DNA of 64,000 bases from a phage: the sequence record NC_104726.1; one strand, given 5' to 3'. Each line of letters starts with the position of its first letter. The first letter of the stretch is position 1. Positions 1-64,000 of this stretch are shown here, piece by piece. A program made the position numbers and the translations under genes. Below the pieces are notes generated by a model, which saw only the letters and a program-made list of their open reading frames with translations, searched no databases and was not told the origin of the DNA.

Positions 1-1
1 C

Positions 2-1984
2 TTATTTGGTGTTATTCTTTGTATCAATCAGCTCACGGTATTCAATCATAGCAGGGGTGTCCCAATATTTCAAGCCTACATGCTTCAAAAGTGGGTATTT
101 CTTTTCCAATCTTGCAATATAGGCCTTCCCGCATTTAACTCGGTTGGCGATTAAGATTTTGGCACGATGATTTAGCTCACTGTGCTTCCACGTGGTGTTA
201 CCTTCCCACTTGTGGAAATGTGGCCGATAATTTCCAAAATCTTGCATGGGAATAATTTTCCCTAATTGTCTATACAGGCTGTCATAAGAAGTCTCATTTG
301 CTGCACGGGTCAGTAAGAATTTCCAAGCATCCTCTTTCAACAGGTGCTCCACATTCTTCTCTGTAACATACTGGCAATCAGGATCAGTCCAAAGCAGACG
401 AGATTCAGATACCAGATACAGATCTTCACCTTCAGGAATCTGAAGTGCCGCACGTACACGGTCATAATCTTGCTGGTAGATGTTACTCATCTGCCCCAGC
501 CAACAACTTCCACGTTGGATATCACCCTCATAAGGGATGCAGTGTTTAATCTTCCGGAACTCTGCCTTAGTAATACGCTCACGGCGGAAGTAACCATCCT
601 TCTCAAGTTTTTTAACCCAATAGCCTGGCTCATAATGAGTTTTTGTTTCACCTTTCTTCGCAGGTCGGCGAGGGAGCTCTGATAACAATTTGATCGTATC
701 TGCAAAGAACGGGTGGTGTGCCGCCTCTTTAAACTCTTTCACCAGATCAGTGTTCCGGCAATAGAAAACGTTGCGTCCGGTGATCTCGCTTAAGTAGTTA
801 CACTTATTTCGGTTATATTTGCCGTCTCCGTCGTTAAATACTAAATAAACTCCCCGTAAGAATTCTACCTTTCCGTAACAAGCGTAACCTATGCGGCCTT
901 TATTTAAGCCTCCAGCGAAGATCTCACAGTCCCCCAAATTTCCTAGGCCTGTCTCTTCCCATCGTTCCCACATAAAATTCTTACCGAAGATGTGCCCGAA
1001 CACTCCACTGTTCTTCATCATCTCGCGTGCTTCTGAGGATGTTTTTGCTGTCTCCAATTCCGCAACAACTTCTGCCCCACGTAAACGGATACCCTCTTTG
1101 ACAAAAGCCTCCAGGCGATCCTGGAATCCACCGTCGTCATGGCCCTCTATGGTCCATTCGCGCCCAGGGTTAATATTGCAATCCCCAATAGGAATCTCTA
1201 CACAGATTGCAGGGTAGTCTGTCAATGTTTCCAGGAATTTAGATCGGTAAGGTTGGTGACCCATTACCACGCGACTCTCGTCAGAGCTGGTATAACCTTT
1301 CAGGATAGTCATTTTCCAACCATCTTTCTCGTAGCGATACTGCGCCTCAACCTTGTCACCTTCCAGCATCTTACTGGTCATAGGGTCGGTAACGGTAAAC
1401 GGAAACTTTGCATAGCGTAGGCATGACGCAATAGCAGTGCGATATTTCAGAACATGCTCTTTCTTAACATGGAACTGAACTTTTACCCCGTTGTGCTCTT
1501 CAGTCTTCCGCTCACGGATCTTGGTAACGTTTGGGATACCCTGATCCAAGAACAATAGATATGTGCTTTCAACACCGTTGTGCACACTAATCACATCGAA
1601 AGTGTCCACCATGCTGAACGGGGCCTTTGAACCTACACCTTTATTACCTACCAGAGCGTTGCTGTTGCGCTTGGTTGACTCCCCGAGGTTCATGAAAGTG
1701 TTGCGGACCATCTCTTCTGACATACCCAATCCAACGTCCTGCACAAAGAAGTATGGTTCAAGGTCTGTAGGGGAGTGAATGATGATCGGTACATCACCCC
1801 GTCCAGACTCAACATGGGAGTCCACAGCATTGAAGATTGGTTCACGGCAGCTTGCCAGCACCTTATCTTCGTAAATCCCTTTAATGATTAGCCCAAAAGT
1901 CTCTTTGTTCAGAGAAATTGAGCCCCTGGTGACCTCCATATTTCCGGTTAGTACTGCTTTAGTTTCATTACTGTTTACAATCAT
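2..1984 (-). CDS. GHKL (Bergerat-fold) ATPase domain protein, 660 aa; C-terminal ~450 aa uncharacterised
   Basis: ATG at 1982-1984 preceded by AAGGAG; N-terminal motifs QDVGLGMSEEM, GNKGVGSKAPFS and NGVKVQF resemble the ATP-lid boxes of Hsp90/MutL/GyrB-type ATPases. Confidence 0.45.
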   Translation of the reverse strand: MIVNSNETKAVLTGNMEVTRGSISLNKETFGLIIKGIYEDKVLASCREPIFNAVDSHVESGRGDVPIIIHSPTDLEPYFFVQDVGLGMSEEMVRNTFMNLGESTKRNSNALVGNKGVGSKAPFSMVDTFDVISVHNGVESTYLLFLDQGIPNVTKIRERKTEEHNGVKVQFHVKKEHVLKYRTAIASCLRYAKFPFTVTDPMTSKMLEGDKVEAQYRYEKDGWKMTILKGYTSSDESRVVMGHQPYRSKFLETLTDYPAICVEIPIGDCNINPGREWTIEGHDDGGFQDRLEAFVKEGIRLRGAEVVAELETAKTSSEAREMMKNSGVFGHIFGKNFMWERWEETGLGNLGDCEIFAGGLNKGRIGYACYGKVEFLRGVYLVFNDGDGKYNRNKCNYLSEITGRNVFYCRNTDLVKEFKEAAHHPFFADTIKLLSELPRRPAKKGETKTHYEPGYWVKKLEKDGYFRRERITKAEFRKIKHCIPYEGDIQRGSCWLGQMSNIYQQDYDRVRAALQIPEGEDLYLVSESRLLWTDPDCQYVTEKNVEHLLKEDAWKFLLTRAANETSYDSLYRQLGKIIPMQDFGNYRPHFHKWEGNTTWKHSELNHRAKILIANRVKCGKAYIARLEKKYPLLKHVGLKYWDTPAMIEYRELIDTKNNTK

Positions 1985-2481
1985 TTATTGCGCTCCTTGT
2001 AGTAGATATGACTCCCGAATTGAGCTGTCCTCTGCATCTTTTTTGCCCATTTCGGTCGTACTTTGGTTGTATGGTAGTGTGTTGCTCCACCTGTTATGTC
2101 CATAGCCATGTATGCAACATGGTTGTTATTATAGACCTTTAGAAGCATCTTTGCAAGACTTTTAGCGTGATCCCATGAATCTTTTTCTGTCACCTTAAAA
2201 GTTTTGCCGTGGTTTGTCCACGAAAACTGGTTAGGTTGGTAGACAATCTTTCTTATAGTGTCTGGGTATTTGGGGTGAGATTTCCTGTTTAGTGTGGCAA
2301 ACCCTGATGCCAGCATACCCATCGTGCCATCCCCTCTAGCCTCCCTGTAGATATTGCATGCCAGAATGTTTTCCTTAGTATCTGAGGGCTTGCAAGTATG
2401 ATATACTTTTTGTTTTGGTGCTGCAACAACAGGCAGCGATAAAAATGCGCTCAAAATAATAGCAAAGATCTTAATTTTCAC
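1981..2481 (-). CDS. secreted SleB/CwlJ-like cell-wall hydrolase (candidate endolysin)
   Basis: GTG start at 2479-2481 with GGAG upstream; N-terminal signal-like segment MKIKIFAIILSAFLSLPVVAAP; motifs NIYREARGDG, QPNQFSW, GGATHYH, FGSHIYY typical of the SleB-type hydrolase family. Confidence 0.6.
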   Translation of the reverse strand: MKIKIFAIILSAFLSLPVVAAPKQKVYHTCKPSDTKENILACNIYREARGDGTMGMLASGFATLNRKSHPKYPDTIRKIVYQPNQFSWTNHGKTFKVTEKDSWDHAKSLAKMLLKVYNNNHVAYMAMDITGGATHYHTTKVRPKWAKKMQRTAQFGSHIYYKERNK

Positions 2482-2499
2482 AATAACTCCAAATAGAAA

Positions 2500-2519
2500 A
2501 TCCCCGCCGAAGCGGGGGA
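2500..2519 (-). terminator. hairpin CCCCGC-CGAA-GCGGGG followed by T-rich tract on minus strand
   Basis: Perfect 6-bp GC stem with 4-nt loop; minus strand continues ATTTTCTATTT; sits between genes 2531-2911 and 1981-2481. Confidence 0.4.
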
Positions 2520-2530
2520 GGTCTTAGAAA

Positions 2531-2911
2531 TTAATCGTAGTGTGCCAAAATCTCTCCATCGTTGCAAGTTCCCTCTACAAAGTTATGAAGATTCATGCAC
2601 TCATCTTGATAGAAGAATTTACCGCTTTTCAGCCGTAAGCCAAACAACTCCGCATCTCCACGATGGCAAGCCTCTACAAGTTCATAGATTTCATACGGCA
2701 ACTCTCCGTCGTCATGGAAGAACCCAGCCTTATCGTTGACATAGATGAAGAAATAATCACTGCTGTCGCAAGCGTCCAATATTTTAAACCAGATTTCATC
2801 TACATCTTTTTCTCGGATATCGATCACACAAGTGGAGCTGCATTCGTACTCCTTCTCCGGCTCCTCGGTCAATACCACCAGGTAGTTTCCCCGCTTACCT
2901 ACTTTAGCCAT
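2531..2911 (-). CDS. hypothetical protein (126 aa)
   Basis: ATG 2909-2911 with AAGGGGG upstream; no recognisable motif. Confidence 0.5.
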   Translation of the reverse strand: MAKVGKRGNYLVVLTEEPEKEYECSSTCVIDIREKDVDEIWFKILDACDSSDYFFIYVNDKAGFFHDDGELPYEIYELVEACHRGDAELFGLRLKSGKFFYQDECMNLHNFVEGTCNDGEILAHYD

Positions 2912-2920
2912 ACAACCCCC

Positions 2921-4105
2921 TTAAGCTTTAGCCAAAATGGCGCTAAACTCTTCACCAAACTCTTTTACAATCTTCATCAGGTTTGGGTATGCTTTGATCA
3001 GCTGAGCAACAATCTTGTCACGCCCTTTGCCGATAAGCAAGGCATTTCCTAAGGCATTAGGTTTCATCATCGCCATAAAGACTGAGAATACAAAATCTCG
3101 GTTCTCGTCCTTGAAGTTTTCCCAAAGGAAATCGAGGAAGTTTGCCACGCAGCTGACAAGATCTTCGTCTGAGATACTTGCATTTTCCATCATATTACGA
3201 ATAGCGATACAACCTTCAGATCCAAGAATCCACAAAATGTCTGGCTGCTTAGGACCTACGTATTCTTTGCAACCACCTGCCATAATCCGACCGATTTCAG
3301 GTAAATTGCGTTTCTTGGTGTGGTATGTCCAGATCTCTACCGCTGCAGTGTGACCAATAGCACCTTGCAGAAGAACACGGGCCATAGCGTCAGAAATAAT
3401 ACCGCTGTCAAAATCGTGCAAGATATCAGATGCAGCAACCCAAGATCGCGGTGTGGCAAAAGATGGACAATTAATCTCAGCCATGGCCTCATAATTATCG
3501 ATAGCTGATGGAACTCTTTTCAGATATCCAATTACAGAGGAGTGCACCCCATTAAGGAATGCGTAGTCCTCAATAAACACCTCTGCATTGCTTGTAACCT
3601 CTACAATGATAAAACGGTTAGCCAGAGGGGCTTCGAGCGCCGAAAGAACCGCACCATCTGTAGAACGGTTACCAGCAGCCACAAAAACAGAACCCTTAGG
3701 GAATGCATAGGTACCGCACTTGTGGTCAAGCATAATTTGCATTGCAACCTTTTGCAGGTAGTTATCTGCATGAGTGAGCTCATCCAGAAAGATAATTCCG
3801 CTCCAGTCAGGATCCGCAGGCCAAAATTCTGGAATTGCAAACACTGTACGTGTAGTTCCATCCGCCTCTACAGGGATAGGTAGCCCAGATAAGTCGGCAG
3901 GATCTTTATCTGACAGTCGCACGTCAACAAGGTTGTCATCTCGCTCACCGAACATATTATCAGCGATCTGCTTCATCACCTGGCTTTTACCCACACCCAT
4001 TGGTCCCAAAATTAGGACAGATCGGCTATGACGTTGGGCAAACTGAATAATAGCTGGCAACTCACGGACAGTGATTTGACCACTTTCGAATACGTTTCTT
4101 GACAT
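2921..4105 (-). CDS. MoxR-like AAA+ ATPase
   Basis: Walker A ILGPMGVGKSQ, Walker B IIFLDEL, sensor-like LEAPLANRFIIV; ATG 4103-4105 with GAGGA upstream. Confidence 0.65.
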   Translation of the reverse strand: MSRNVFESGQITVRELPAIIQFAQRHSRSVLILGPMGVGKSQVMKQIADNMFGERDDNLVDVRLSDKDPADLSGLPIPVEADGTTRTVFAIPEFWPADPDWSGIIFLDELTHADNYLQKVAMQIMLDHKCGTYAFPKGSVFVAAGNRSTDGAVLSALEAPLANRFIIVEVTSNAEVFIEDYAFLNGVHSSVIGYLKRVPSAIDNYEAMAEINCPSFATPRSWVAASDILHDFDSGIISDAMARVLLQGAIGHTAAVEIWTYHTKKRNLPEIGRIMAGGCKEYVGPKQPDILWILGSEGCIAIRNMMENASISDEDLVSCVANFLDFLWENFKDENRDFVFSVFMAMMKPNALGNALLIGKGRDKIVAQLIKAYPNLMKIVKEFGEEFSAILAKA

Positions 4106-4374
4106 TAGTAAAAGTCCTCTACTTGTGTGTAAGTGTTTTCAAAGTTTTCCAAAACAGATATCACATCGGATCTGTCAATATCATACGTGACTCTCCAGTT
4201 GTACGCAACCCTTTCTGCTGTTGCCTCTTCTGGCGCTAGTCGTCTGCTGGCATAAAAGAGTGTTGGAGTACACTTTCTTGCTTGCCCTCTAACTTTCCCA
4301 TAATAATATCTGTGAATATCTTTGTCAAAATTTAACTCTTTTTCTGCACGAAGTTCATATTGCTGGTATAACAT
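4105..4374 (-). CDS. hypothetical protein (89 aa)
   Basis: ATG 4372-4374 with AAGGAG upstream; stop overlaps start of downstream ATPase gene. Confidence 0.45.
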   Translation of the reverse strand: MLYQQYELRAEKELNFDKDIHRYYYGKVRGQARKCTPTLFYASRRLAPEEATAERVAYNWRVTYDIDRSDVISVLENFENTYTQVEDFY

Positions 4375-4418
4375 CTCTACTACTCCTTAAGCAGCATCCT
4401 TGCCGCCATTCCTGCCCA

Positions 4419-4799
4419 CTAAAATGCAGTCCGAATCCAGACAAGGTTCTTATCTGCCCAATCATAGAGGCAAGTCATTGCACTATTGAATTGCTCACAC
4501 GGAGGATAATCTTCTTCCATCTGACGCATAGCAGAGCCTTGTGGGTAAAGCTCCCGTGCTGCAAACCACGCGTCGTAGTCATCAACGGTGTCGAAGTAGT
4601 ATACAACATCCTCCAACTCAGGATCGAACTTTGAACTATCAGGATCCAGTTGTTCAGGGAACTTGGAGCGTAACTTGCCAGCCACAATACTTGCCAACTC
4701 GCTAACATGCTTATTGTCCCACTCCACTAGCTTCCCGTCTTCAGTGATGCGTCCTAACCACTGATCATGAAGGTCAACTGTTGTCTTCCACCGGGCCAT
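4419..4799 (-). CDS. hypothetical protein (126 aa)
   Basis: ATG start, operon context, acidic protein. Confidence 0.45.
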   Translation of the reverse strand: MARWKTTVDLHDQWLGRITEDGKLVEWDNKHVSELASIVAGKLRSKFPEQLDPDSSKFDPELEDVVYYFDTVDDYDAWFAARELYPQGSAMRQMEEDYPPCEQFNSAMTCLYDWADKNLVWIRTAF

Positions 4800-4801
4800 T
4801 A

Positions 4802-5059
4802 TCAGTCCACCTCTTCTTCTCGTTGTAGTTCAAGATACCCGTAGGTCTGGACATCTTCAAGGGTGTGGAACTCCCCATCTGCCGCTAATGCACGAACAAC
4901 TTGGCACAAAACCTTATGAGGAACTTCATCCAGACCAAGATTCAGTGCAGGGAACACCTTATCTAAGTCAACAAAATAAACGAACTGGAGCTCACCAGCT
5001 TCAAAAGGTGTATCTTCAATAAACATCTTCTCGGCATTAGTCAAGATCTGCACTTTCAT
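4802..5059 (-). CDS. hypothetical protein (85 aa)
   Basis: ATG 5057-5059 with GAGGAGG upstream. Confidence 0.45.
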   Translation of the reverse strand: MKVQILTNAEKMFIEDTPFEAGELQFVYFVDLDKVFPALNLGLDEVPHKVLCQVVRALAADGEFHTLEDVQTYGYLELQREEEVD

Positions 5060-5415
5060 TATTCTACCTCCTCTTCTTTTTCTTCGGCATTAGTTTCATG
5101 GCTACCCCACTCTGGAGTTTCCACCTCGATAGTAAACTCACGCACTACACGGTAATTGCCCATGAAGCGCTCCACTTCGTCAAGGCTTATGGAGAAGCCA
5201 TTGGCAACCAGGTCTGCAGCACCCTCTTCTACCAGGTAGTCCAGATTGGCTTCCAGAGCTTCAGGTTCAAACCCTGTCAATGCAATCAGATAACCTTTCC
5301 CTTCATCAGGGAGGACAATACATCCCAACTGATTTTCTTTAAAAAGGCAGTGACCATCATTGTTAATTGGGTGTTCATTGCAGTAAATAGCTGCACGATA
5401 AGTAACTTTAGACAT
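5059..5415 (-). CDS. hypothetical protein (~118 aa)
   Basis: Track start at 5436 is a TTG; the ATG at 5413-5415 has AAGGAG 9 nt upstream and is the likelier start. Confidence 0.45.
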   Translation of the reverse strand: MSKVTYRAAIYCNEHPINNDGHCLFKENQLGCIVLPDEGKGYLIALTGFEPEALEANLDYLVEEGAADLVANGFSISLDEVERFMGNYRVVREFTIEVETPEWGSHETNAEEKEEEVE

Positions 5416-5428
5416 CGGTAAGGTCTCC

Positions 5429-5701
5429 TTAGGCAATTGTCATTTTACATTCTTGAAATTTTAACACAAGACGGTGATTGTGTCTAGTGTCTAAAAAGAT
5501 TTTTTCAACCATCAGGCACACGGTATAACCGTCCATCTTGTTGACAACAAAATCTCCAGGATGAGGGAGGATGTCTCCCGGATTGGGGAAACATAGTCCA
5601 CTCAGAAAGGCATCGTCAGTGGTGGACTTAATAGATTTCCACACACTGTCTGCCTGAACATGTTCACCAACGTAATATACATTACCACATGCCTTCATCA
5701 T
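5429..5701 (-). CDS. hypothetical protein (~90 aa)
   Basis: Track start at 5707 is TTG; ATG at 5699-5701 preceded by GAGGG. Confidence 0.4.
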   Translation of the reverse strand: MMKACGNVYYVGEHVQADSVWKSIKSTTDDAFLSGLCFPNPGDILPHPGDFVVNKMDGYTVCLMVEKIFLDTRHNHRLVLKFQECKMTIA

Positions 5702-5703
5702 AG

Positions 5704-6603
5704 TCAAACCCTCGCATAAATTAAACTTGTATCAGTATACTTCTTTAATGGGTAAATATCCTGTCCATAGATGCAATCATTAAACACCTCATCTACCCAA
5801 AGGCTACACTTATATCCCATCATTTCTAAAACACCCATCTCTTCTTCGGTAAACTTATCACCGCTCTTGCAAGATGTCAATACCTCATTCTGAACTCTTG
5901 CTACCTCGAAGCGGTTATTGGCAATATCGCTATTGGCGATCAAATACTCACCTAGAGGGTGTGCGGCATTAAAGATGCACAGTGGACGGCTGACGTAATA
6001 GTCTCCGGGTGTATAAAAATTGTTGAGGTCTTTCACTAGAACATTCTTATCAGTCACTTCATTTATAACATCATGCATATCGCACATCTTTATATGTTTG
6101 AGGATTCCATCCCCCATCACAAAATAAAAACTTGCTGAGACACTTTCGGCATAGATCTTACTAGATCCGTTGTAGTTGTATTTTACTCGGATGCTAACGG
6201 GGGTTTTTCCTGTCGCGTTAGCCATCATCCAAAGAAATGGCAGCTCATACTTCTCCTCTGAGGAAACAAAAGGTGAGGTAGCCAGAGATCGAAAACCTCC
6301 AGAGAAGTTGAAAGTTACAGAACCGCTCCGGCGGTATGATACCGCGTATTCTACTTTTATATCGACGTACCCATTGGAATAGGTGTGTCCTTCATTATCT
6401 AAATATGTCCACTTATCAGACCCAGATACCAATCTACGCTCAATAACCTTCATCACTACAGGAATTAGTGGGTTGGTACAAACCGCTTTTGAAGTAGCTT
6501 TATCATCTAAAGCCTCGTAAATTGCAGAAAGGATGTCCCCAGCTGAAAGATTGGTTGTTATGTCCTGTTTCCACCGCGTACTAAAACTGTTAAGATTTGC
6601 CAT
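5704..6603 (-). CDS. hypothetical protein (299 aa)
   Basis: ATG 6601-6603 with GGAG upstream; first gene of the leftward unit reading out of the divergent promoter region. Confidence 0.5.
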   Translation of the reverse strand: MANLNSFSTRWKQDITTNLSAGDILSAIYEALDDKATSKAVCTNPLIPVVMKVIERRLVSGSDKWTYLDNEGHTYSNGYVDIKVEYAVSYRRSGSVTFNFSGGFRSLATSPFVSSEEKYELPFLWMMANATGKTPVSIRVKYNYNGSSKIYAESVSASFYFVMGDGILKHIKMCDMHDVINEVTDKNVLVKDLNNFYTPGDYYVSRPLCIFNAAHPLGEYLIANSDIANNRFEVARVQNEVLTSCKSGDKFTEEEMGVLEMMGYKCSLWVDEVFNDCIYGQDIYPLKKYTDTSLIYARV

Positions 6604-6643
6604 AAGTAAGTGCTCCTATGTTAGTTTTCTTTCGAATGGGTGC

Positions 6644-6672
6644 ACTATATCGGAGATTTATAGTAAAGTCAA
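6644..6672 (-). promoter_or_regulatory. sigma70-like promoter (TTGACT-N17-TATAGT) for leftward genes
   Basis: Minus-strand -35 at 6667-6672 and -10 at 6644-6649 with 17-nt spacer, upstream of gene 5704-6603. Confidence 0.4.
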
Positions 6673-6688
6673 CACGTTTTTGATGTTG

Positions 6689-6717
6689 ACATCTATTGAA
6701 ACAATTGATACGATTTC
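6689..6717 (+). promoter_or_regulatory. sigma70-like promoter (TTGACA-N17-TACGAT) for rightward genes
   Basis: -35 TTGACA at 6689-6694, -10-like TACGAT at 6712-6717, upstream of gene 6746-7723; back-to-back with the leftward promoter. Confidence 0.35.
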
Positions 6718-6745
6718 TTCACTTACAGAGCACGAGAGACAACTC

Positions 6746-7723
6746 ATGAATCTTGAAAAATATTATACACCAGAAGAGTTAGAGCGCCTGCTCAAAAAAT
6801 ATAGACGCAAACAGAATAATGCACGGAAACGAGATATAGAGTTCAACCTGTCATGGGAAGAATACCTCCTATTTGGTAAAAAACTTTTAGGAGATGGAGT
6901 ATGCGACTATACCCTTATACCTTTTGACATGCACACAGATGAAAACGGGCTGGGAAATCCTTTCTACCCATCTTTGGAGCGTATAGATGATGAAGGTCCT
7001 TACGCAATTGACAATTGTTGTGTGGTAGGGTTGAGGTGCAATGCTCTGAAAGACTGTCTGGTAGATAAAAAGACTGCAATCCTGATTAAAGACAAAACTG
7101 ATCGAAAAATTGTCCAGCAGATGATGCTCCACCTGAGCGAAGAGCGTATGGAGAAATTGAAAGGTGATTATACTTTTGAAGATTTCATCTTGCAATACGG
7201 GACAGAAGAAGATAAACTAGCACTATTTGACGAAGAGGAAGAAGATATGTCACCAATGCAGGACTTTAAAAATTTCATGGCTGATCGTGCAGCCAACAAA
7301 CACATTTCAGACATCGTGAACGAGACTGTGACAGAAGAAGTTGAAGAACAGAACTCTGAAGAGGAAAAAGAGCCTCAGGAGGTCGAAGAGGGGATTGCAG
7401 AAGAGGTTCCTGCACTGCCTGATGATGTTGAGATTGCTAAGGCTTACACTTTCTATTGTCAAACGTTCTACGATGCAGGTATGAAAGTTGATCTGTCGTT
7501 CAGCCAATTTAAGAGTTCGTATATTCGCAAATGCTGTGCTTTAACTGGTGAACGTCTCGGAGCTGGACTTAAACCACTGTTGGTGACCGACTGGAATAAA
7601 GGTTTCACTAAAGGAAACTTTATGGTAGTATCTCCAATTATGGAGAAAGCTATGACAGATCTTATGAAGACCACCCGCATGACAATGACCGAGTTGGCAG
7701 GTATTTTCAAACACGTTAAATAA
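6746..7723 (+). CDS. hypothetical protein with two Cys-containing repeat modules and an acidic linker
   Basis: ATG at 6746; track start at 6533 overlaps the opposite gene and promoter region; repeats around CDYTLIPFD...DNCCVVGLRCNALKDC and CCALTGERL...WNKGFTKGNFMVV; poly-acidic stretches EEEEDMSP and EEVEEQNSEEEKEPQEVEE. Confidence 0.5.
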   Translation: MNLEKYYTPEELERLLKKYRRKQNNARKRDIEFNLSWEEYLLFGKKLLGDGVCDYTLIPFDMHTDENGLGNPFYPSLERIDDEGPYAIDNCCVVGLRCNALKDCLVDKKTAILIKDKTDRKIVQQMMLHLSEERMEKLKGDYTFEDFILQYGTEEDKLALFDEEEEDMSPMQDFKNFMADRAANKHISDIVNETVTEEVEEQNSEEEKEPQEVEEGIAEEVPALPDDVEIAKAYTFYCQTFYDAGMKVDLSFSQFKSSYIRKCCALTGERLGAGLKPLLVTDWNKGFTKGNFMVVSPIMEKAMTDLMKTTRMTMTELAGIFKHVK

Positions 7724-7727
7724 TGAC

Positions 7728-7744
7728 AGGGGCCAATGGCCCCT
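7728..7744 (+). terminator. hairpin AGGGGCC-AAT-GGCCCCT after gene 6746-7723
   Basis: 7-bp perfect stem 5 nt after the stop at 7721-7723, followed by TCTGGAGTTTT. Confidence 0.3.
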
Positions 7745-7756
7745 TCTGGAGTTTTA

Positions 7757-9217
7757 ATGGATAGCAGAAGTTCAGAAATCATTACCTCACAGAAAGATGA
7801 TGCCCTGAGAATGTTGCAGGCTGCACGTATGTATCTCCTTGAAAAGCTGCCGTTTTATGGCACACTACTGTCAGGGTTGCAGTTCGTAGAAAACCACACA
7901 TGGTGCTCCACCATGGCAACCGACCATAAACGCATCTATTACAGTCCTGAGTTCATTATGGGATTGGCTGATGAACGCAAGGCTATTCTTAAGGCTTCTC
8001 TAACTGACGAGCAGTTTGAGATGGCTGAAGTTTTCTATTCCCCAAAATCTGTGAAAGAGGTGGCCTTCCTTCTGTCACATGAGGTGGGGCATATTATCTG
8101 TGATCACCTAGTCCGTGGTAAAAGCTTTGAGCCGGAACTGTTCAATATTGCTTGTGATCACGTTATCAACACAGGCCTTGTGGTTGACTTTAGCAAACCT
8201 CCTTGTGTTTTCTTCCCGAAGGGGAAAAGCACTACGTTCCTGAAAGGTAAGCCTTTTGGCTTCTTAGCCAGCTGCTACTGCGACATGAAGTTTCATGGAT
8301 GGATTGCTGAGAACGTTTATGCAGTTCTTGATAAGCAAAGAGATCAGAATAACGGTAAAAGTAAGAACGGTAAAGGTGAGAACTCTCAAAGTGATAAGCG
8401 ACAAACCGATGATCACATGAGTGGGAACGGTGGCACCAGTGATAATCTTGGAAAGGCTATGGGGTATGATCAGCCACAACCTGTAATCAGCCAATCTGAT
8501 AAAGATCAGGCCATGCAGGACTCTGGTGATATGCTGGAGGCAGCAATGCAAGCGTCCGGAGGCCGTTGCCCTGAGGCGGTGCGTGAGTTTGTCAAGAACA
8601 GAGGTAAACCTGTAATCAACTATATAGACATCATTAAGCAACGCATGTTGTCTAAAAGAAAGGCCGAACTGACCTACAGAAAACCTGGTCGCCGATCTGG
8701 GTCTTTGACCAGCACAATGCGAAAAGTTGGGGCTATAAACAAGAACCAGCACGTTATTGTTCCTGGTCGTAATCCGGAAAACACTATAGATATTGTGGTG
8801 GCTTTAGACGTTTCTGGCTCGATCTCTCAAAGAACTTTAAAGAAAATGTTCAATGAAATCACCGGATTGTGCAATCTGTATAAAGAGTTTAAGGTTACAA
8901 TGTTCTGTTGGTCAACTGAGGTTGGAGAGGTTAAAGTATACACTCGCGGCAACATAGACGAGATGATCAACTATGAGGTACACTCAACATGGGGCACAAC
9001 AGCTGCTTGCGTGTTCGAGTATCTGGATGCCAACATACCTAATGCAAAAGATGTCATCGTCCTGACCGACCTATACTTTGAGCATAACTTTGAACAAAAG
9101 GCTGTTGACAACAAGTGGAAAAAGTACGATACTTTATGGGTTCTCACCGAAGGGTATAATAAAAATTATATCCCTAGCTTTGGGAAAACTGTGGAATTAA
9201 TCGAGTACGCTAAGTAA
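7757..9217 (+). CDS. VWA-domain protein with N-terminal HExxH metallopeptidase-like domain
   Basis: HEVGHIICDH...NIACDHVIN zinc-binding-like motif; MIDAS-type VVALDVSGSIS; ATG 7757 preferred over track start 7736, which lies in the hairpin loop. Confidence 0.6.
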   Translation: MDSRSSEIITSQKDDALRMLQAARMYLLEKLPFYGTLLSGLQFVENHTWCSTMATDHKRIYYSPEFIMGLADERKAILKASLTDEQFEMAEVFYSPKSVKEVAFLLSHEVGHIICDHLVRGKSFEPELFNIACDHVINTGLVVDFSKPPCVFFPKGKSTTFLKGKPFGFLASCYCDMKFHGWIAENVYAVLDKQRDQNNGKSKNGKGENSQSDKRQTDDHMSGNGGTSDNLGKAMGYDQPQPVISQSDKDQAMQDSGDMLEAAMQASGGRCPEAVREFVKNRGKPVINYIDIIKQRMLSKRKAELTYRKPGRRSGSLTSTMRKVGAINKNQHVIVPGRNPENTIDIVVALDVSGSISQRTLKKMFNEITGLCNLYKEFKVTMFCWSTEVGEVKVYTRGNIDEMINYEVHSTWGTTAACVFEYLDANIPNAKDVIVLTDLYFEHNFEQKAVDNKWKKYDTLWVLTEGYNKNYIPSFGKTVELIEYAK

Positions 9218-9232
9218 GAGAGGATGTTATTT

Positions 9233-9490
9233 ATGGCAACAGAGGTAGTAATTAAAGCTGAACGCCCAGTTAAAAAAGCTATCAACACGTTCCCTGTGGG
9301 AACCATTGTGAGCATGATCACAGAGTCAGGTCGTGTATCTACGCTGCTGATTGTGAAATCTGCATGTTCTTCTTGTGTGTGGGCTTACGATCTGGACAAG
9401 AAAGAACTAAAATATTTTGTTGGGGAGCTGAAAGCAACCGAGCTCGATGCTCGTATCGAAGTATTTGGTGAAACTATGGAGGAAGAGTAA
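9233..9490 (+). CDS. hypothetical protein (~85 aa)
   Basis: AGAGAGG abuts the track ATG at 9224; ATG 9233 has proper spacing. Confidence 0.45.
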   Translation: MATEVVIKAERPVKKAINTFPVGTIVSMITESGRVSTLLIVKSACSSCVWAYDLDKKELKYFVGELKATELDARIEVFGETMEEE

Positions 9491-9753
9491 TGACCACGAA
9501 AATCACTATTGCAGAACCGAAAGCTAACACGCAACCTATCGAAAAATTTAAATGTGGTGAGGTGGTAACATTCACACCAGATAATGAAGATGCTAAGATT
9601 TTCGCAATGGTCACAGCTGAGTGGATGTGTGACAACACCACACAGGTTCTGCGTTTTGACACCTATCTTACCGATGAAATCAGGAACGACAAGATTGTGA
9701 CTGGTGTGGATACTGAGATTGTTTTCTACAAGAGCTTTTTAGAGGGTTTCTGA
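9490..9753 (+). CDS. hypothetical protein (87 aa)
   Basis: ATG with GGAGGAAGAG upstream; start overlaps upstream stop. Confidence 0.45.
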   Translation: MTTKITIAEPKANTQPIEKFKCGEVVTFTPDNEDAKIFAMVTAEWMCDNTTQVLRFDTYLTDEIRNDKIVTGVDTEIVFYKSFLEGF

Positions 9754-9754
9754 T

Positions 9755-9988
9755 ATGGCAAAAATTCGTAAATTATCTAGCAATCAGGTTGTGAAAGACT
9801 TTGAATCTGGAGAGATTCTTTATGTTCGTGATGCAGATGACGAAGGTGAAGATCTCGTTATGTTGGTGGGGCACGCTGAGGACGGATGCATCCAAGCTGT
9901 TTTTCTTGAAACAGCTATGGTGCACTGGATAGAGCTGGACCTGAAAGCACGAAAACCTAAAGCAGAAATCCTGATTTACGAAGATTAA
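9755..9988 (+). CDS. hypothetical protein (77 aa)
   Basis: ATG 9755 with AGAGGG upstream. Confidence 0.45.
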   Translation: MAKIRKLSSNQVVKDFESGEILYVRDADDEGEDLVMLVGHAEDGCIQAVFLETAMVHWIELDLKARKPKAEILIYED

Positions 9989-10003
9989 TAAAAGGAGAGA
10001 GCC

Positions 10004-10453
10004 GTGTTGAGCAAACGTGAATGCGACAGCATTAGCCTGAATTCTTATAAGAAACAATGGTTTGGGGTAGAAGTTTGCCGACTGCGGCTAGGCTCCTACC
10101 TGAACTTCGTTTATTATGAGAGCGACAGCCGTATCGTTTCTTATGAAGTGTTCTACACTAAGAACACCTTCGAACTACGCCGTAAAGTGGATGGCGGGAG
10201 AACTACCACCCAGAATAATTGGGAAACTATCCTCCCTACAGATGTTATAGGAAGTCCCCTGAATGTATCTGAAGATGAAAATCTTATGGTTCATGCTATG
10301 ATGGGACTTGACAGCTTAGAGCTGGCGATCTATGATATGTCCATCGAAGCAGTTAAGCTGGACTACATCGAAAACACTTTAGAGGAAGGTATCAAGAGGT
10401 TTCTCAGTGAGAAATTAAAAGACTACTTTCATAAGGAGCTATACCTATTATGA
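10004..10453 (+). CDS. hypothetical protein (149 aa)
   Basis: GTG start at 10004 with AAAGGAGAGAG upstream. Confidence 0.45.
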   Translation: MLSKRECDSISLNSYKKQWFGVEVCRLRLGSYLNFVYYESDSRIVSYEVFYTKNTFELRRKVDGGRTTTQNNWETILPTDVIGSPLNVSEDENLMVHAMMGLDSLELAIYDMSIEAVKLDYIENTLEEGIKRFLSEKLKDYFHKELYLL

Positions 10454-10695
10454 AGACCCGTAAAGAACGTAACAAAATTTTACCTGGAGCTCTCGAACAC
10501 CTGATGAAGTGCAGATCTATTTGGCACTCTGCCAAGGAAGGGCAGAAGGTGGTTGTGGTTAGTGACAATACCAACCCGTTTGGAGATTATACCACCATGA
10601 TGGCCCCATATGTCCGTGATGGCGTTGTAGAAGTGGTCCCTTACAACGGTCTGCATGAACGGCACTTTGAAAGCACTTTGTTAGTGGAGCTATAG
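10450..10695 (+). CDS. hypothetical protein (81 aa)
   Basis: ATG 10450 with AAGGAG upstream; overlaps upstream stop. Confidence 0.45.
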   Translation: MKTRKERNKILPGALEHLMKCRSIWHSAKEGQKVVVVSDNTNPFGDYTTMMAPYVRDGVVEVVPYNGLHERHFESTLLVEL

Positions 10696-10697
10696 TC

Positions 10698-11264
10698 ATG
10701 GCGGTCAATGTGGCTTACAACACAGGAAAGCTTGACAGAGACATTGGGTGTCTTGTCCTTTCAGATACAGAAGAGTATTGGGGTTATGGGTTGCTGTCAG
10801 ACCCACACCCGAGCAACCTTGTATCAACAGTGCTATACCGCTACGACCCTGTGCCAACGGTACACGACAAAGACATTCACGACCTTCGGATCAAGTGTCT
10901 GGAAGATCTGCTGAACAATGGTTGCAACAATCTGCGGGTAGCCAAGGAGAAGCTTACAAACATTCACAAAGAGGAAGTGATGAGCACTCTCAGTAAGAGA
11001 TCAGTGCACAAAAAGATGATGCTGAACTTTGCAATGGGTATCTACATGGACGGGTATAAGGGCGGGGACCCGATTCTCAAGCTTCGCTGCCCAACACTGT
11101 GGGAAAGGGTGGTTGACAGTAAGGACGGCACTGCCCTGCTTGAGCTTCACACTGCAGGTTGGATATGGCGGTATGTTGATGGATACCCTCTATGGGCATG
11201 TGGGCCTGGGGAATTTGTTGACAGGCCTAGTGCGGTGGTGGACTTGCTATTGCAGTTTGAATAA
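10698..11264 (+). CDS. hypothetical protein (188 aa)
   Basis: ATG 10698 with GGAG upstream. Confidence 0.45.
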   Translation: MAVNVAYNTGKLDRDIGCLVLSDTEEYWGYGLLSDPHPSNLVSTVLYRYDPVPTVHDKDIHDLRIKCLEDLLNNGCNNLRVAKEKLTNIHKEEVMSTLSKRSVHKKMMLNFAMGIYMDGYKGGDPILKLRCPTLWERVVDSKDGTALLELHTAGWIWRYVDGYPLWACGPGEFVDRPSAVVDLLLQFE

Positions 11265-11319
11265 AAGTGAGATATAAGGTGTTCATGCACCTACCAACAA
11301 TACAACAAGAGAGACTGAG

Positions 11320-11595
11320 ATGACGAAAGAAGAAGCTGACGTATTAGACTTTGCACTGGAGGCTACGCAAGAGGCTCTGGTGTTAGCTTGGAAAATGAAC
11401 CAGCGTGCTGCAGAATGCAACCGCCGAATCAATGAGATTCTTGGCATGTCTATGTATGATTTCACTATGCATGCCGGAGAGATTCCTGAATTAGCTGCTG
11501 AGATGAATGATCTTGACGATAAAATTAATATTATTCTGAAGACAGCAGAAACAACTCACCAAACCGCCCGTAAATTTATCAACGAGAAGGTGTGA
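11320..11595 (+). CDS. hypothetical protein (91 aa)
   Basis: ATG 11320 with AGAGAG upstream. Confidence 0.45.
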   Translation: MTKEEADVLDFALEATQEALVLAWKMNQRAAECNRRINEILGMSMYDFTMHAGEIPELAAEMNDLDDKINIILKTAETTHQTARKFINEKV

Positions 11596-11597
11596 AT

Positions 11598-12062
11598 ATG
11601 GACTACAGCTACTGCGGGGAAGAGGTCCCTTTTAACTACAGCAATCTTACCACAAGCAATCCATATGAGACTCGCCACGGTACGCACATCATTGCCATTG
11701 ACTTTGATGGAACGTTTAATGCGAGCCCTTTCATCTTCTCCCGCCTGATCAGGGATCTGAAGAAGGAGGGGTGGACAGTCTACCTTGTGACTTTCCGATT
11801 CATTACTCAAGACAATGTAGACATTGAGTATTGGCGCAAGGAGCTTGATGTTGGCGTGTTTTATACTGGAGGTGTTCAGAAGGCAGCCTATCTGGCGCAG
11901 TTTGATATCTACCCAGATATCTGGATTGATGATTCTCCGGCATGTATTCCGGCTAAAAATCAGTTAGAGTTTGCAATGAAGGAGATCGAGTATAAGTCTG
12001 AAGCTAAGCGGAACGGATGGCCATTTATTATTGAAGATTACCCAGATCCTGAACCGGAGTAA
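11598..12062 (+). CDS. HAD-superfamily hydrolase-like protein
   Basis: HAD motif I IIAIDFDGTF and distal acidic motif IWIDDSP; ATG 11598 with GAGAAGG upstream. Confidence 0.45.
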   Translation: MDYSYCGEEVPFNYSNLTTSNPYETRHGTHIIAIDFDGTFNASPFIFSRLIRDLKKEGWTVYLVTFRFITQDNVDIEYWRKELDVGVFYTGGVQKAAYLAQFDIYPDIWIDDSPACIPAKNQLEFAMKEIEYKSEAKRNGWPFIIEDYPDPEPE

Positions 12063-12067
12063 GAGCC

Positions 12068-12238
12068 ATGAGGCGAAGATATCATCACCTGATGTGGAAG
12101 TTATATCATGGTGCTGCTAAAGCTTACCGCACCGTGTTTGGTAATGACAATCACTGCATTATGTTACACCTTACCGCCATTGAACATCACAATGAGTGGA
12201 TTCGTGCAATCGTAATAGGTGACAAAGATTTTAAGTAA
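12068..12238 (+). CDS. possible small ORF (56 aa), not in supplied track
   Basis: ATG 12068 to TAA 12236-12238 in a 206-bp gap; weak ribosome-binding site. Confidence 0.2.
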   Translation: MRRRYHHLMWKLYHGAAKAYRTVFGNDNHCIMLHLTAIEHHNEWIRAIVIGDKDFK

Positions 12239-12268
12239 AGTATTGCTTTCTAGATGGAGACTGATTAA

Positions 12269-12649
12269 ATGTGCAAGTGTAAATCCTATAATTGGAAAGT
12301 GAAAGGTGCCAAGCATCAAAATGTTATCGTTGATGTGCCTAAAAAGCTCCGTGACGGCAAAAAACGTGTGTGCCTTGATAAGTGCATGGCTAAGCCTATC
12401 ATGAGTCTATGGGCGGCAGGATTGAAAACTCTAAACTGCTGCTGTGGTCATAACAAAGATGTTCCAAGTATCATTATCCCAGAAGATGCAGACCCTAAAG
12501 CTTATGCCAAAATACTGACCCGCTACCCCAGCACCTTCCTGATCGGAAAATGGTGTCACGATGAACTTCAATGGTGGGTAGCATACGGTAGTATAGGTAC
12601 TGCTTTTGGCTTTCCAGCTCTGTCAGAGCGCTACGTCAAAGTGTCATAA
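12269..12649 (+). CDS. hypothetical Cys-rich protein (126 aa)
   Basis: ATG 12269 with GGAGA upstream; multiple Cys clusters (CKCK, CLDKC, NCCCGH). Confidence 0.45.
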   Translation: MCKCKSYNWKVKGAKHQNVIVDVPKKLRDGKKRVCLDKCMAKPIMSLWAAGLKTLNCCCGHNKDVPSIIIPEDADPKAYAKILTRYPSTFLIGKWCHDELQWWVAYGSIGTAFGFPALSERYVKVS

Positions 12650-12754
12650 TCGATTTTAAGGCCTCAAAAGAGGCCTGTGCCTTCAATAACTCCACCCTCT
12701 CTTGTGATTACACCCACCTTTCAAAAAACTTCCCCAAAACGCTTAAAAATGTTG

Positions 12755-12784
12755 TTGACAGCACACACCTCAGTTTGCTATTCT
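12755..12784 (+). promoter_or_regulatory. sigma70-like promoter (TTGACA-N18-TATTCT)
   Basis: -35 TTGACA at 12755-12760 and -10-like hexamer at 12779-12784, in the 168-bp gap upstream of gene 12818. Confidence 0.3.
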
Positions 12785-12817
12785 CATTATCACAGATACA
12801 GAACGGAGTAACAAAAA

Positions 12818-13147
12818 ATGGCACATGTGAATATTAAACTACATTATCATGGTAGAAAACCAAAATATCCAATGCATAAAGTATTTTGGGGATTGCATAT
12901 CCAAGAAAAAGAAGGTATTGGTTACTGGTTTTGTGACCACGATAGACAATGGCATACCCATGAAGAAGTGTGCACTATGATGGAGCAGGGTATTAAATTT
13001 AATTTCTCAAACTATGATCATGGTGTTAATTGCATTCGAAAATTGAAACGATTTCTTAGAAAGAATCCTGAACTTAAAGGGCTTACATTCTTTATGTCTC
13101 ATAACTACATGGGGTATAGCGCTACTGTAACTGCAAGGATTAAGTAA
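12818..13147 (+). CDS. hypothetical protein (109 aa)
   Basis: ATG 12818 with GGAG upstream. Confidence 0.45.
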   Translation: MAHVNIKLHYHGRKPKYPMHKVFWGLHIQEKEGIGYWFCDHDRQWHTHEEVCTMMEQGIKFNFSNYDHGVNCIRKLKRFLRKNPELKGLTFFMSHNYMGYSATVTARIK

Positions 13148-13148
13148 T

Positions 13149-13367
13149 ATGAGCAAAGTAAAATTTGTTAAATTTAAAAATCCTAATGGAATAACAGCCC
13201 TTATGATGGGTGTACACTTTACACCGGGCAAAGAGTATGAGGCAGATGTATACAATGGGATAGATGGTAAAGGTGGGATAGGTGTGTGGACAAACCGTGG
13301 AGAAAGATACTTTATCAAGGATATAGATGCTCACTGGGGTATTTGGGAAGTTGTTGGAGATCTGTGA
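13149..13367 (+). CDS. hypothetical protein (72 aa)
   Basis: ATG 13149 with AAGGA upstream. Confidence 0.45.
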   Translation: MSKVKFVKFKNPNGITALMMGVHFTPGKEYEADVYNGIDGKGGIGVWTNRGERYFIKDIDAHWGIWEVVGDL

Positions 13368-13436
13368 TGATGAAATGAAATACTGTTTCTTCGGCAATAT
13401 GTAATATAGATTGGTTAAATATGGAGACTGATAGAG

Positions 13437-13637
13437 ATGGCTGATTTTTGTAAAGACTGTTCTGAAGAGTTGTTTGGTCGTGACTGCGGAGATCTGAAAG
13501 GATTGATCACTGAGGATCAGTGGAAGGAAGGCTATGCAGCACCTGTTATTTGTGAAGGCTGTGGTTACACCTATGTCGATCATGAAGGTAAGCGTGTCCA
13601 GCCGTCTGAAGATGGGTCGTGTTGGGAATATTACTAA
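13437..13637 (+). CDS. small zinc-ribbon-like protein (66 aa)
   Basis: CKDC...CEGC paired Cys motifs; ATG 13437 with GGAGA upstream. Confidence 0.45.
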   Translation: MADFCKDCSEELFGRDCGDLKGLITEDQWKEGYAAPVICEGCGYTYVDHEGKRVQPSEDGSCWEYY

Positions 13638-13641
13638 TTAT

Positions 13642-13675
13642 AAAAAGAAAGGGGCCGTCTGGCCCCTTTTTATTT
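13642..13675. terminator. bidirectional intrinsic terminator between convergent units
   Basis: GGGGCC-GTCT-GGCCCC hairpin flanked by an A-run upstream and a T-run downstream; convergent genes end at 13637 and 13684. Confidence 0.6.
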
Positions 13676-13683
13676 GCCTCCTG

Positions 13684-16600
13684 TTAACTAGGGAAGTTTG
13701 TATAAGCTTCGAGATGGTATTGCTGGTCACCAGGTAGCATAACACCTATGCTTGCAACACCTAATGTTCTACCACCAGGATTCCACTGAAACTTAAATCC
13801 AATCCAACCCGAGCTTCTGGCTGCATCAATGTTGTCACTGTACCCAAAAGTTGCTAGGCCATCAACACCTGCTCCGAAAAGCAGTTGTATCTGGTTCCTT
13901 GGTAGGCCAATAATTTCAGGTATGTAAGCACCGAAAAATGTAGGGTTGGTGGTTGTGGTCGGATTGTCCATGACCGGACCGGTAAAGACCCTCATATTGG
14001 ACGTTCCTGCAGGTCTAGGGTAAGCCCCGTCAAGAGGATTTCCTTCCCAAATAAACCACTGAGGTGCCATCTGTCTGACAGTAAACGATGTTGAAGACGT
14101 TTTGCGGCCTGCATCATCTCTAACTACAAACTTTATGGTGACATTCCCAGTAGCTTTAAATGTTACCAGCCCTGTGGTGGCATCCACTGTTGCAATGTTG
14201 GTATTACTACTTTCCCAAGTCTTTCTAATCCCGGATACGTTGGAAGGGGTGATAGAAGGTTCCTGCATCTGCAGTTTACCGCCCACAATCCCTATGCCGT
14301 TGCCCGGATTATACAGCACACCGACCTCGTCTATAATGTTCCCTGCTTTGAGACTATACTTCCTTGAGAAGTTGTAAGTTCCGTTATAAGTGTGTGTCCC
14401 TGAGAATGTGACATCTGCCTTCCCGTAAGAGATGCAAACCAACGCATACTTCCTGTCAGGCAACGTTTCTCCAGTCTCTGGGTGAGTTTTACCAATCTGG
14501 AACACGCTGGGGTCAGTAGAATCGTGGCTATCGCTGACAGAGCTTGGACCACCCATCAACTGAGGTAAGCAATTCCTTACCCACGTCCAGTTATTATCGC
14601 TAGAGAAGTCAACAGTCAAATCAAACACAACCCACTCATTTGGCTTCCACACAGGTGTTGCGATGGACTTGCCTACACCACCTCCTTGGAGTGTTGCCGA
14701 CTGCTCGGTGATCAGGGCCGCATAGGCCAGAGTTCCTAAACTCAGAGTCTGGCTTGCTGTCCTCACTACCTTAGAATCAGCATCTGTGAAGTTGTTGATG
14801 ATTTGGAATGTGCCATAAGTGTTTTTACAGGTAATTCTGGCGTTCAGCGTGTCAATCTTCCTCACATCTGCCATAGCAGTGTTAGACACAGAGAAGTCAG
14901 AAGCTTTAGCTGAGTTTGCCGCAACAGCAGGATCAACGTTAAGAGTTGCGTTGAACTGACAGGCAGGGGTAACCAGCAGCTTGTTATCACCTATTTGCTT
15001 CCATGAAATACTTTGGACAGGTAGATTCCATTTAATACCTGAGAAAACTTTAGCAACCCTTGGCCCCAAAGCTCCAGTCCTGTTGTCTTTACAGCACATA
15101 GACATGGTGATCGTTGACGGAGTTGCCTGACCGAACAATTCCTGTGCTTTTGCAGAGGACATAGTGTAGAAATTGTCCTTAACAAACTCATCAGCGGCTA
15201 AAGATCCGTCAGCCCTCCACCACTGGACCTGATACCCTGTTTTATCCCAGCCTCCAACCTGCTTCAAGTCCTCCCAAGAGATTTCCAGATCCCCCGTGGT
15301 AGGGTTGATTGCAGCAGTTCCTGGTGTACCGGATGACCACAATGGGATATCAAACCACGCAGGTTTAACAGATTGCACTGCATTAGGACCTATTGCAGCA
15401 GCAAGTTGTTGACCCATCAGCACGCGAGCATCTTTCACCAGGCCCCATTCTATCATAGACCCAGAGTAACCTTCTTTCTTGTAGGCAGAGGATCCGTTCA
15501 AATGGATGAGCCTGCTGCAGTCGAAGCCATACGCTCCACCACCGTTAGGATCTGCAAAGTTGGTTATGATTCTATCCCTAATATTTTTCCATGCCCTGCC
15601 CCCAATCTCATAGTCATGGTCATAACATCTTTGCAGTGTTGTCCAGCAAATGATCGCCATCCTTCTACCATCGCTGAATCCAAAGGCCTGATCGTTAAGC
15701 TCTCTCCACAAGTAGCAGTTAGTGGTCCACATGGCCCTATGAATGTTAAACCAGTTTATAGATTTGGCTGAGTTGTCCCACTGAGTCCCAGGTAATTCAG
15801 GCCATACTGCATTAACCAGCATGTCTTCTGTTCCTGCATCAACCAAGAACCCTCTCACCTTCTTACCCATGCCTACCCTATCTTTTGCAATCCAGCTGCC
15901 AAACAATCTCAGTTTTGGACCGTAGACAACATCTTCCGGATGCTCAAAAGAAACATATTTTAGGTATATTGTAGGGTCACCATAGGTGCCATCACAAACA
16001 GCTTTGTGCATGTTCTCGCCAAGGTCTAGACGAAGTCCTGTTACAACTTTAGACGTGTCGGTGAATTTGTCTGTTAAATCAAACTCATACCACCACCAAC
16101 CTGCACCCAACAATACTTTCTTACAACGCTGTGCGTCTGTATCAGATATTCTCTTATCCTCTGCAAAAGGTGAGTCAGCAAACTGATAGTGCAGAGCGAT
16201 CTCAAAAGGATGTGTGGATGTCCCGTTTTCTGCAAGAACTTGTTTACCTATCAGGTCGCACTTAATGATCATCACAACACGTTTGTATCCGTTTGTTACC
16301 GGAATTTGCATGGACATGGATGTCCCATCCATGTTTGATCTCAGTGCAGTCATGATGATATAAGGGTCAACGGCATTGCCCAGAGTCTCAGGACCGGGGA
16401 TTATCTTATACTTCTTGACCTGCCCCATGATGTAGTCACTGGCGTAAGTTGCCTCATTCAAGCAAGATCCTCCACCAGGTAACTCACCAGGTCCCCAGAA
16501 AAATGCGCCGTAACAGTTGTAGAACCACTTGTTAGGATCGTATTTATTCTTGAAGGTCTGAACCTCGTTGGCCTGTTTTGTCAAGAAAACCTGCGTATCT

Positions 16601-19311
16601 GTGAAGATTGCAGGGTTTACTCTCGCCTGACGTGGAGGGTACCCTGTTGATTGGTTAAACCACTGATTACAAGAGTAATCCCTCATATAGTCATAATCAG
16701 AGTATTTGTTTGCATCCTCGTTCCAACACATGTTCAGGTTGGTACCACCCATGCATACAATATATTCTGCGACATACTTATCACTTCTGGTAGGAATACC
16801 TATGAACCATCTGTTAACAGGTTCATCCCAAGCTGTGCGCTCATCTTTAACGCAGATAGCAATCCAGTCATGTGTTCCTGTTTTCTTGCACACATCTCGC
16901 TTCATACCATAGTAGAACTCTTTAGTATTCGGCTCAGGTGCATTTATCAGGTAACTCCATGCCTGATTTGCATAAGTTCCATTGGTGCGTGGATCATGAT
17001 CAAAGGCATACATGATGATCCTTTCCCCACCAAGATGTTCGCCAAGAGTAACTTTGACATTCACATCTCCGTAACCATTGCGAACAACATCCATATTATC
17101 AATAGAGATACCTCTGGGCGTGTAGGCAATTTTCAGCGAATTATCTTCACTAGTGCCGCCAAGTGTAATCCCTATGTTGTTTGTTGTCCCGTCGACATAT
17201 CTTACTGTAGCTTCCCAGCGTATTCCGAAATATCCTGCATCATGGCTGACAATTTTCAGTGTACGAGCTCCCGGGTGAGGTTTTCCAGGATCAGGCCAAG
17301 GGTCTGGGTGTTCGTGAACAGTCAACGACGTTCCGTTCTGCTCATTAACCTGCAACATTTTACCACCCTTGCCATTAGGATTGAACTCCCACAAGGCTTG
17401 TGTTTTCACAATATTGTCATACGTGGCGCGTCTTTGATCGTAGATCTCTTGGGTCACATCATAAGTGACTGATCCAGCATCCATTCTGTGGAGTCTGACC
17501 ATATACGATGTATCCCCTTCTACTGCAGGCTGGGTCCCATTCAGCCCAAAGTATACAGTATCGTTAACATGGAACTGCTTGTTTCTACCAACGGTATGCC
17601 ACTTGCCGTTGGACGGATACGCAGGAACTATAGTGTTCCAGTTCAAAGTCCTTGTCGTATAGGTTCTTCCAGTGCCATGCTTGTCATGGTAGGTGATCTT
17701 GATAGAATACAAACCACGTCTGTTGATGTTACGGTTATACTGGGTGACCACAACTTCGTTAGCACCACCATGGTTCCAGTTAGTGGAGAACTGATAGTTT
17801 GCATCTGTAACAACAGTGCCTGCAGCATTTACCAACTCAATCTTGTCAATAATGAACGTAGCACCCTCCGGCTGAGGTTTCAATTTCATCTTGACAGTAT
17901 CTCCGATGTAAATGTTGCTAACATTGCTCACACCATTGACATCAAAGATGTCTTCGATACCCCAGCTATCTACCGGGACATTTTTATACCAATTCTCCGG
18001 AATCTCTGTGAACCCTTGGCTGTTAAGTCTGCCGCCAAAGAGGTTATTAGATCCTGAAAAACTACCACGTGGTATTCCTGACCACCAAAGCTTTCCATTT
18101 ACCACACAGAATGTGCCTAAGAAACCTTCCCTGTGGATCCCTTGAAAATAAACGCTTTCTGTCCAGCTTACTGGCTCTGTCTGTTCAACAAACTTAGCTG
18201 TTGCCAGCGCTCTGTAATGAATAAAATTGGCCCTAGGACTATTATTAGCAGATTGAGCACCAATATCGTTACACAGGTTTCTGGAGAAACCACGGTACTG
18301 TTTTGTACCATTATTGAAGAAAATTCCACTAGTCCCGTACCCGCGAGCCATAATTACTTCATGGGTATAGGTGATGTTAAGGCTTCTCCACGTGTCGTCA
18401 CCCCAAACATCCTGACCATAAAACACATTAACAAGCTGTTGGTCATCAGGTTTGTGCATCCTTTCTGTGGCTATAATTGCACCATTAGGTCCACACATGA
18501 ACCCTTTCCATGTCTCGCCCACCGGGATGCCTTTAAACTGGTCAAGAGTCACATGCTCGGCTGGATAAACTAGTGTGTTTTTGCTGTTATTTCTTAAGAA
18601 ATCGTAACCTGCAATCCAGAATCCGTTAGGACCACCAAAAATAACCGAGTTGTCATGAACTTCACAATTAATTCTTGGATTTTTCCAAGGACCTGTCTCT
18701 GGACTTTCAGATGTTTCACCGATCTTAACTGGAGTAGCGTGTTGACTTTTGTCAACATGAAGAGAGCCGTAAGTATTATTGCCAGAGCCGTACAGGTGAA
18801 GCATACCATCAGCCTCTGGTGCAGCAATTACCCACACGGTATTGTTTACGCCACCCATTACTTCAACAAGTCTCTCAGGATGGGTGTCCAAATGCAACCC
18901 TGTTACGATCTGTTCCGGCAAAGGTGTCCACTCTCTGACACAAACATCGTTTCCACCTGCTGCCTCCGATCCGATAAGACCAGCTGTGCAACCAATATAG
19001 AAAAATTTATTATCGAATGTGCGGATTACAAATGCACGGTCAGCTCTCCAAACATGGTCTACGTTCCAAGCTGCCTCATTAGGATAGTTTATTGTATCAA
19101 GATCTCCAGTCCGACACTCTCCGAACCTATTATAGCCAGTAATATTAAGCTGACCATCATCAAAAAGTATAGCTAAGCTATTTACATAGGATACTGTGTT
19201 GCTTGTACCATCACTGTTGTCTATTGGGTATGACAGAACAGCAAGTTCCTTAATTCCACCCCTCTTATCGAGGAAATGACGACCAAGTTTTAGCAAAGGG
19301 ATTGGAAGCAT
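13684..19311 (-). CDS. giant virion/tail-associated protein (1875 aa) with Ig-like (Big_2-type) domain
   Basis: Single 5.6-kb ORF at the distal end of the late region; Big_2-like segment IATVDATTGLVTFKATGNVTIKFVV; FN3-like segments. Confidence 0.5.
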   Translation of the reverse strand: MLPIPLLKLGRHFLDKRGGIKELAVLSYPIDNSDGTSNTVSYVNSLAILFDDGQLNITGYNRFGECRTGDLDTINYPNEAAWNVDHVWRADRAFVIRTFDNKFFYIGCTAGLIGSEAAGGNDVCVREWTPLPEQIVTGLHLDTHPERLVEVMGGVNNTVWVIAAPEADGMLHLYGSGNNTYGSLHVDKSQHATPVKIGETSESPETGPWKNPRINCEVHDNSVIFGGPNGFWIAGYDFLRNNSKNTLVYPAEHVTLDQFKGIPVGETWKGFMCGPNGAIIATERMHKPDDQQLVNVFYGQDVWGDDTWRSLNITYTHEVIMARGYGTSGIFFNNGTKQYRGFSRNLCNDIGAQSANNSPRANFIHYRALATAKFVEQTEPVSWTESVYFQGIHREGFLGTFCVVNGKLWWSGIPRGSFSGSNNLFGGRLNSQGFTEIPENWYKNVPVDSWGIEDIFDVNGVSNVSNIYIGDTVKMKLKPQPEGATFIIDKIELVNAAGTVVTDANYQFSTNWNHGGANEVVVTQYNRNINRRGLYSIKITYHDKHGTGRTYTTRTLNWNTIVPAYPSNGKWHTVGRNKQFHVNDTVYFGLNGTQPAVEGDTSYMVRLHRMDAGSVTYDVTQEIYDQRRATYDNIVKTQALWEFNPNGKGGKMLQVNEQNGTSLTVHEHPDPWPDPGKPHPGARTLKIVSHDAGYFGIRWEATVRYVDGTTNNIGITLGGTSEDNSLKIAYTPRGISIDNMDVVRNGYGDVNVKVTLGEHLGGERIIMYAFDHDPRTNGTYANQAWSYLINAPEPNTKEFYYGMKRDVCKKTGTHDWIAICVKDERTAWDEPVNRWFIGIPTRSDKYVAEYIVCMGGTNLNMCWNEDANKYSDYDYMRDYSCNQWFNQSTGYPPRQARVNPAIFTDTQVFLTKQANEVQTFKNKYDPNKWFYNCYGAFFWGPGELPGGGSCLNEATYASDYIMGQVKKYKIIPGPETLGNAVDPYIIMTALRSNMDGTSMSMQIPVTNGYKRVVMIIKCDLIGKQVLAENGTSTHPFEIALHYQFADSPFAEDKRISDTDAQRCKKVLLGAGWWWYEFDLTDKFTDTSKVVTGLRLDLGENMHKAVCDGTYGDPTIYLKYVSFEHPEDVVYGPKLRLFGSWIAKDRVGMGKKVRGFLVDAGTEDMLVNAVWPELPGTQWDNSAKSINWFNIHRAMWTTNCYLWRELNDQAFGFSDGRRMAIICWTTLQRCYDHDYEIGGRAWKNIRDRIITNFADPNGGGAYGFDCSRLIHLNGSSAYKKEGYSGSMIEWGLVKDARVLMGQQLAAAIGPNAVQSVKPAWFDIPLWSSGTPGTAAINPTTGDLEISWEDLKQVGGWDKTGYQVQWWRADGSLAADEFVKDNFYTMSSAKAQELFGQATPSTITMSMCCKDNRTGALGPRVAKVFSGIKWNLPVQSISWKQIGDNKLLVTPACQFNATLNVDPAVAANSAKASDFSVSNTAMADVRKIDTLNARITCKNTYGTFQIINNFTDADSKVVRTASQTLSLGTLAYAALITEQSATLQGGGVGKSIATPVWKPNEWVVFDLTVDFSSDNNWTWVRNCLPQLMGGPSSVSDSHDSTDPSVFQIGKTHPETGETLPDRKYALVCISYGKADVTFSGTHTYNGTYNFSRKYSLKAGNIIDEVGVLYNPGNGIGIVGGKLQMQEPSITPSNVSGIRKTWESSNTNIATVDATTGLVTFKATGNVTIKFVVRDDAGRKTSSTSFTVRQMAPQWFIWEGNPLDGAYPRPAGTSNMRVFTGPVMDNPTTTTNPTFFGAYIPEIIGLPRNQIQLLFGAGVDGLATFGYSDNIDAARSSGWIGFKFQWNPGGRTLGVASIGVMLPGDQQYHLEAYTNFPS

Positions 19312-19330
19312 TGTGTTCTCCAGATAAGAA

Positions 19331-19352
19331 AACCGCCCCGTCAGGAGCGGTT
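19331..19352 (-). terminator. hairpin AACCGC...GCGGTT with T-rich tail on minus strand
   Basis: Located between genes 19360-21105 and 13684-19311. Confidence 0.3.
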
Positions 19353-19359
19353 AGATATA

Positions 19360-21105
19360 TTAACGTTGTGCAATTACTACGTCTACAATATCACCAACAC
19401 CACAATACGTTAATTGCAGCAAGGTAACACTGTTAGCCTTGTTGTTAATAACAGGTGTTGCCGACAGGATAGCATACTTATCGTGCAAAGTCACGTTGTG
19501 ACCTACAGCATCCTGAATGACATAGATAACTGCAGTGAATGGATAAGGTTTATCTTCCGCTGATGTCCCAGGCCACTGTCCTATTGTAAAATCCCCTTTC
19601 GCGTGGACAACATACATGCTGGCCTGCCCGTTAGGTGTCCATGTCCCACTGGACGCGTCAACCTCCTCTAAGTCAAAATCTACCTTTCCTGCGTGGAAAG
19701 TAGGGGCAGTAATGGTTTTACCCGCCTCAATTTCTTGAGAGGTGGTTATCTTACCACTGGAGTTAATGCCATTACAGACAAAGTTGACATTAGAGAAGTC
19801 TGGCAGCCACCCGGTCACTGTGCCGGATATTTCAAGGTTGTGAAGGTGGGTGGTGCCAGTCCCTGCGGCGTTTAAACTAACATCTCCATTTACCTGCAAG
19901 TTTCTGGTAATGTTGCAGTTTTCAGAGTTTGCAGTTGTTGCAGTTAAAGTGGTGGTGGTTAGCTCGGTAATTGTACCTTTATTGGCTGTAAGCCCTTCTC
20001 CTTCAAAAGTTGCACGCTCATTGACTCTTAGAGTATTCAGAGCTATATTTTGGATAGAGGCTGTACCTCGAATAACTACAGACCCGCCAACCTCCAAATC
20101 GCCATTTATCAATGCATCACCCGTGCTTTCAATATAGCTAGGGTAGATCATGGTGCCATCGACAGAGTATGTTATCCCTGTAACGGTACCTGTCACCTCA
20201 AGGTTCTTAACCCTGGTGGTCCCATCGACCTGCAATGTCGGTTCGGTTGCTGCCTTCATGGCATTACCACGAATGTACACGTAGTCAAAAAAGTTATTAC
20301 CCAGACCATCAAAATGCACATCGTTATTATTAGCCACTGGTTTCCCAGAAGTTATAGTGTCAGCTATAACCCTGTGGGTGGACACTTCATGAGGTTGCAG
20401 CTCTGTACTTCTCCAGTCTGCATGCTTAGGATCGCTCCACGCAAAAGTAAGTGTAGAAGTATTTGCCGTGAGGATTAGATTCCTAAAGCGTGCAGTAGAA
20501 TCTGCCCCATTAACAGGTCCATGTAAGGTAAGGGTGCCACCAACTATAGTGTTAGCGAGTTCTGTAAGACCTTTTACCACCAAAGACCCTACAGTAACTT
20601 TCATCCCCTCCATGGCTTTAAATATGCTATCAACATAGTCAACAACAAACTCTGTGTTTGCTATGGACTCTGACTTATCGTCCATTGGAGGTGTAGGTAC
20701 TCGTGGGTCACCTTCGAACCTCGGGCTGTTAAGTTTTGCGTAGTATTTTGCCATTACTGCAGAGTCGGTATATAATCTCCAGTTTGGAGATTGTGAAGGA
20801 TCTGCTGGCATTCTAACCGGGTTAGATTTTGATGCTGCGGGAGCGTACCACCACTGAGGGCCTGTGTCCCCTTTAAACTCGTACAGCTGGTTAAAAACTG
20901 TTGTGGATGCACCATACGCCCAAGGGATCGGTGGCGTTTTAAAATAAAGGTTGTCAAGCATGGCTTTTCGTACCGTAGGGATGGTGGTCCCATCCTCTAC
21001 GACAACTTCATCCACAGCGTTACCGTTGACAACCAAGTGCAAACGTTCAGAATCAACAATTACTTGATCTACCGCCTGCTCAAAGCTTGTCATGTCTTGC
21101 GCCAT
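19360..21105 (-). CDS. tail fibre / tailspike-like protein (581 aa)
   Basis: Position in the fibre cluster; Gly/Thr/Asn-rich beta-type sequence; assignment by context. Confidence 0.4.
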   Translation of the reverse strand: MAQDMTSFEQAVDQVIVDSERLHLVVNGNAVDEVVVEDGTTIPTVRKAMLDNLYFKTPPIPWAYGASTTVFNQLYEFKGDTGPQWWYAPAASKSNPVRMPADPSQSPNWRLYTDSAVMAKYYAKLNSPRFEGDPRVPTPPMDDKSESIANTEFVVDYVDSIFKAMEGMKVTVGSLVVKGLTELANTIVGGTLTLHGPVNGADSTARFRNLILTANTSTLTFAWSDPKHADWRSTELQPHEVSTHRVIADTITSGKPVANNNDVHFDGLGNNFFDYVYIRGNAMKAATEPTLQVDGTTRVKNLEVTGTVTGITYSVDGTMIYPSYIESTGDALINGDLEVGGSVVIRGTASIQNIALNTLRVNERATFEGEGLTANKGTITELTTTTLTATTANSENCNITRNLQVNGDVSLNAAGTGTTHLHNLEISGTVTGWLPDFSNVNFVCNGINSSGKITTSQEIEAGKTITAPTFHAGKVDFDLEEVDASSGTWTPNGQASMYVVHAKGDFTIGQWPGTSAEDKPYPFTAVIYVIQDAVGHNVTLHDKYAILSATPVINNKANSVTLLQLTYCGVGDIVDVVIAQR

Positions 21106-21114
21106 GATTTCTCC

Positions 21115-21381
21115 TTAAGCTTTTTGCTCTTCGTTTTTAACGTGGTCAGGGTGCTGGCAACCCCACCGGAGCGAGATGAATTTGCTAATAAGCTGGGGGC
21201 AAGCTACTGAAGGCGCGTATATCCACGCATACCATTCAGGAAGCGTATCATTATACCCCATATGAATAAACACCCCAGTCATCACCGCCATGCCTATGTT
21301 CGACCATAGCTTAGTTTGGGACACTTTCGTAGGGTCATCAGATGCCGCAACCAGTCCCCATAAAAACTGAGTTAGTTTCAT
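21115..21381 (-). CDS. small membrane protein, candidate holin (88 aa)
   Basis: Two predicted hydrophobic helices and a charged C-terminus (HPDHVKNEEQKA); ATG 21379-21381 with AGAGGG upstream. Confidence 0.3.
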   Translation of the reverse strand: MKLTQFLWGLVAASDDPTKVSQTKLWSNIGMAVMTGVFIHMGYNDTLPEWYAWIYAPSVACPQLISKFISLRWGCQHPDHVKNEEQKA

Positions 21382-21392
21382 TTACCCTCTTT

Positions 21393-22436
21393 TTAAGCAT
21401 AAGATATAGTGATCCATTGACCATTTACAAGTTTTTGGATAGCACCTGTCCAGTAATCACCTTGATAAGGGTGTTTATAAGCGTAGTTACCAGAGCACAT
21501 CACATGTCCAGGGTAGACTCTTGACTCTCTGTAGGTGGTTTTGAAACGGTTTGCTATCCTTACATCATCAACCCCTCTGCTGGGCATAGGGATAGTAAGG
21601 TTACCACTACTGTCTGCGCCGTTACCATTTACCCTGCGGACCACGTTTCTTCCACCAACTGTTGCATATTGACCCCTGACTGTTTCATCGTTACAATCAA
21701 CTCTTCCACCTATTTGAGCGCTTCCGCAGGATTGTTGTCCGTTAACAGTGGCTCTTGGTATCGTGACCGCATTGGCATTTGCAGAGGAACTTTTTGCATC
21801 GTTGCATTCAAGATTTCCTTGGATGGCCAGTCTTGCACGGTTGGCAGTTATAGCATTGAGCTTCATAGCCGAAAACACAGGCTGCCCACCAGAAGGTTGA
21901 AATCTCCAACGGAACCCGTCTATTTGGTGAGAAGGATCATCAAGGTCTGTGCCGTCAGCACCACCGATGTTGTCCATAATCCAGAAATCCATCGTCGTCT
22001 TGTCTGGAGTTATGGTGGTATATATTGCCGCATTGTCTGTTGACGCAGATGCAAACTCGATTCTTTGAAGACCTAAAGTTTGAGTCTGAGTCATTATGTC
22101 TCCAGACTTGTCAACATACAGATCGTCCATTTCTTCAGGCGAGTATACATTGAGAACTTGACGTGCAGCAGCTTTGTCTGGAACGTCTGCTAGATTATTA
22201 GTGACCCTTAAGAATCTATTATCCCATCCTGGGACAACATCTTCTGTTAGATGCTTTAACCACGCAGAAAGCATGTGAAGTTCAAAGTTAACAACTTCAC
22301 ATGCCACTCTTTGTGTCATATCCCAACCTTTCAATCTCTCTTCTTTTTTTGGTTGAGACTTATTCAACTCTCCCGTATTTTCAAGCACAACATCCTGATT
22401 GGCCCAAATATCAAGAGGGATAACTGGTTTAGTCAT
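21393..22436 (-). CDS. tail fibre protein, paralog A (347 aa)
   Basis: Homologous N- and C-termini with gene 23451-24491; C-terminal IQKLVNGQWIT resembles the C-terminus of P2 H-type fibres. Confidence 0.6.
   Translation of the reverse strand: MTKPVIPLDIWANQDVVLENTGELNKSQPKKEERLKGWDMTQRVACEVVNFELHMLSAWLKHLTEDVVPGWDNRFLRVTNNLADVPDKAAARQVLNVYSPEEMDDLYVDKSGDIMTQTQTLGLQRIEFASASTDNAAIYTTITPDKTTMDFWIMDNIGGADGTDLDDPSHQIDGFRWRFQPSGGQPVFSAMKLNAITANRARLAIQGNLECNDAKSSSANANAVTIPRATVNGQQSCGSAQIGGRVDCNDETVRGQYATVGGRNVVRRVNGNGADSSGNLTIPMPSRGVDDVRIANRFKTTYRESRVYPGHVMCSGNYAYKHPYQGDYWTGAIQKLVNGQWITISYA
21408..21437. repeat. 30-nt exact repeat copy 1 (3' end of fibre gene A)
   Basis: AGTGATCCATTGACCATTTACAAGTTTTTG, identical to 23466-23495. 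Confidence 0.8.
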
Positions 22437-22525
22437 CGCGTTCTCCTGAGAAAATTCCTTAGGACTATTTTAACACTTTAGAGAACAAAATGCAAGAACG
22501 GAGTCCTTTCCGTTCTGACCTTTGT

Positions 22526-22840
22526 TTACCTTTTACTATGCTCTACGAGCATGTGCAAAATCTTTTGTACATCAGCTCGGATACCGGAGACATCTGTCCT
22601 GACATCCTGCTTAAGGTCGTTAATATCGGCCTCTAGCTTGCTTAACCGGGTCTCGATAACGGAATCAAGTTTATCTTTTGTAACCATACTGTTTTTCACT
22701 AAGATGAGGTCTTTCTCCAGTTCATCCAACCTCTTGGAAATGCCTTTCCATTTGGTGTGCCACTGGTTGAAAGCCCATACACAGATCGGGACAACGGTAC
22801 CCATGCAGATACCGTACAATGCCGCCAAATCCAACTCCAC
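22526..22840 (-). CDS. membrane-anchored coiled-coil protein (104 aa)
   Basis: GTG start with AGGAGG upstream; N-terminal hydrophobic helix then charged heptad-like region. Confidence 0.35.
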   Translation of the reverse strand: MELDLAALYGICMGTVVPICVWAFNQWHTKWKGISKRLDELEKDLILVKNSMVTKDKLDSVIETRLSKLEADINDLKQDVRTDVSGIRADVQKILHMLVEHSKR

Positions 22841-22851
22841 AACACCTCCTC

Positions 22852-23436
22852 TTAGAGGGTAGGTCGCTCCGGGAAGAAAATGTCAGGGGCTTTAGATGTA
22901 TCTATTTCAAGAAGTTTTACCCTGTACATTTTCAAATCTCTGATGTTACGTTTCTGGTCATCAGTAAGATCATATTCAAGGTCAATCATGTCTTGATAGG
23001 CACCAATTCTAGCAGTAGCCCAAGCAAGTTCTGTCTCTATGACACCCTCTGCCTGTTGAACAAAGAATTCATTATCTGTGACAAATTCATCACCAACTAA
23101 ACGCAAAGCGTCGTGGTGAAGCATAATGTTTTCTGGTACCTCTTCTTTTTTGGCGATAACCACACGAAGACCTGGAGCAGGCCATAAGGCATCAGGTTCT
23201 TCTGTAGATGTCTTAAGAATTCCCTTCTCGTCAACAAGTAGGAAGATACAACCCGGATTTTCTTGTCGTAATGTTCGTGACTGCACATACCAATCGCCAT
23301 CATCATTACGTAAAAAATACCCAGTGTATGCGGTGTAATCCTCAACCTCTTGAGGGGTCAGCTCCTTGGTTTCCTTGTTGGAGTGGTATTCGCCAGATCC
23401 CGGTTGGTAAAGTTTAAACTCTTGAAGTATTTTCAT
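22852..23436 (-). CDS. tfa: tail fibre assembly chaperone (lambda Tfa / P2 G-like)
   Basis: C-terminus KMYRVKLLEIDTSKAPDIFFPERP closely matches the lambda Tfa C-terminal motif; sits immediately downstream of a fibre gene. Confidence 0.7.
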   Translation of the reverse strand: MKILQEFKLYQPGSGEYHSNKETKELTPQEVEDYTAYTGYFLRNDDGDWYVQSRTLRQENPGCIFLLVDEKGILKTSTEEPDALWPAPGLRVVIAKKEEVPENIMLHHDALRLVGDEFVTDNEFFVQQAEGVIETELAWATARIGAYQDMIDLEYDLTDDQKRNIRDLKMYRVKLLEIDTSKAPDIFFPERPTL

Positions 23437-23450
23437 GCTAGTCCTCCGAT

Positions 23451-24491
23451 CTATGCATAATTAACAGTGATCCATTGACCATTTACAAGTTTTTGTAAAG
23501 GTCCTGCCCAGTAGGTTGAACCACGCATCTCTTTTTTGTCACCGAAATGCCAGCCTGTGACAACGTAGCCGTTGCGGATTGGAGATTCAGAAACTCCGTC
23601 AACAAGTCTTGCACCGATTCTGATGTCTTGCACACCTGTCTGCGGGATAGTGATTGTTACATCACCGTTACCGTTAGCCGTCACTCCATTCACAGAGCGC
23701 ACCACATTTCTGTTACCGACAACACAGTGCTGACTTCTTACAACCATACTGTCACAACTTGCACCGCCATTAACATACACTGACCCAGTCGTCAACTGAC
23801 TAGCCACATTACAGTTGGTGAATGTTGCTGTATTGCTGATAGTAAGGTTATTGCACCTCATGTTATCGACAACTTCAACATTGCCTACCACTTTCAACAG
23901 CGCACGGTTAGCCGTGATCGCGTTAAGGTACATCAAAGTGAACTCTGGATTAATATCCGGCTGAGTTGGCTGGAATCTCCAACGAAACGCATCTACCGTA
24001 GATGTACCACCATCATCAAACGACCCAGTATTATCACTTAACCCAAAGTCGAGAGTTGTCTTATCTGGGCCAATAGTTGTCTCTATCCAAGCCTTATCTG
24101 TCTCGGCAGCTTTAAAGTTGATACGCTGCAAACCCAATGGGCCTGTCATTGTATCACCTGTAACTTTTACATACCTGGCGTCTGCCTCTTCCTTAGTAAT
24201 AATCCCAAGGTTTCTACGGGCAACAGGAATGTTCAAAAGATCACTCAAGTTATTATCACGTACCAGATAACGGCCTTCTTGAGCGGGGATCTGCTCGTCA
24301 GCGATGTATTTTGCCCAAGTCCCGAGCATATTGAAAATATAGTTAAGTTCTTCACATGAGGGCTTTTGACCAAGATCCCAACCTTTTCTCCACAAATCAT
24401 CAATCGGGCGTAGCCTGTTCTGTCTGTGGGTGTTAGGCAGAACCTGATCCTCCTCTGCCCAAATCTCTAATGGAAAACTAGGTTTTGACAT
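23451..24491 (-). CDS. tail fibre protein, paralog B (346 aa)
   Basis: N-terminus PLEIWAEEDQVLPNT and C-terminus QKLVNGQWITVNYA parallel paralog A; central region divergent. Confidence 0.6.
   Translation of the reverse strand: MSKPSFPLEIWAEEDQVLPNTHRQNRLRPIDDLWRKGWDLGQKPSCEELNYIFNMLGTWAKYIADEQIPAQEGRYLVRDNNLSDLLNIPVARRNLGIITKEEADARYVKVTGDTMTGPLGLQRINFKAAETDKAWIETTIGPDKTTLDFGLSDNTGSFDDGGTSTVDAFRWRFQPTQPDINPEFTLMYLNAITANRALLKVVGNVEVVDNMRCNNLTISNTATFTNCNVASQLTTGSVYVNGGASCDSMVVRSQHCVVGNRNVVRSVNGVTANGNGDVTITIPQTGVQDIRIGARLVDGVSESPIRNGYVVTGWHFGDKKEMRGSTYWAGPLQKLVNGQWITVNYA
23466..23495. repeat. 30-nt exact repeat copy 2 (3' end of fibre gene B)
   Basis: Identical to 21408-21437. Confidence 0.8.
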
Positions 24492-24503
24492 TTTATCTCC
24501 TGA

Positions 24504-26576
24504 TTATGAGAAGTCTGGCGGGACAACATCTTCTACATACCCTTTCAGAGCAACCTGCCCCATATGAAGCACGGTAGAATCTCTAGCGGTAACAGTGATG
24601 CTGTCAGACATTACTTGCGGGTATGCCCACACATACTGTTTTACCTCAGGGTATCTATACTCTATAGTTGCCATGTTTCCGCAAATACATCTCCATAAAA
24701 ATTCTTGGTAATTCCTGGTTGGGTCGTAACCATATACCGGAGCAAGCTCTTTACTAGGAACGAACCCTGCAAGGTATTGTATTTCAGACGGTTGCCAACC
24801 TAACTTAACGATAGGTATGTTTACAGACTCTTTTGCCTTTTCAATACCTCCCTGCATCACCCAATCGTAGCACTCAGTGCAGAAGAAATCAAGAGCACCT
24901 GCTTCTTTTTTATATTGGTCAGCAAGGTTCAGCTTTTGCGTAAGCTCGGTTTCCATAATGGTTGGGAAAAACAGCAGAGCTGTCATCTGAGCTGATGCAG
25001 CGTGTGCCTTTATTGCCTTTGAAATAGCCGCAATACGAGCGCCAAGCTTACCACGACAAAATGCTACATACTTGTCGTAAACACCGCCAGTTTTAGGATC
25101 GTCAATAGTCCCAATATCTAATGCATACTCACCTGTCTCATCATAAAACGCCTGTTTTGTAGGGTAATCATAAATACAAGGTCTACGAGTATCGGTATTG
25201 AACCACCACCACGGTTCACCAACCTGCATAATCACTGGCAGGTTGTTTCTCATAGCGGCTGATGCAAAATTCTTAAATACTGCAGTAAGGAAATTCATGC
25301 CCTCTTCAATGGTTGGAGACAGGAGGTAGCTACAAGGTGTATACCCTGTTTTAGCGTAGTTATCGTTCCAGTCTCTTTGGGTCCATTCCAACGGGCAGGC
25401 ATCGCTGTAAAGCTCAAAACTTACAGACTGCATAACGTCGAAGTTATGTCGTTTGGCATTGTACATAAAATCATCATGCCATTTATAAGCTGCAGCGTTT
25501 AGCGCCCCTGTTCTGTTTATAGACCATTGGGTTCCTGACCATGTGTAGTCATAATAATGACTCATACCAACATAGTGGTTTATGGTTCCGGTATAGCCCA
25601 GACGCTTGATATTGTTCAACACTCTTAAAGGAGATACGTTCCACATATCGTCATATGCGGTGCAGATCCCGACGTCGTGCTCTTTAACCTGAATATTGTT
25701 AAGTTGCATCATTTTCCAGCCCGTGTCTGGCTGAAGCAGATCTAGGCGCAACTCACACTCTACATTTTCCGTTCTCGGGTCTGTGCTATTACTTACCCAG
25801 TCTTTAGGCATAAGCGGTATTAAAATCCTTCTCACCTGCCGAGGATCAACACCCATCATGTTGTTGTTCTGATCCATCCCGACGCAGTCCTCGAAATCAA
25901 TATGAATCTCTGCAACATTCTTATCCTCTGAGATGCTGACAGCATATTGAGCTAAAGGAACATAGATGATTGTGCCATCAACAAGGTCTACAGTCATAAT
26001 CATCTTTTCAGGAGTGGAGAAGTTGCTGGCATTGGTTATTGACATTCTGAACCAAAGCTTGGTGTTTCTCATCTCATAGTGATCATCAAACCCAATACCG
26101 AAATGGTCATACTTGTCAACTGTTTCCCAAATGCACCCAGCCATACCTCCATATGTTCTTGACACTAAACGGTTAATACAACAGTTGTCGTCTGCAACAA
26201 TACAGGTACTTTCAGTCTGCTGAGTGGTTGTAACCCAATACCTTGGGTGAAACATTCTCTCCTCAACAGTATCCCAAGATATCCTGTCAAGATTCTCATC
26301 TGAAACTATTGTACATTTCGCCCTTTGTGTTCCAATCATCACCCCTTGAGATTTTGATGAAAACTCCATAAAGAAGCTTCTTGGCAACCTGTTGGGTAAT
26401 TTGTCAACAATTTCTACGGGGATCTCAATACTGGTTGCCCCAATTGGGATAGTTACATCGCCCTCAACATGATTATAATCCCTACCAGGAACGGCAGTAT
26501 CCTGAACTGTTCGGTAGTGAAACTGTGCAGCCATTGTAGAGTAATCACGGTAAGGTTTAAAAACAGCTGTTGCCAT
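24504..26576 (-). CDS. tail fibre / baseplate-attached protein (690 aa)
   Basis: Follows the J-like and I-like baseplate genes in P2-like order; N-terminal Calx-beta-like segment. Confidence 0.4.
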   Translation of the reverse strand: MATAVFKPYRDYSTMAAQFHYRTVQDTAVPGRDYNHVEGDVTIPIGATSIEIPVEIVDKLPNRLPRSFFMEFSSKSQGVMIGTQRAKCTIVSDENLDRISWDTVEERMFHPRYWVTTTQQTESTCIVADDNCCINRLVSRTYGGMAGCIWETVDKYDHFGIGFDDHYEMRNTKLWFRMSITNASNFSTPEKMIMTVDLVDGTIIYVPLAQYAVSISEDKNVAEIHIDFEDCVGMDQNNNMMGVDPRQVRRILIPLMPKDWVSNSTDPRTENVECELRLDLLQPDTGWKMMQLNNIQVKEHDVGICTAYDDMWNVSPLRVLNNIKRLGYTGTINHYVGMSHYYDYTWSGTQWSINRTGALNAAAYKWHDDFMYNAKRHNFDVMQSVSFELYSDACPLEWTQRDWNDNYAKTGYTPCSYLLSPTIEEGMNFLTAVFKNFASAAMRNNLPVIMQVGEPWWWFNTDTRRPCIYDYPTKQAFYDETGEYALDIGTIDDPKTGGVYDKYVAFCRGKLGARIAAISKAIKAHAASAQMTALLFFPTIMETELTQKLNLADQYKKEAGALDFFCTECYDWVMQGGIEKAKESVNIPIVKLGWQPSEIQYLAGFVPSKELAPVYGYDPTRNYQEFLWRCICGNMATIEYRYPEVKQYVWAYPQVMSDSITVTARDSTVLHMGQVALKGYVEDVVPPDFS

Positions 26577-27262
26577 TAACCCTCCTGTCTAGTTGCGTTT
26601 ACTGTAATACTTTCACAATAAATGGTTGTGGTGTCCCAATCAGGTCTTACGTCAGGAACATATAGCAAAGTAGCCAGCCCACCAACTCCGAATTGGTTTT
26701 CTTCCCACACTGATCCGAAGCCAAGAGCTGTAGAGTCCCCTTCAAAACCAAAAGCTTGCCCTTGCGATTCTGTAAGACGCAAATGACAAGGCAATGGTAG
26801 CATATCTAAGATCTGATCGATAGACTGCAATATGTCAAAGCAAGTTTTTCTAATATTTATGTCAAACCTGAAGTTGTCTCCTTTCCACGTATCGAAATTG
26901 TCTCTTCCGAACAATTGTCGCAAGGTGGAGATGACATCTTCGCGAGTCCCGCCCCTTGATGCTGCGGCCTGCTGAATAATTAGTGTGGCACGAAAATCAG
27001 CATCTGAAAGTCCATTCCTAAGAATACCAAGTTGATTACCAACTTCGTCAAGGTATCTTCCGCTGGCATTGTTAAGCAATCTTCCTTCAGCCAAACCTAC
27101 CAGCATCTTATCAACATCCTCCAACCTTTTAAGGTATACGGTTAAGAATGTGACTAAATTAACCTTCTCAGCCAGAAAATCTCCAGGCAGGTAGTCAAGA
27201 CCTCCCTGAACAAAATCTGGCAGAGTGTGGATGTGGTTAACATCCGACTTAATCTCTGCCAT
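26576..27262 (-). CDS. baseplate/tail protein I-like (XkdU/DUF2313-like)
   Basis: Motif RYLDEVGNQLGILRNGLSDADFR and position immediately after the baseplate J-like gene. Confidence 0.5.
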   Translation of the reverse strand: MAEIKSDVNHIHTLPDFVQGGLDYLPGDFLAEKVNLVTFLTVYLKRLEDVDKMLVGLAEGRLLNNASGRYLDEVGNQLGILRNGLSDADFRATLIIQQAAASRGGTREDVISTLRQLFGRDNFDTWKGDNFRFDINIRKTCFDILQSIDQILDMLPLPCHLRLTESQGQAFGFEGDSTALGFGSVWEENQFGVGGLATLLYVPDVRPDWDTTTIYCESITVNATRQEG

Positions 27263-27273
27263 ATCTCGCCGCC

Positions 27274-28764
27274 TTAAATAGTTTGTTGGAAAGTTATATT
27301 ACTTTCGTCGAGGTCAAACACCTCGGTCATGTTCGCAACAATATCGTTTGTAGTGTAAGCTTCATCAGAAGCTCCTACGGATTTAACTTGAATTACCAGT
27401 CTATTAAATCTGCCTATTGACACAGCAGCGGATGCAGCACCGACCAATTGGATATTGTATAACGTATCTGCAACATCCAGTCCGTTAACAACCTGCAAAA
27501 GAGCCTCTATAATGGCATCTTTTTCGGTTGTAGAAAGCGCAGCACCGGAGTAGGTAATTCTTACATCTAGGCGGTAGGTGTTTGCCTTGGAGTAATAAAT
27601 TCTTTCAGTTTGACCGTCAGATGTAGTGACATCGTAGAAAATATTACCATAAGTCCTGTTCGTACAGGCTATAGTTTGGTAAAGTGCTTGGCAAATGTCC
27701 TCCGTTGCACCACCAAACACAACCACTTGGAACTTGTAAGGAGGTATACCTTTAGCATCAGTTTTATCGGTGTTGTTGGAGAACACCCTCACTTTCTCAA
27801 CACCTTTCACCTCGCTTACAGCGCTAAGGATTGCAGGACGGGTAGCCTTAGATGTTAACTGTTTTGTGCTGGAAGCTCTTAAGCGATACTCTGAGTCTTT
27901 CTCAACATCCCTGCCCTCATTGAATCTTTCTCGGTTGGTAAGCTTGATAAATCCACTGGGAGTAGGTGACATTGTTGTCACGGTTTCTGCCTCTCTTGAC
28001 AGCTCACCAGCCTCGTTAGCGATAACATCCAGGGTGATAGTTCTTTCCCCTACAATCGGGGATACTCTGAAATCTACTCTACTATTAAGTCCAACTTGAT
28101 CAAGATTCGAATTGTACCCTATCCACAACGTTCCTGTCAACATATCGACCTGAATCAAATCGTCGTTCAACAGGGTTGTATTATCGACAATGAATTGCTT
28201 AATCTCTCCGTAAAAGCTTGGCAAATCAGAAGAGTCCAGAGACTTATCTGTTAAAACCAGACTTTTTGTTTTGATACTTCCATCTGTCTGGTTGGTAATT
28301 TGAAAGTTGTATTTACCAATCCTTAGGTCTGGAGCATTTATTCTGTGAGCAATAAGATTCCCTGCTACTTGCACATCGTTGCTAAGAACAAAGTTGCCAC
28401 TGTCCAGCGTATAAGTTTTGGAATCATAAATCATATTGTACGGCACAGTTGTGTTGATTGTCAACTGGCAGGTACCTGATGATTTAGAACGGCCTCTTCG
28501 GTAAATACCCTGTCTTCCAAGAAGCTCATCCAGGTAAATACCTTCTGCCCCATACAGCGTCTGTGATGCGTATACAGATGCTGCCATAAGAATAAGTTGA
28601 TACTCTCGCTCGTTGAAGATAGTGGTCAGCTTATCTGCAACGGAGTTACTCTGTACGTTGAAGTTTTCGCCAAAAGCACGGATCAGGCTTTGCTTAGTTT
28701 CAACGATTAGGTCATTTAGGGTTGGTATAACGAAACCAGCCTCTGTCAATCCATACTTAGCCAC
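27274..28764 (-). CDS. baseplate J-like protein (P2 J / Mu gp47 / T4 gp6 family)
   Basis: N-terminal signature incl. AEGIYLDELLGRQGIYRRG; GTG start with GGAGGAG upstream. Confidence 0.65.
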   Translation of the reverse strand: MAKYGLTEAGFVIPTLNDLIVETKQSLIRAFGENFNVQSNSVADKLTTIFNEREYQLILMAASVYASQTLYGAEGIYLDELLGRQGIYRRGRSKSSGTCQLTINTTVPYNMIYDSKTYTLDSGNFVLSNDVQVAGNLIAHRINAPDLRIGKYNFQITNQTDGSIKTKSLVLTDKSLDSSDLPSFYGEIKQFIVDNTTLLNDDLIQVDMLTGTLWIGYNSNLDQVGLNSRVDFRVSPIVGERTITLDVIANEAGELSREAETVTTMSPTPSGFIKLTNRERFNEGRDVEKDSEYRLRASSTKQLTSKATRPAILSAVSEVKGVEKVRVFSNNTDKTDAKGIPPYKFQVVVFGGATEDICQALYQTIACTNRTYGNIFYDVTTSDGQTERIYYSKANTYRLDVRITYSGAALSTTEKDAIIEALLQVVNGLDVADTLYNIQLVGAASAAVSIGRFNRLVIQVKSVGASDEAYTTNDIVANMTEVFDLDESNITFQQTI

Positions 28765-28844
28765 GTCACTCCTCCGGTATGAAAATCTCTACAAGGTATT
28801 TTACCAAATTTTGTAACAATAGTCAATCTGAGCATAAAAATAAA

Positions 28845-28860
28845 CCCCGCCGAAGCGGGG
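28845..28860 (-). terminator. hairpin CCCCGC-CGAA-GCGGGG with T-run on minus strand
   Basis: Just downstream of the stop of gene 28870-32469; minus strand continues TTTATTTTTAT. Confidence 0.5.
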
Positions 28861-28869
28861 CTTTAAAGG

Positions 28870-31800
28870 TTAGTCGTGAGACTCGTTCCAAGGTCCTTGG
28901 AAACTAGAGTTAGAACGGCTTACCACAACAGTAGGACAGGATATTGCGACCCCTGTTACAGAAGACGTTGACCATGGTGTGTAGATTTCAACAACAATAT
29001 CTATGGTTTGTTCACCAAGACCCGTTATCCCTACCGCACACATGCCGTTGTTGTCGTTTCCGTACTTCTTACCTGCAAGGATTTGATGTCCGGCTATCCA
29101 AACGTTAAGCTGGGAGCTGGCAAGAGTACCATTCAGTTTAAAGAAGAATGTTACGTTCTTACCCTGACCTGAAACGTTATCTACGTATCTCCACCTCCAA
29201 CGGCAAACCCTTTGCCGGGAGTTATATACTGGAGCACAATCTCCGTAAGTCCTGTGTGCAACAATTGCACCTTCGAACTGGTTAGCGCGGATAACAGAAG
29301 CTTCTACACGACCACGGAAGGTACCTCCGGTTGCATCTATGGTGCCTCTAAAGCTACCATTATTGGCATAAACATCCCCACGGAAGGTACCACTAGTGGC
29401 GTTAACTGCCCCTGTGAAGTTACCAGAACTGGCGTTGATGTTGCCTTTCACCCACACATCCATAAATTGGGCGTGCCCGTTCTTGTTAATATACCAACCG
29501 TATTTATGGTACCCGTTGCCATCGTAGTTGTTTGACGAAATTTCTTGTGCGATCTTGGCAGAGGAGATCGTGCCATTCTCTATAAAAGCGTCTTTCAAGA
29601 ACGCTTGGTTGTTCTTGATTGCGAAAGCAAGGGTTGCTGTTCCATTTCCGGGGTTGTATACCGCAAAATTGTTTGCACTAACCATGAAGTAGGATTGAAC
29701 TTGGCCCCCAGACCCTTCCATCCCCAGCTGGATACCTGCAACATATTTATTCCCTGCGGAGTCTACCTGAATCTTAGCTCCCCACTGAGCATCTATTTTA
29801 CCCTCAAGTGTTGTTACAGCTTTAGAGGTATTAGATACTGTAGCCCTGAGCTCATCAATATTACCCATTTCGTCAACAATTTCTTGTTTTGCAGAGGTAA
29901 GTTCTTGACGGATCGCTGTGGCTGTATTATTAACAAGATCAACTGTTGTACTATTAGTTTCTTGAATAGATGCTTGCAGATTGGCAACCTCTTTCTGCAC
30001 ATCATCTTCCAGCTTGGTGATCTTCCCTGTAGCTGCCACCAGATCCTGCTTAATAGCTTCCGTTGTCTTATTTAGCAGATCGGTTGTTGCCTTGTTGGTT
30101 TCTTGAATAGAGGAGTTAAGTTTGCTCTCAGTGTTCTTCAACTCTTCCCGCAGAGTACCTTGAGTTGCAGTTATTTGCTCACTCAATGCTTGAGTTTTAC
30201 GATTAACAAGATCAACGGTTGATCTATTTGTTGTCTCGATTAGTGACCCAAGCCTACCAGACTCTGCTGCAAGTTTATCGTCAAAGGATTGCTGAGCTGC
30301 TACCAGCTTACTGTTAAGGGCAGAAATTTCTCCATTAACCCCTGTAAATTTTTCTGTCGTCTCTCTGACAACACCCTCTATTGTATCCCCAAGCTCTTCA
30401 AAAATGCTAGTAACACGGTCATTGACTGCACCAACATTTTTATCCATTTCCTTGACTGCATTATCAAGATTGGCGGTAAGCTCTTTATAAGTCTCTGTCT
30501 TTTTGAACTCCGCATCAATCTGTGGCATAAGATCTTCTATGGATGTGTAACAGTGGGCTGCACACTCCACAAAAGCAGATGAACCAAAAGCATTTGTTGT
30601 CCTGATATACCAATAATAAACCTTATCGTTCTGCAGACCTTCAGATGTCCAAGTTGAACCAACACCCATACGGGTGGCGTTTGAAGTAACGGTTGCATCA
30701 CTGGTGTCGGGCAACCTTGTCATACCGGATGTCCAAAAGTCATACTGGGTGCTAACACTTGCTAAATCCCTACTATGCGGAATCAAGGTGATAGCAAAGT
30801 ATCCTTGCTTAACCTCTACAGAAACCGGAGCTTCAGGTGCCTGAATGTTAAACTCACAGTACGCTTCTGGAGATACACCACCTTTATAAGATGTTGCAAC
30901 CACGGTTGCTGTGTATGACCCTTTGGTCAAACCTTCTACTCTGACAAACTGCTCAACTGTCTGTGCTGTCCAAACAATCTCTCCGTTCTTTCTTACCTGC
31001 ACAATATTTTGAGCGTAAGTCCCAACGTTGTCCCAGGCCAAAACACCGTGAGTTACTTCCCCAGCTTGGAGAACGGAGTATCTGAAGTTTTGCGGCTGAG
31101 CTACACCGGACGGGGATATCGGAATATCTACATCGCCGGAATCCGGAAGTTGCCCTGTGGCATCATTCCACTCTTTAGCATCTTGACGAAGTTTTACCTT
31201 GACACCACCCTTTTTGGTAAACTCCCATTCAAGAACTCTCATTTCTTGGCCCACTATACCAATACTTGGGAGGTCCATTGTAACATAACGGCCAGGCTTA
31301 AATTTAAAACCTCGCATATTGCAGGTGACTTCAATAATCCTGCCAGCTCTAGCACGTCTTAGGAAGATTGCAGAAACACGCTGAGCTTGATAAGGACTGG
31401 TAACAAAGCGATAGTCTATATCGATTATCTTTCTTTCTCCATCCTTCTCTATCCACTCTGGGACAAACACTGATGGAAAATCTGTTTCAGAATACCCTTT
31501 GGTAGGACTGGTGAATCTGCCAGTTATTGTGTTGGATCTTTTGTCAAATGAGGCTTCCGGATAGATCTTGACCTCACCACAGACACAATCCTCACTTAGT
31601 GTCATTGTTGCCGGGCCATAGTATGCACCAACCAGCAAACCATACTTACCAGCTACATAGCTGAGATCTGCACCACAAGCTTTCAGCATTTCTGCCATAA
31701 TGCTTGCTGGGGCCTCATCCATGTCAAACTCACCGTTAATGGTGTAACGTCGCTCACTGGTTCCGTCAGCGTTTTTTACCGCCTCGTCGCATATGTTGGC

Positions 31801-32469
31801 AGCCTCCTTGAAGGACTCCCAGTTAATGGTTTCGTCAGGACATTTAAGGTACGTTCTTAAATAGTCTAGGATCACCAAGGCCGCGTTATTGGTATACACC
31901 TCTTTACTGATACGAGGATCATAGCATTTTTTACCAACCTTGACAAGTGTAACGTTTGGCAACCCAAAAGGAAACTTGTTAGGGTCAAACCTGAAGCTGG
32001 CACGTAGCCAACTGATCCCTCTACCTATCATGTCAGGTGACCATGATGGGCAGTGTGTACCCATGAAAGGATCAGATGTTTTTCTGTCGTTATGTAGCTC
32101 CCACGATACCAGATCTCCATACGAGGAAATAGGATTACCGTCGATAAGTATATCTTCTATACCTTCCAGAGGGTGATTGGCAAGAACAATAGCACAATGG
32201 AGGGTTCTGTCGCTATCCTGCTCCAAAAACGCAAGCAATCCAGATGTGCGTGTCTTTCCATACACTACAGAGCAAGGTGCAGCAGAAGATCTGAGAAGCT
32301 TTTGTCTATCTTGCTGACTTCTGTAAGATTTGTTGCCCTCAAAAATCTTATCCAGAGTTCTGGTGGTAACAGTGTTCAGGCTGTCAGCCAGAGCTGCCTT
32401 GGATGCGTTCCAGTCATAACTTGAAGATCTTGCAGAAGCAACGATGTTATCAATCATTGCAATTGGCAT
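28870..32469 (-). CDS. host-specificity / central tail fibre protein, lambda J-like (1199 aa)
   Basis: Segments NKYVAGIQLGMEGSGGQVQSYFMVSANNFAVYNPGNG and FN3-like APEAPVSVEVKQGYFAITLIPH parallel lambda J; long coiled-coil and C-terminal Gly-rich repeats. Confidence 0.7.
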   Translation of the reverse strand: MPIAMIDNIVASARSSSYDWNASKAALADSLNTVTTRTLDKIFEGNKSYRSQQDRQKLLRSSAAPCSVVYGKTRTSGLLAFLEQDSDRTLHCAIVLANHPLEGIEDILIDGNPISSYGDLVSWELHNDRKTSDPFMGTHCPSWSPDMIGRGISWLRASFRFDPNKFPFGLPNVTLVKVGKKCYDPRISKEVYTNNAALVILDYLRTYLKCPDETINWESFKEAANICDEAVKNADGTSERRYTINGEFDMDEAPASIMAEMLKACGADLSYVAGKYGLLVGAYYGPATMTLSEDCVCGEVKIYPEASFDKRSNTITGRFTSPTKGYSETDFPSVFVPEWIEKDGERKIIDIDYRFVTSPYQAQRVSAIFLRRARAGRIIEVTCNMRGFKFKPGRYVTMDLPSIGIVGQEMRVLEWEFTKKGGVKVKLRQDAKEWNDATGQLPDSGDVDIPISPSGVAQPQNFRYSVLQAGEVTHGVLAWDNVGTYAQNIVQVRKNGEIVWTAQTVEQFVRVEGLTKGSYTATVVATSYKGGVSPEAYCEFNIQAPEAPVSVEVKQGYFAITLIPHSRDLASVSTQYDFWTSGMTRLPDTSDATVTSNATRMGVGSTWTSEGLQNDKVYYWYIRTTNAFGSSAFVECAAHCYTSIEDLMPQIDAEFKKTETYKELTANLDNAVKEMDKNVGAVNDRVTSIFEELGDTIEGVVRETTEKFTGVNGEISALNSKLVAAQQSFDDKLAAESGRLGSLIETTNRSTVDLVNRKTQALSEQITATQGTLREELKNTESKLNSSIQETNKATTDLLNKTTEAIKQDLVAATGKITKLEDDVQKEVANLQASIQETNSTTVDLVNNTATAIRQELTSAKQEIVDEMGNIDELRATVSNTSKAVTTLEGKIDAQWGAKIQVDSAGNKYVAGIQLGMEGSGGQVQSYFMVSANNFAVYNPGNGTATLAFAIKNNQAFLKDAFIENGTISSAKIAQEISSNNYDGNGYHKYGWYINKNGHAQFMDVWVKGNINASSGNFTGAVNATSGTFRGDVYANNGSFRGTIDATGGTFRGRVEASVIRANQFEGAIVAHRTYGDCAPVYNSRQRVCRWRWRYVDNVSGQGKNVTFFFKLNGTLASSQLNVWIAGHQILAGKKYGNDNNGMCAVGITGLGEQTIDIVVEIYTPWSTSSVTGVAISCPTVVVSRSNSSFQGPWNESHD

Positions 32470-32894
32470 TAATACCTCCAGACATCAACAACGATAGAAT
32501 CTTTCATATCGAACATAAAGACCCCTTTATCACCTTTCGCCCAAATCTGGTTGTTCCAGAACACACCAGCGGTGAGCCCGTTCAGACCATCGAAGATAAC
32601 AATATCGCCACGCTGAACCTGTTTAGGAGTATCTAGTCGAGTCATAAAGAGATCAAAAATAGTAGGCAGGTGTGTGGTTTTGAAACGGAGCATGCACCAT
32701 CTTTTGCTTTCCAACTCTGTTTTATACGTTCCTTCGAAGTTAGAAAGAAAATCTGTTCCGTATTGGGCATCAACACACTTAGCTGCAAAGGTGCAGCAAT
32801 CGTGGAATCCCCATTCAAAAGGTATGGTGGCCTCTTCGTCAAACACTTTCCACAATCTTTCTTGCCAATCCACTAAACGAGGGTGTGTGCTCAT
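32469..32894 (-). CDS. NlpC/P60-like tail assembly protein (lambda K-like), ~141 aa
   Basis: WGFHDCCTF Cys motif and GDIVIF; ATG at 32892-32894 with GGGAGG upstream (track start is a TTG). Confidence 0.4.
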   Translation of the reverse strand: MSTHPRLVDWQERLWKVFDEEATIPFEWGFHDCCTFAAKCVDAQYGTDFLSNFEGTYKTELESKRWCMLRFKTTHLPTIFDLFMTRLDTPKQVQRGDIVIFDGLNGLTAGVFWNNQIWAKGDKGVFMFDMKDSIVVDVWRY

Positions 32895-33445
32895 TAAACC
32901 TCCCAAATGATCGGGCGGCTCGCCACCTGATCCACATATTTAAAAAATCTGTCATTATCGTTTCTTGAGCTGTGGCTTTCCTCCGTGTACCGATAAGGAA
33001 AACCTCTTAACCAACTGTTGAAGATGGAAGAGATGGATATGGACAAAGCACTGTTCTCACCTGTCTGAATAGCCATATCTGTTATAAGGCCGTCAAACAA
33101 GCCATTAGTTGTAACAGGCAGACCATTCTCCATAGCGGTAATATACAACGTGGCACGACAACCAGAATACTCCGTCTTCAGTAGATCACCAACATACTTA
33201 GGATCAAACCCGTTCAATGTTGCTACCACAGATCCGAAGTTGGTGGCATCTTTCTCAGACACAGCAGTTAATGTTGCTGATCCACCTATCCCTATAAAAT
33301 GTTGCCCCTCAATTACTACAACACCAGTGCCTGAGCACACCCTGACAGTTCCTGTCGGTAGCTCCAGCTTTGCAGCAATTAAGATCTCAACACCATCAAG
33401 CTCCAGCTTTTCAAGAAATAAATTATCTAATGGCGCTCTGATCAT
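32894..33445 (-). CDS. tail tip protein (lambda L-like / GTA g13-like), ~183 aa
   Basis: Position in an M-L-K-J-like order; ATG at 33443-33445 with GAGGA upstream (track start is a TTG). Confidence 0.35.
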   Translation of the reverse strand: MIRAPLDNLFLEKLELDGVEILIAAKLELPTGTVRVCSGTGVVVIEGQHFIGIGGSATLTAVSEKDATNFGSVVATLNGFDPKYVGDLLKTEYSGCRATLYITAMENGLPVTTNGLFDGLITDMAIQTGENSALSISISSIFNSWLRGFPYRYTEESHSSRNDNDRFFKYVDQVASRPIIWEV

Positions 33446-33446
33446 C

Positions 33447-34037
33447 TTAGAAATCCTCAAAGAAGGTGATAACTATATTATCACCTTTTTGCATAGCATC
33501 GACTTTTTGCTTAATTTTATAAATATCTCTGATATGAAACCTACCCTTTGGGGATTGAGTTATTATCTTCATAGTATCCCCTGCGGCAATAGGTTTTCTA
33601 AGTCTTGGAGATATGCTTATAACAGCAGACCCAACACCATCGCTGCGCACTGGAGCTGTTACCACTTTCAACTCATCATTGACAGATATTTTATCCCCAG
33701 CTCTGGCTATGTCTCTGTTTGGCTCCCACCCAACCGTCTTCAAAAAATCGTCGTTACCAGTAGGCCCAAGGGCGATTGGCTCATTAGCTGTAACTGAGTG
33801 ACCGTAAGTTTTAATAAGAAAGATGTTTCCATCTTTATACACCTGATCAACAAAGCTCTTAAGCTCTAGCAACTGTGACTCGCTGATATTGGAAACCGTC
33901 AAAGTGCCTTTCCAGTTAGGTGTGGCATAGGTTACTTTTTGCGTTTTACCTGTAAACGGACTTTTAAACGTAACAATATCTGCCAGCAGCTCCAATCTAA
34001 TATCTGGAAGGTATCTAGGCCTTTCCCATAAAAACAT
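33447..34037 (-). CDS. distal tail protein (lambda M-like / GTA g12-like), 196 aa
   Basis: Position upstream of L/K/J-like genes; ATG 34035-34037. Confidence 0.35.
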   Translation of the reverse strand: MFLWERPRYLPDIRLELLADIVTFKSPFTGKTQKVTYATPNWKGTLTVSNISESQLLELKSFVDQVYKDGNIFLIKTYGHSVTANEPIALGPTGNDDFLKTVGWEPNRDIARAGDKISVNDELKVVTAPVRSDGVGSAVISISPRLRKPIAAGDTMKIITQSPKGRFHIRDIYKIKQKVDAMQKGDNIVITFFEDF

Positions 34038-34109
34038 TGTGCCTCCAGGTTAAACAATCATGATAGTTATTTTACCAGATTTTAAGTTAATACGCAATAC
34101 AAACAAAAA

Positions 34110-34129
34110 GCCCCCGCCGAAGCGAGGGC
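34110..34129 (-). terminator. imperfect hairpin GCCCCCGC-CGAA-GCGAGGGC with T-run on minus strand
   Basis: Downstream of tailspike gene 34137-37955; minus strand continues TTTTTGTTTG. Confidence 0.4.
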
Positions 34130-34136
34130 AAAACAG

Positions 34137-37100
34137 TTACTTCAGTTTCTCTTGCAACCCAGTAACAACCTCTGTCAATTTTTTAACCTGCTCCTCAAGG
34201 GCGGTTATTTTATCGTCCTGTTCCCTGCAAACCTGGACAAGCAAGCCTGTTACGGCTGCGTAATCCACGCTATAGAATCTTTCCTCTGTTATCAAAGGAG
34301 TTCCATCTTGATCAGAGTTTGGGATTTCCTTTCTTTGCACGAAAGAGCTAACTGCTTCCGGCAGCGCTTCAAGCACTTCTTGTGCTATAACACCTGCATA
34401 AGGCATACCGTTCTCTTTAAGAGTGTAAGTATAACCCTTCATCTTCCGGATAGCTTCTAACGCATCAGGAATAACAGCTATGTTGTCTTTCAGGTCTCTG
34501 TCAGAGCTCTGATTGACAGATGTGCAATTCACTGCACCGTTTACAGAAAGATATCTTGATTTATCCGGCAAGGTACCGCAATGCCATACCCAATTTGCTT
34601 GAGACTCGTCAAGAACCTTAAACTCTAACACGTTTGGACGAGCCCCTGTGCTGCCGTTACCCCAATAATGCATATGGGCGGCATTAGCAGGCATGTTGCC
34701 ACCGTTATTAGTAACATGGCTTCCAGAAATATACACCTTTAACTCTGGGGTAGGTATTTCCCCTTCTGGGGTTGTTCCTCCATACCTGAAGCTAACACCA
34801 TTACCACCTGTTTGGGTCCACGGTCCCCAAGTGAAGACCTGTTTCACCATATTCCCATAACGTGTAAATCTATCGCCATGATAGGTAATATACTCTTGAA
34901 CACACCCATTACCATTATTGGCGTTATTTTGCAACACAATAAGTGTTCCGGCCTCATTTACGGGATAATGACGATCATATGTTGCATCATTATTTGCAGG
35001 CTGATGGTAAATACCTTCCCACAATCCGTGATAGGTGTTAAGGTCTGAAGTACCAAGACCCTGACCCCTGTGTTGCATAGCCTTATTCCAGGGATGGTGA
35101 TTACCACCTTCTATAGACCTGGTATACAAGTTACTTTGTCTGCCAGCAATCTGGAAAGCGTAGTTTCCAGAGAATCCTACAGATAAACCGCCTACAACCA
35201 TGGTATCTTGTGGGCCGTTAACATTACCAGCTATTATTTTTGACGGGTTGTTAGGCCCAAACTGGTTGTTCCAGTCTGCACCCGTGTGGCATACAAAACC
35301 ACCAGGAGCTGAGAAAGTGCCATCTTTGTTGAAATTGTAGAACTTATGAGCTGTACCTACAACATCGCGAACGATAACTTGACCAGCTTCCGGAGTAGAT
35401 CTGAACTCTGCCTGGCCTTGCAGTCTTGCACCATTACCACATTTAGAGGTAAAGGTGTTGTTGATCAGATCCTCTGTTCCTTCCGATGCAGCTTGGAACC
35501 CTGCGTTAGAGAACAGTGCTTTTCTAGTGGTCTGACTGCCAGGACAAATGTAGTCAATACCGTCTGCCCATAGCTCGACTTTTGGCATATTCATTTTGCT
35601 CATCACAGCATAGCGTTCAGCAGTGCCTATATAGTGCCACTGTGTGCCGCCACCAGTGTAGAACCCTGAAGTCCCTTTGAAGTCAACAATAGGTCTGGTG
35701 TTGGTATTATTATCTCCAAGAACAGCAAGATTCAAATCTGCTGACTGGAGAGGTGCAACGAACTTAACACCGTCCTGATTGTCTGTTACAGAGCCAACCT
35801 GGTAATCTTGCTCCCTGGTAAACACCTCGACAACATTTCTACTTGCGTATATGCTGACAGGGAAAGCACGCGCCTCTGCATAGAAAGCAACATATTCTTG
35901 TTTACCCCTTGTTGGAGCAACCATCCCAAGAAGTGCTTTTTCATTCTGGTAGAAATTTACTACCCCGTAGAAAGAGTCTCCTCTGTTTGTCCAACCACCA
36001 GTTCTATAGTGACACTGTAAGGTCGCACAGTTCATAGGGTCATTTCCAGATGAAGACCTGGTGACTATAGTAATATCTGTACCTGTCGAAGGGGCGTAAT
36101 ACGGATCTGTTCTAACGATGATTGGGTAGTATTTCCCATCTTCCATCCCTGCGGTTCTTGGCAGTGTTAAGAAGTCTTTTACACCTGCTGCTATAGGAAC
36201 TTTGAACAGATTCTGAGCGTCTGCTAAAGTTGTAGCCCCAGTGCCACCTGCGGCTTGAGGTAGAGGTTCCCACTTGGCCTTCCGGTTGTTATAAACACCC
36301 CATTCAAGCGTTCCTTCACCTTGCTCGTCCATACCGCCATCCCAGACAACCATCTTGGCGGCTTTCTTGGACCCCCAGAAACCTCTTTCTGCCCCTGAAC
36401 TACGGATCCACTCTCCAAGTCCCCAGTTTGCCAGCTGACCGTTCAGATCACCAACCTGCATATATTTAGGACAATCTAAGACCCCATCCTCACGGAAGCC
36501 TAAATAGCTATGAGTTTCAGATCCTTTTGCGCCTTTGTGCAGGTGGATTGTCAACCAAGCCTTATTGTCGTTTCTTACCTCAGAGTAGATCCTATACCCA
36601 TGCTCAAGGACACCGTCAGCGCCGTATTTATCCCCATGGAGAATACCTGATGGAGACTTAACCTCAGAAGTGCTTTGAGATAGGTAAAGGTTCCCGAAGG
36701 TAGGGGTATTTCTAGACCCGAGACCGATGTGCGATCTAAAGGTATCATCGTTACGAGGTCTGACCATCGGCTGCCATGCAGTCCACTGATTTGTGTTGGC
36801 CTGATAGGTTCTCAAATACCAAACATCTACGTTAGAGAATGGATAGTATTCCTGACGACAACCTGTACCGCCGTTAGCATTGTTCTGCCAGACAATCAAG
36901 TGACCAGCACCAGAACCTGCAGGGTAACCATTTGCCTCAGTTGCATAAGCAGTCATCGGCTGGTAGTATACACCATCCTGATTACCAGTCAAGTTATTGA
37001 TATTGAAATTTGGCTCAAGGGCTGCACGTTGCTTATAGAAAGCACCGATATTGATACGGACCCCAGCGGCATCTCTAGCCCCTGTGCCGCCTTGCTCTAT

Positions 37101-37955
37101 AGCAAGAGGTTGCCACGAAGCTGTTTGTTGGTTCCACATACCCCAACGGCCTGTTGCATCAAGCTGCAAGTACCCTGCCGTATTTAAATCATCTCCAGCA
37201 CGGATAACTGTTCTTGTTGGGTTGTTTGCCTCTAGGCGTTTAAATTCATCACGAAGTGCTATTCTTTTCGTTGTTGCTACACCGTTGGTTACTGCAATGG
37301 TGTACATGGCTCCGGTGGTAGCGCCACGGAAAATACCATCAACAGTTGTAGTATCACGACGAGATACCACACCGTTCAGAAATTTTTCACCAGCTGCTAC
37401 AGAAGGGTAGTTGGTAGTTCTTCCCTCTTCAATAACTGCAGGGCCAACAAAGTTATCAAGGTGAATAACATCGCCTACAGTGTGCACTGTACCAAAATCT
37501 ACACGCTGTGCAAGTGCTTTGGCATCGTTAGCTGTCTGAACAGTAACATCCATTACATCCTGGACAGACTGCCCTTCGGCTGTCATGATCATAGATGCGC
37601 CAATGGTAGATTCCAGCTCCTCCCTTAAGGACGGGTCAGTATATACCATCCATGCAGCATCAGTGATCCCACCATCGGAGTACGGTGAAGACAGTGCAGG
37701 AACAGTGTGCGGAAATTCGCCTTTCCAACGTAGGTAGAGGTCTTCCTCTTCGAAGTAGGCAAAATCCATTGGGCCGTTTAACTTACCACCTTCCTTAAAG
37801 GAGATTACATGAGAAACAGTCCCATCCACATGGACAACATCGCCAATTTTTACACGACGGGTCAGGTCTGGTTGTTGAACAACCAGGTAATCATCCTCTG
37901 TCACTGCGGTAGTGGCAGGAAGAGATTCAATTCTGACAACTTTAATATCAGCCAT
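34137..37955 (-). CDS. tailspike / tail fibre with C-terminal intramolecular chaperone (peptidase S74-like) domain, 1272 aa
   Basis: C-terminal SDRDLKDNIAVIPDALEAIRKMKGYTYTL...GVIAQEV matches the auto-cleaving chaperone domain of endosialidase/T5 L-shaped-fibre type proteins; N-terminal domain shared with gene 40590-41258. Confidence 0.6.
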   Translation of the reverse strand: MADIKVVRIESLPATTAVTEDDYLVVQQPDLTRRVKIGDVVHVDGTVSHVISFKEGGKLNGPMDFAYFEEEDLYLRWKGEFPHTVPALSSPYSDGGITDAAWMVYTDPSLREELESTIGASMIMTAEGQSVQDVMDVTVQTANDAKALAQRVDFGTVHTVGDVIHLDNFVGPAVIEEGRTTNYPSVAAGEKFLNGVVSRRDTTTVDGIFRGATTGAMYTIAVTNGVATTKRIALRDEFKRLEANNPTRTVIRAGDDLNTAGYLQLDATGRWGMWNQQTASWQPLAIEQGGTGARDAAGVRINIGAFYKQRAALEPNFNINNLTGNQDGVYYQPMTAYATEANGYPAGSGAGHLIVWQNNANGGTGCRQEYYPFSNVDVWYLRTYQANTNQWTAWQPMVRPRNDDTFRSHIGLGSRNTPTFGNLYLSQSTSEVKSPSGILHGDKYGADGVLEHGYRIYSEVRNDNKAWLTIHLHKGAKGSETHSYLGFREDGVLDCPKYMQVGDLNGQLANWGLGEWIRSSGAERGFWGSKKAAKMVVWDGGMDEQGEGTLEWGVYNNRKAKWEPLPQAAGGTGATTLADAQNLFKVPIAAGVKDFLTLPRTAGMEDGKYYPIIVRTDPYYAPSTGTDITIVTRSSSGNDPMNCATLQCHYRTGGWTNRGDSFYGVVNFYQNEKALLGMVAPTRGKQEYVAFYAEARAFPVSIYASRNVVEVFTREQDYQVGSVTDNQDGVKFVAPLQSADLNLAVLGDNNTNTRPIVDFKGTSGFYTGGGTQWHYIGTAERYAVMSKMNMPKVELWADGIDYICPGSQTTRKALFSNAGFQAASEGTEDLINNTFTSKCGNGARLQGQAEFRSTPEAGQVIVRDVVGTAHKFYNFNKDGTFSAPGGFVCHTGADWNNQFGPNNPSKIIAGNVNGPQDTMVVGGLSVGFSGNYAFQIAGRQSNLYTRSIEGGNHHPWNKAMQHRGQGLGTSDLNTYHGLWEGIYHQPANNDATYDRHYPVNEAGTLIVLQNNANNGNGCVQEYITYHGDRFTRYGNMVKQVFTWGPWTQTGGNGVSFRYGGTTPEGEIPTPELKVYISGSHVTNNGGNMPANAAHMHYWGNGSTGARPNVLEFKVLDESQANWVWHCGTLPDKSRYLSVNGAVNCTSVNQSSDRDLKDNIAVIPDALEAIRKMKGYTYTLKENGMPYAGVIAQEVLEALPEAVSSFVQRKEIPNSDQDGTPLITEERFYSVDYAAVTGLLVQVCREQDDKITALEEQVKKLTEVVTGLQEKLK

Positions 37956-37990
37956 TCTTTCTCCTGAAAGGGGGCAAACAGCCCCCTATG

Positions 37991-40588
37991 TTAAAGGTAC
38001 AATCCACGGTATTGAGCATAAAGGCCCAGACCGCGAAGGATTTCGCCAGAGTGATAGCCAACCGGATCAGAAACTGCCCAGCAGCCGTTTAAAACATTAT
38101 CCCCATTAATGAAGTGGTGCTTTTGCAGTAGCTTCACACAGGCTTCTACAACAATATCTATTTGAGGTATTGTCTCTGAATACCCGCACAGACCTAGCCA
38201 GCAGCAACCTGCAAGCCATTCACCTACCACCCACATCCTGTCTCCTCTGTCCTGATAAGAATATCCCCCAGAGGTGTTAAAGTCTGTAGGTAGATTTCCT
38301 GAATGAGATGACTGGAATCTGTTGAGGAACCATGCCCATTTCTGGCAGAACAGGAACAGTCTTTCATCAACAGGTTCTTTATGTTTCTTGAGCTCATATA
38401 TTGTGCGGCACGCAGCAACAAAAGATCTTGACTGGAGCTTAGAGTTATCTACCATCTCCCACCAACCAGTCAACCCTTCATTACCTCTCTGCCATACATA
38501 ACGTGAGGCAACTGGACCCTCTGTCTTAAATGTATTATTATACCAGACTTGAGCGTCATACAGAAAGCCTATTGTATTTGACAATCTATGGCGATCTATG
38601 TTTTCTGCACCCATGCAGTAGACTGCTGGGTATTGCATGCCTGGGTAGGGCCAATTTGGCCTTTCCTCTAAGAGATAGTTTTCCTTATCTATCACCTTTC
38701 CGGCAGGGAACACACCTGGTGTGTGCCTGTATGCACCTTGCTTGTAGTTTCTGACATAGCAATCACCAACCTTAGCGGTTGATTCTGTCTTGCTTGCCAT
38801 CCATACGCTAAACCAGATTAGATAAGCATCCCTATCTGCAATATAGAATTGCGGCAGTGTGTTGACGCAATATAGATCAAACAAGCCATTACCTATCTGC
38901 CTGTCGCTTAGGCTGAAATCTACAGAGGTGAGTCCCTTAGGATTAGCAAAGAAAGGTTTAATCTCTTCTTCAGTGTGATGAGGTTGTGTCGGATCTAGTT
39001 TGAAATCTCCTAGAGTAAGAGTTTCTGTTATCCATTGTCCATTAGTGGCATATAGATCAGCATACCATAACCACCTGTCTTTGTCAAGAAATTTGACCCT
39101 TACCATCTCATCATCTGATCGATAAGTTACTGAGTTTAAAGAAATCTCTCTTCCAAAATTGAAAGTTACTTTGCCTCTTGCTATATTACAACGGGTGAAG
39201 TTGTCAGAGTGGTTGTAAATGTCAGTATCGTACTGCATACTAACACTGGCACCACCGCTCACGGCAATGTTTTCCTCTTTAGGTAAGAGGTACGGATTAC
39301 CGTCTTTACCAACTACCTCTACGAAATCAGTAACCTTGGCAACTATTTCTGTTACCTCTGCCCCTCCAAAAGGAACCCCTATCCTGTACTGTTTTTTGTT
39401 ATTGTTGCCATCATTAAGGATGAAATGTGGCTGGAACAGAACCCCTTCTCCTCCGAAATTCATAACAATTTCAGCATCTCTGCCTATTTTGTATGTAGTC
39501 CCTTTTTGAATTATTTCGCAAGGCTGGCGTGCGTTCATTCTAAAATTGATATACCCGTCACTGTCCCTACTCATGACAGGAACTGTTCCTGCAACAAGAC
39601 AAGTACCATCTGTGAACGGTGCCTTAATCAACGTGGTCTTTCTAAACAGTTTGTCGTAGGCGTTTATGTCACTGAAATTAAGCAACTTGTTGTAAGACTG
39701 TTTAAACGCGGTGTAATACTTTTCTTCACCTGTCAAGGTGTAGAGTTGATAACAAGCGTCACACCACATTTCTTCCCCGTCCAACTCTGGGGCCTGATTA
39801 TCTGCAACCACGTTTATAGGATTTACAATTACAGGGGATCCAGCAGGTATCACCGATCCACCCTGCTCTTGAGGTAATCTTACACAATAGGTCACCTTGT
39901 GGCTTCCTGTAACACCCTTATCTTGTAATTGGATTGTGCCGAACTCTATAGACGTATGCCCACTGTCGGCTATGCTCCCGTTATCCCAATAGCGGTTACC
40001 ATCCCATGCTATGTACCACTCAACCCACCAACTTAATCCGGATGTTGTCCAATCTGGGTTAGCATCTGTGCCACCGTAAACATCAGAGTCTACAGTGTTT
40101 CTTCCTAACACACCGTTATACGCTTGGAATGCCTTGTCCAGGTATTCCCCCCATGTCGGAGATCCAGCTGGGATTTTTCCTCTACCGTTGGTAAAAGACA
40201 CTACCACATCTTTAAACCCACCGTGTGATGGAACCCCATCTGTGGATAGAGGGTAGTGGGACAATCTTTGCATTTTACTTTCTACGGCATATGCACCCAG
40301 AAGATGACTATTGTAAGCTTCCCAAGCATCTTTTGCCCTATCCAGATAGAAATCGCTTTTCGATGCCCTGTATGCTTCAATGTATCCCAGAATCAACACA
40401 GCTTGGGACTCATGCATTGCCCAATCGTTATTTATCTTATTACCTGCCCACCCTGCAGCTATAAGACCATCAGGGTTTACTAGCTTATTTTGTGTAGGTG
40501 TGTTGGTAATACCTGTGTTGTTATCGAGGCACTTCCTGTGCCCCTCAATCATCTGAAATACGTTATCAATGTTGTGTTGAATACGCAT
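37991..40588 (-). CDS. tail-associated protein, possible alpha/alpha-toroid glycoside hydrolase-like enzyme (865 aa)
   Basis: ATG 40586-40588 with AGGAG upstream, 2 nt after the stop of the adaptor-like gene; Trp/aromatic-rich motifs; fold assignment by impression only. Confidence 0.35.
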   Translation of the reverse strand: MRIQHNIDNVFQMIEGHRKCLDNNTGITNTPTQNKLVNPDGLIAAGWAGNKINNDWAMHESQAVLILGYIEAYRASKSDFYLDRAKDAWEAYNSHLLGAYAVESKMQRLSHYPLSTDGVPSHGGFKDVVVSFTNGRGKIPAGSPTWGEYLDKAFQAYNGVLGRNTVDSDVYGGTDANPDWTTSGLSWWVEWYIAWDGNRYWDNGSIADSGHTSIEFGTIQLQDKGVTGSHKVTYCVRLPQEQGGSVIPAGSPVIVNPINVVADNQAPELDGEEMWCDACYQLYTLTGEEKYYTAFKQSYNKLLNFSDINAYDKLFRKTTLIKAPFTDGTCLVAGTVPVMSRDSDGYINFRMNARQPCEIIQKGTTYKIGRDAEIVMNFGGEGVLFQPHFILNDGNNNKKQYRIGVPFGGAEVTEIVAKVTDFVEVVGKDGNPYLLPKEENIAVSGGASVSMQYDTDIYNHSDNFTRCNIARGKVTFNFGREISLNSVTYRSDDEMVRVKFLDKDRWLWYADLYATNGQWITETLTLGDFKLDPTQPHHTEEEIKPFFANPKGLTSVDFSLSDRQIGNGLFDLYCVNTLPQFYIADRDAYLIWFSVWMASKTESTAKVGDCYVRNYKQGAYRHTPGVFPAGKVIDKENYLLEERPNWPYPGMQYPAVYCMGAENIDRHRLSNTIGFLYDAQVWYNNTFKTEGPVASRYVWQRGNEGLTGWWEMVDNSKLQSRSFVAACRTIYELKKHKEPVDERLFLFCQKWAWFLNRFQSSHSGNLPTDFNTSGGYSYQDRGDRMWVVGEWLAGCCWLGLCGYSETIPQIDIVVEACVKLLQKHHFINGDNVLNGCWAVSDPVGYHSGEILRGLGLYAQYRGLYL

Positions 40589-40589
40589 C

Positions 40590-41258
40590 TTAGATAGCTC
40601 CTGCGATAATCAGTGCCCCGTACCAAGTTAACCCGTTGTCGTAGGTTTCCAACTTGAAAATGTCTGTTGCACCAGCTGTAAATGTTAGGATAGGATCTCT
40701 TCCGTAGGACCATTTAACATTACCAGGCCAATAGACTTTGTTGCCGCCAGAGGTCTGAGTAATGCATACGGTTATAGTTCTCGCCACCCCTTCAAGACCT
40801 TCTGTTTGATTTTCAAAAGAGATTGTGGTATTTGAAGTTAGTCGAACCTTAAAGGTATCCGCAACTTCAAGATCCATATCAAGCTGACCACCGATAGATC
40901 CGTAATCAACTATTCTGCCAGAAGAAGTTGCAGCAAGCTCACCAAAAACAGACCAGGCGTTTGCAGACACACCCCCAGCACCCTCTACAGTGGAGTCTGG
41001 GAGGATTATTTTAGGATAATCCCCGTTCCACGTGTAGTAGCGCTTAGTTTCTGGATCATAAGCAAAGTCCTTCTTGCTCTTAAGATAACCACCCTCTGTG
41101 AAATAGACTATTTTAGTAATGCTGAGATCGTTGACAACATCATCAATCTTAGCCTTTCTTGTCCCATCAGTCTGGTTGACAACCAAGAAGTCATCACTCA
41201 GGACTGTTTCTGCATCTTCAAGATCTGGAATTGGTATTGTAGGATAAGCTACAGCCAT
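40590..41258 (-). CDS. tailspike N-terminal (particle-attachment-like) domain protein, 222 aa
   Basis: N-terminus IPDLEDAETVLSDDFLVVNQTDGTRKAKIDDVV parallels the N-terminus of tailspike 34137-37955. Confidence 0.45.
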   Translation of the reverse strand: MAVAYPTIPIPDLEDAETVLSDDFLVVNQTDGTRKAKIDDVVNDLSITKIVYFTEGGYLKSKKDFAYDPETKRYYTWNGDYPKIILPDSTVEGAGGVSANAWSVFGELAATSSGRIVDYGSIGGQLDMDLEVADTFKVRLTSNTTISFENQTEGLEGVARTITVCITQTSGGNKVYWPGNVKWSYGRDPILTFTAGATDIFKLETYDNGLTWYGALIIAGAI

Positions 41259-41267
41259 GATTTCTCC

Positions 41268-41984
41268 TTAGTTAACATCAATAGCACGACCAGACTGGTT
41301 GGCAATAGCCTCATCATTGGAGGTAGCAATAACACCAGAGTATTCGCGCTCATCTGGAGCAAGCGTCCAGGTATTGCGGTTAATGGTTTGTTCTGCCTCA
41401 GTCATCAGCAGATCTTTATCCTGAGTCAACAGAGAGCCTACAGGGATCGGGTTTTCCATCTCAGGACCAGCATACTGGTTCCACCATGTGGCATCTCCGG
41501 TTCTAGGCAATCTGAAGTTGATCAGGTAGTACAGTTTATTAGCCCACTTAATCCAACCCTCATCATCACAGAGAGAGGTTGTCCCAGAATCAGGTTGTGG
41601 GTAGGTAAACTGATCAAGACCTACGAAAGCCAGCCTTACAATCTCGTTCTCTTTGGTAACAACCTCAAAGAACGCTTGGTATGTTCTCGATCTTCGATCC
41701 ATGGTAGACTGGAAGTTTACGATGTTTAGCACATCCGGCTCTTGTCTTGCCACTTCCATAATCTTGTTATCAAGAACAGTCTTCATGACCTTCTTACTGA
41801 GAAAGTCCATATAAGGGAAGCCAAACAACTCGTCAAAGTACCAGCTCCCCTTCCACGTATTAAACCTCATCCACAAGCGCTGGCGCAGACTTACCTGGTT
41901 TGAATCTATCAACTCAAGACCTTTGTCTATCGCCAAATCGCCTGTCTGTGGGTCCATCAATATATCACTATAAAGCGTAGCCAT
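41268..41984 (-). CDS. baseplate wedge protein (gp25/W-like)
   Basis: Motif SLRQRLWMRFNTWKGSWYFDELFGFPY; lies between the spike-like and J-like genes. Confidence 0.4.
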   Translation of the reverse strand: MATLYSDILMDPQTGDLAIDKGLELIDSNQVSLRQRLWMRFNTWKGSWYFDELFGFPYMDFLSKKVMKTVLDNKIMEVARQEPDVLNIVNFQSTMDRRSRTYQAFFEVVTKENEIVRLAFVGLDQFTYPQPDSGTTSLCDDEGWIKWANKLYYLINFRLPRTGDATWWNQYAGPEMENPIPVGSLLTQDKDLLMTEAEQTINRNTWTLAPDEREYSGVIATSNDEAIANQSGRAIDVN

Positions 41985-41996
41985 GAAAGCCCTCTA

Positions 41997-42674
41997 TTAG
42001 TGCGGTCCACTTGTCTCGCCATCAGGGCAAGAGTGGGTATGACCTTTATATTCTGCATAGAATGAATCCAAATCCACACCAGCAGCAGTTATAATTCTAC
42101 CAGATGGGTCTATTGTGGCACCATTCATTCTGATATTTCCATCCACAGCAGCTCGCAAATTGGCAGCCCCGTTAGTAAAAGAGAACTCCCCGCTGCTGTC
42201 GCACCGTAGTGTTCCACCCGGTGTCTGAAGCTCAAAATCGCCAGAAGGTGTCAGTTTAAAATAAACCCTATCATTCCATAACTCTACGTTATCAGGATCG
42301 ATCTGTAAAGCGTTTGAGTCTGAATGAACGGAGGTGATTGCCCACCCTGGAAACAGGCCGTGAGTTTGTTGATCGTCGTTATTGTTTTCATTCCTCTCTG
42401 AAAACTGCAATCCTACAACATCTCCGGCCTTAATAGGAAGTGTTAACCTTGCCTTTCCGCTGTTTGCAGACATTACCTGAATTGGAACGTCATAGATAAG
42501 AGGGTATCTCTCCACATCTCCGTCATCAAACGTGGTTTCAGCTATTGGCTGCACGGCTGCAGAAGGGATACTGTAGTCTACACTGACAACTCTGGCCCTG
42601 ATACTGGTGTGGTAGTCCCTCATTATTTTTTCTATAAAGGATCTTACAGCAGCATCTTTCCTATTTATTGCCAT
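41997..42674 (-). CDS. baseplate central spike protein (P2 V-like)
   Basis: C-terminus YKGHTHSCPDGETSGPH resembles the P2 V C-terminal tip motif. Confidence 0.5.
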   Translation of the reverse strand: MAINRKDAAVRSFIEKIMRDYHTSIRARVVSVDYSIPSAAVQPIAETTFDDGDVERYPLIYDVPIQVMSANSGKARLTLPIKAGDVVGLQFSERNENNNDDQQTHGLFPGWAITSVHSDSNALQIDPDNVELWNDRVYFKLTPSGDFELQTPGGTLRCDSSGEFSFTNGAANLRAAVDGNIRMNGATIDPSGRIITAAGVDLDSFYAEYKGHTHSCPDGETSGPH

Positions 42675-43678
42675 TATACCTCCTCAGTTTTGTCAACAAC
42701 TCCACCCACTGTTTCCCCAAGGCCAAGCTCTGTAGTGTAATCACCACCTTCTATGGTGCCCTTATGATGTACCGTGATCACCTTATAGAAGCCTGTATAT
42801 TGCTTGCTTTTAAGATAAATAGTGGACTCTGGGAGGATAGCTCCGTTAAGGCATGTGGTTACAGTAAGGCCAACATCCTCTCTCGGGTTTTTCTTTTTCT
42901 TTTTAGATGTCGAACCACCTTTGGCAGCAGCTTTAGCTTTTCGTTTTTTAGCAGGTTCTGGGTTTTTAGGGGTAGGAGATCCGTGCATCCCAGACTCTGC
43001 ACTTATTTCAAACACAGAGTCTTTGAACCTTTTCCCAACCTTGGTCCAATACAAAGCCCCATCCTGAACGCTAAATGTTGAGTTGGTCAGCCTTGCAAAC
43101 CTGCGGAGGTTCTCTGCAGTGTTTCCAGAGAAAGCCATAGAGTATTGTAGAGTCTGGTTTCCAAAACCCACAACCCTACCTTTTGGCAAGTTCATATCCT
43201 TCAGTAGGTCATTAAGCACAGAGTTCAGAGGTGTGCCTTTCTGATAAGATCTTGTGCTTTGGCACTTAATGATGTTCTCAGTGCCATCCCCAAAGATGAA
43301 CTTAGTTTTTCTGGTCGGACCTTCCCACCTGTCTTCAACAAACTCCACAGTTCCGGAGAATATCAACTGGTTCTCATTATCATAGCCAGCTTCAAACATA
43401 ACTGCAAGGGCATCAGCCTGATGCATATCCAGATAGTTAACTGTATCGTCAGACAGGTTGTAAACTGTCACATAACCTTTGTTTGGCTCTTTGGTATTGT
43501 CCTTTTGTATGTCAAACTCTATATTGGCAGCACCAGTGTCTGAGCTAACTTCATAAACTCCGGAATCACTCTCCCCTTTCTTTTCAACAGATTTTGGGAT
43601 ATTGGTTTTTGATTTACCGCCATGTTCTACAGGACGACCAAACAATAATCGCCATGTTCTACGTCTGTACTCTGCCAT
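42674..43678 (-). CDS. baseplate hub-like structural protein (334 aa)
   Basis: Position between tape measure and spike genes; Lys-rich segment KKRKAKAAAKGGSTSKKKKK. Confidence 0.35.
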   Translation of the reverse strand: MAEYRRRTWRLLFGRPVEHGGKSKTNIPKSVEKKGESDSGVYEVSSDTGAANIEFDIQKDNTKEPNKGYVTVYNLSDDTVNYLDMHQADALAVMFEAGYDNENQLIFSGTVEFVEDRWEGPTRKTKFIFGDGTENIIKCQSTRSYQKGTPLNSVLNDLLKDMNLPKGRVVGFGNQTLQYSMAFSGNTAENLRRFARLTNSTFSVQDGALYWTKVGKRFKDSVFEISAESGMHGSPTPKNPEPAKKRKAKAAAKGGSTSKKKKKNPREDVGLTVTTCLNGAILPESTIYLKSKQYTGFYKVITVHHKGTIEGGDYTTELGLGETVGGVVDKTEEV

Positions 43679-44058
43679 TATTCTAACCCTTGCTGTTCCT
43701 TGTAAAGATCAACCGGGGTGCCGTATACAAGTTGTAGCTCAGATCTCGCCCCAAGGTTATATCTTCCAACCCTACCCCAATATTGATCGTCTTTAAACGA
43801 CAGCGCCATCAGTCTACCTTTCGGTAAATCATCTCTGTAATGCAGTCCGTCTAAAATATCTTGACAAGCTGTTACTTTTCTGGTTACTAAAGGGCTGTCA
43901 CCTACTGGACCAAGAGATAACCACCAGGACTCATCCCTCTCATTCCATTGCATACGCATTTCATACGTTTCATTGTCTAAAACAACACGCATGGTTTGAT
44001 CAGGAAAGCCGTCAATGTCCCACACAAAGGTGATTATGCACCAATCTTTAAGCTCCAT
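43678..44058 (-). CDS. tail/baseplate structural protein (126 aa)
   Basis: Operon context only. Confidence 0.35.
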   Translation of the reverse strand: MELKDWCIITFVWDIDGFPDQTMRVVLDNETYEMRMQWNERDESWWLSLGPVGDSPLVTRKVTACQDILDGLHYRDDLPKGRLMALSFKDDQYWGRVGRYNLGARSELQLVYGTPVDLYKEQQGLE

Positions 44059-44070
44059 TATACGCTCCCC

Positions 44071-44982
44071 TTATTTCCCGTTAACTTTGTTGTAGTTCCC
44101 CTGCTCAGATGGGACTATGGTAGAAGGTCTTCCATATTCCTGATAATACCAATCCGCAGCCGATTGGGTAACACCGTTTTCATCTGTCCACATCATGGAT
44201 TTGTATGGCTGCCACTCCTCTGCAGCATTTGTGGATGCAGTGTCTGCGAATGCTCCTGTGTCCCTCTTGTTACCTACGTTACTACCATTCTTACAGTCGT
44301 TGACAGCACCTTTTTGCTGGGTTTTGCCTACTTTCTTAGGATTGCTGTATACAGTTGCATTAACAACCTTATTCAAGTAGAATGTGCGGAACTCTGTAAG
44401 TTCTACATCAAACACCATTGCAGCGCCTTCACCAACAGACTTGTTGGCAGAAAGACTGGTTATGATGTAGTTCTCAAGAAGTCTCTCCTCGGTAACCAAA
44501 GAAACCAACTGTCGTTTATTGATAATCTCAGTCAAAGCCTCCAATGCAGCGCCTGGTCGCATAGATGCTGCAGGGTTTTTAGAGTCAGTATTCCTGTCGA
44601 TGTAGTTTTGCTCATAGATTATGTGTGGGGACGTATTTACCCTACCAGTAAAAGAAAACACACCATCTTTAATTACAGCGTGGTCTGACAGGGTAGATTT
44701 ATCTTCCACCGCAAACCCAGTCTTATCAACAGAATGTTTGAAAGAGTAATTCTCAACCTGATCGAAGATAATGGCAAGATCGTTAGTAAAGTTTTTACCC
44801 TTCATCTCCGTATTGCGACCACCATAGTTAAGACCGCTGACAAACATAGTGTACTTTACATCGCTTTCAGTTTGCTGCTCTGCCTTTTCAGCCTTTGGAG
44901 ATTTAACCTCTTGAGGCTTGTACAGGTCTTTTTCATCAACTATATTGCTTGGCATAACCTCTCCAGGACACTCCGATACCAT
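44071..44982 (-). CDS. tail structural protein following the tape measure gene (303 aa; alternative start at 44955)
   Basis: ATG at 44982 lacks a ribosome-binding site; ATG at 44953-44955 has GGAGAGG upstream. Confidence 0.4.
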   Translation of the reverse strand: MVSECPGEVMPSNIVDEKDLYKPQEVKSPKAEKAEQQTESDVKYTMFVSGLNYGGRNTEMKGKNFTNDLAIIFDQVENYSFKHSVDKTGFAVEDKSTLSDHAVIKDGVFSFTGRVNTSPHIIYEQNYIDRNTDSKNPAASMRPGAALEALTEIINKRQLVSLVTEERLLENYIITSLSANKSVGEGAAMVFDVELTEFRTFYLNKVVNATVYSNPKKVGKTQQKGAVNDCKNGSNVGNKRDTGAFADTASTNAAEEWQPYKSMMWTDENGVTQSAADWYYQEYGRPSTIVPSEQGNYNKVNGK

Positions 44983-45032
44983 CTAGATATTGTATCATAA
45001 AATAGCCGTTTTTACAACACCGATAAAATAAA

Positions 45033-45048
45033 GGGGGCCGGAGCCCCC
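45033..45048 (-). terminator. hairpin GGGGGC-CGGA-GCCCCC downstream of the tape measure gene
   Basis: Minus strand continues TTTATTTTATC; possible attenuator between tape measure and baseplate genes. Confidence 0.4.
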
Positions 45049-45059
45049 TGCACAGTTTA

Positions 45060-47399
45060 TTACCAAAGGTCGGTAGACATGAAGTTGATATCTTTATTGT
45101 TCTCCCACTCAAGTTTTGCATCAAATATTTTGTTAAACTCACCCTCATCTATTGAAATCGTGATTTTCCCATCACTGATCTCTAAAGGTAGCATTTCCAT
45201 AGTTCTTAATTGAGAAGCAAAACCAGGACCACCTGGCAACGGAAGAGTCCCGCCCGGTAAGGTGTCCAAAGGATTGACAAACCCGTTACCACCCGATATG
45301 ATATCTTTGCGAATCATATCGCTGATAGTATCCAACTGCTGATTTCTTTCACTTAGTGGGTTGAAACGGTCATTAAATAATTCCCCGGCACTCAGTATTG
45401 TACCGATAATGCCCAGCTTACCGAGAAGACCAACTTTGCCACCAGGTGTCTTGAGGCCACCTCCCCCTTTTCCTGCCGGAGCGCCACCACCACCAGATCC
45501 TTCTGTAGTAGCTGCACCTGCTACTCCAGCCGCCCCCCTTAGAGAGCTAAGGAATTTAAAGGTTTTTACAAGCATGGATGCCATGACAAAACCTTTTGTT
45601 AGGGCGTTCACTACCAGCATGATGGCAGCAGCAAACCCTGCCCATTTAGCATAGCTAAAGGTGTCATGAAGCTCTTCAGAATATTCCTTCGTCTTAGCTG
45701 TTATGAATCCCCATTTGATTCCCCATTCAAGGAAAAACATACGGATCTTGACTATAGTGTTGTTTAGTTCACCAACTACCCAGTTAAGACCTCTCACAAA
45801 CCCGCTAACAAAATCACCAGATGCATCCCACACAAATTGCAGAGTCTCACCAGTGCGGATCAGTGTATAATAGAACTCTGTTAGTTCGTCAGACCAACGG
45901 GTGAACAGTTTCTGACGAGTCAGTTCGATGAAGGTTTTCAGTCTGTTTTCTGCCAGCACGTTAGACTTCTGCATTCTTTCATAACCAGCTGCAGATGCCT
46001 CGTTCATGTACTTAGCCACATACTTCATGATCTTGGCTGTTTTAACCTCACCTTTCTTCATCATGTCCATGAACTGATCCATGGAGAGTTCAGAAAGACC
46101 AAAAGCCTCTTTGGTAGCCTTGATAAAAGGTTCGTATGCACCAGGTAATGCTTCAGCAAGTTGTTGCTTCAGTTCTTCGGACATTACTTGCCCTTTACCG
46201 AGCATCTGTTGGATTGCCATAATACCGCGCTGGTATTTTACCTCATCAGCACCATAAGCAGCAGCATACTGGGAGTATGCAGAAAACAGCTCATGCACTT
46301 CCTGATTTGTCATCTGGTTTTTGGCGTTTACCGACATCTGGGCGTAACCTTGAAGACCAGATTTGAGATCAAAACCAAGACGCATAGCCTCTTGCTGGAC
46401 AAACGCAACCTCACTGTTGGCTTTGTTTGGATCTCCAGTAACAGCAGTAAGAGCAGCACTTGCCCCCTCCATCATGTGACCGGATCTGTTAACCGCAGCA
46501 AATCCAGAAAAAGCTGTATACGCAGCTGTTGCATTAATAACAGATCTACGTAAGTCTCTCATGGCATCGCCTAGTGTAAGCGTTTGGCTGGTGGCACTTT
46601 TAAATCCAGACTGCAGCGCTGACAGGTGGGCGTTAAAGGTTGACTTTTTCATCTCCCCGCGAGCAAACCTAGACTCTAACTCTGAGTATCCTGGCAAGCT
46701 TCCACGGAATCCGGCCCCATACTTGGCAGAAAGTCTTATCGCGGAGTTGTAGAGGTGGGTTCTTCTTGCCTCACGATCCGACATAAGCCTATTATCCATA
46801 CCAGCTTTACTGTCTCTTCTTAGCTGTCTATGATAACGATTCATAGCGGCTGTCTGAGCTTTCACAAGGTTAGGGTCGGAAGCCACACCACCCATATTAG
46901 GGTTACCGGGGATATATTTGAAAGATTTGGCATTAGCCAAAACTCTTGCCTTAGGTGCCTTATAACCACCGTAAGACACTGGTGCAGATTTGGCAGCCTT
47001 TTTGGCCTCTTTAGCTTGCTGCTGGTAGAACTTACGCATCCTAGCCATTTCTGGATTTTTAGCGGTAAGATTACCTACAGCTTGTTTACGTCTCGCATTC
47101 TCCCTACGTTCTATTGCAGCCCTTACTGCAGCCTCTTTCTTGGCCTGCGCTACGCTCTCCCTATGCAGCTTAGCATTTGCCTGAGATTGCTGTCTGGCAA
47201 CCCGCTGCATTGTCTGCTGGGTTTTAACAGCTACCGCCTGCCATCTACTCATGGGGTTGGCTGAGTTAAAATCTTCGCCCAGTTTCCTGAACTCTCTCCC
47301 AATACTGCGAATTTTCTCTACAGCTTTTTTGTAGGAGGAGTTCTCTATCTCAAAGCCAATCTTGTTGACTGTTGTGGCAACTATTTTGTTTGTAGCCAT
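45060..47399 (-). CDS. tail tape measure protein (779 aa)
   Basis: Long Ala/Lys/Gln-rich helical protein with C-terminal Gly-rich region; follows the chaperone genes; ATG with GAGGAAA upstream. Confidence 0.75.
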   Translation of the reverse strand: MATNKIVATTVNKIGFEIENSSYKKAVEKIRSIGREFRKLGEDFNSANPMSRWQAVAVKTQQTMQRVARQQSQANAKLHRESVAQAKKEAAVRAAIERRENARRKQAVGNLTAKNPEMARMRKFYQQQAKEAKKAAKSAPVSYGGYKAPKARVLANAKSFKYIPGNPNMGGVASDPNLVKAQTAAMNRYHRQLRRDSKAGMDNRLMSDREARRTHLYNSAIRLSAKYGAGFRGSLPGYSELESRFARGEMKKSTFNAHLSALQSGFKSATSQTLTLGDAMRDLRRSVINATAAYTAFSGFAAVNRSGHMMEGASAALTAVTGDPNKANSEVAFVQQEAMRLGFDLKSGLQGYAQMSVNAKNQMTNQEVHELFSAYSQYAAAYGADEVKYQRGIMAIQQMLGKGQVMSEELKQQLAEALPGAYEPFIKATKEAFGLSELSMDQFMDMMKKGEVKTAKIMKYVAKYMNEASAAGYERMQKSNVLAENRLKTFIELTRQKLFTRWSDELTEFYYTLIRTGETLQFVWDASGDFVSGFVRGLNWVVGELNNTIVKIRMFFLEWGIKWGFITAKTKEYSEELHDTFSYAKWAGFAAAIMLVVNALTKGFVMASMLVKTFKFLSSLRGAAGVAGAATTEGSGGGGAPAGKGGGGLKTPGGKVGLLGKLGIIGTILSAGELFNDRFNPLSERNQQLDTISDMIRKDIISGGNGFVNPLDTLPGGTLPLPGGPGFASQLRTMEMLPLEISDGKITISIDEGEFNKIFDAKLEWENNKDINFMSTDLW

Positions 47400-47453
47400 G
47401 GTTTCCTCATAATAAAAAGGGCCAGATCCCAGAAAAGGAATCCGGCCCTTAGA

Positions 47454-48187
47454 TTATCCTCTCCTGCGCTTAGCTTTCGCAGCAGCTGCGGCAGCCTTCT
47501 GCTCCCGCTCCATTTCCCTGTTTTGGACGGTATCTAGGAATTCTTCGATATCAAGATACTCACAGAGCTTCAAGAAATACGCCATATCTGCAAGATTTAG
47601 CGATTCAAAATTTTCCCCTTTGAAATTCTTGAGCACCCTGCACCAAAGAAAGTCGAACCAGTTAAGTGAACTGTTCTTAGCTGCCCACTCACTGGCCCTC
47701 ACAACAACCTTGCTTATTCCTGCTCTTCCGGAGTCTGATCCAGGTTGTTCACCTGCTGAATCATACCCATCTGCTGTAACATCTCCAGAAGGCTTCCTAA
47801 ACCGTCTTGTGTGAAAAAACAGCCGTAGTTAACCTCCAGAACCTTACCTGCCAGCTTAATCATCTCCAGCAGATGCCCTGCAAACACAACATCCGGGTTA
47901 AGCTTATCCACACCATCTACGGTAATATCTTCGAACAAGATTTTAAATAGCTCTTCAATAGAGTTATCATCAAGTTCTTGGAACAGGTAAGCCAGAGCAG
48001 TAGGAAGGACCTCTGCCATGTTCTGACCGCCTGAGATAATAGATCCACCGATAGCACCTAGCGGGACAGCCACAATCTTACCGATTTTAGGCATGTTTTT
48101 CATTGCTTTCATCGGTCCCCAGTGGGTGATCACAAAGTTGTGCCCTGCTAAATCAATCTCTGTTGTAGGTCTAAAGTTTATAGCCAT
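47454..48187 (-). CDS. tail assembly chaperone frameshift fusion product (GT-like), via -1 frameshift near 47813-47819
   Basis: -1 frame is open from the heptamer T-TTT-TTC to the stop at 47454-47456. Confidence 0.45.
47714..48187 (-). CDS. tail assembly chaperone (G-like)
   Basis: Immediately upstream of the tape measure gene; contains the slippery site; overlapping -1 frame ORF downstream. Confidence 0.6.
   Translation of the reverse strand: MAINFRPTTEIDLAGHNFVITHWGPMKAMKNMPKIGKIVAVPLGAIGGSIISGGQNMAEVLPTALAYLFQELDDNSIEELFKILFEDITVDGVDKLNPDVVFAGHLLEMIKLAGKVLEVNYGCFFTQDGLGSLLEMLQQMGMIQQVNNLDQTPEEQE
47813..47819 (-). other. putative -1 programmed ribosomal frameshift slippery heptamer (U UUU UUC)
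   Basis: In-frame as tgT TTT TTC within the chaperone ORF; classic X XXY YYZ pattern. Confidence 0.45.
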
Positions 48188-48230
48188 TTTATAGCATCCT
48201 TATTAGTCATGTTGTGCACCATATTTGTGT

Positions 48231-48259
48231 ATTTTACCATGATTATGGTGCATTGTCAA
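48231..48259 (-). promoter_or_regulatory. near-consensus sigma70-like promoter (TTGACA-N17-TAAAAT) upstream of chaperone/tape measure genes
   Basis: Minus-strand -35 at 48254-48259, -10 at 48231-48236; flanked by inverted repeat TGCACCATA (48215-48223) / TATGGTGCA (48245-48253). Confidence 0.45.
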
Positions 48260-48311
48260 TTTAACCTTTCAAGCAATTCAAGAACGTGTGTCAAAACCAT
48301 AAAAGCAAAAA

Positions 48312-48331
48312 GCCCCACCCGAAGGTGAGGC
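48312..48331 (-). terminator. hairpin GCCTCACC-TTCG-GGTGGGGC with T-run, downstream of tube gene
   Basis: Minus strand reads the hairpin followed by TTTTTGCTTTTAT. Confidence 0.5.
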
Positions 48332-48349
48332 TTATGCTAAAGTGTGCCC

Positions 48350-48823
48350 TTAGATAATACCTGCAAGACCTGCGAGGCCAGTAAGAGCACCAGTGATGTT
48401 ATCACGGTTGAGCCATGCATCCAGAATACCGATATCCCAGTCCAGTTGACCTACTTCGGTTCCGTAAGTCAGGTCAGGCTGTTTCTGGATCCAACCGATT
48501 GTAGAAATACCAGGGCCCTGGCTACCTTCCAGCAGAACCGGGAAGAATACCAGGCCAGTAATCGATGCCTGTTTCTGCCAGTCAGAAAGGTAAGCGTTCC
48601 ATACAGAAGTGTTCTGCAAAGATACAGTCATAACACCAGATTGGTTACGAGACAGGGCCGCAGACATTTCTCCATCCACACCAAAGTGAGGGTAGATGTT
48701 GTCTTCGTTTCTTGAAACAACGATCTTGGTGTCAGCAGCGAAGCCAGTGACACGCTGCTGCATCAGGTACAGTTTGACCTTTTTAGGGTCATAAGCATAA
48801 GGAGTTAAAATTTGAGTTTCCAT
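48350..48823 (-). CDS. tail tube protein (157 aa)
   Basis: Small protein immediately downstream of the sheath-like gene and upstream of the chaperone/tape measure genes. Confidence 0.5.
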   Translation of the reverse strand: METQILTPYAYDPKKVKLYLMQQRVTGFAADTKIVVSRNEDNIYPHFGVDGEMSAALSRNQSGVMTVSLQNTSVWNAYLSDWQKQASITGLVFFPVLLEGSQGPGISTIGWIQKQPDLTYGTEVGQLDWDIGILDAWLNRDNITGALTGLAGLAGII

Positions 48824-48833
48824 CTAGTCTTCC

Positions 48834-50210
48834 TTATTCAGTCATTGCAACAGCATTGGTGGATTTAGAACCAACTTTGTCAAGAAGGACGTTGATCCGG
48901 ATACGAACGAAGTGCAGGGCGTTGTTATACACCAGTTCTACTTTCACACCTTCCAGAACACGAGCAGCTAACTGATTGGTTGGGATTTCTGCACGTTTAG
49001 GAACTGTGATGATCGGGTCGTAGAATACATTATTGTCTTCGTCGAAACCTGTCAGGATCGCACCATTCTTAATGCCAGTGTTGATCGGGTTGTTCATCAG
49101 AACAGACTTGATAACCGGAAGATCATCATCAGACATCTTCATGCTTAAACCCATGTTAGAGCGGCGATGCATGTACCCAAACATAGATTCTTCAGATCTG
49201 AACTTGATCCAGTGTGCAAAACGAATAGCGTCTGCATACTGACCTGAAGCACACTTACCTTCCCAGAAAGCGCCAACACCGTTAATCATTCTGTAGAAGT
49301 TAACGTGGTTTTCCCAAATAGCCATACGCTGAGTTAAAGTCAGAGATGGTGCAATCACACCAGGCATCTGTTTTAAATGCAAGCTGTCGCCATAGGACGG
49401 ATCGTTAGATGCCATAGCGCCTATGATACCACCCTCTGGAAAATCTTTATCAGCACGAGGGTCGTACATGCCAACACTGTCATATTGTGCAGCCATCAGT
49501 TTGGTGGCGATGTTATTATCTTTACCAGTCACATCTTCTGCAGTAGAGTAGACATGCAGTTTGTAGTTAGCCTGAGCCCACTTAGCACATGCTTCAATAT
49601 CTGTGTGGTCTTCATGGCACAGGAAGTACCAATTATCCCGCTCAGCATTGATCTTGTCGATCACGGTAGAAGGTTTTTCAGCATTGGCGATATTTTTGAT
49701 TGTATAGTTACCAGTGTGATAACCAACAGTACAGTCACCAGTGATGGTGATAACACCATCGGCAGCCTCTACAGTGATATCGTCCAAGTTATCATCTGCT
49801 TCGATCTTAGTCTTCATTGACTCTGCAATCTGAGTTGCACCTGTTCCACCAGAGATAGGTACTATCAAAGAAGTATTGTAGCTACCTTTTGCAATAGTCA
49901 TTACGACATCGGTATCGGCTGCGGCAGCAATACCTTTAAAATCTACAGTGGTTTTTTCTTTAGCCTGTCTGCCGATCATAACATATTGTGGAGGGAATAC
50001 ACCACCAAAAGCTTTTGCTGCAAACTCATACGCTGCAGAGCCTTGTGCGAAACCATCTTCCACCATCTGATCCAGCTCAGCATATACGCGAGCTCTCTCA
50101 GTAAAGTTGTTGTGGATAGCGATGAACAGGGGAGTTTCGAAACCTACAGTGTCAATAGGCTGGGTTCCGAGGTTAACTGTAACATCTACCACTTTATCTA
50201 AATATGGCAT
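48834..50210 (-). CDS. tail sheath-like protein (458 aa)
   Basis: Size and position (sheath-tube-chaperone-tape measure order); assignment by context. Confidence 0.5.
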   Translation of the reverse strand: MPYLDKVVDVTVNLGTQPIDTVGFETPLFIAIHNNFTERARVYAELDQMVEDGFAQGSAAYEFAAKAFGGVFPPQYVMIGRQAKEKTTVDFKGIAAAADTDVVMTIAKGSYNTSLIVPISGGTGATQIAESMKTKIEADDNLDDITVEAADGVITITGDCTVGYHTGNYTIKNIANAEKPSTVIDKINAERDNWYFLCHEDHTDIEACAKWAQANYKLHVYSTAEDVTGKDNNIATKLMAAQYDSVGMYDPRADKDFPEGGIIGAMASNDPSYGDSLHLKQMPGVIAPSLTLTQRMAIWENHVNFYRMINGVGAFWEGKCASGQYADAIRFAHWIKFRSEESMFGYMHRRSNMGLSMKMSDDDLPVIKSVLMNNPINTGIKNGAILTGFDEDNNVFYDPIITVPKRAEIPTNQLAARVLEGVKVELVYNNALHFVRIRINVLLDKVGSKSTNAVAMTE

Positions 50211-50282
50211 TTGTTTCCTCTTAATATCTGTGCACGGATATCAAACACGCAGTGTAATCATTACACTACACAATTATAACGA

Positions 50283-50834
50283 TTACTGACCACTGTCTGT
50301 AACCGCTTTACCAGAATTGGGTGAAGGGAAGTGTGTGGTTATTTCAGCCTTAATTCCCTGAAGATCCTCAAAAGCCCCAATGTCTGTTTCAACAAACCTT
50401 ACGTTAAATGTCAGCATTACAGTGGCTCTATTTTCATACGTCTGCTTATTCAACGGCACTCTTTGAGGTGAGATTGTTGAATTGTTAGAGTAGGCAAAGC
50501 ACGATCCTAGAGGGAAATACTTGTCATAAAACATTGGAAGGTTTATTGCTTGCAATACTCTGCTAAGTGCAACATATGCCCTGCCACGATAAGCTGTTAA
50601 CAGATAAGTAACAGTGTAGCTGTGGGTGACGTAAGCATTACCCTCCGCATCTTGAAACTCATTATCTTCCCAAGTGGTGGGATTGATCGCCAAGGTTTGT
50701 AAAAGTACAAACTCACCTTCCGGCTTCGGTATGGTGGAGCTTTCTGCCAGAACTACAGTTCTTCCTGTGGCAACCTTGACGAGCTTAGCAATGGTTGTTT
50801 CAAGATCAGAAAAAACTTTTTCGAAAGCTTCCAT
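50283..50834 (-). CDS. tail completion / neck protein (183 aa)
   Basis: Position between head and sheath genes. Confidence 0.35.
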   Translation of the reverse strand: MEAFEKVFSDLETTIAKLVKVATGRTVVLAESSTIPKPEGEFVLLQTLAINPTTWEDNEFQDAEGNAYVTHSYTVTYLLTAYRGRAYVALSRVLQAINLPMFYDKYFPLGSCFAYSNNSTISPQRVPLNKQTYENRATVMLTFNVRFVETDIGAFEDLQGIKAEITTHFPSPNSGKAVTDSGQ

Positions 50835-51259
50835 CAGTTCTCTCCTTCAGGCTCTTCTACCACAAAAAATCTATATCTCCCACCACCAGAGGTAACATAT
50901 GCATCGCATTTTAAAACGGTAAACCATTTCAAGTCACCACGGATGTCAGGTAGCTGAATTTGGTCAGCCATTGCATATGTTCCTTCGTCCGGACTATACA
51001 ACTTGGTTGAGGAGTAAACTGTAAAAGCCTCGTACTGTCTGTCACCTTCAGGGTTTATTTGAGAGGAGTAATCTTTAGCTGCCCTTCCTGTCAACGGCTG
51101 CACAACACACTCTAAGACATCAAACTCTTCATACTCAAGCTCTAACCCCTCGTTGACAAAAGGACCACCAACTGTTTTGTTATACACTCTGTGGCGACCT
51201 TTGAATGTTTTACGAGGTATCAGTCTGTTCTTTCCTATCAGCTTATAACCTGCTGCCAC
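50834..51259 (-). CDS. neck / head-tail joining protein (141 aa)
   Basis: GTG start with AAGGGGGG upstream; context. Confidence 0.35.
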   Translation of the reverse strand: MAAGYKLIGKNRLIPRKTFKGRHRVYNKTVGGPFVNEGLELEYEEFDVLECVVQPLTGRAAKDYSSQINPEGDRQYEAFTVYSSTKLYSPDEGTYAMADQIQLPDIRGDLKWFTVLKCDAYVTSGGGRYRFFVVEEPEGEN

Positions 51260-51276
51260 TCAACCCCCCTTATTTT

Positions 51277-51735
51277 TTACTGTCCGATTTTAAAGGTTGC
51301 AGATTCAAGCAGCACATCGTAATGCCGCATAGCCTCGTTGAAGCCCTTTTCTTGTGCCCACTGCTCACTAACAGTAGGATTACTAAACTGACCAGCCTCA
51401 ATAACAAACTGGATAGCTTTGGCCCCTGTGTCCCCCATCTGCTTAAGAATAGCCTCTGCACTTGACCCTCTAGCCATAGCTCTCAACAATTTTTCTGTCA
51501 AGGTCTGTAGTTGAGTGCTGTGAAATGCAAAGGCTGTCTCCATGAAATTGCGAACAGGCAGCCCGTTCCAACCGAAGTTGTGAATAGCTGCCAATGTTGC
51601 CATATTTAAGCCTGACGGGTGAGGTTCGTCATAAAAGCCGTAGGTTATTGTTTTACTTTCAAGTCTCACAAGTTCTTTGTAGAAGCGATCTAAACGCTTT
51701 AGGTTGAACCTTGTTTGACATTTAACCTTTAGCAT
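51277..51735 (-). CDS. neck / head-tail connector protein (~152 aa)
   Basis: ATG 51733-51735 with GAGGGA upstream (track start 51747 is a GTG without a ribosome-binding site). Confidence 0.35.
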   Translation of the reverse strand: MLKVKCQTRFNLKRLDRFYKELVRLESKTITYGFYDEPHPSGLNMATLAAIHNFGWNGLPVRNFMETAFAFHSTQLQTLTEKLLRAMARGSSAEAILKQMGDTGAKAIQFVIEAGQFSNPTVSEQWAQEKGFNEAMRHYDVLLESATFKIGQ

Positions 51736-51788
51736 TATATCCCTCACTAATGTATTTTACCACAAAGATACATCAAAAGCAACAATTT

Positions 51789-52409
51789 TTAAAAACTGCG
51801 TTTGCGCCTTGGGTGGCGAGGAGGTTGGTTATTTAGACCACTGATAGGTGTAATACCCTGGACATCGAACGGTCCGTTGCTGTTTTCATTAAATTTAACC
51901 CGAATTCCTTCGTCTACACGAACACCACCAATGATAATCATTCTGCTGTAAGCATCTAGCTCAGAATCTACATAGTCGGGGTGTGCCAGCAGCCAATCAA
52001 GGAAATCTTTCCATTGAGCGTAGGAAGATCCACCACGAATCTCTATAGTCTCATCACCTATTTTTTCCAGACGGGAAGTTATACTTGCATTACCGCTGGA
52101 CACTTCCTGCATCATCAGCCACCGCACAAGTTGCACAAGCACATTGTACTTAAGCAGAGGTAGCTTATCAGGATCTGCCGGATAATTTAGTTTCAACTTC
52201 TCCATGTCAAGGAATGTTTTAATTACCTCATCAGGGAGAGTTTCCTCATCAACATTGCCGAGCAACAACCTCATAATATTAATAAGAGATTGGTCTGGAT
52301 CAGGTTCCGGAAGTACAGGATCTTCTTTTGGTGGTTCTTCTGGGGTATCGACTACACCATCATGGTTAGGCGGTGACGGGATAATCTCTTCATCTTCATA
52401 CCATGCCAT
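51789..52409 (-). CDS. head completion / adaptor protein (~206 aa)
   Basis: ATG 52407-52409; track start at 52466 is a TTG; acidic Pro-rich N-terminus. Confidence 0.35.
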   Translation of the reverse strand: MAWYEDEEIIPSPPNHDGVVDTPEEPPKEDPVLPEPDPDQSLINIMRLLLGNVDEETLPDEVIKTFLDMEKLKLNYPADPDKLPLLKYNVLVQLVRWLMMQEVSSGNASITSRLEKIGDETIEIRGGSSYAQWKDFLDWLLAHPDYVDSELDAYSRMIIIGGVRVDEGIRVKFNENSNGPFDVQGITPISGLNNQPPRHPRRKRSF

Positions 52410-52468
52410 TTGAAAATACCTCGTAAAAATAAAGCCCCATTCCTGATTTGGAAGGGGCCTTAACAAAA

Positions 52469-53296
52469 TTATGCCAGTGCAGCCTCAAAATCTTTCATCA
52501 TATTTTGGAAAGTTTTTGCCTTACTTAAGGTAACACCGTACTCTTTAGCGAAGGTTTGGAGTGCATCTTTTGAACCACTTTTGTCATCTTCGTTGTTAAG
52601 AGCTGCGGCCTGTTTAAGGATTTCATCCTTATTCTCAATGGCTAAAAATGAGGAAGAGGATACAGTCACATCTTGCGGATCTGCTACAGTAACTTCACCG
52701 TCACCACCAGGTTCAGTAGGACCTACAGGCGGCTCCGGCTCTGGTTCAGGCGGTGGAGCTATCGTAGAAACCAGTCCAAGATTTACAACCTGAGAACGTT
52801 TCTTAGGCCACTCAATGGTGAAAGTTTGGGTATCTTCTTCATAAACAATGTTGCATTGCTCATCGTTTATGGTCACTTTTTTAGGCATCCCTACAGGGTC
52901 CCATAGATGCCCCTCTGCCACGGAAACTTGGAAAGCAGCATCTACCTCTTTAAACACTGACGGGGTGAGGGTGATATTGACATCCCCGCTTTGCAGTGTT
53001 AAAGTGCTTTCATCAAGGTTCTCTGTGAAGAACAGAAGAATAACACCCATACGGATAGTTGAAATACCAGTATCAATTGGCAGGCCTGTATGTTTTGCAA
53101 TCTTCTCAAAGAAGTCTACAATCGTTCTACATGGATAGTGAACACTGCCAATAACGAATTCTGTTGGTGGCAGCAGGGCTGATAAACCAACATTGATTTC
53201 TGGGTTATATTGTGCTAAAAATTGATAAAAACTTAACTGATTGTTGAAAACTCTTAATAGCGGATCATACTCAACTGGATATACGGCTCTCTTCAC
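52469..53296 (-). CDS. virion structural protein (275 aa)
   Basis: GTG start with AGGAG upstream; first gene after the capsid terminator; Pro-rich linker PPPEPEPEPP. Confidence 0.4.
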   Translation of the reverse strand: MKRAVYPVEYDPLLRVFNNQLSFYQFLAQYNPEINVGLSALLPPTEFVIGSVHYPCRTIVDFFEKIAKHTGLPIDTGISTIRMGVILLFFTENLDESTLTLQSGDVNITLTPSVFKEVDAAFQVSVAEGHLWDPVGMPKKVTINDEQCNIVYEEDTQTFTIEWPKKRSQVVNLGLVSTIAPPPEPEPEPPVGPTEPGGDGEVTVADPQDVTVSSSSFLAIENKDEILKQAAALNNEDDKSGSKDALQTFAKEYGVTLSKAKTFQNMMKDFEAALA

Positions 53297-53329
53297 GGGA
53301 CACTCCTGTTAAACCCTAATAAATAAAAA

Positions 53330-53353
53330 GGGGAGGGGGAGAACCCCCTCCCC
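53330..53353 (-). terminator. strong intrinsic terminator after the major capsid gene
   Basis: GGGGAGGGGG-AGAA-CCCCCTCCCC hairpin; minus strand continues TTTTTATTTATT. Confidence 0.6.
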
Positions 53354-53377
53354 ATATGGGATGAATCACATCAGTGA

Positions 53378-54388
53378 TTAGTCACCAGCTTTCAGAGTTA
53401 CTTTAACAACCAGCTCTGGGCGGGTGTTAACTGCCAGCATAGAAGTTTCAGATTCAATCTTCTCTTCACGCAGGTATGCAGAGTGTTTATACCACATATA
53501 CAGTTCCTGTGCTGGAGTGTTTGCTTCGTTAACATCGTCTGCCGGAGCAAAGTGCAGTTGGAACATCTGATCAATACCCATCGGCAGAATGCGAGCTTCT
53601 TTCTTAGGAATATTGCCAGAGATATCTTCGATAAAGGTGATACCTTTATGTTCGAACACACGATAAACGCTGTCCTGACCGCCAGCACCCAGACGACGAC
53701 GCAGAGGTTCCTGAGCAGAACCGTAGTAGGTGTATGCCAGTTCTACCAGCGGGTGATGGGTAATAGCACTGAAGAACTCTGGTGAGCACAGGGCTACAAT
53801 ACGATAGCCAGCTGCATTATCGCCAGCTTGCAGCGCGATGTGCAGACGAGCTTCTTCCAGAACCTCCATAGGATCCTGATCTGCTTTTGCAGGGTCGATC
53901 TCAACAGATTTCTGAGACACACCCCATAGAGTGTAGTAATCATACTGGCAGGTAGCGTCACCAGGTGCATAGGATTTACCCAGAATAGCCTGGAACAGAG
54001 CTTTCTCACGCAGTGCTTCATGAGAAACACGGATACGACGAACAACGCGGGTTACTACGTCCTGAACAGTTTTCGGAGCATCAGGAGTGAAGTAACGACG
54101 GAAGTTCTGAACATCTGCGGCAGTGATGCCTTTGTCCAGAGGGAAGAACGGGATGTTCAGGTTTTTAACCTGAGCACGTTCACTACCAACGTAGTTACGC
54201 TCACCACCACGACGGCGTGCCGGAATGTCGGTTACAACTTCATCAACACGCTCGATCTGAGCAATTGTTGAGGTGCCGAGACGAGTTTCGAACAGATCCA
54301 TACCGGTAATCAGGCGAAATTGACGCGGAACAAGGTCCAGGGTAGCACCTAAATCGACAATGCCAAATTCATCTTTACGAGTAATCAT
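53378..54388 (-). CDS. major capsid protein (336 aa)
   Basis: Position after portal/protease/scaffold/decoration genes, followed by a strong terminator. Confidence 0.6.
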   Translation of the reverse strand: MITRKDEFGIVDLGATLDLVPRQFRLITGMDLFETRLGTSTIAQIERVDEVVTDIPARRRGGERNYVGSERAQVKNLNIPFFPLDKGITAADVQNFRRYFTPDAPKTVQDVVTRVVRRIRVSHEALREKALFQAILGKSYAPGDATCQYDYYTLWGVSQKSVEIDPAKADQDPMEVLEEARLHIALQAGDNAAGYRIVALCSPEFFSAITHHPLVELAYTYYGSAQEPLRRRLGAGGQDSVYRVFEHKGITFIEDISGNIPKKEARILPMGIDQMFQLHFAPADDVNEANTPAQELYMWYKHSAYLREEKIESETSMLAVNTRPELVVKVTLKAGD

Positions 54389-54439
54389 TTATTTCTCCAA
54401 AGTAAAACTTAAATATTTTCCCGAACAATTTAGGGCTTA

Positions 54440-54826
54440 TTATTCAACAAGAGTCTGGACGTGAACTTTGTTACCTAAAGCTTCCAACTTATCCAGAATT
54501 CTTTGGTCTGCTTTAGCTCCATCTGCACCTAACAGCATGTCTTTTGCAAAGGTAACACCATGGACGGCAACAACCAGGTTATAGGATTGACCTACTTCTA
54601 AAGGTTTTGCAAGATGAACCGTACCAGCATCTTTGACAAGAGCACGGTCAACAAGAACGCCGTACACATCAGAACCGTCTGCGTTAGCGATGGTACCTGT
54701 TTTTGTTACAACAGTGCCAGCGTGGTGATGCTCTGTCAGTGTTACCTTAATCTCTTTAAAATTGTAGCCAGCATCGCTAGAATCAACTTTGCCGAGCACG
54801 ATATCAGAATATTGAGCGGTAATCAT
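54440..54826 (-). CDS. head decoration protein (128 aa)
   Basis: Small Gly/Val/Ala-rich protein directly upstream of the capsid gene. Confidence 0.4.
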   Translation of the reverse strand: MITAQYSDIVLGKVDSSDAGYNFKEIKVTLTEHHHAGTVVTKTGTIANADGSDVYGVLVDRALVKDAGTVHLAKPLEVGQSYNLVVAVHGVTFAKDMLLGADGAKADQRILDKLEALGNKVHVQTLVE

Positions 54827-54846
54827 TTATTTCCCCCGTTAATGTC

Positions 54847-55824
54847 TTATTTGTTAGATTCTGCACGTGCACGAGCAAGTGCTTTTGCAACGTTTTCAGC
54901 AAGAATTTCTTCTGCGGATTTTGCAATATCATCCACAACAGGTTCGCCATCATTACCATGTTCAGTGGTGGCAAACTCTTCTTTAGTTTTATGCACCTCT
55001 GCTTCCAGCTCTTCAATTTTTGCTTGAGCTTTCTCCAGCATAGCTACGATAGGTTCGTTAGCTTTTTCCAGCATGAAGTCAACTAGGGTTGCGTGATCTT
55101 CTTCACCAACAAAGCTTAAAGCTTGAGCCTTAGTCAGCATTTTAGCTTTTTCAACTTCAACCTGGGCCTTGATGATTTCTTCAGCTTTACTCTGGGTTGC
55201 TTTCAGCTCTTCTACTTGCTTCAGCAGATCCAGATACTCTTTAGTTTTGGTTACGTCCACCGGATTCTCCTCGGTATTTGCGGATTTTGCAACATCATCC
55301 ACCTCGGTAGTTTTATCCACCTCAGCAGGTTCCTGTACCGCCTTGATCAGGTTCCCTTCTTTATCGAAGAGATCAGCGGTTACTTGTTCAAAAATCTGTT
55401 GTGTTTTTAACAGGCTGTACTGATCTACCACACTAAGCTGCTTGCCTTCTTTTGCAGCCTTATGAATGGTCACGTTATCACAACGCTCTTCCAGCCATGC
55501 AATACAAGACTCTGCGTCAGCTTGCGCCCATTCCCAATCAGGATGCTCTTTAGCCCAAGCCTCCTCTTCAATCTCAAAACCAAGCATGTGTGCAAGTGCT
55601 TTAGCATCATCATACCACATATCGAAGAAACGACGCAGGTATTCTTCAAAACTAAGCTCCACAGTAACTTGGCGAAGTGCCTTAACAATATCGTCTGTTA
55701 ACTGCTCAGGCTTAAGATCACTCTTCATCAAAAGAGATACAGGTCTATTGTTAGCGCTATAGCCTTGCGCCTTGTGGCACAGGGCAATCCCCTTCTCTTT
55801 AATAGTAATCGTTTTTTCAGACAT
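54847..55824 (-). CDS. capsid scaffolding protein (325 aa)
   Basis: Highly charged, coiled-coil-rich protein between the protease and decoration/capsid genes. Confidence 0.45.
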   Translation of the reverse strand: MSEKTITIKEKGIALCHKAQGYSANNRPVSLLMKSDLKPEQLTDDIVKALRQVTVELSFEEYLRRFFDMWYDDAKALAHMLGFEIEEEAWAKEHPDWEWAQADAESCIAWLEERCDNVTIHKAAKEGKQLSVVDQYSLLKTQQIFEQVTADLFDKEGNLIKAVQEPAEVDKTTEVDDVAKSANTEENPVDVTKTKEYLDLLKQVEELKATQSKAEEIIKAQVEVEKAKMLTKAQALSFVGEEDHATLVDFMLEKANEPIVAMLEKAQAKIEELEAEVHKTKEEFATTEHGNDGEPVVDDIAKSAEEILAENVAKALARARAESNK

Positions 55825-56243
55825 TATTCATTGCCCTCTTCTACAACACTGATCCCGAAGTTTACGTTGGTAATTTCACCAGTTTCTTCATCAACATTAC
55901 CTGTTGCCTGAATGCTTAGGCCACCAACAATGCCAGCCTTCTTAGCTTCCCATAGTTCAGGATTATTGTATTTAACTTTAGCAACCCAAGAGCCAGCCTT
56001 GATGACCTGCTCAGTGCCAATTACTACAACATCAAACTCTTCTTGAATCCACGTTTTTTCAATGGTGAAAGCATCTGTAGAGGTCAAGTGGAAAAGGTTC
56101 TCAGAAACTAGGCCTGCGGCGTATGCTGCGTCCCAGTTATCTTTAGCCTTTTTGATGGTGTCTTTACTCATCCACTCACCGTGAGCATCTTTAGTGTCAG
56201 GCTCGTAGATGATTTCGTAGGAAATCATTTCTTCCTGTGGCAT
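55824..56243 (-). CDS. putative prohead protease (XkdF-like), ~139 aa
   Basis: Motifs DAHGEWMSKD and GIVGGLSIQATG; track start at 56399 overlaps the portal gene; ATG 56241-56243 has GGGGAA upstream. Confidence 0.4.
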   Translation of the reverse strand: MPQEEMISYEIIYEPDTKDAHGEWMSKDTIKKAKDNWDAAYAAGLVSENLFHLTSTDAFTIEKTWIQEEFDVVVIGTEQVIKAGSWVAKVKYNNPELWEAKKAGIVGGLSIQATGNVDEETGEITNVNFGISVVEEGNE

Positions 56244-56310
56244 ATTATTCCCCATGTGGATTATTTTATCACGCCAAAGGAGGTTTTGCAACCCCCTGTG
56301 TTGATAATTT

Positions 56311-57867
56311 TTAATTTTCCATGTTGGATATGGAATTATCTCTGGTTGATGACATCTTAGAAGTGCCGTTACCAGTGGATCCTGCAGCCATTCCATCACC
56401 AGCCCTGCTGATGTCCTGGCCCAAGAGCTTCATCAGCTCTTCCTGATCCATGTCCTCGTCAAATCTTTCATCAAACCCGCCTACTTCAAGAATCTTATTA
56501 ATTACTGCAGGAGTTTTTGGCAAGTAACCTACAGCACCGATCCTCTGGACAAACTTGGAGAAGCTCTCCATATCCACTTCTTCAATCAGACCAGGTTTCA
56601 GTTTAGGCATATCATCATCTTCAAGGATGATACCATTCAATGCCAGAAGCTGTGGAATAAGATCTTTATTGAAGGCCTCAGTGATAATATCTATATCACG
56701 CTGAACAAAATGACCATGGATAGACTGTTTTGACTCAGACAGAGAGAAAGATCCAACGTTATCGTTACCGAGGTTAATAAAGCCAGCACCGAAACGGTCA
56801 AGAATCGCCTTCTTACGGGCATCGATCAAATCTTTAGTGGAATATTGCTTACCCATACCGTCAACCCCCTTCAGGGTCATGGAGTAAAGCTCTTTACCAG
56901 ACTTATCTCTATCAGACGGAAGTATAAAGAAACTTTGCTCACCACTATGGGCGTTTGCTGCGTCAAGCATAAGGTCTGCAACCATTCTCCCTTCCATTGA
57001 ATTCGGGTCAATGCTGGCCTTGTTCAAAATATTGGAAGGAATTTTCAGCTCAAGCACACCACCAAGGTCTTTGGAACAGCCAACAACCTCAAGGTTTTCA
57101 ATCAGAACTTTCTCACGGAAAGATCTGTAGCAACCTATCATCGGTGACACACCTGCAGGGTTAGATTCTGTTCCTGACAGGGTCATGAGCATAAGCTTTT
57201 TAGCAGGGATGAAAATTTCAGGCTCATTAAAGCCTTTTGAAGGCATTGCAGCAAGAGGTCCAGCCCAGCGTGCATTCTGAGTGTTTAGAAATGCATTAGG
57301 TGACTGATAAATACCTGTCAGTGTTCTACTATTCTTGTCAAAGACAAACGGCTCTGATCTGGACAAACTGGCCTGAGGTCGGAATGCAATTTTATCAATA
57401 AGAAGCATCCCGGCATATTTACCTTCTTTCTCTCTGCGGTATACTTTCTCAAACAGTGAAAAACCATACTCGTTAAAGGTAGCTGCGCTTCTTGCAATAT
57501 CTCGAAGAGTTTGTTGGTTTGCCAAATTACGCAAAGAATACTCTATAAGCTCGGCAGCTTTCTTAGAGTCTTCACTTTTAACATTATAAAGGATCTTAAA
57601 ATCATTAAATGCTTTCGTGATGAAAACATATTTTGTATCTAAGGCAGTAGCAACTGTGGAATCACATTTCATAGTCTCCACTGTAGCAATCAGCTGAGGC
57701 CAACGCAATTCCTCAACCATCATAGATTGCGATTCTGCCATAATTTGGGAAAGTGCGCCAGAACCGATCTCACTCATACGAACATTATGAGTTGGTGCGC
57801 CTGCGTTCCCAGATTTATTCACAGTTTTGGCTGTGGCGTTGTGTTTCCTGCGGTTCTTTTTGGACAC
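56311..57867 (-). CDS. portal protein (518 aa)
   Basis: Size and position directly downstream of the terminase large subunit; GTG start with GAGGGG upstream. Confidence 0.6.
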   Translation of the reverse strand: MSKKNRRKHNATAKTVNKSGNAGAPTHNVRMSEIGSGALSQIMAESQSMMVEELRWPQLIATVETMKCDSTVATALDTKYVFITKAFNDFKILYNVKSEDSKKAAELIEYSLRNLANQQTLRDIARSAATFNEYGFSLFEKVYRREKEGKYAGMLLIDKIAFRPQASLSRSEPFVFDKNSRTLTGIYQSPNAFLNTQNARWAGPLAAMPSKGFNEPEIFIPAKKLMLMTLSGTESNPAGVSPMIGCYRSFREKVLIENLEVVGCSKDLGGVLELKIPSNILNKASIDPNSMEGRMVADLMLDAANAHSGEQSFFILPSDRDKSGKELYSMTLKGVDGMGKQYSTKDLIDARKKAILDRFGAGFINLGNDNVGSFSLSESKQSIHGHFVQRDIDIITEAFNKDLIPQLLALNGIILEDDDMPKLKPGLIEEVDMESFSKFVQRIGAVGYLPKTPAVINKILEVGGFDERFDEDMDQEELMKLLGQDISRAGDGMAAGSTGNGTSKMSSTRDNSISNMEN

Positions 57868-57900
57868 AAGCTTTACCCCTCAAAACAGTATAACAAAATA

Positions 57901-57918
57901 GCCCTCGTGTTAGAGGGC
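57901..57918 (-). terminator. hairpin GCCCTC-GTGTTA-GAGGGC between terminase and portal genes
   Basis: Minus strand reads the hairpin followed by TATTTTGTTATACTGTTTTG. Confidence 0.35.
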
Positions 57919-57969
57919 TAGTATCTCCGATTACTCTATTCTACCACATCTAATTAAGATTGGCAACAC

Positions 57970-58774
57970 TTAGATAAAACGCTTGAACATAGAAGGTGAT
58001 GAGATTGATGGAATCACACAAGGAAGTGCTACCTCCTCTTTCTCCAGGAAATTAATCGCAGAAGCTACACAGTCTGCCCAGTCGTCTTTTCTGTTAAATG
58101 TTGATCTTTCCCCGTTGAATTTTTCAAGTTCAGTCAGAAATGCTTCCAGAGTATCAGGATGGAAACTGGATTTTACAATTCTCACCATTCCTTGTTGGGC
58201 AAGATTGGCAAAAGGTGAGAACCTTGTCAGTTTAGATTTGTTGGAAGGCATTGGGTCTTCTTCAACCCTAAACCCTTCGGCGAGCAGGGATCTGGAGGAG
58301 GTTAAGAACTCACTCTTACCTGCCTGCCCTGGGTCCACAGAGAAGACGATTATGCAATCATCACCATCGAACTGCGCCTGTTTCCTGATGATCACATCTC
58401 GTTCACCAGCCTTTTTACAGAACTTGCCTTCCAATCCTGTGGAATACCTCCCGTCATCCACGTTCTCAGGACAATAATCACCTGACAGGTAATAAAAGCC
58501 GTCGCTATCTTTACTTACCTTAATACTGGCAGTAAAGTCAGGAAATTTATTACCGGAAGTTCTCTCGGTTCCTGCCTTATCCCATGCCCTGCAAGATACT
58601 GATCCAAGGGGTACTCTATCGGCATCACGAAGGAAAGATCTTTGAAAATAGTTTGCACCCTCAGGCTTTGCAAACCAGTTACCATGGAGAAGCTGAGCTT
58701 TTTCCAGCTCTGGTAGACCTTCGAGGAAAGCAAGGTATTCTGGGTTGTCTCTCAAACAGACAGGATTATCGAAT
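57970..58774 (-). CDS. terL: terminase large subunit, exon 3 (nuclease domain)
   Basis: AQLLHGNWFAKPEGANYF and KDDWADCVASAINF are terminase nuclease-domain motifs; in-frame TAA at 58777-58779 bounds the 5' side; no ATG at the ORF start. Confidence 0.7.
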
Positions 58775-59753
58775 CCTTATATTCAAAGGTGGTCGCAACA
58801 CCACCCTCCGCACCATTACGTGCCGCTGCATGTTACCATGCAGAGTAGACTATATCACCACCCATCTCAGGGTGCTTCGCTTTTCGAGCGCCATAGGCTT
58901 GCGCCCTACTCCCTCTCGGGATAGTCGTTGAACTACATTACCAATCGTAATTGTTTGAAATATAGGTGTAAGTCTTACGGTCTTTTATTCCTTTAACAAC
59001 ACTAAAACTTACGCCCCACTTCTTAGCTATTTTATTTACACACAAAACCCTATCACTAAGATCCTCGCAGATACCTATTATCTTGTGCTCACTTATCCTA
59101 TTAGAGGTTGGCACTTTTCTAAAGTTAAACTCTTTAGAAATATCTGGGTATACTGAGCCATTCTTTATACCACTTACAAGTGGTTGATTGACACCAAACA
59201 TTTCACAAATGTCTTTTACCCTTGCACCTTGCTCTAACAGTCTACATATTTCAAGAGCAGTGGCATCATCTAGGGACCTGTATTTATTGACATAGTCCTT
59301 TTTAAGTCCCATTTCATGAGCATGATGTGTGTTTTCCTCAGGTGTTGTCCACTCAAGGTTCCATGCGGCGTTATTCAACTTATTGCCATCAAGGTGATTT
59401 ACTTGAGTTTTCACGCTGGGATTATCATTATCAACAAAAGTCATAGCAATCACTCTGTGAACGAGCACTTGGAACTTTTTACCGTCCTCGCACAAAGTTA
59501 CCATAGCATAGCCAGTCTTTTTCTGCACATTAGGATGGAGGAATTTATTAGAATACAGACTGTAAATTCTGCCATCGTATGTAGCACAATAATGATTGTA
59601 GCCTAAAAAGCCTAAATTTTTCATTTCAAACATCTCCCTACTACAGGTTCGGAAGGGTAATTATAGCTGCTGATTGTCCGTTTAGCAATCGGATTTTCCA
59701 GCAATTAACGAAGTTATTCGACGTGCATTTCTGCACGAAGCCACTATCATTTA
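58775..59753 (-). mobile_element. group I-like intron 2 in terL (979 nt), carrying an HNH endonuclease ORF
   Basis: Begins UAAAUGAUAGUGG after exon-terminal U, ends ...UAUAAGG; core-like blocks GTTCAACGACTA (58920-58933) and AGATATAGTCTACTCTG (58841-58856) on the minus strand; boundaries inferred from frame restoration. Confidence 0.55.
58938..59633 (-). CDS. HNH homing endonuclease (intron-encoded), 231 aa
   Basis: Motif VNHLDGNKLNNAAWNLEWTTPEENTHHA; C-terminal helix-turn-helix-like repeats; ATG 59631-59633. Confidence 0.75.
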   Translation of the reverse strand: MFEMKNLGFLGYNHYCATYDGRIYSLYSNKFLHPNVQKKTGYAMVTLCEDGKKFQVLVHRVIAMTFVDNDNPSVKTQVNHLDGNKLNNAAWNLEWTTPEENTHHAHEMGLKKDYVNKYRSLDDATALEICRLLEQGARVKDICEMFGVNQPLVSGIKNGSVYPDISKEFNFRKVPTSNRISEHKIIGICEDLSDRVLCVNKIAKKWGVSFSVVKGIKDRKTYTYISNNYDW

Positions 59754-60073
59754 ATGGTTGCGCCTATGAACGAGAATGACAACGGTCTTGGCTTGATCTC
59801 TACGCCAAGTCCGTTAACCGTGGTGTATTTCTCTATCAACTCTTCTTTAGAATCTCCCCATATAAATTCACCGTCGCGTCGGATAAAATATCTTTTCTTA
59901 CCGCATTTCTCCGGATCTGGATACCCTTCATCGTCCAACCACCATCTAACCAGTTTGGCAAGCATGTGTTCTGAATCTGGGTTACAGCTGATAACCATTC
60001 TTGATGGATACTTTGACTGAGATCGCAGACGAGACATCAGATAGTCTATCTGCTCCCATTCGAATTGTGTCGT
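59754..60073 (-). CDS. terL: terminase large subunit, exon 2
   Basis: Encodes ...EWEQIDYLMSRLRSQSKYPSRMVISCNPDSEH...FIGAT; bounded by in-frame TAG (60074-60076) upstream and TGA (59747-59749) downstream. Confidence 0.6.
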
Positions 60074-60390
60074 CTATGTTCGGGCAAGGTCGCTAGTCTT
60101 GCCCCGCCATTTTTCAGGCAGCTGCATGTCTCCATGCAGACCAGACTATATCTTATAAGCGACAACAACCGCTTACCCTCCCGTTTCGAATCGCTTGATT
60201 CTACGTCTTTCGACTAGTCGTTGAACGTTCATCCTCTCGGATGCTTCGCTGCGGATTATCTAAATTAACACACTGTTACCATACCTTCGATCTCTCTTCG
60301 AAGCCTCTATCATGTTACCATGACAGGTTGGTGGTGTCAATAATAAAGATTTCCCCGCAATTAGGGAGGTTTTACGAGAGCTACAAATTA
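60074..60390 (-). mobile_element. group I-like intron 1 in terL (317 nt), no ORF
   Basis: Starts UAAUUUGUAGCUCUC right after the Walker B codons, ends ...ACAUAG; contains AATTGCGGGGAAA, AATCCGCAGC, GTTCAACGACTAGTC and AAGATATAGTCTGG blocks on the minus strand. Confidence 0.6.
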
Positions 60391-60816
60391 ACCCTCATCG
60401 AAGCAAACCATGGTGTACTCAAGCCCTTGATGGTTAAGCTTATCTTGTACATACTCCATGTGGCAGTATTTTACAACAGCTCCCTTTTTGCTTCTATCCC
60501 ACTTACCAGTGTTAGGATCAAACCGTGGAAAAATGAACTTATGATCCTTCTCTCTGAACTTTGGCTTAATGTTTTCAGGCAGATCACTATAAATAGCTAC
60601 TGCTTTAGGCCATAGTCCACCCTCACCCTCCAACTGTGGAGTTGTTCTTCGGAACATAACCACAGAGCTGTGGGGGTCATCAATAATTTTAAGCGGCATC
60701 AACTGCAAAAGGAACGACTTGCCAGACCCTGCGGCACCGCCGATTACCAAAATATCTGCATCGTTTTCGAGGATCATCTTCTGCTTTTCAGAACACGGTC
60801 CGTAAATCTTAGACAT
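60391..60816 (-). CDS. terL: terminase large subunit, exon 1 (ATPase Walker A/B)
   Basis: Walker A GGAAGSGKS, Walker B MVCFDEG; ATG 60814-60816 with AAAGGAGAGAGG upstream. Confidence 0.75.
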
Positions 60817-61103
60817 TAACCTCTCTCCTTTGGAAACAGTGTTCTAATATAGTCTTGCAAAATGATCAATTTAGCTCTATCATTGCTACAAGACAGATTA
60901 TTATCCCTCATAATGCCAGAATTCACCGCATCTGGCGCACCTTTCTTTAAAGGTATAGCTTTAGCAGGTGGTTTCATGGCACCTTCCGGGGGTTTAACAA
61001 TCAACCTTCCTACATCTGGAGGGTCAATCTTGTATTCTTTCTCAACACTGGTTGCACACCCACATAATAACAAGCACGCAATAAACAGTGTAGCAACTCT
61101 CAT
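60816..61103 (-). CDS. o-spanin (outer-membrane lipoprotein, Rz1-like)
   Basis: Signal/lipobox-like FIACLLLCGC, Pro-rich DPPDV...KPPEG...KPPAKAIP, C-terminal PKERG resembling the lambda Rz1 C-terminus; start overlaps the i-spanin stop. Confidence 0.6.
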   Translation of the reverse strand: MRVATLFIACLLLCGCATSVEKEYKIDPPDVGRLIVKPPEGAMKPPAKAIPLKKGAPDAVNSGIMRDNNLSCSNDRAKLIILQDYIRTLFPKERG

Positions 61104-61498
61104 CGATCCTCCTGATTGATACTCTCATTATAAATATCTATAAGCTGATCAGGGAGTGTTGACTTCTTACCTTCAGGTGATTGGAGGTAGATAATCTGCT
61201 TTTCTTTACCTGCCTTCTCAGCCATGTTTAATTTATCCTGTAGGTCAGAAAGAGATTTTTCAAGGTTTTTAACCTCCTCTGCGTGGCCCATTTTAATTTT
61301 GTCGGCCTGCTTTTGTTGCTGATCAAGGATCCGTTCCCACTTTAACTCTGTTGCTGACACACCCTCTTGGTAGGCATCATTAAGCTTAGAGTTAAACCAA
61401 TACACGGCCCCAAGATAAGCTGTACCTATAGCCGCTGCAAAAACTAAACCTTTTATGATCCCTCTATACCTACTCAGCCATGTTAAACCTGAAATCAT
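61100..61498 (-). CDS. i-spanin (inner-membrane spanin, Rz-like)
   Basis: N-terminal hydrophobic helix then charged coiled-coil periplasmic domain; paired with the downstream lipoprotein gene. Confidence 0.6.
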   Translation of the reverse strand: MISGLTWLSRYRGIIKGLVFAAAIGTAYLGAVYWFNSKLNDAYQEGVSATELKWERILDQQQKQADKIKMGHAEEVKNLEKSLSDLQDKLNMAEKAGKEKQIIYLQSPEGKKSTLPDQLIDIYNESINQEDR

Positions 61499-61522
61499 TT
61501 TAAGGCTCCAGAAACGAAAAAA

Positions 61523-61551
61523 CCCCGCAGCTATACAGCTAACGGGGCGGG
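61523..61551 (-). terminator. GC-rich hairpin with T-run on minus strand
   Basis: CCCGC...GCGGG stem enclosing an AGCT-palindromic loop; minus strand continues TTTTCGTTTCTGG. Confidence 0.4.
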
Positions 61552-61603
61552 TTAAAATTGAGTAACCTAAATAGATCGAAACTAACTAAAAGGAGACTAA
61601 TAC

Positions 61604-61873
61604 TTATCGAGGCACTCGGTGGATGATTCTAACAGTAACTGCATTTTCATTCATCAAGTATGCATCTACATCTCTGTAAATATAAAACTTCTGCTCACTA
61701 TCAACAACACAAGCTACTGCCCCTTCAGAGTTGTCTTCAAAAAAGACCACCACTGCATCGCAGCTGAGTTCATGATATGACTCTCGAAGATTTACAGCCA
61801 GAGGATTGAAATCGTCACGAAAATCTACGGTATGGGTTGGATTTACACGCTCTACAATTTTAAGTGTATACAT
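61604..61873 (-). CDS. hypothetical protein (~89 aa)
   Basis: ATG 61871-61873 with AGGAA upstream; the longer track ORF (to 61963) would overlap tRNA-Pro. Confidence 0.4.
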   Translation of the reverse strand: MYTLKIVERVNPTHTVDFRDDFNPLAVNLRESYHELSCDAVVVFFEDNSEGAVACVVDSEQKFYIYRDVDAYLMNENAVTVRIIHRVPR

Positions 61874-61919
61874 TTTAAAGGTTCCTTTTGTTTGTATATG
61901 TTTAAAGTATAACTGAAAG

Positions 61920-61996
61920 TGGTCTCCACGGAGTGATTCGAACACTCGACCTCCTGATCCCAAATCAGGCGCTCTACCAAGCTGAGCTACGCGGAG
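61920..61996 (-). tRNA. tRNA-Pro (anticodon TGG)
   Basis: Manual cloverleaf: acceptor CTCCGCG/CGTGGAG, anticodon loop TTTGGGA, T-loop TTCGAAT, encoded CCA. Confidence 0.75.
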
Positions 61997-62007
61997 TATT
62001 TACTATT

Positions 62008-62082
62008 TGGTGGCCCTGGGTGGAATTGAACCACCGTCTGGCGATTATGAGTCGCTTGCTTGAACCTTCCAGCTACAGGGCC
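62008..62082 (-). tRNA. tRNA-Met or Ile2 (anticodon CAT)
   Basis: Acceptor GGCCCTG/CAGGGCC, anticodon loop CTCATAA, T-arm GGTGG-TTCAATT-CCACC, CCA. Confidence 0.7.
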
Positions 62083-62083
62083 T

Positions 62084-62159
62084 TGGTGCTGATGGCAGGA
62101 CTTTAACCTACAACCTATTGATTACAAATCAATTGCACTACCGATTTTGCTACATCAGC
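62084..62159 (-). tRNA. tRNA-Thr (anticodon TGT), non-canonical T-loop
   Basis: Acceptor GCTGATG/CATCAGC, anticodon loop TTTGTAA, T-loop TTAAAGT (A where C56 is expected), CCA. Confidence 0.6.
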
Positions 62160-62164
62160 AAAAA

Positions 62165-62263
62165 GGTGCTAGGTGATGGAATCGAACCACCTATGTATTC
62201 AACGACTACCTCGTCTATTTTCAGGATTAAAAATCCTCGCCCTTGCCAAAGGGCTTACCTAGC
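62165..62263 (-). tRNA. atypical 99-nt tRNA-like gene (anticodon ambiguous)
   Basis: Perfect 7-bp acceptor GCTAGGT/ACCTAGC, D-stem GCCC/GGGC, T-arm GGTGG-TTCGATT-CCATC, but 47 nt between D and T arms and no encoded CCA. Confidence 0.4.
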
Positions 62264-62361
62264 TCAGTATGTTGACCATGTTGCTAGTCGGCGATGACGA
62301 CTGTAACATTTGATAATCCGGTTCTGCTTCCGACTTTCGCTTAATTACAAGGTCAACAATG

Positions 62362-62452
62362 TGGCGGAGAGTAATGGAATCGAACCATCATCGAGTCATC
62401 CTCAACGGGACGGTTTTCAAGACCGCTTGAGCACCATTGCTCCCTACCCTCC
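62362..62452 (-). tRNA. tRNA-Ser (anticodon TGA), long variable arm
   Basis: Acceptor GGAGGGT/ACTCTCC, anticodon loop CTTGAAA, T-loop TTCGATT, CCA. Confidence 0.7.
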
Positions 62453-62566
62453 TTTATAAATAATACTGATAATGACACTGATTTTCGAGCAGTTAGTGAC
62501 TAGTATAAACGACGATAAATATCAATGCCATTATCTGTATTATTTATGCATCTAAAAATATAAATT

Positions 62567-62653
62567 TGGTGGGGAGTGGTGGAGTCGAACCACCCGAGTC
62601 GCAATGACAATAGATTTACAGTCTACACCGCTACCTCTACGGGATAACTCCCC
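62567..62653 (-). tRNA. tRNA-Tyr (anticodon GTA), long variable arm
   Basis: Acceptor GGGGAGT/ACTCCCC, anticodon loop CTGTAAA, T-loop TTCGACT, CCA. Confidence 0.75.
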
Positions 62654-62657
62654 AATT

Positions 62658-62732
62658 TGGCACCCCGTACTGGACTCGAACCAGTGTCAACGGCTTAGAA
62701 GGCCGCTGCTTTATCCACTAAGCTAACAGGGC
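62658..62732 (-). tRNA. tRNA-Arg (anticodon TCT)
   Basis: Acceptor GCCCTGT/ACGGGGT (two G-U pairs), anticodon loop CTTCTAA, T-loop TTCGAGT, CCA. Confidence 0.7.
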
Positions 62733-62790
62733 ACTGGGTGGCTTTCTTTTACACCTTAGCCGCCAGAAAAGGTGGGAGACCATGTTTACA

Positions 62791-62819
62791 ATATTACACT
62801 GTTAAGCAAAGTTTGTCAA
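62791..62819 (-). promoter_or_regulatory. near-consensus sigma70-like promoter (TTGACA-N17-TAATAT) upstream of the tRNA cluster
   Basis: Minus-strand -35 at 62814-62819, -10 at 62791-62796, AT-rich upstream tract; about 60 nt upstream of tRNA-Arg. Confidence 0.55.
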
Positions 62820-62828
62820 GAAAATATT

Positions 62829-63167
62829 TTAACTATTGCCAACAGGCTGTATTTCTGTGGTGAATGGCATAAAAGGTGCTGGTTTTTCAGCCTCTTCTAC
62901 TACCACCTCTTCCTCTTCACCAAACATCTCATCATATTCTTCCTGCATTCGGTCTGCCTTATCAAGAACATACTCTGCAATGCTTTGACGAATATTTTGT
63001 TTGGTTTTCGGGTCCAACATCAGCTCTCTTAAAACTTTGTGAGCTTCTGGAACCATCGCTATAAAAGATTCCTTCATATCAAGGATGTTCTTCTCTAGCT
63101 GAATGGCGTTGGACTCCTCTTTCAGAGGTCTGCCTCTACGGCGACGCTTTTTAGTTGTATCCGCCAT
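62829..63167 (-). CDS. small basic-N/acidic-C protein, possibly DNA-binding (~112 aa)
   Basis: ATG 63165-63167 with GGAGGAAA upstream; N-terminus MADTTKKRRRRGRP; track start at 63287 lacks a ribosome-binding site. Confidence 0.45.
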   Translation of the reverse strand: MADTTKKRRRRGRPLKEESNAIQLEKNILDMKESFIAMVPEAHKVLRELMLDPKTKQNIRQSIAEYVLDKADRMQEEYDEMFGEEEEVVVEEAEKPAPFMPFTTEIQPVGNS

Positions 63168-63195
63168 GTTTCCTCCATTATCACGTGATAGGTGG

Positions 63196-63224
63196 ATTTT
63201 ATCATAGCAAATACTGATTGTCAA
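63196..63224 (-). promoter_or_regulatory. near-consensus sigma70-like promoter (TTGACA-N17-TAAAAT)
   Basis: Minus-strand -35 at 63219-63224, -10 at 63196-63201, about 30 nt upstream of ATG 63167. Confidence 0.5.
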
Positions 63225-63511
63225 GTTCGCCGCAGGGTGGTATTCCCTGCGACTTGTCCAGCGTCCTGGACCAGCAAGACCCAACAAGTGGGTTACCAGA
63301 GCCCATTACCGCACTTTGGCTCGACCTTATTACAGGTTGGCTGGGGTCACATCGTCATGTGCTGGCTGCCCCTACCATTTTAAGTGTGGTACACTATCAA
63401 GCCCTCTAAGGGGAACTCAGCCTTCTCCGAACCCTGTTTCAAAGCATCCGGAGATAAAGCCATCAAATTCATCTTTAAATTGGATATTCATCATGATACA
63501 CGAAAACAACC

Positions 63512-63754
63512 TCATTGTAAAGCACAAATAAATAAAACATACTTAATTTGTTTGTTATCAGGCTCAGGGTAGAAGTAGAAGATCTTGCTATCACCGATCT
63601 GAACACCACCATCCCAACAGCATAGCCCATAACCCGTATTCATACAAGCTAAGTCGTTGGCAAAATCTATTGCATCATCCAGTGCACGAAATTCACCTTC
63701 ATCTTCTAAATAATCCTCATTCATGGAACGAAAAACGAGCTTAACCTTAAACAT
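63512..63754 (-). CDS. hypothetical protein (80 aa)
   Basis: ATG 63752-63754; acidic, Cys-containing. Confidence 0.4.
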   Translation of the reverse strand: MFKVKLVFRSMNEDYLEDEGEFRALDDAIDFANDLACMNTGYGLCCWDGGVQIGDSKIFYFYPEPDNKQIKYVLFICALQ

Positions 63755-63830
63755 AGCATTACCTGTAGACCTCGTAAGTTAAAATTGCATCACATCATAT
63801 TGCAGATCTTATCAGGTAACACTATTTTTG

Positions 63831-64000
63831 TCAACAGATTCCGGCCTTATACTTCCTGTCTGCGTATTCTTTAATCGCAACCTCATCTGCATTAGTGACC
63901 AGGTCTTCAAAGTAACCCTCAAGCTCCTCGTCAATGTCAGGAGACCAGCTCTTTTTCCTGTCAGTGTGAATTGCAGACTTGTTGAACTTATTACAGTTCT
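63831..64000 (-). CDS. partial CDS, 3' end only (continues beyond window)
   Basis: Open frame from the window edge to TGA at 63831-63833 encoding ...KSWSPDIDEELEGYFEDLVTNADEVAIKEYADRKYKAGIC. Confidence 0.3.
   Translation of the reverse strand, partial: NCNKFNKSAIHTDRKKSWSPDIDEELEGYFEDLVTNADEVAIKEYADRKYKAGIC

Follow-up and report, generated by a model that had tools for sequence, protein, structure and literature searches.

Small ribozymes of the twister, pistol, hatchet and hammerhead classes are common in phages, where varied contexts are typical of them. Phage T4 encodes two stable RNAs on the strand of its tRNA cluster, rnaC (species 1) and rnaD (species 2), which are annotated as 'small, stable RNA' and for which, to our knowledge, no function is known. 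Further phage-encoded structured RNAs, GOLLD and ROOL, often locate near tRNA islands, and neither a function nor a protein partner has been assigned to them (PMC12286853). Within this known kind, the orphan structured phage RNAs, the element family analysed here apparently constitutes an undescribed class; a description was found neither in Rfam 15 nor in the searchable literature, and a catalogue of approximately 10,000 viral RNA candidates from 2023 (PMC10690425) may include the element.

The window analysed is a stretch of 64,000 nucleotides of phage DNA (NC_104726.1). The region considered here shows 100% identity with Escherichia phage JLBYU08 and 99.8% with the Vequintavirus phage rV5. 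The window thus belongs to an rV5-like phage, and around the spacer of interest the minus strand is the gene strand throughout. In order of transcription, the following features were assigned:

63806-63834, minus strand: promoter P75, called by a promoter consensus scan and first in transcription order.
63512-63754, minus strand: ORF75, the gene upstream of the spacer.
63417-63515, minus strand: a 32-aa ORF (MRLFSCIMMNIQFKDEFDGFISGCFETGFGEG), doubtful as a gene, which the annotations of phages ime and MiataMamis include.
63196-63224, minus strand: promoter P74 (sigma-70, TTGACA-17-TAAAAT, 11 of 12 consensus matches), immediately 3' of the element.
62829-63167, minus strand: ORF74, the next gene after P74.
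62791-62819, minus strand: tRNA promoter, between ORF74 and the tRNA genes.
61920-62732, minus strand: seven tRNA genes, found with ARAGORN and the Rfam tRNA model.

The position of the spacer between ORF75 and P74 is as an earlier, sequence-only reading had given it. A terminator consensus scan of 62600-64000 called no intrinsic terminator on the minus strand, and tRNA-Arg follows the element on the same strand at a distance of 574 nt. Because P74 sits 3' of the element, transcripts starting there would not contain it. The same reading had described the whole spacer as GC-rich, which holds for 63225-63416 (55.2% GC as compared to 44.1% for the window, a value equalled by only 0.17% of all 192-nt windows) but not for 63417-63511, so that the GC-rich part really is 63225-63416, the 5' third in RNA sense having a GC content of only 38.9%. 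The statement that the spacer holds no convincing ORF was mostly borne out, the exception being the 32-aa ORF, which occupies the AT-rich 5' third of the spacer, appears in the annotation of several relatives and has an ATG that overlaps the ORF75 stop codon (ATGA). Its frame is not kept in the divergent lineage of L056, where a stop codon follows DEFDGF.

From these properties a structured RNA had been proposed, and an Rfam search had been named as a means to check it. This search yielded no match within 63225-63511, even at E <= 10 (Rfam 15, 4227 models), and the homologous elements from T4-like and group C phages (see below) likewise gave no match to Rfam 15. Folding thermodynamics by itself is weak evidence, its signal being modest: the z-score of the minimum free energy (MFE) amounts to -2.5 for the minus and -1.8 for the plus strand of the 287 nt, and to -1.6 for the 142-nt element delimited below. 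As a consequence, the claim of better-than-chance structure rests on comparative evidence. It is this evidence, namely the match of a covariance model and compensatory helix changes both across phage families and between Vequintavirus lineages, which supports the proposed RNA. The structured part does not comprise the full 287 bp as suggested earlier, but extends from 63231 to approximately 63413 on the minus strand.

Homologues were identified by a sensitive BLAST search in which the spacer was compared with 50,697 phage records, 804 of which matched. rV5-like phages covering the whole query account for 118 of these, and the remaining approximately 690 records are T4-like phages (Tevenvirinae), which match with 90-97% identity and only at query positions 153-195, corresponding to 63302-63344 of the window. 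Another 24 metagenomic and 38 viral loci came from exact-pattern scans for the degenerate core, and further members were revealed once the sequence of the hairpin loop was allowed to vary freely. A covariance model, R1, was built from a seed of nine T4-type sequences only and comprises 21 base pairs; it recovers every member group, including the copy of the window. These groups are T4-like phages from at least eight genera, in which the 5' domain shows two architectures (T4-type and JS10-type), the rV5-type phages, a divergent rV5-like lineage (L052, L056 and L096), Klebsiella KP591P1-like and gut phages of ~46 kb (group C), Pseudomonas phage pf16 and six unplaced contigs (L070, L077, L097, L098, L100 and L103). 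When R1 was applied to the tRNA regions of Av-05, PVP-SE1 and KP591P1, no copy was found there. The degenerate core has no match in 185,579 bacterial and archaeal species, each represented by one genome, and a BLAST search of E. coli genomes with the spacer returned none either, by which a host-derived sequence or a host mimic was ruled out.

Within the window, the parts of the RNA were delimited as follows, all of them on the minus strand and with paired strands given in RNA sense:

63425-63453, minus strand: upstream hairpin CUCCGGA...UUCGGAG, predicted in the MFE fold, of uncertain membership of the RNA.
63373-63413, minus strand: Vequintavirus-specific 5' extension of 41 nt, two small hairpins followed by AAAAUGGUA.
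63231-63372, minus strand: structured RNA element of 142 nt with 58.5% GC, beginning with the 5' strand of P1 and ending with the 3' hairpin.
63293-63379, minus strand: match of covariance model R1, comprising P1, P2, Px, Pa and junction J, 56.9 bits, E = 4e-12.
63302-63344, minus strand: ultra-conserved core of 43 nt, CCAGCCAACCUGUAAUAAGGUCGAGCCAAAGUGCGGUAAUGGG, the part shared with the T4-like records.
63372-63369 (GGGG) with 63346-63343 (CCCC), minus strand: helix P1, enclosing the internal loop CAGCCAG and hairpin P2.
63361-63357 (CACAU) with 63352-63348 (AUGUG), minus strand: hairpin P2, loop GACG.
63342-63339 (AGCC) with 63303-63300 (GGCU), minus strand: helix Px, closing the three-way junction.
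63337-63334 with 63327-63324, minus strand: hairpin Pa, ACCU-GUAAUA-AGGU, inside Px.
63304-63323, minus strand: junction J, CGAGCCAAAGUGCGGUAAUG, nearly invariant in all members except for four loop positions.
63320-63318 (GCC) with 63310-63308 (GGU), minus strand: possible mini-hairpin in J, whose pairs never vary.
63279-63293, minus strand: variable hairpin V1, ACCCA/UGGGU, deleted in L064.
63256-63271, minus strand: variable hairpin V2, GUCCAG-GACG-CUGGAC, with a wobble-compatible change at 63257.
63231-63251, minus strand: 3' hairpin CGCAGGG-AAUACCA-CCCUGCG, present in rV5-types and absent from L052/L056.

The R1 match of the window copy extends over the full length of the model (positions 1-97), and the 142-nt element can be aligned lengthwise with the element found upstream of vs.8 in T4-like phages, the flanking hairpins differing in sequence. 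At the junction signature CGAGCC-NNWGNGC-GGUAA the window reads CGAGCCAAAGUGCGGUAA, with differences confined to loop positions that are variable elsewhere; three of the four variable loop positions, 63317, 63316 and 63313, also vary among rV5-type phages. The two hairpins of the 5' extension are CCCU-UAG-AGGG (63412-63402) and AGUGU-ACC-ACACU (63395-63383). Further upstream, both substitutions found in L062 (63432 and 63429) preserve the pairing of the hairpin at 63425-63453, which is absent in L056. At the opposite end, the 3' hairpin is followed by GCGAACUUGACA, and the -35 box of P74 begins 6 nt after this hairpin, at 63224. An intrinsic terminator was considered for the 3' hairpin and rejected, since a U-tract is lacking and the scan gave no terminator at this place. 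In the window copy all helices are formed, the proposed fold having a free energy of -46.6 kcal/mol as compared to -52.5 for the MFE fold. Five inverted repeats had been quoted as signs of structure by the sequence-only reading; all of them are found in the sequence and four represent hairpins of the minus-strand RNA, as CACAU/AUGUG is P2, ACCCA/UGGGU is V1, GUCCAG/CUGGAC is V2 and CGCAGGG/CCCUGCG is the 3' hairpin. The fifth, GAGCC..GGCTC, probably is no real helix: in the RNA it would conflict with the covarying Px, and in relatives GGCU pairs with AGCC, with compensatory changes.

The core of the fold is formed by P1, which abuts Px, and by the three-way junction of Px, which holds Pa together with a nearly invariant strand of 18-20 nt (CGAGCC...GCGGUAA). 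P1 carries either the small hairpin P2, as in T4-type, rV5 and L056 elements, or a larger domain, as in the JS10-type; Px follows directly 3' of it, comprises 3-4 bp and is itself followed by variable hairpins. For counting base pairs, model-based alignments were used, as a cross-type alignment with MAFFT had misaligned P1 and P2. Among 48 distinct sequences, 92.6% of the cells form a standard pair, as compared to 77.0% after shuffling and 34-47% when the pairing partners are slid, the model-fitted alignment favouring the model in this comparison. For the same 48 sequences the covariation score is 0.371, with 0.119 after shuffling (none of 500 shuffles reached the observed value) and 0.032-0.103 for slid partners, and an earlier set of 45 sequences had given similar numbers for pairing and covariation. 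Two of the five summary measures were non-significant, as the count of double-change pairs was reached in 18 of 500 shuffles and that of extra pair types in 347 of 500.

Covariation in relatives had been set as a test of the RNA, and compensatory changes were found for P1, P2 and Px. All five modelled pairs of P1 covary (e.g., GC in 27, AU in 9 and CG in 9 sequences), as do all three modelled pairs of Px (e.g., CG in 29, GC in 8, UA in 7 and AU in 3). In Pa a single pair covaries (AU in 46, GC in 2) and the other three never vary; most of Pa and the mini-hairpin therefore give no covariation signal, being almost invariant. G-U pairs are frequent (15 at one Px pair) and one is invariant, which fixes the RNA strand as minus, since the opposite strand would have A-C mismatches in their place. 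In T4-types P1 is GGGAA/UUCCC or GGGAG/CUCCC. Further changes were checked by hand, independently of the model: P1 is AAAGG/CCUUU, AAAGC/GCUUU or AAAGA/UCUUU in JS10-types; Px is CCC/GGG versus CUGG/CCAG in L042-L044 and, within group C, ACC/GGU versus ACU/AGU; Pa is ACCU/AGGU versus GCCU/AGGC in CGG4-1; and L014 and L023 show the paired deletion of a C and a G. The loop of Pa occurs as GUAAAA, GUGAAA, GUAGCA, GUAACA, AUAAUA and GCAAAA. The idea that this loop acts as a codon or anticodon (a GUA/GUG Val codon or a mimic of the tRNA-Tyr anticodon) was weakened by the members with AUAAUA, GCAAAA, GUAGCA and GUAACA, and it is better described as GNRA-like. A pseudoknot between the P1 internal loop or the P2 loop and the tail following Px (CCAG/CUGG in rV5, UGAGG/CCUCA in L056, CGGA/UCCG in group C) was rejected as well, with 22-100% of shuffles performing equally.

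The strongest evidence that selection acts on the rV5 copy is seen in its comparison with L052/L056. Between the rV5-type and these sequences, P1 differs as GGGG/CCCC versus GGAAC/GUUCC, with both strands changed, and P2 as CACAU/AUGUG versus CUACG/CGUAG, with the GACG loop and the core being the same. The 5' extension is nearly invariant between the two, although P1 and P2 differ, and at the places of V1 and V2 the L056 element possesses hairpins of different sequence. A survey of eight rV5-type sequences identified substitutions at the three junction-loop positions, in linkers, in the loop of the 3' hairpin, in Px (G-C to G-U) and in V2 (A-U to G-U), hence all of them in loops, linkers or wobble-compatible positions, and the variable sites lack a 3-nt periodicity. 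With helices kept through compensatory and G-U changes and a junction frozen across phage families, the comparison argues firmly for selection on the RNA fold. By the same comparative reasoning, 63231 to approximately 63413 on the minus strand of the window is identified as a copy of a widespread, compact and apparently undescribed family of structured phage RNAs.

The genomic contexts of the members vary. In T4-like phages the core nearly always ends 61-72 nt before the start of vs.8, regardless of which gene lies upstream; in those with an insertion or a second tandem copy this distance is 85-180 nt, and in L017 vs.8 exceptionally starts 468 nt downstream, with another reading frame opening directly after the element. 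In T4 itself the 43-mer is found just downstream of denV, between denV and vs.8, and in the T4T record it is included in the translated Vs.8 as its N-terminus. Records of five other genera leave the element unannotated in a gap of 130-170 bp directly upstream of the vs.8 homologue, and the true Vs.8 start is MRTFLTG.... The P-loop protein Vs.8, itself uncharacterised, is a relative of the terminase ATPase; it has been described as toxic together with the immune sensor EcAvs2 and as an activator of Avs2 (2026 preprint, bioRxiv 10.64898/2026.04.30.721860). None of the non-T4 members encodes Vs.8, and no homologue is found in the window either. Most of these members reside 47-577 nt from a tRNA cluster on the same strand, either upstream of it, as in the group C phages (207-363 nt), or downstream, as in L070, L054, L077 and L051; the distance in L051 is 1184 nt, and several short contigs have no tRNA on the sequence examined. 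In L056 a sigma-70 promoter with 11 of 12 consensus matches precedes the element by ~40 nt, just before the 5' extension, and a second promoter follows it. In pf16 the element takes up the whole 116-nt interval that separates the stop codon of an acyl-carrier-protein gene from an annotated Rho-independent terminator, after which a new promoter is found, and in L097 a terminator follows at 12 nt. Tandem copies occur in L098 and in Karamvirus-type phages, and a divergent tandem copy in L082 carries GAGAC/GUCUC at the place of the mini-hairpin. No protein is common to the neighbours of the Vs.8-less members; inspected by eye, the neighbouring sequences resemble an endolysin, an HNH endonuclease, a tail fibre and a tape-measure protein. 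In group C the element shares its non-coding array with a unit carrying an SsrA-like tag frame, ANEE(V/M)YLAVA*. The element has been exchanged among unrelated virulent phages.

Since the contexts comprise a 5' leader, a 3' UTR, a promoter of its own, tandem arrangement and either side of tRNA genes, the function probably is intrinsic to the RNA. The reading that is slightly favoured, with the family assignment included in this judgement, is that of a stand-alone RNA binding a conserved partner: a self-contained module which would act through its invariant junction. Most likely it would be a stable and processed RNA, produced together with the tRNAs, that binds a protein of host or phage origin, another RNA or a small ligand. 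As suggested by promoter and terminator consensus scans, the rV5 element RNA would be made by read-through from P75 into ORF74 and the tRNA genes, and tRNA-processing nucleases may release it. The control of one particular neighbour gene would be improbable. In T4-like phages the same module, residing in the 5' leader of vs.8, may affect vs.8 as well, as a cis role and a stand-alone role would be compatible. Against such a module stands the strict spacing of 61-72 nt to vs.8 in hundreds of T4-like phages, which resembles that of a cis-acting leader and is the best argument for a cis role in these phages; furthermore, the window element, ending 6 nt before a promoter, could be the 3' untranslated tail of the ORF75 message. 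More ambitiously, the element may represent a new functional RNA class with a defined activity, be it that of a riboswitch, of a self-cleaving ribozyme, or of a decoy or scaffold directed at a conserved part of the host machinery for translation, tRNAs or RNA decay; T4 itself carries it, and at least four unrelated groups of virulent phages share it. This is put forward tentatively and with less than even confidence. If it were true, the three-way junction would be the binding or catalytic site and the RNA a mobile module swapped independently of genes.

When the spacing to vs.8 is taken at face value, the element would be a cis-regulatory leader, riboswitch-like or protein-binding, whose junction would sense a ligand or protein and thereby control the translation of, or read-through into, vs.8 in T4-like phages and ORF74 together with the tRNA operon in rV5. 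A near-constant distance whatever gene lies upstream, invariant junction nucleotides next to variable peripheral stems, tandem copies as some riboswitches have them and the location of the group C element ahead of the tRNAs are all in line with this idea. It is nevertheless considered unlikely, as in the window the strong promoter P74 intervenes between the element and the next gene, the terminator follows the element directly in pf16 and L097 (in pf16 with a new promoter behind it), four members have the element downstream of their tRNAs, neighbouring genes are unrelated, and inspection revealed neither an alternative pairing of the SD region nor an expression platform. Many of the same contexts, namely 5' UTR, 3' UTR, the space between tRNAs and tandem arrays, together with a compact element and a frozen core, would also suit a new ribozyme which cleaves or processes the surrounding polycistronic mRNA or tRNA transcripts. 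Catalysis by this candidate is doubtful to a similar degree: none of the ribozyme families in Rfam 15 matches even at E <= 10, no cleavage site can be named, and approximately 30 invariant nucleotides exceed what most small ribozymes need.

For the rV5 copy alone, a non-functional relic may be envisaged, left behind by recombination of a T4-type vs.8 cassette from which vs.8 was later lost. The window indeed has no Vs.8 homologue, the related phage Av-05 carries a T4-like element together with vs.8 (its protein being 88-91% identical to that of T4), which indicates that such transfers occur, and in other Vequintavirinae the place of this 345-bp spacer of rV5 is taken by 3-5 kb of tRNAs and genes. 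Yet P1 and P2 were remodelled by compensatory change between two Vequintavirus lineages with the core left intact, substitutions avoid paired and junction positions, the L056 lineage provides a promoter of its own, and Vs.8-less copies exist in several unrelated phage groups; the relic is thus already disfavoured and very improbable. Least credible of all is that the conserved entity is not an RNA but a site in the DNA, such as an operator, an origin or an endonuclease target, or else a gene for a small protein. The ORFs that overlap the region on the plus (63 aa) and the minus strand (34 aa), one of which is annotated in MiataMamis, and the annotation in T4T as part of Vs.8 could be quoted for it. 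Evidence against it comes from strand-specific G-U pairs, from compensatory changes, including the paired deletion in L014 and L023, from an in-frame stop codon of L042 in the sole frame open in JS10-types, from the other T4-like records, which leave the stretch unannotated and start vs.8 downstream, and from the variable sites, which show no 3-nt period.

The element bears on a virus that is among the best studied: T4 carries an RNA element of ~135 nt with a nearly frozen core of 30 nt, unannotated between denV and vs.8. Extreme core conservation, compensatory helices and transfer from one phage family to another characterise an RNA in contact with a conserved component of the infected cell. 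Once its partner or activity is identified, the element could turn out to be a new riboswitch, a ribozyme or an RNA of host takeover. Independent of this, R1 allows annotators to avoid spurious ORF calls at the element and corrects the start of vs.8.

Set against the known systems, the element shares with tmRNA merely its neighbourhood in group C, where both an SsrA-like tag unit and the element belong to one non-coding array; identity with tmRNA was excluded, as ARAGORN finds none at the element, a tRNA-like domain is missing and local alignments to E. coli ssrA score like shuffles (z <= 1.4). Likewise, no cloverleaf was detected at the element by ARAGORN or the Rfam tRNA model, which excludes a tRNA or tRNA-like RNA. 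The twister, pistol, hatchet and hammerhead ribozymes resemble it in being compact, context-independent and scattered across phage genomes, but the element matches none of the Rfam models of these classes. With riboswitches and structured leaders it has in common a multi-stem junction, invariant unpaired nucleotides, variable peripheral stems, occasional tandem copies, a fold supported by covariation and, in T4-like phages, a fixed place 5' of one gene. It differs from riboswitches in that many copies are not upstream of any ORF, and a location in the 5' UTR is not consistently found (P74 intervenes in the window, and a terminator follows in pf16 and L097). With respect to an expression platform, 62600-64000 of the window has no minus-strand terminator, and inspection by eye revealed no convincing anti-SD pairing in T4-like phages. 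The T4 RNAs rnaC and rnaD are similar in kind, but the T4 element is located ~6 kb away from them, upstream of vs.8, and R1 applied with filters off to T4 69.5-74.5 kb reached at most 7.9 bits, with no hit on rnaC or rnaD, so that identity with them was rejected. GOLLD and ROOL differ in size, having 500-800 nt or more and Rfam models of their own whereas the element comprises ~90-190 nt without a match in Rfam; the folds are unrelated, and nothing observed here points to oligomers of the element. What connects them is that they are phage-encoded and strongly structured, with the window copy and most non-T4 members residing in or beside tRNA clusters, and elucidation of the element could show why structured RNAs are placed beside phage tRNA genes, as with GOLLD and ROOL.

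In the spacer that holds the structured RNA element, a 21-nt block (AAAGAUGAAUUUGAUGGCUUU) was found to be near-identical in the rV5-type lineage and in the divergent rV5-like lineage represented by L052 and L056, its own flanks being diverged; the sole change is an A/G exchange in one compared sequence (L019). In L056 the promoter of the RNA follows directly after this block, and in rV5 the block is contained in a doubtful 32-aa ORF. The block may serve as a regulatory site, or a short peptide (KDEFDGF) may end in it. A direct repeat of about 22 nt (CCCUUAGAGGGCUUGAUAGUGCACC and CCCAUAGAGGGCUUGAAAGUGCUGG) was further identified on both sides of the core in L052 and L056, and the variable hairpins V1 and V2 downstream in rV5-type phages look like diverged forms of its second copy.

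Window 63456-63476, minus strand: the 21-nt block
L056 about 4615-4640 and 4745-4770: copies of the direct repeat of about 22 nt

Several features of the surrounding region were noted alongside. ARAGORN reported a tRNA of 99 nt whose anticodon has four bases (atcc) and to which no amino acid is assigned. Rfam gives it a tRNA score of 35.5 bits, and at its site the rV5 record has a gap without annotation; this tRNA call could be intron-containing, degenerate or unusual. The nearby ORF74 possesses an N-terminal end (KKRRRRGRPLK) that is AT-hook-like in look as well as an acidic tail at its C-terminal end, and its homologues locate within tRNA arrays of other Vequintavirinae (e.g., PVP-SE1 gp081); in the JLBYU08 annotation, one gene under the spacer query is termed 'putative regulatory protein'. 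Just outside the studied region, the large terminase gene of rV5 is annotated as three joined pieces (ORF64ABC), an annotation which suggests intervening sequences in this gene.

Window 62165-62263, minus strand: the 99-nt four-base-anticodon tRNA call (ARAGORN)
Window 62829-63167, minus strand: ORF74
L002 1-167 (rV5 58027-60872): large terminase gene ORF64ABC

Eighteen 'Campylobacter phage' records (host C. jejuni; MG065635-MG065677) were identified to be 98-99.5% identical to the E. coli rV5-like region studied here, and their labels or samples look suspect.

Second tandem copies of the element occur, those of Karamvirus-type phages being divergent. In the second copy of L082 a 5-bp hairpin (GAGAC/GUCUC) takes the place of the junction strand and a longer hairpin that of hairpin Pa, so that the architecture is retained without the sequence.

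L083 9099-9187: second copy
L079 5085-5173: second copy
L082 about 130-260, minus strand: second copy
L098 884-969: second copy

Concerning vs.8, the gene downstream of the element in T4-like phages, its start was placed 37 codons too early in the T4T record, with the consequence that the RNA element is translated; in homologues and in other T4 records the product starts with MRTFLTG.

L001 2501-2553 (T4T HM137666 64840-64892): mis-started vs.8 stretch

A complete element of the JS10-type, one of the T4-like architectures, together with vs.8 was found in Escherichia phage Av-05 (Vequintavirinae; ~108 kb; L024 / L038), whose Vs.8 shares 88-91% protein identity with that of T4. The pair resides far from the tRNA region of Av-05, which itself holds no copy of the element, and the locus looks like a recent transfer of an RNA-plus-vs.8 cassette between phage families.

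In the group C phages (~46 kb, Klebsiella KP591P1-like), long hairpins with the stems GGUAAGAGCAYU / RGUGCUCUUACC recur through the non-coding array, in which an 8-bp stem (GUUGUGAC/GUCACAAC) closes the element; the repeated hairpins resemble sites of processing that would separate one RNA module from the next, upstream of the tRNAs. The frame GCAAACGAAGAA(G/A)TGTATCTGGCAGTAGCCTAA precedes the element in these phages, at a distance of about 170 nt.

L072 5000-5830, minus strand: non-coding array with repeated long hairpins
L072 5618-5650, minus strand: tag-like frame (also in L060, L075 and L081)
L072 5533-5712: 180-nt unit around the tag-like frame

Larger phages match the 180-nt unit at 78-86%, among them Salmonella SKML-39 (160 kb), Klebsiella Bullseye (158 kb) and Salmonella SapYZU01 (88 kb). 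Rfam returned only a weak permuted-tmRNA match (21.7 bits), and ARAGORN called no tmRNA at this unit. The unit may represent an unrecognised phage tmRNA-like RNA. The peptide encoded by the frame, ANEE(V/M)YLAVA*, closely resembles the SsrA tag of E. coli, ANDENYALAA.
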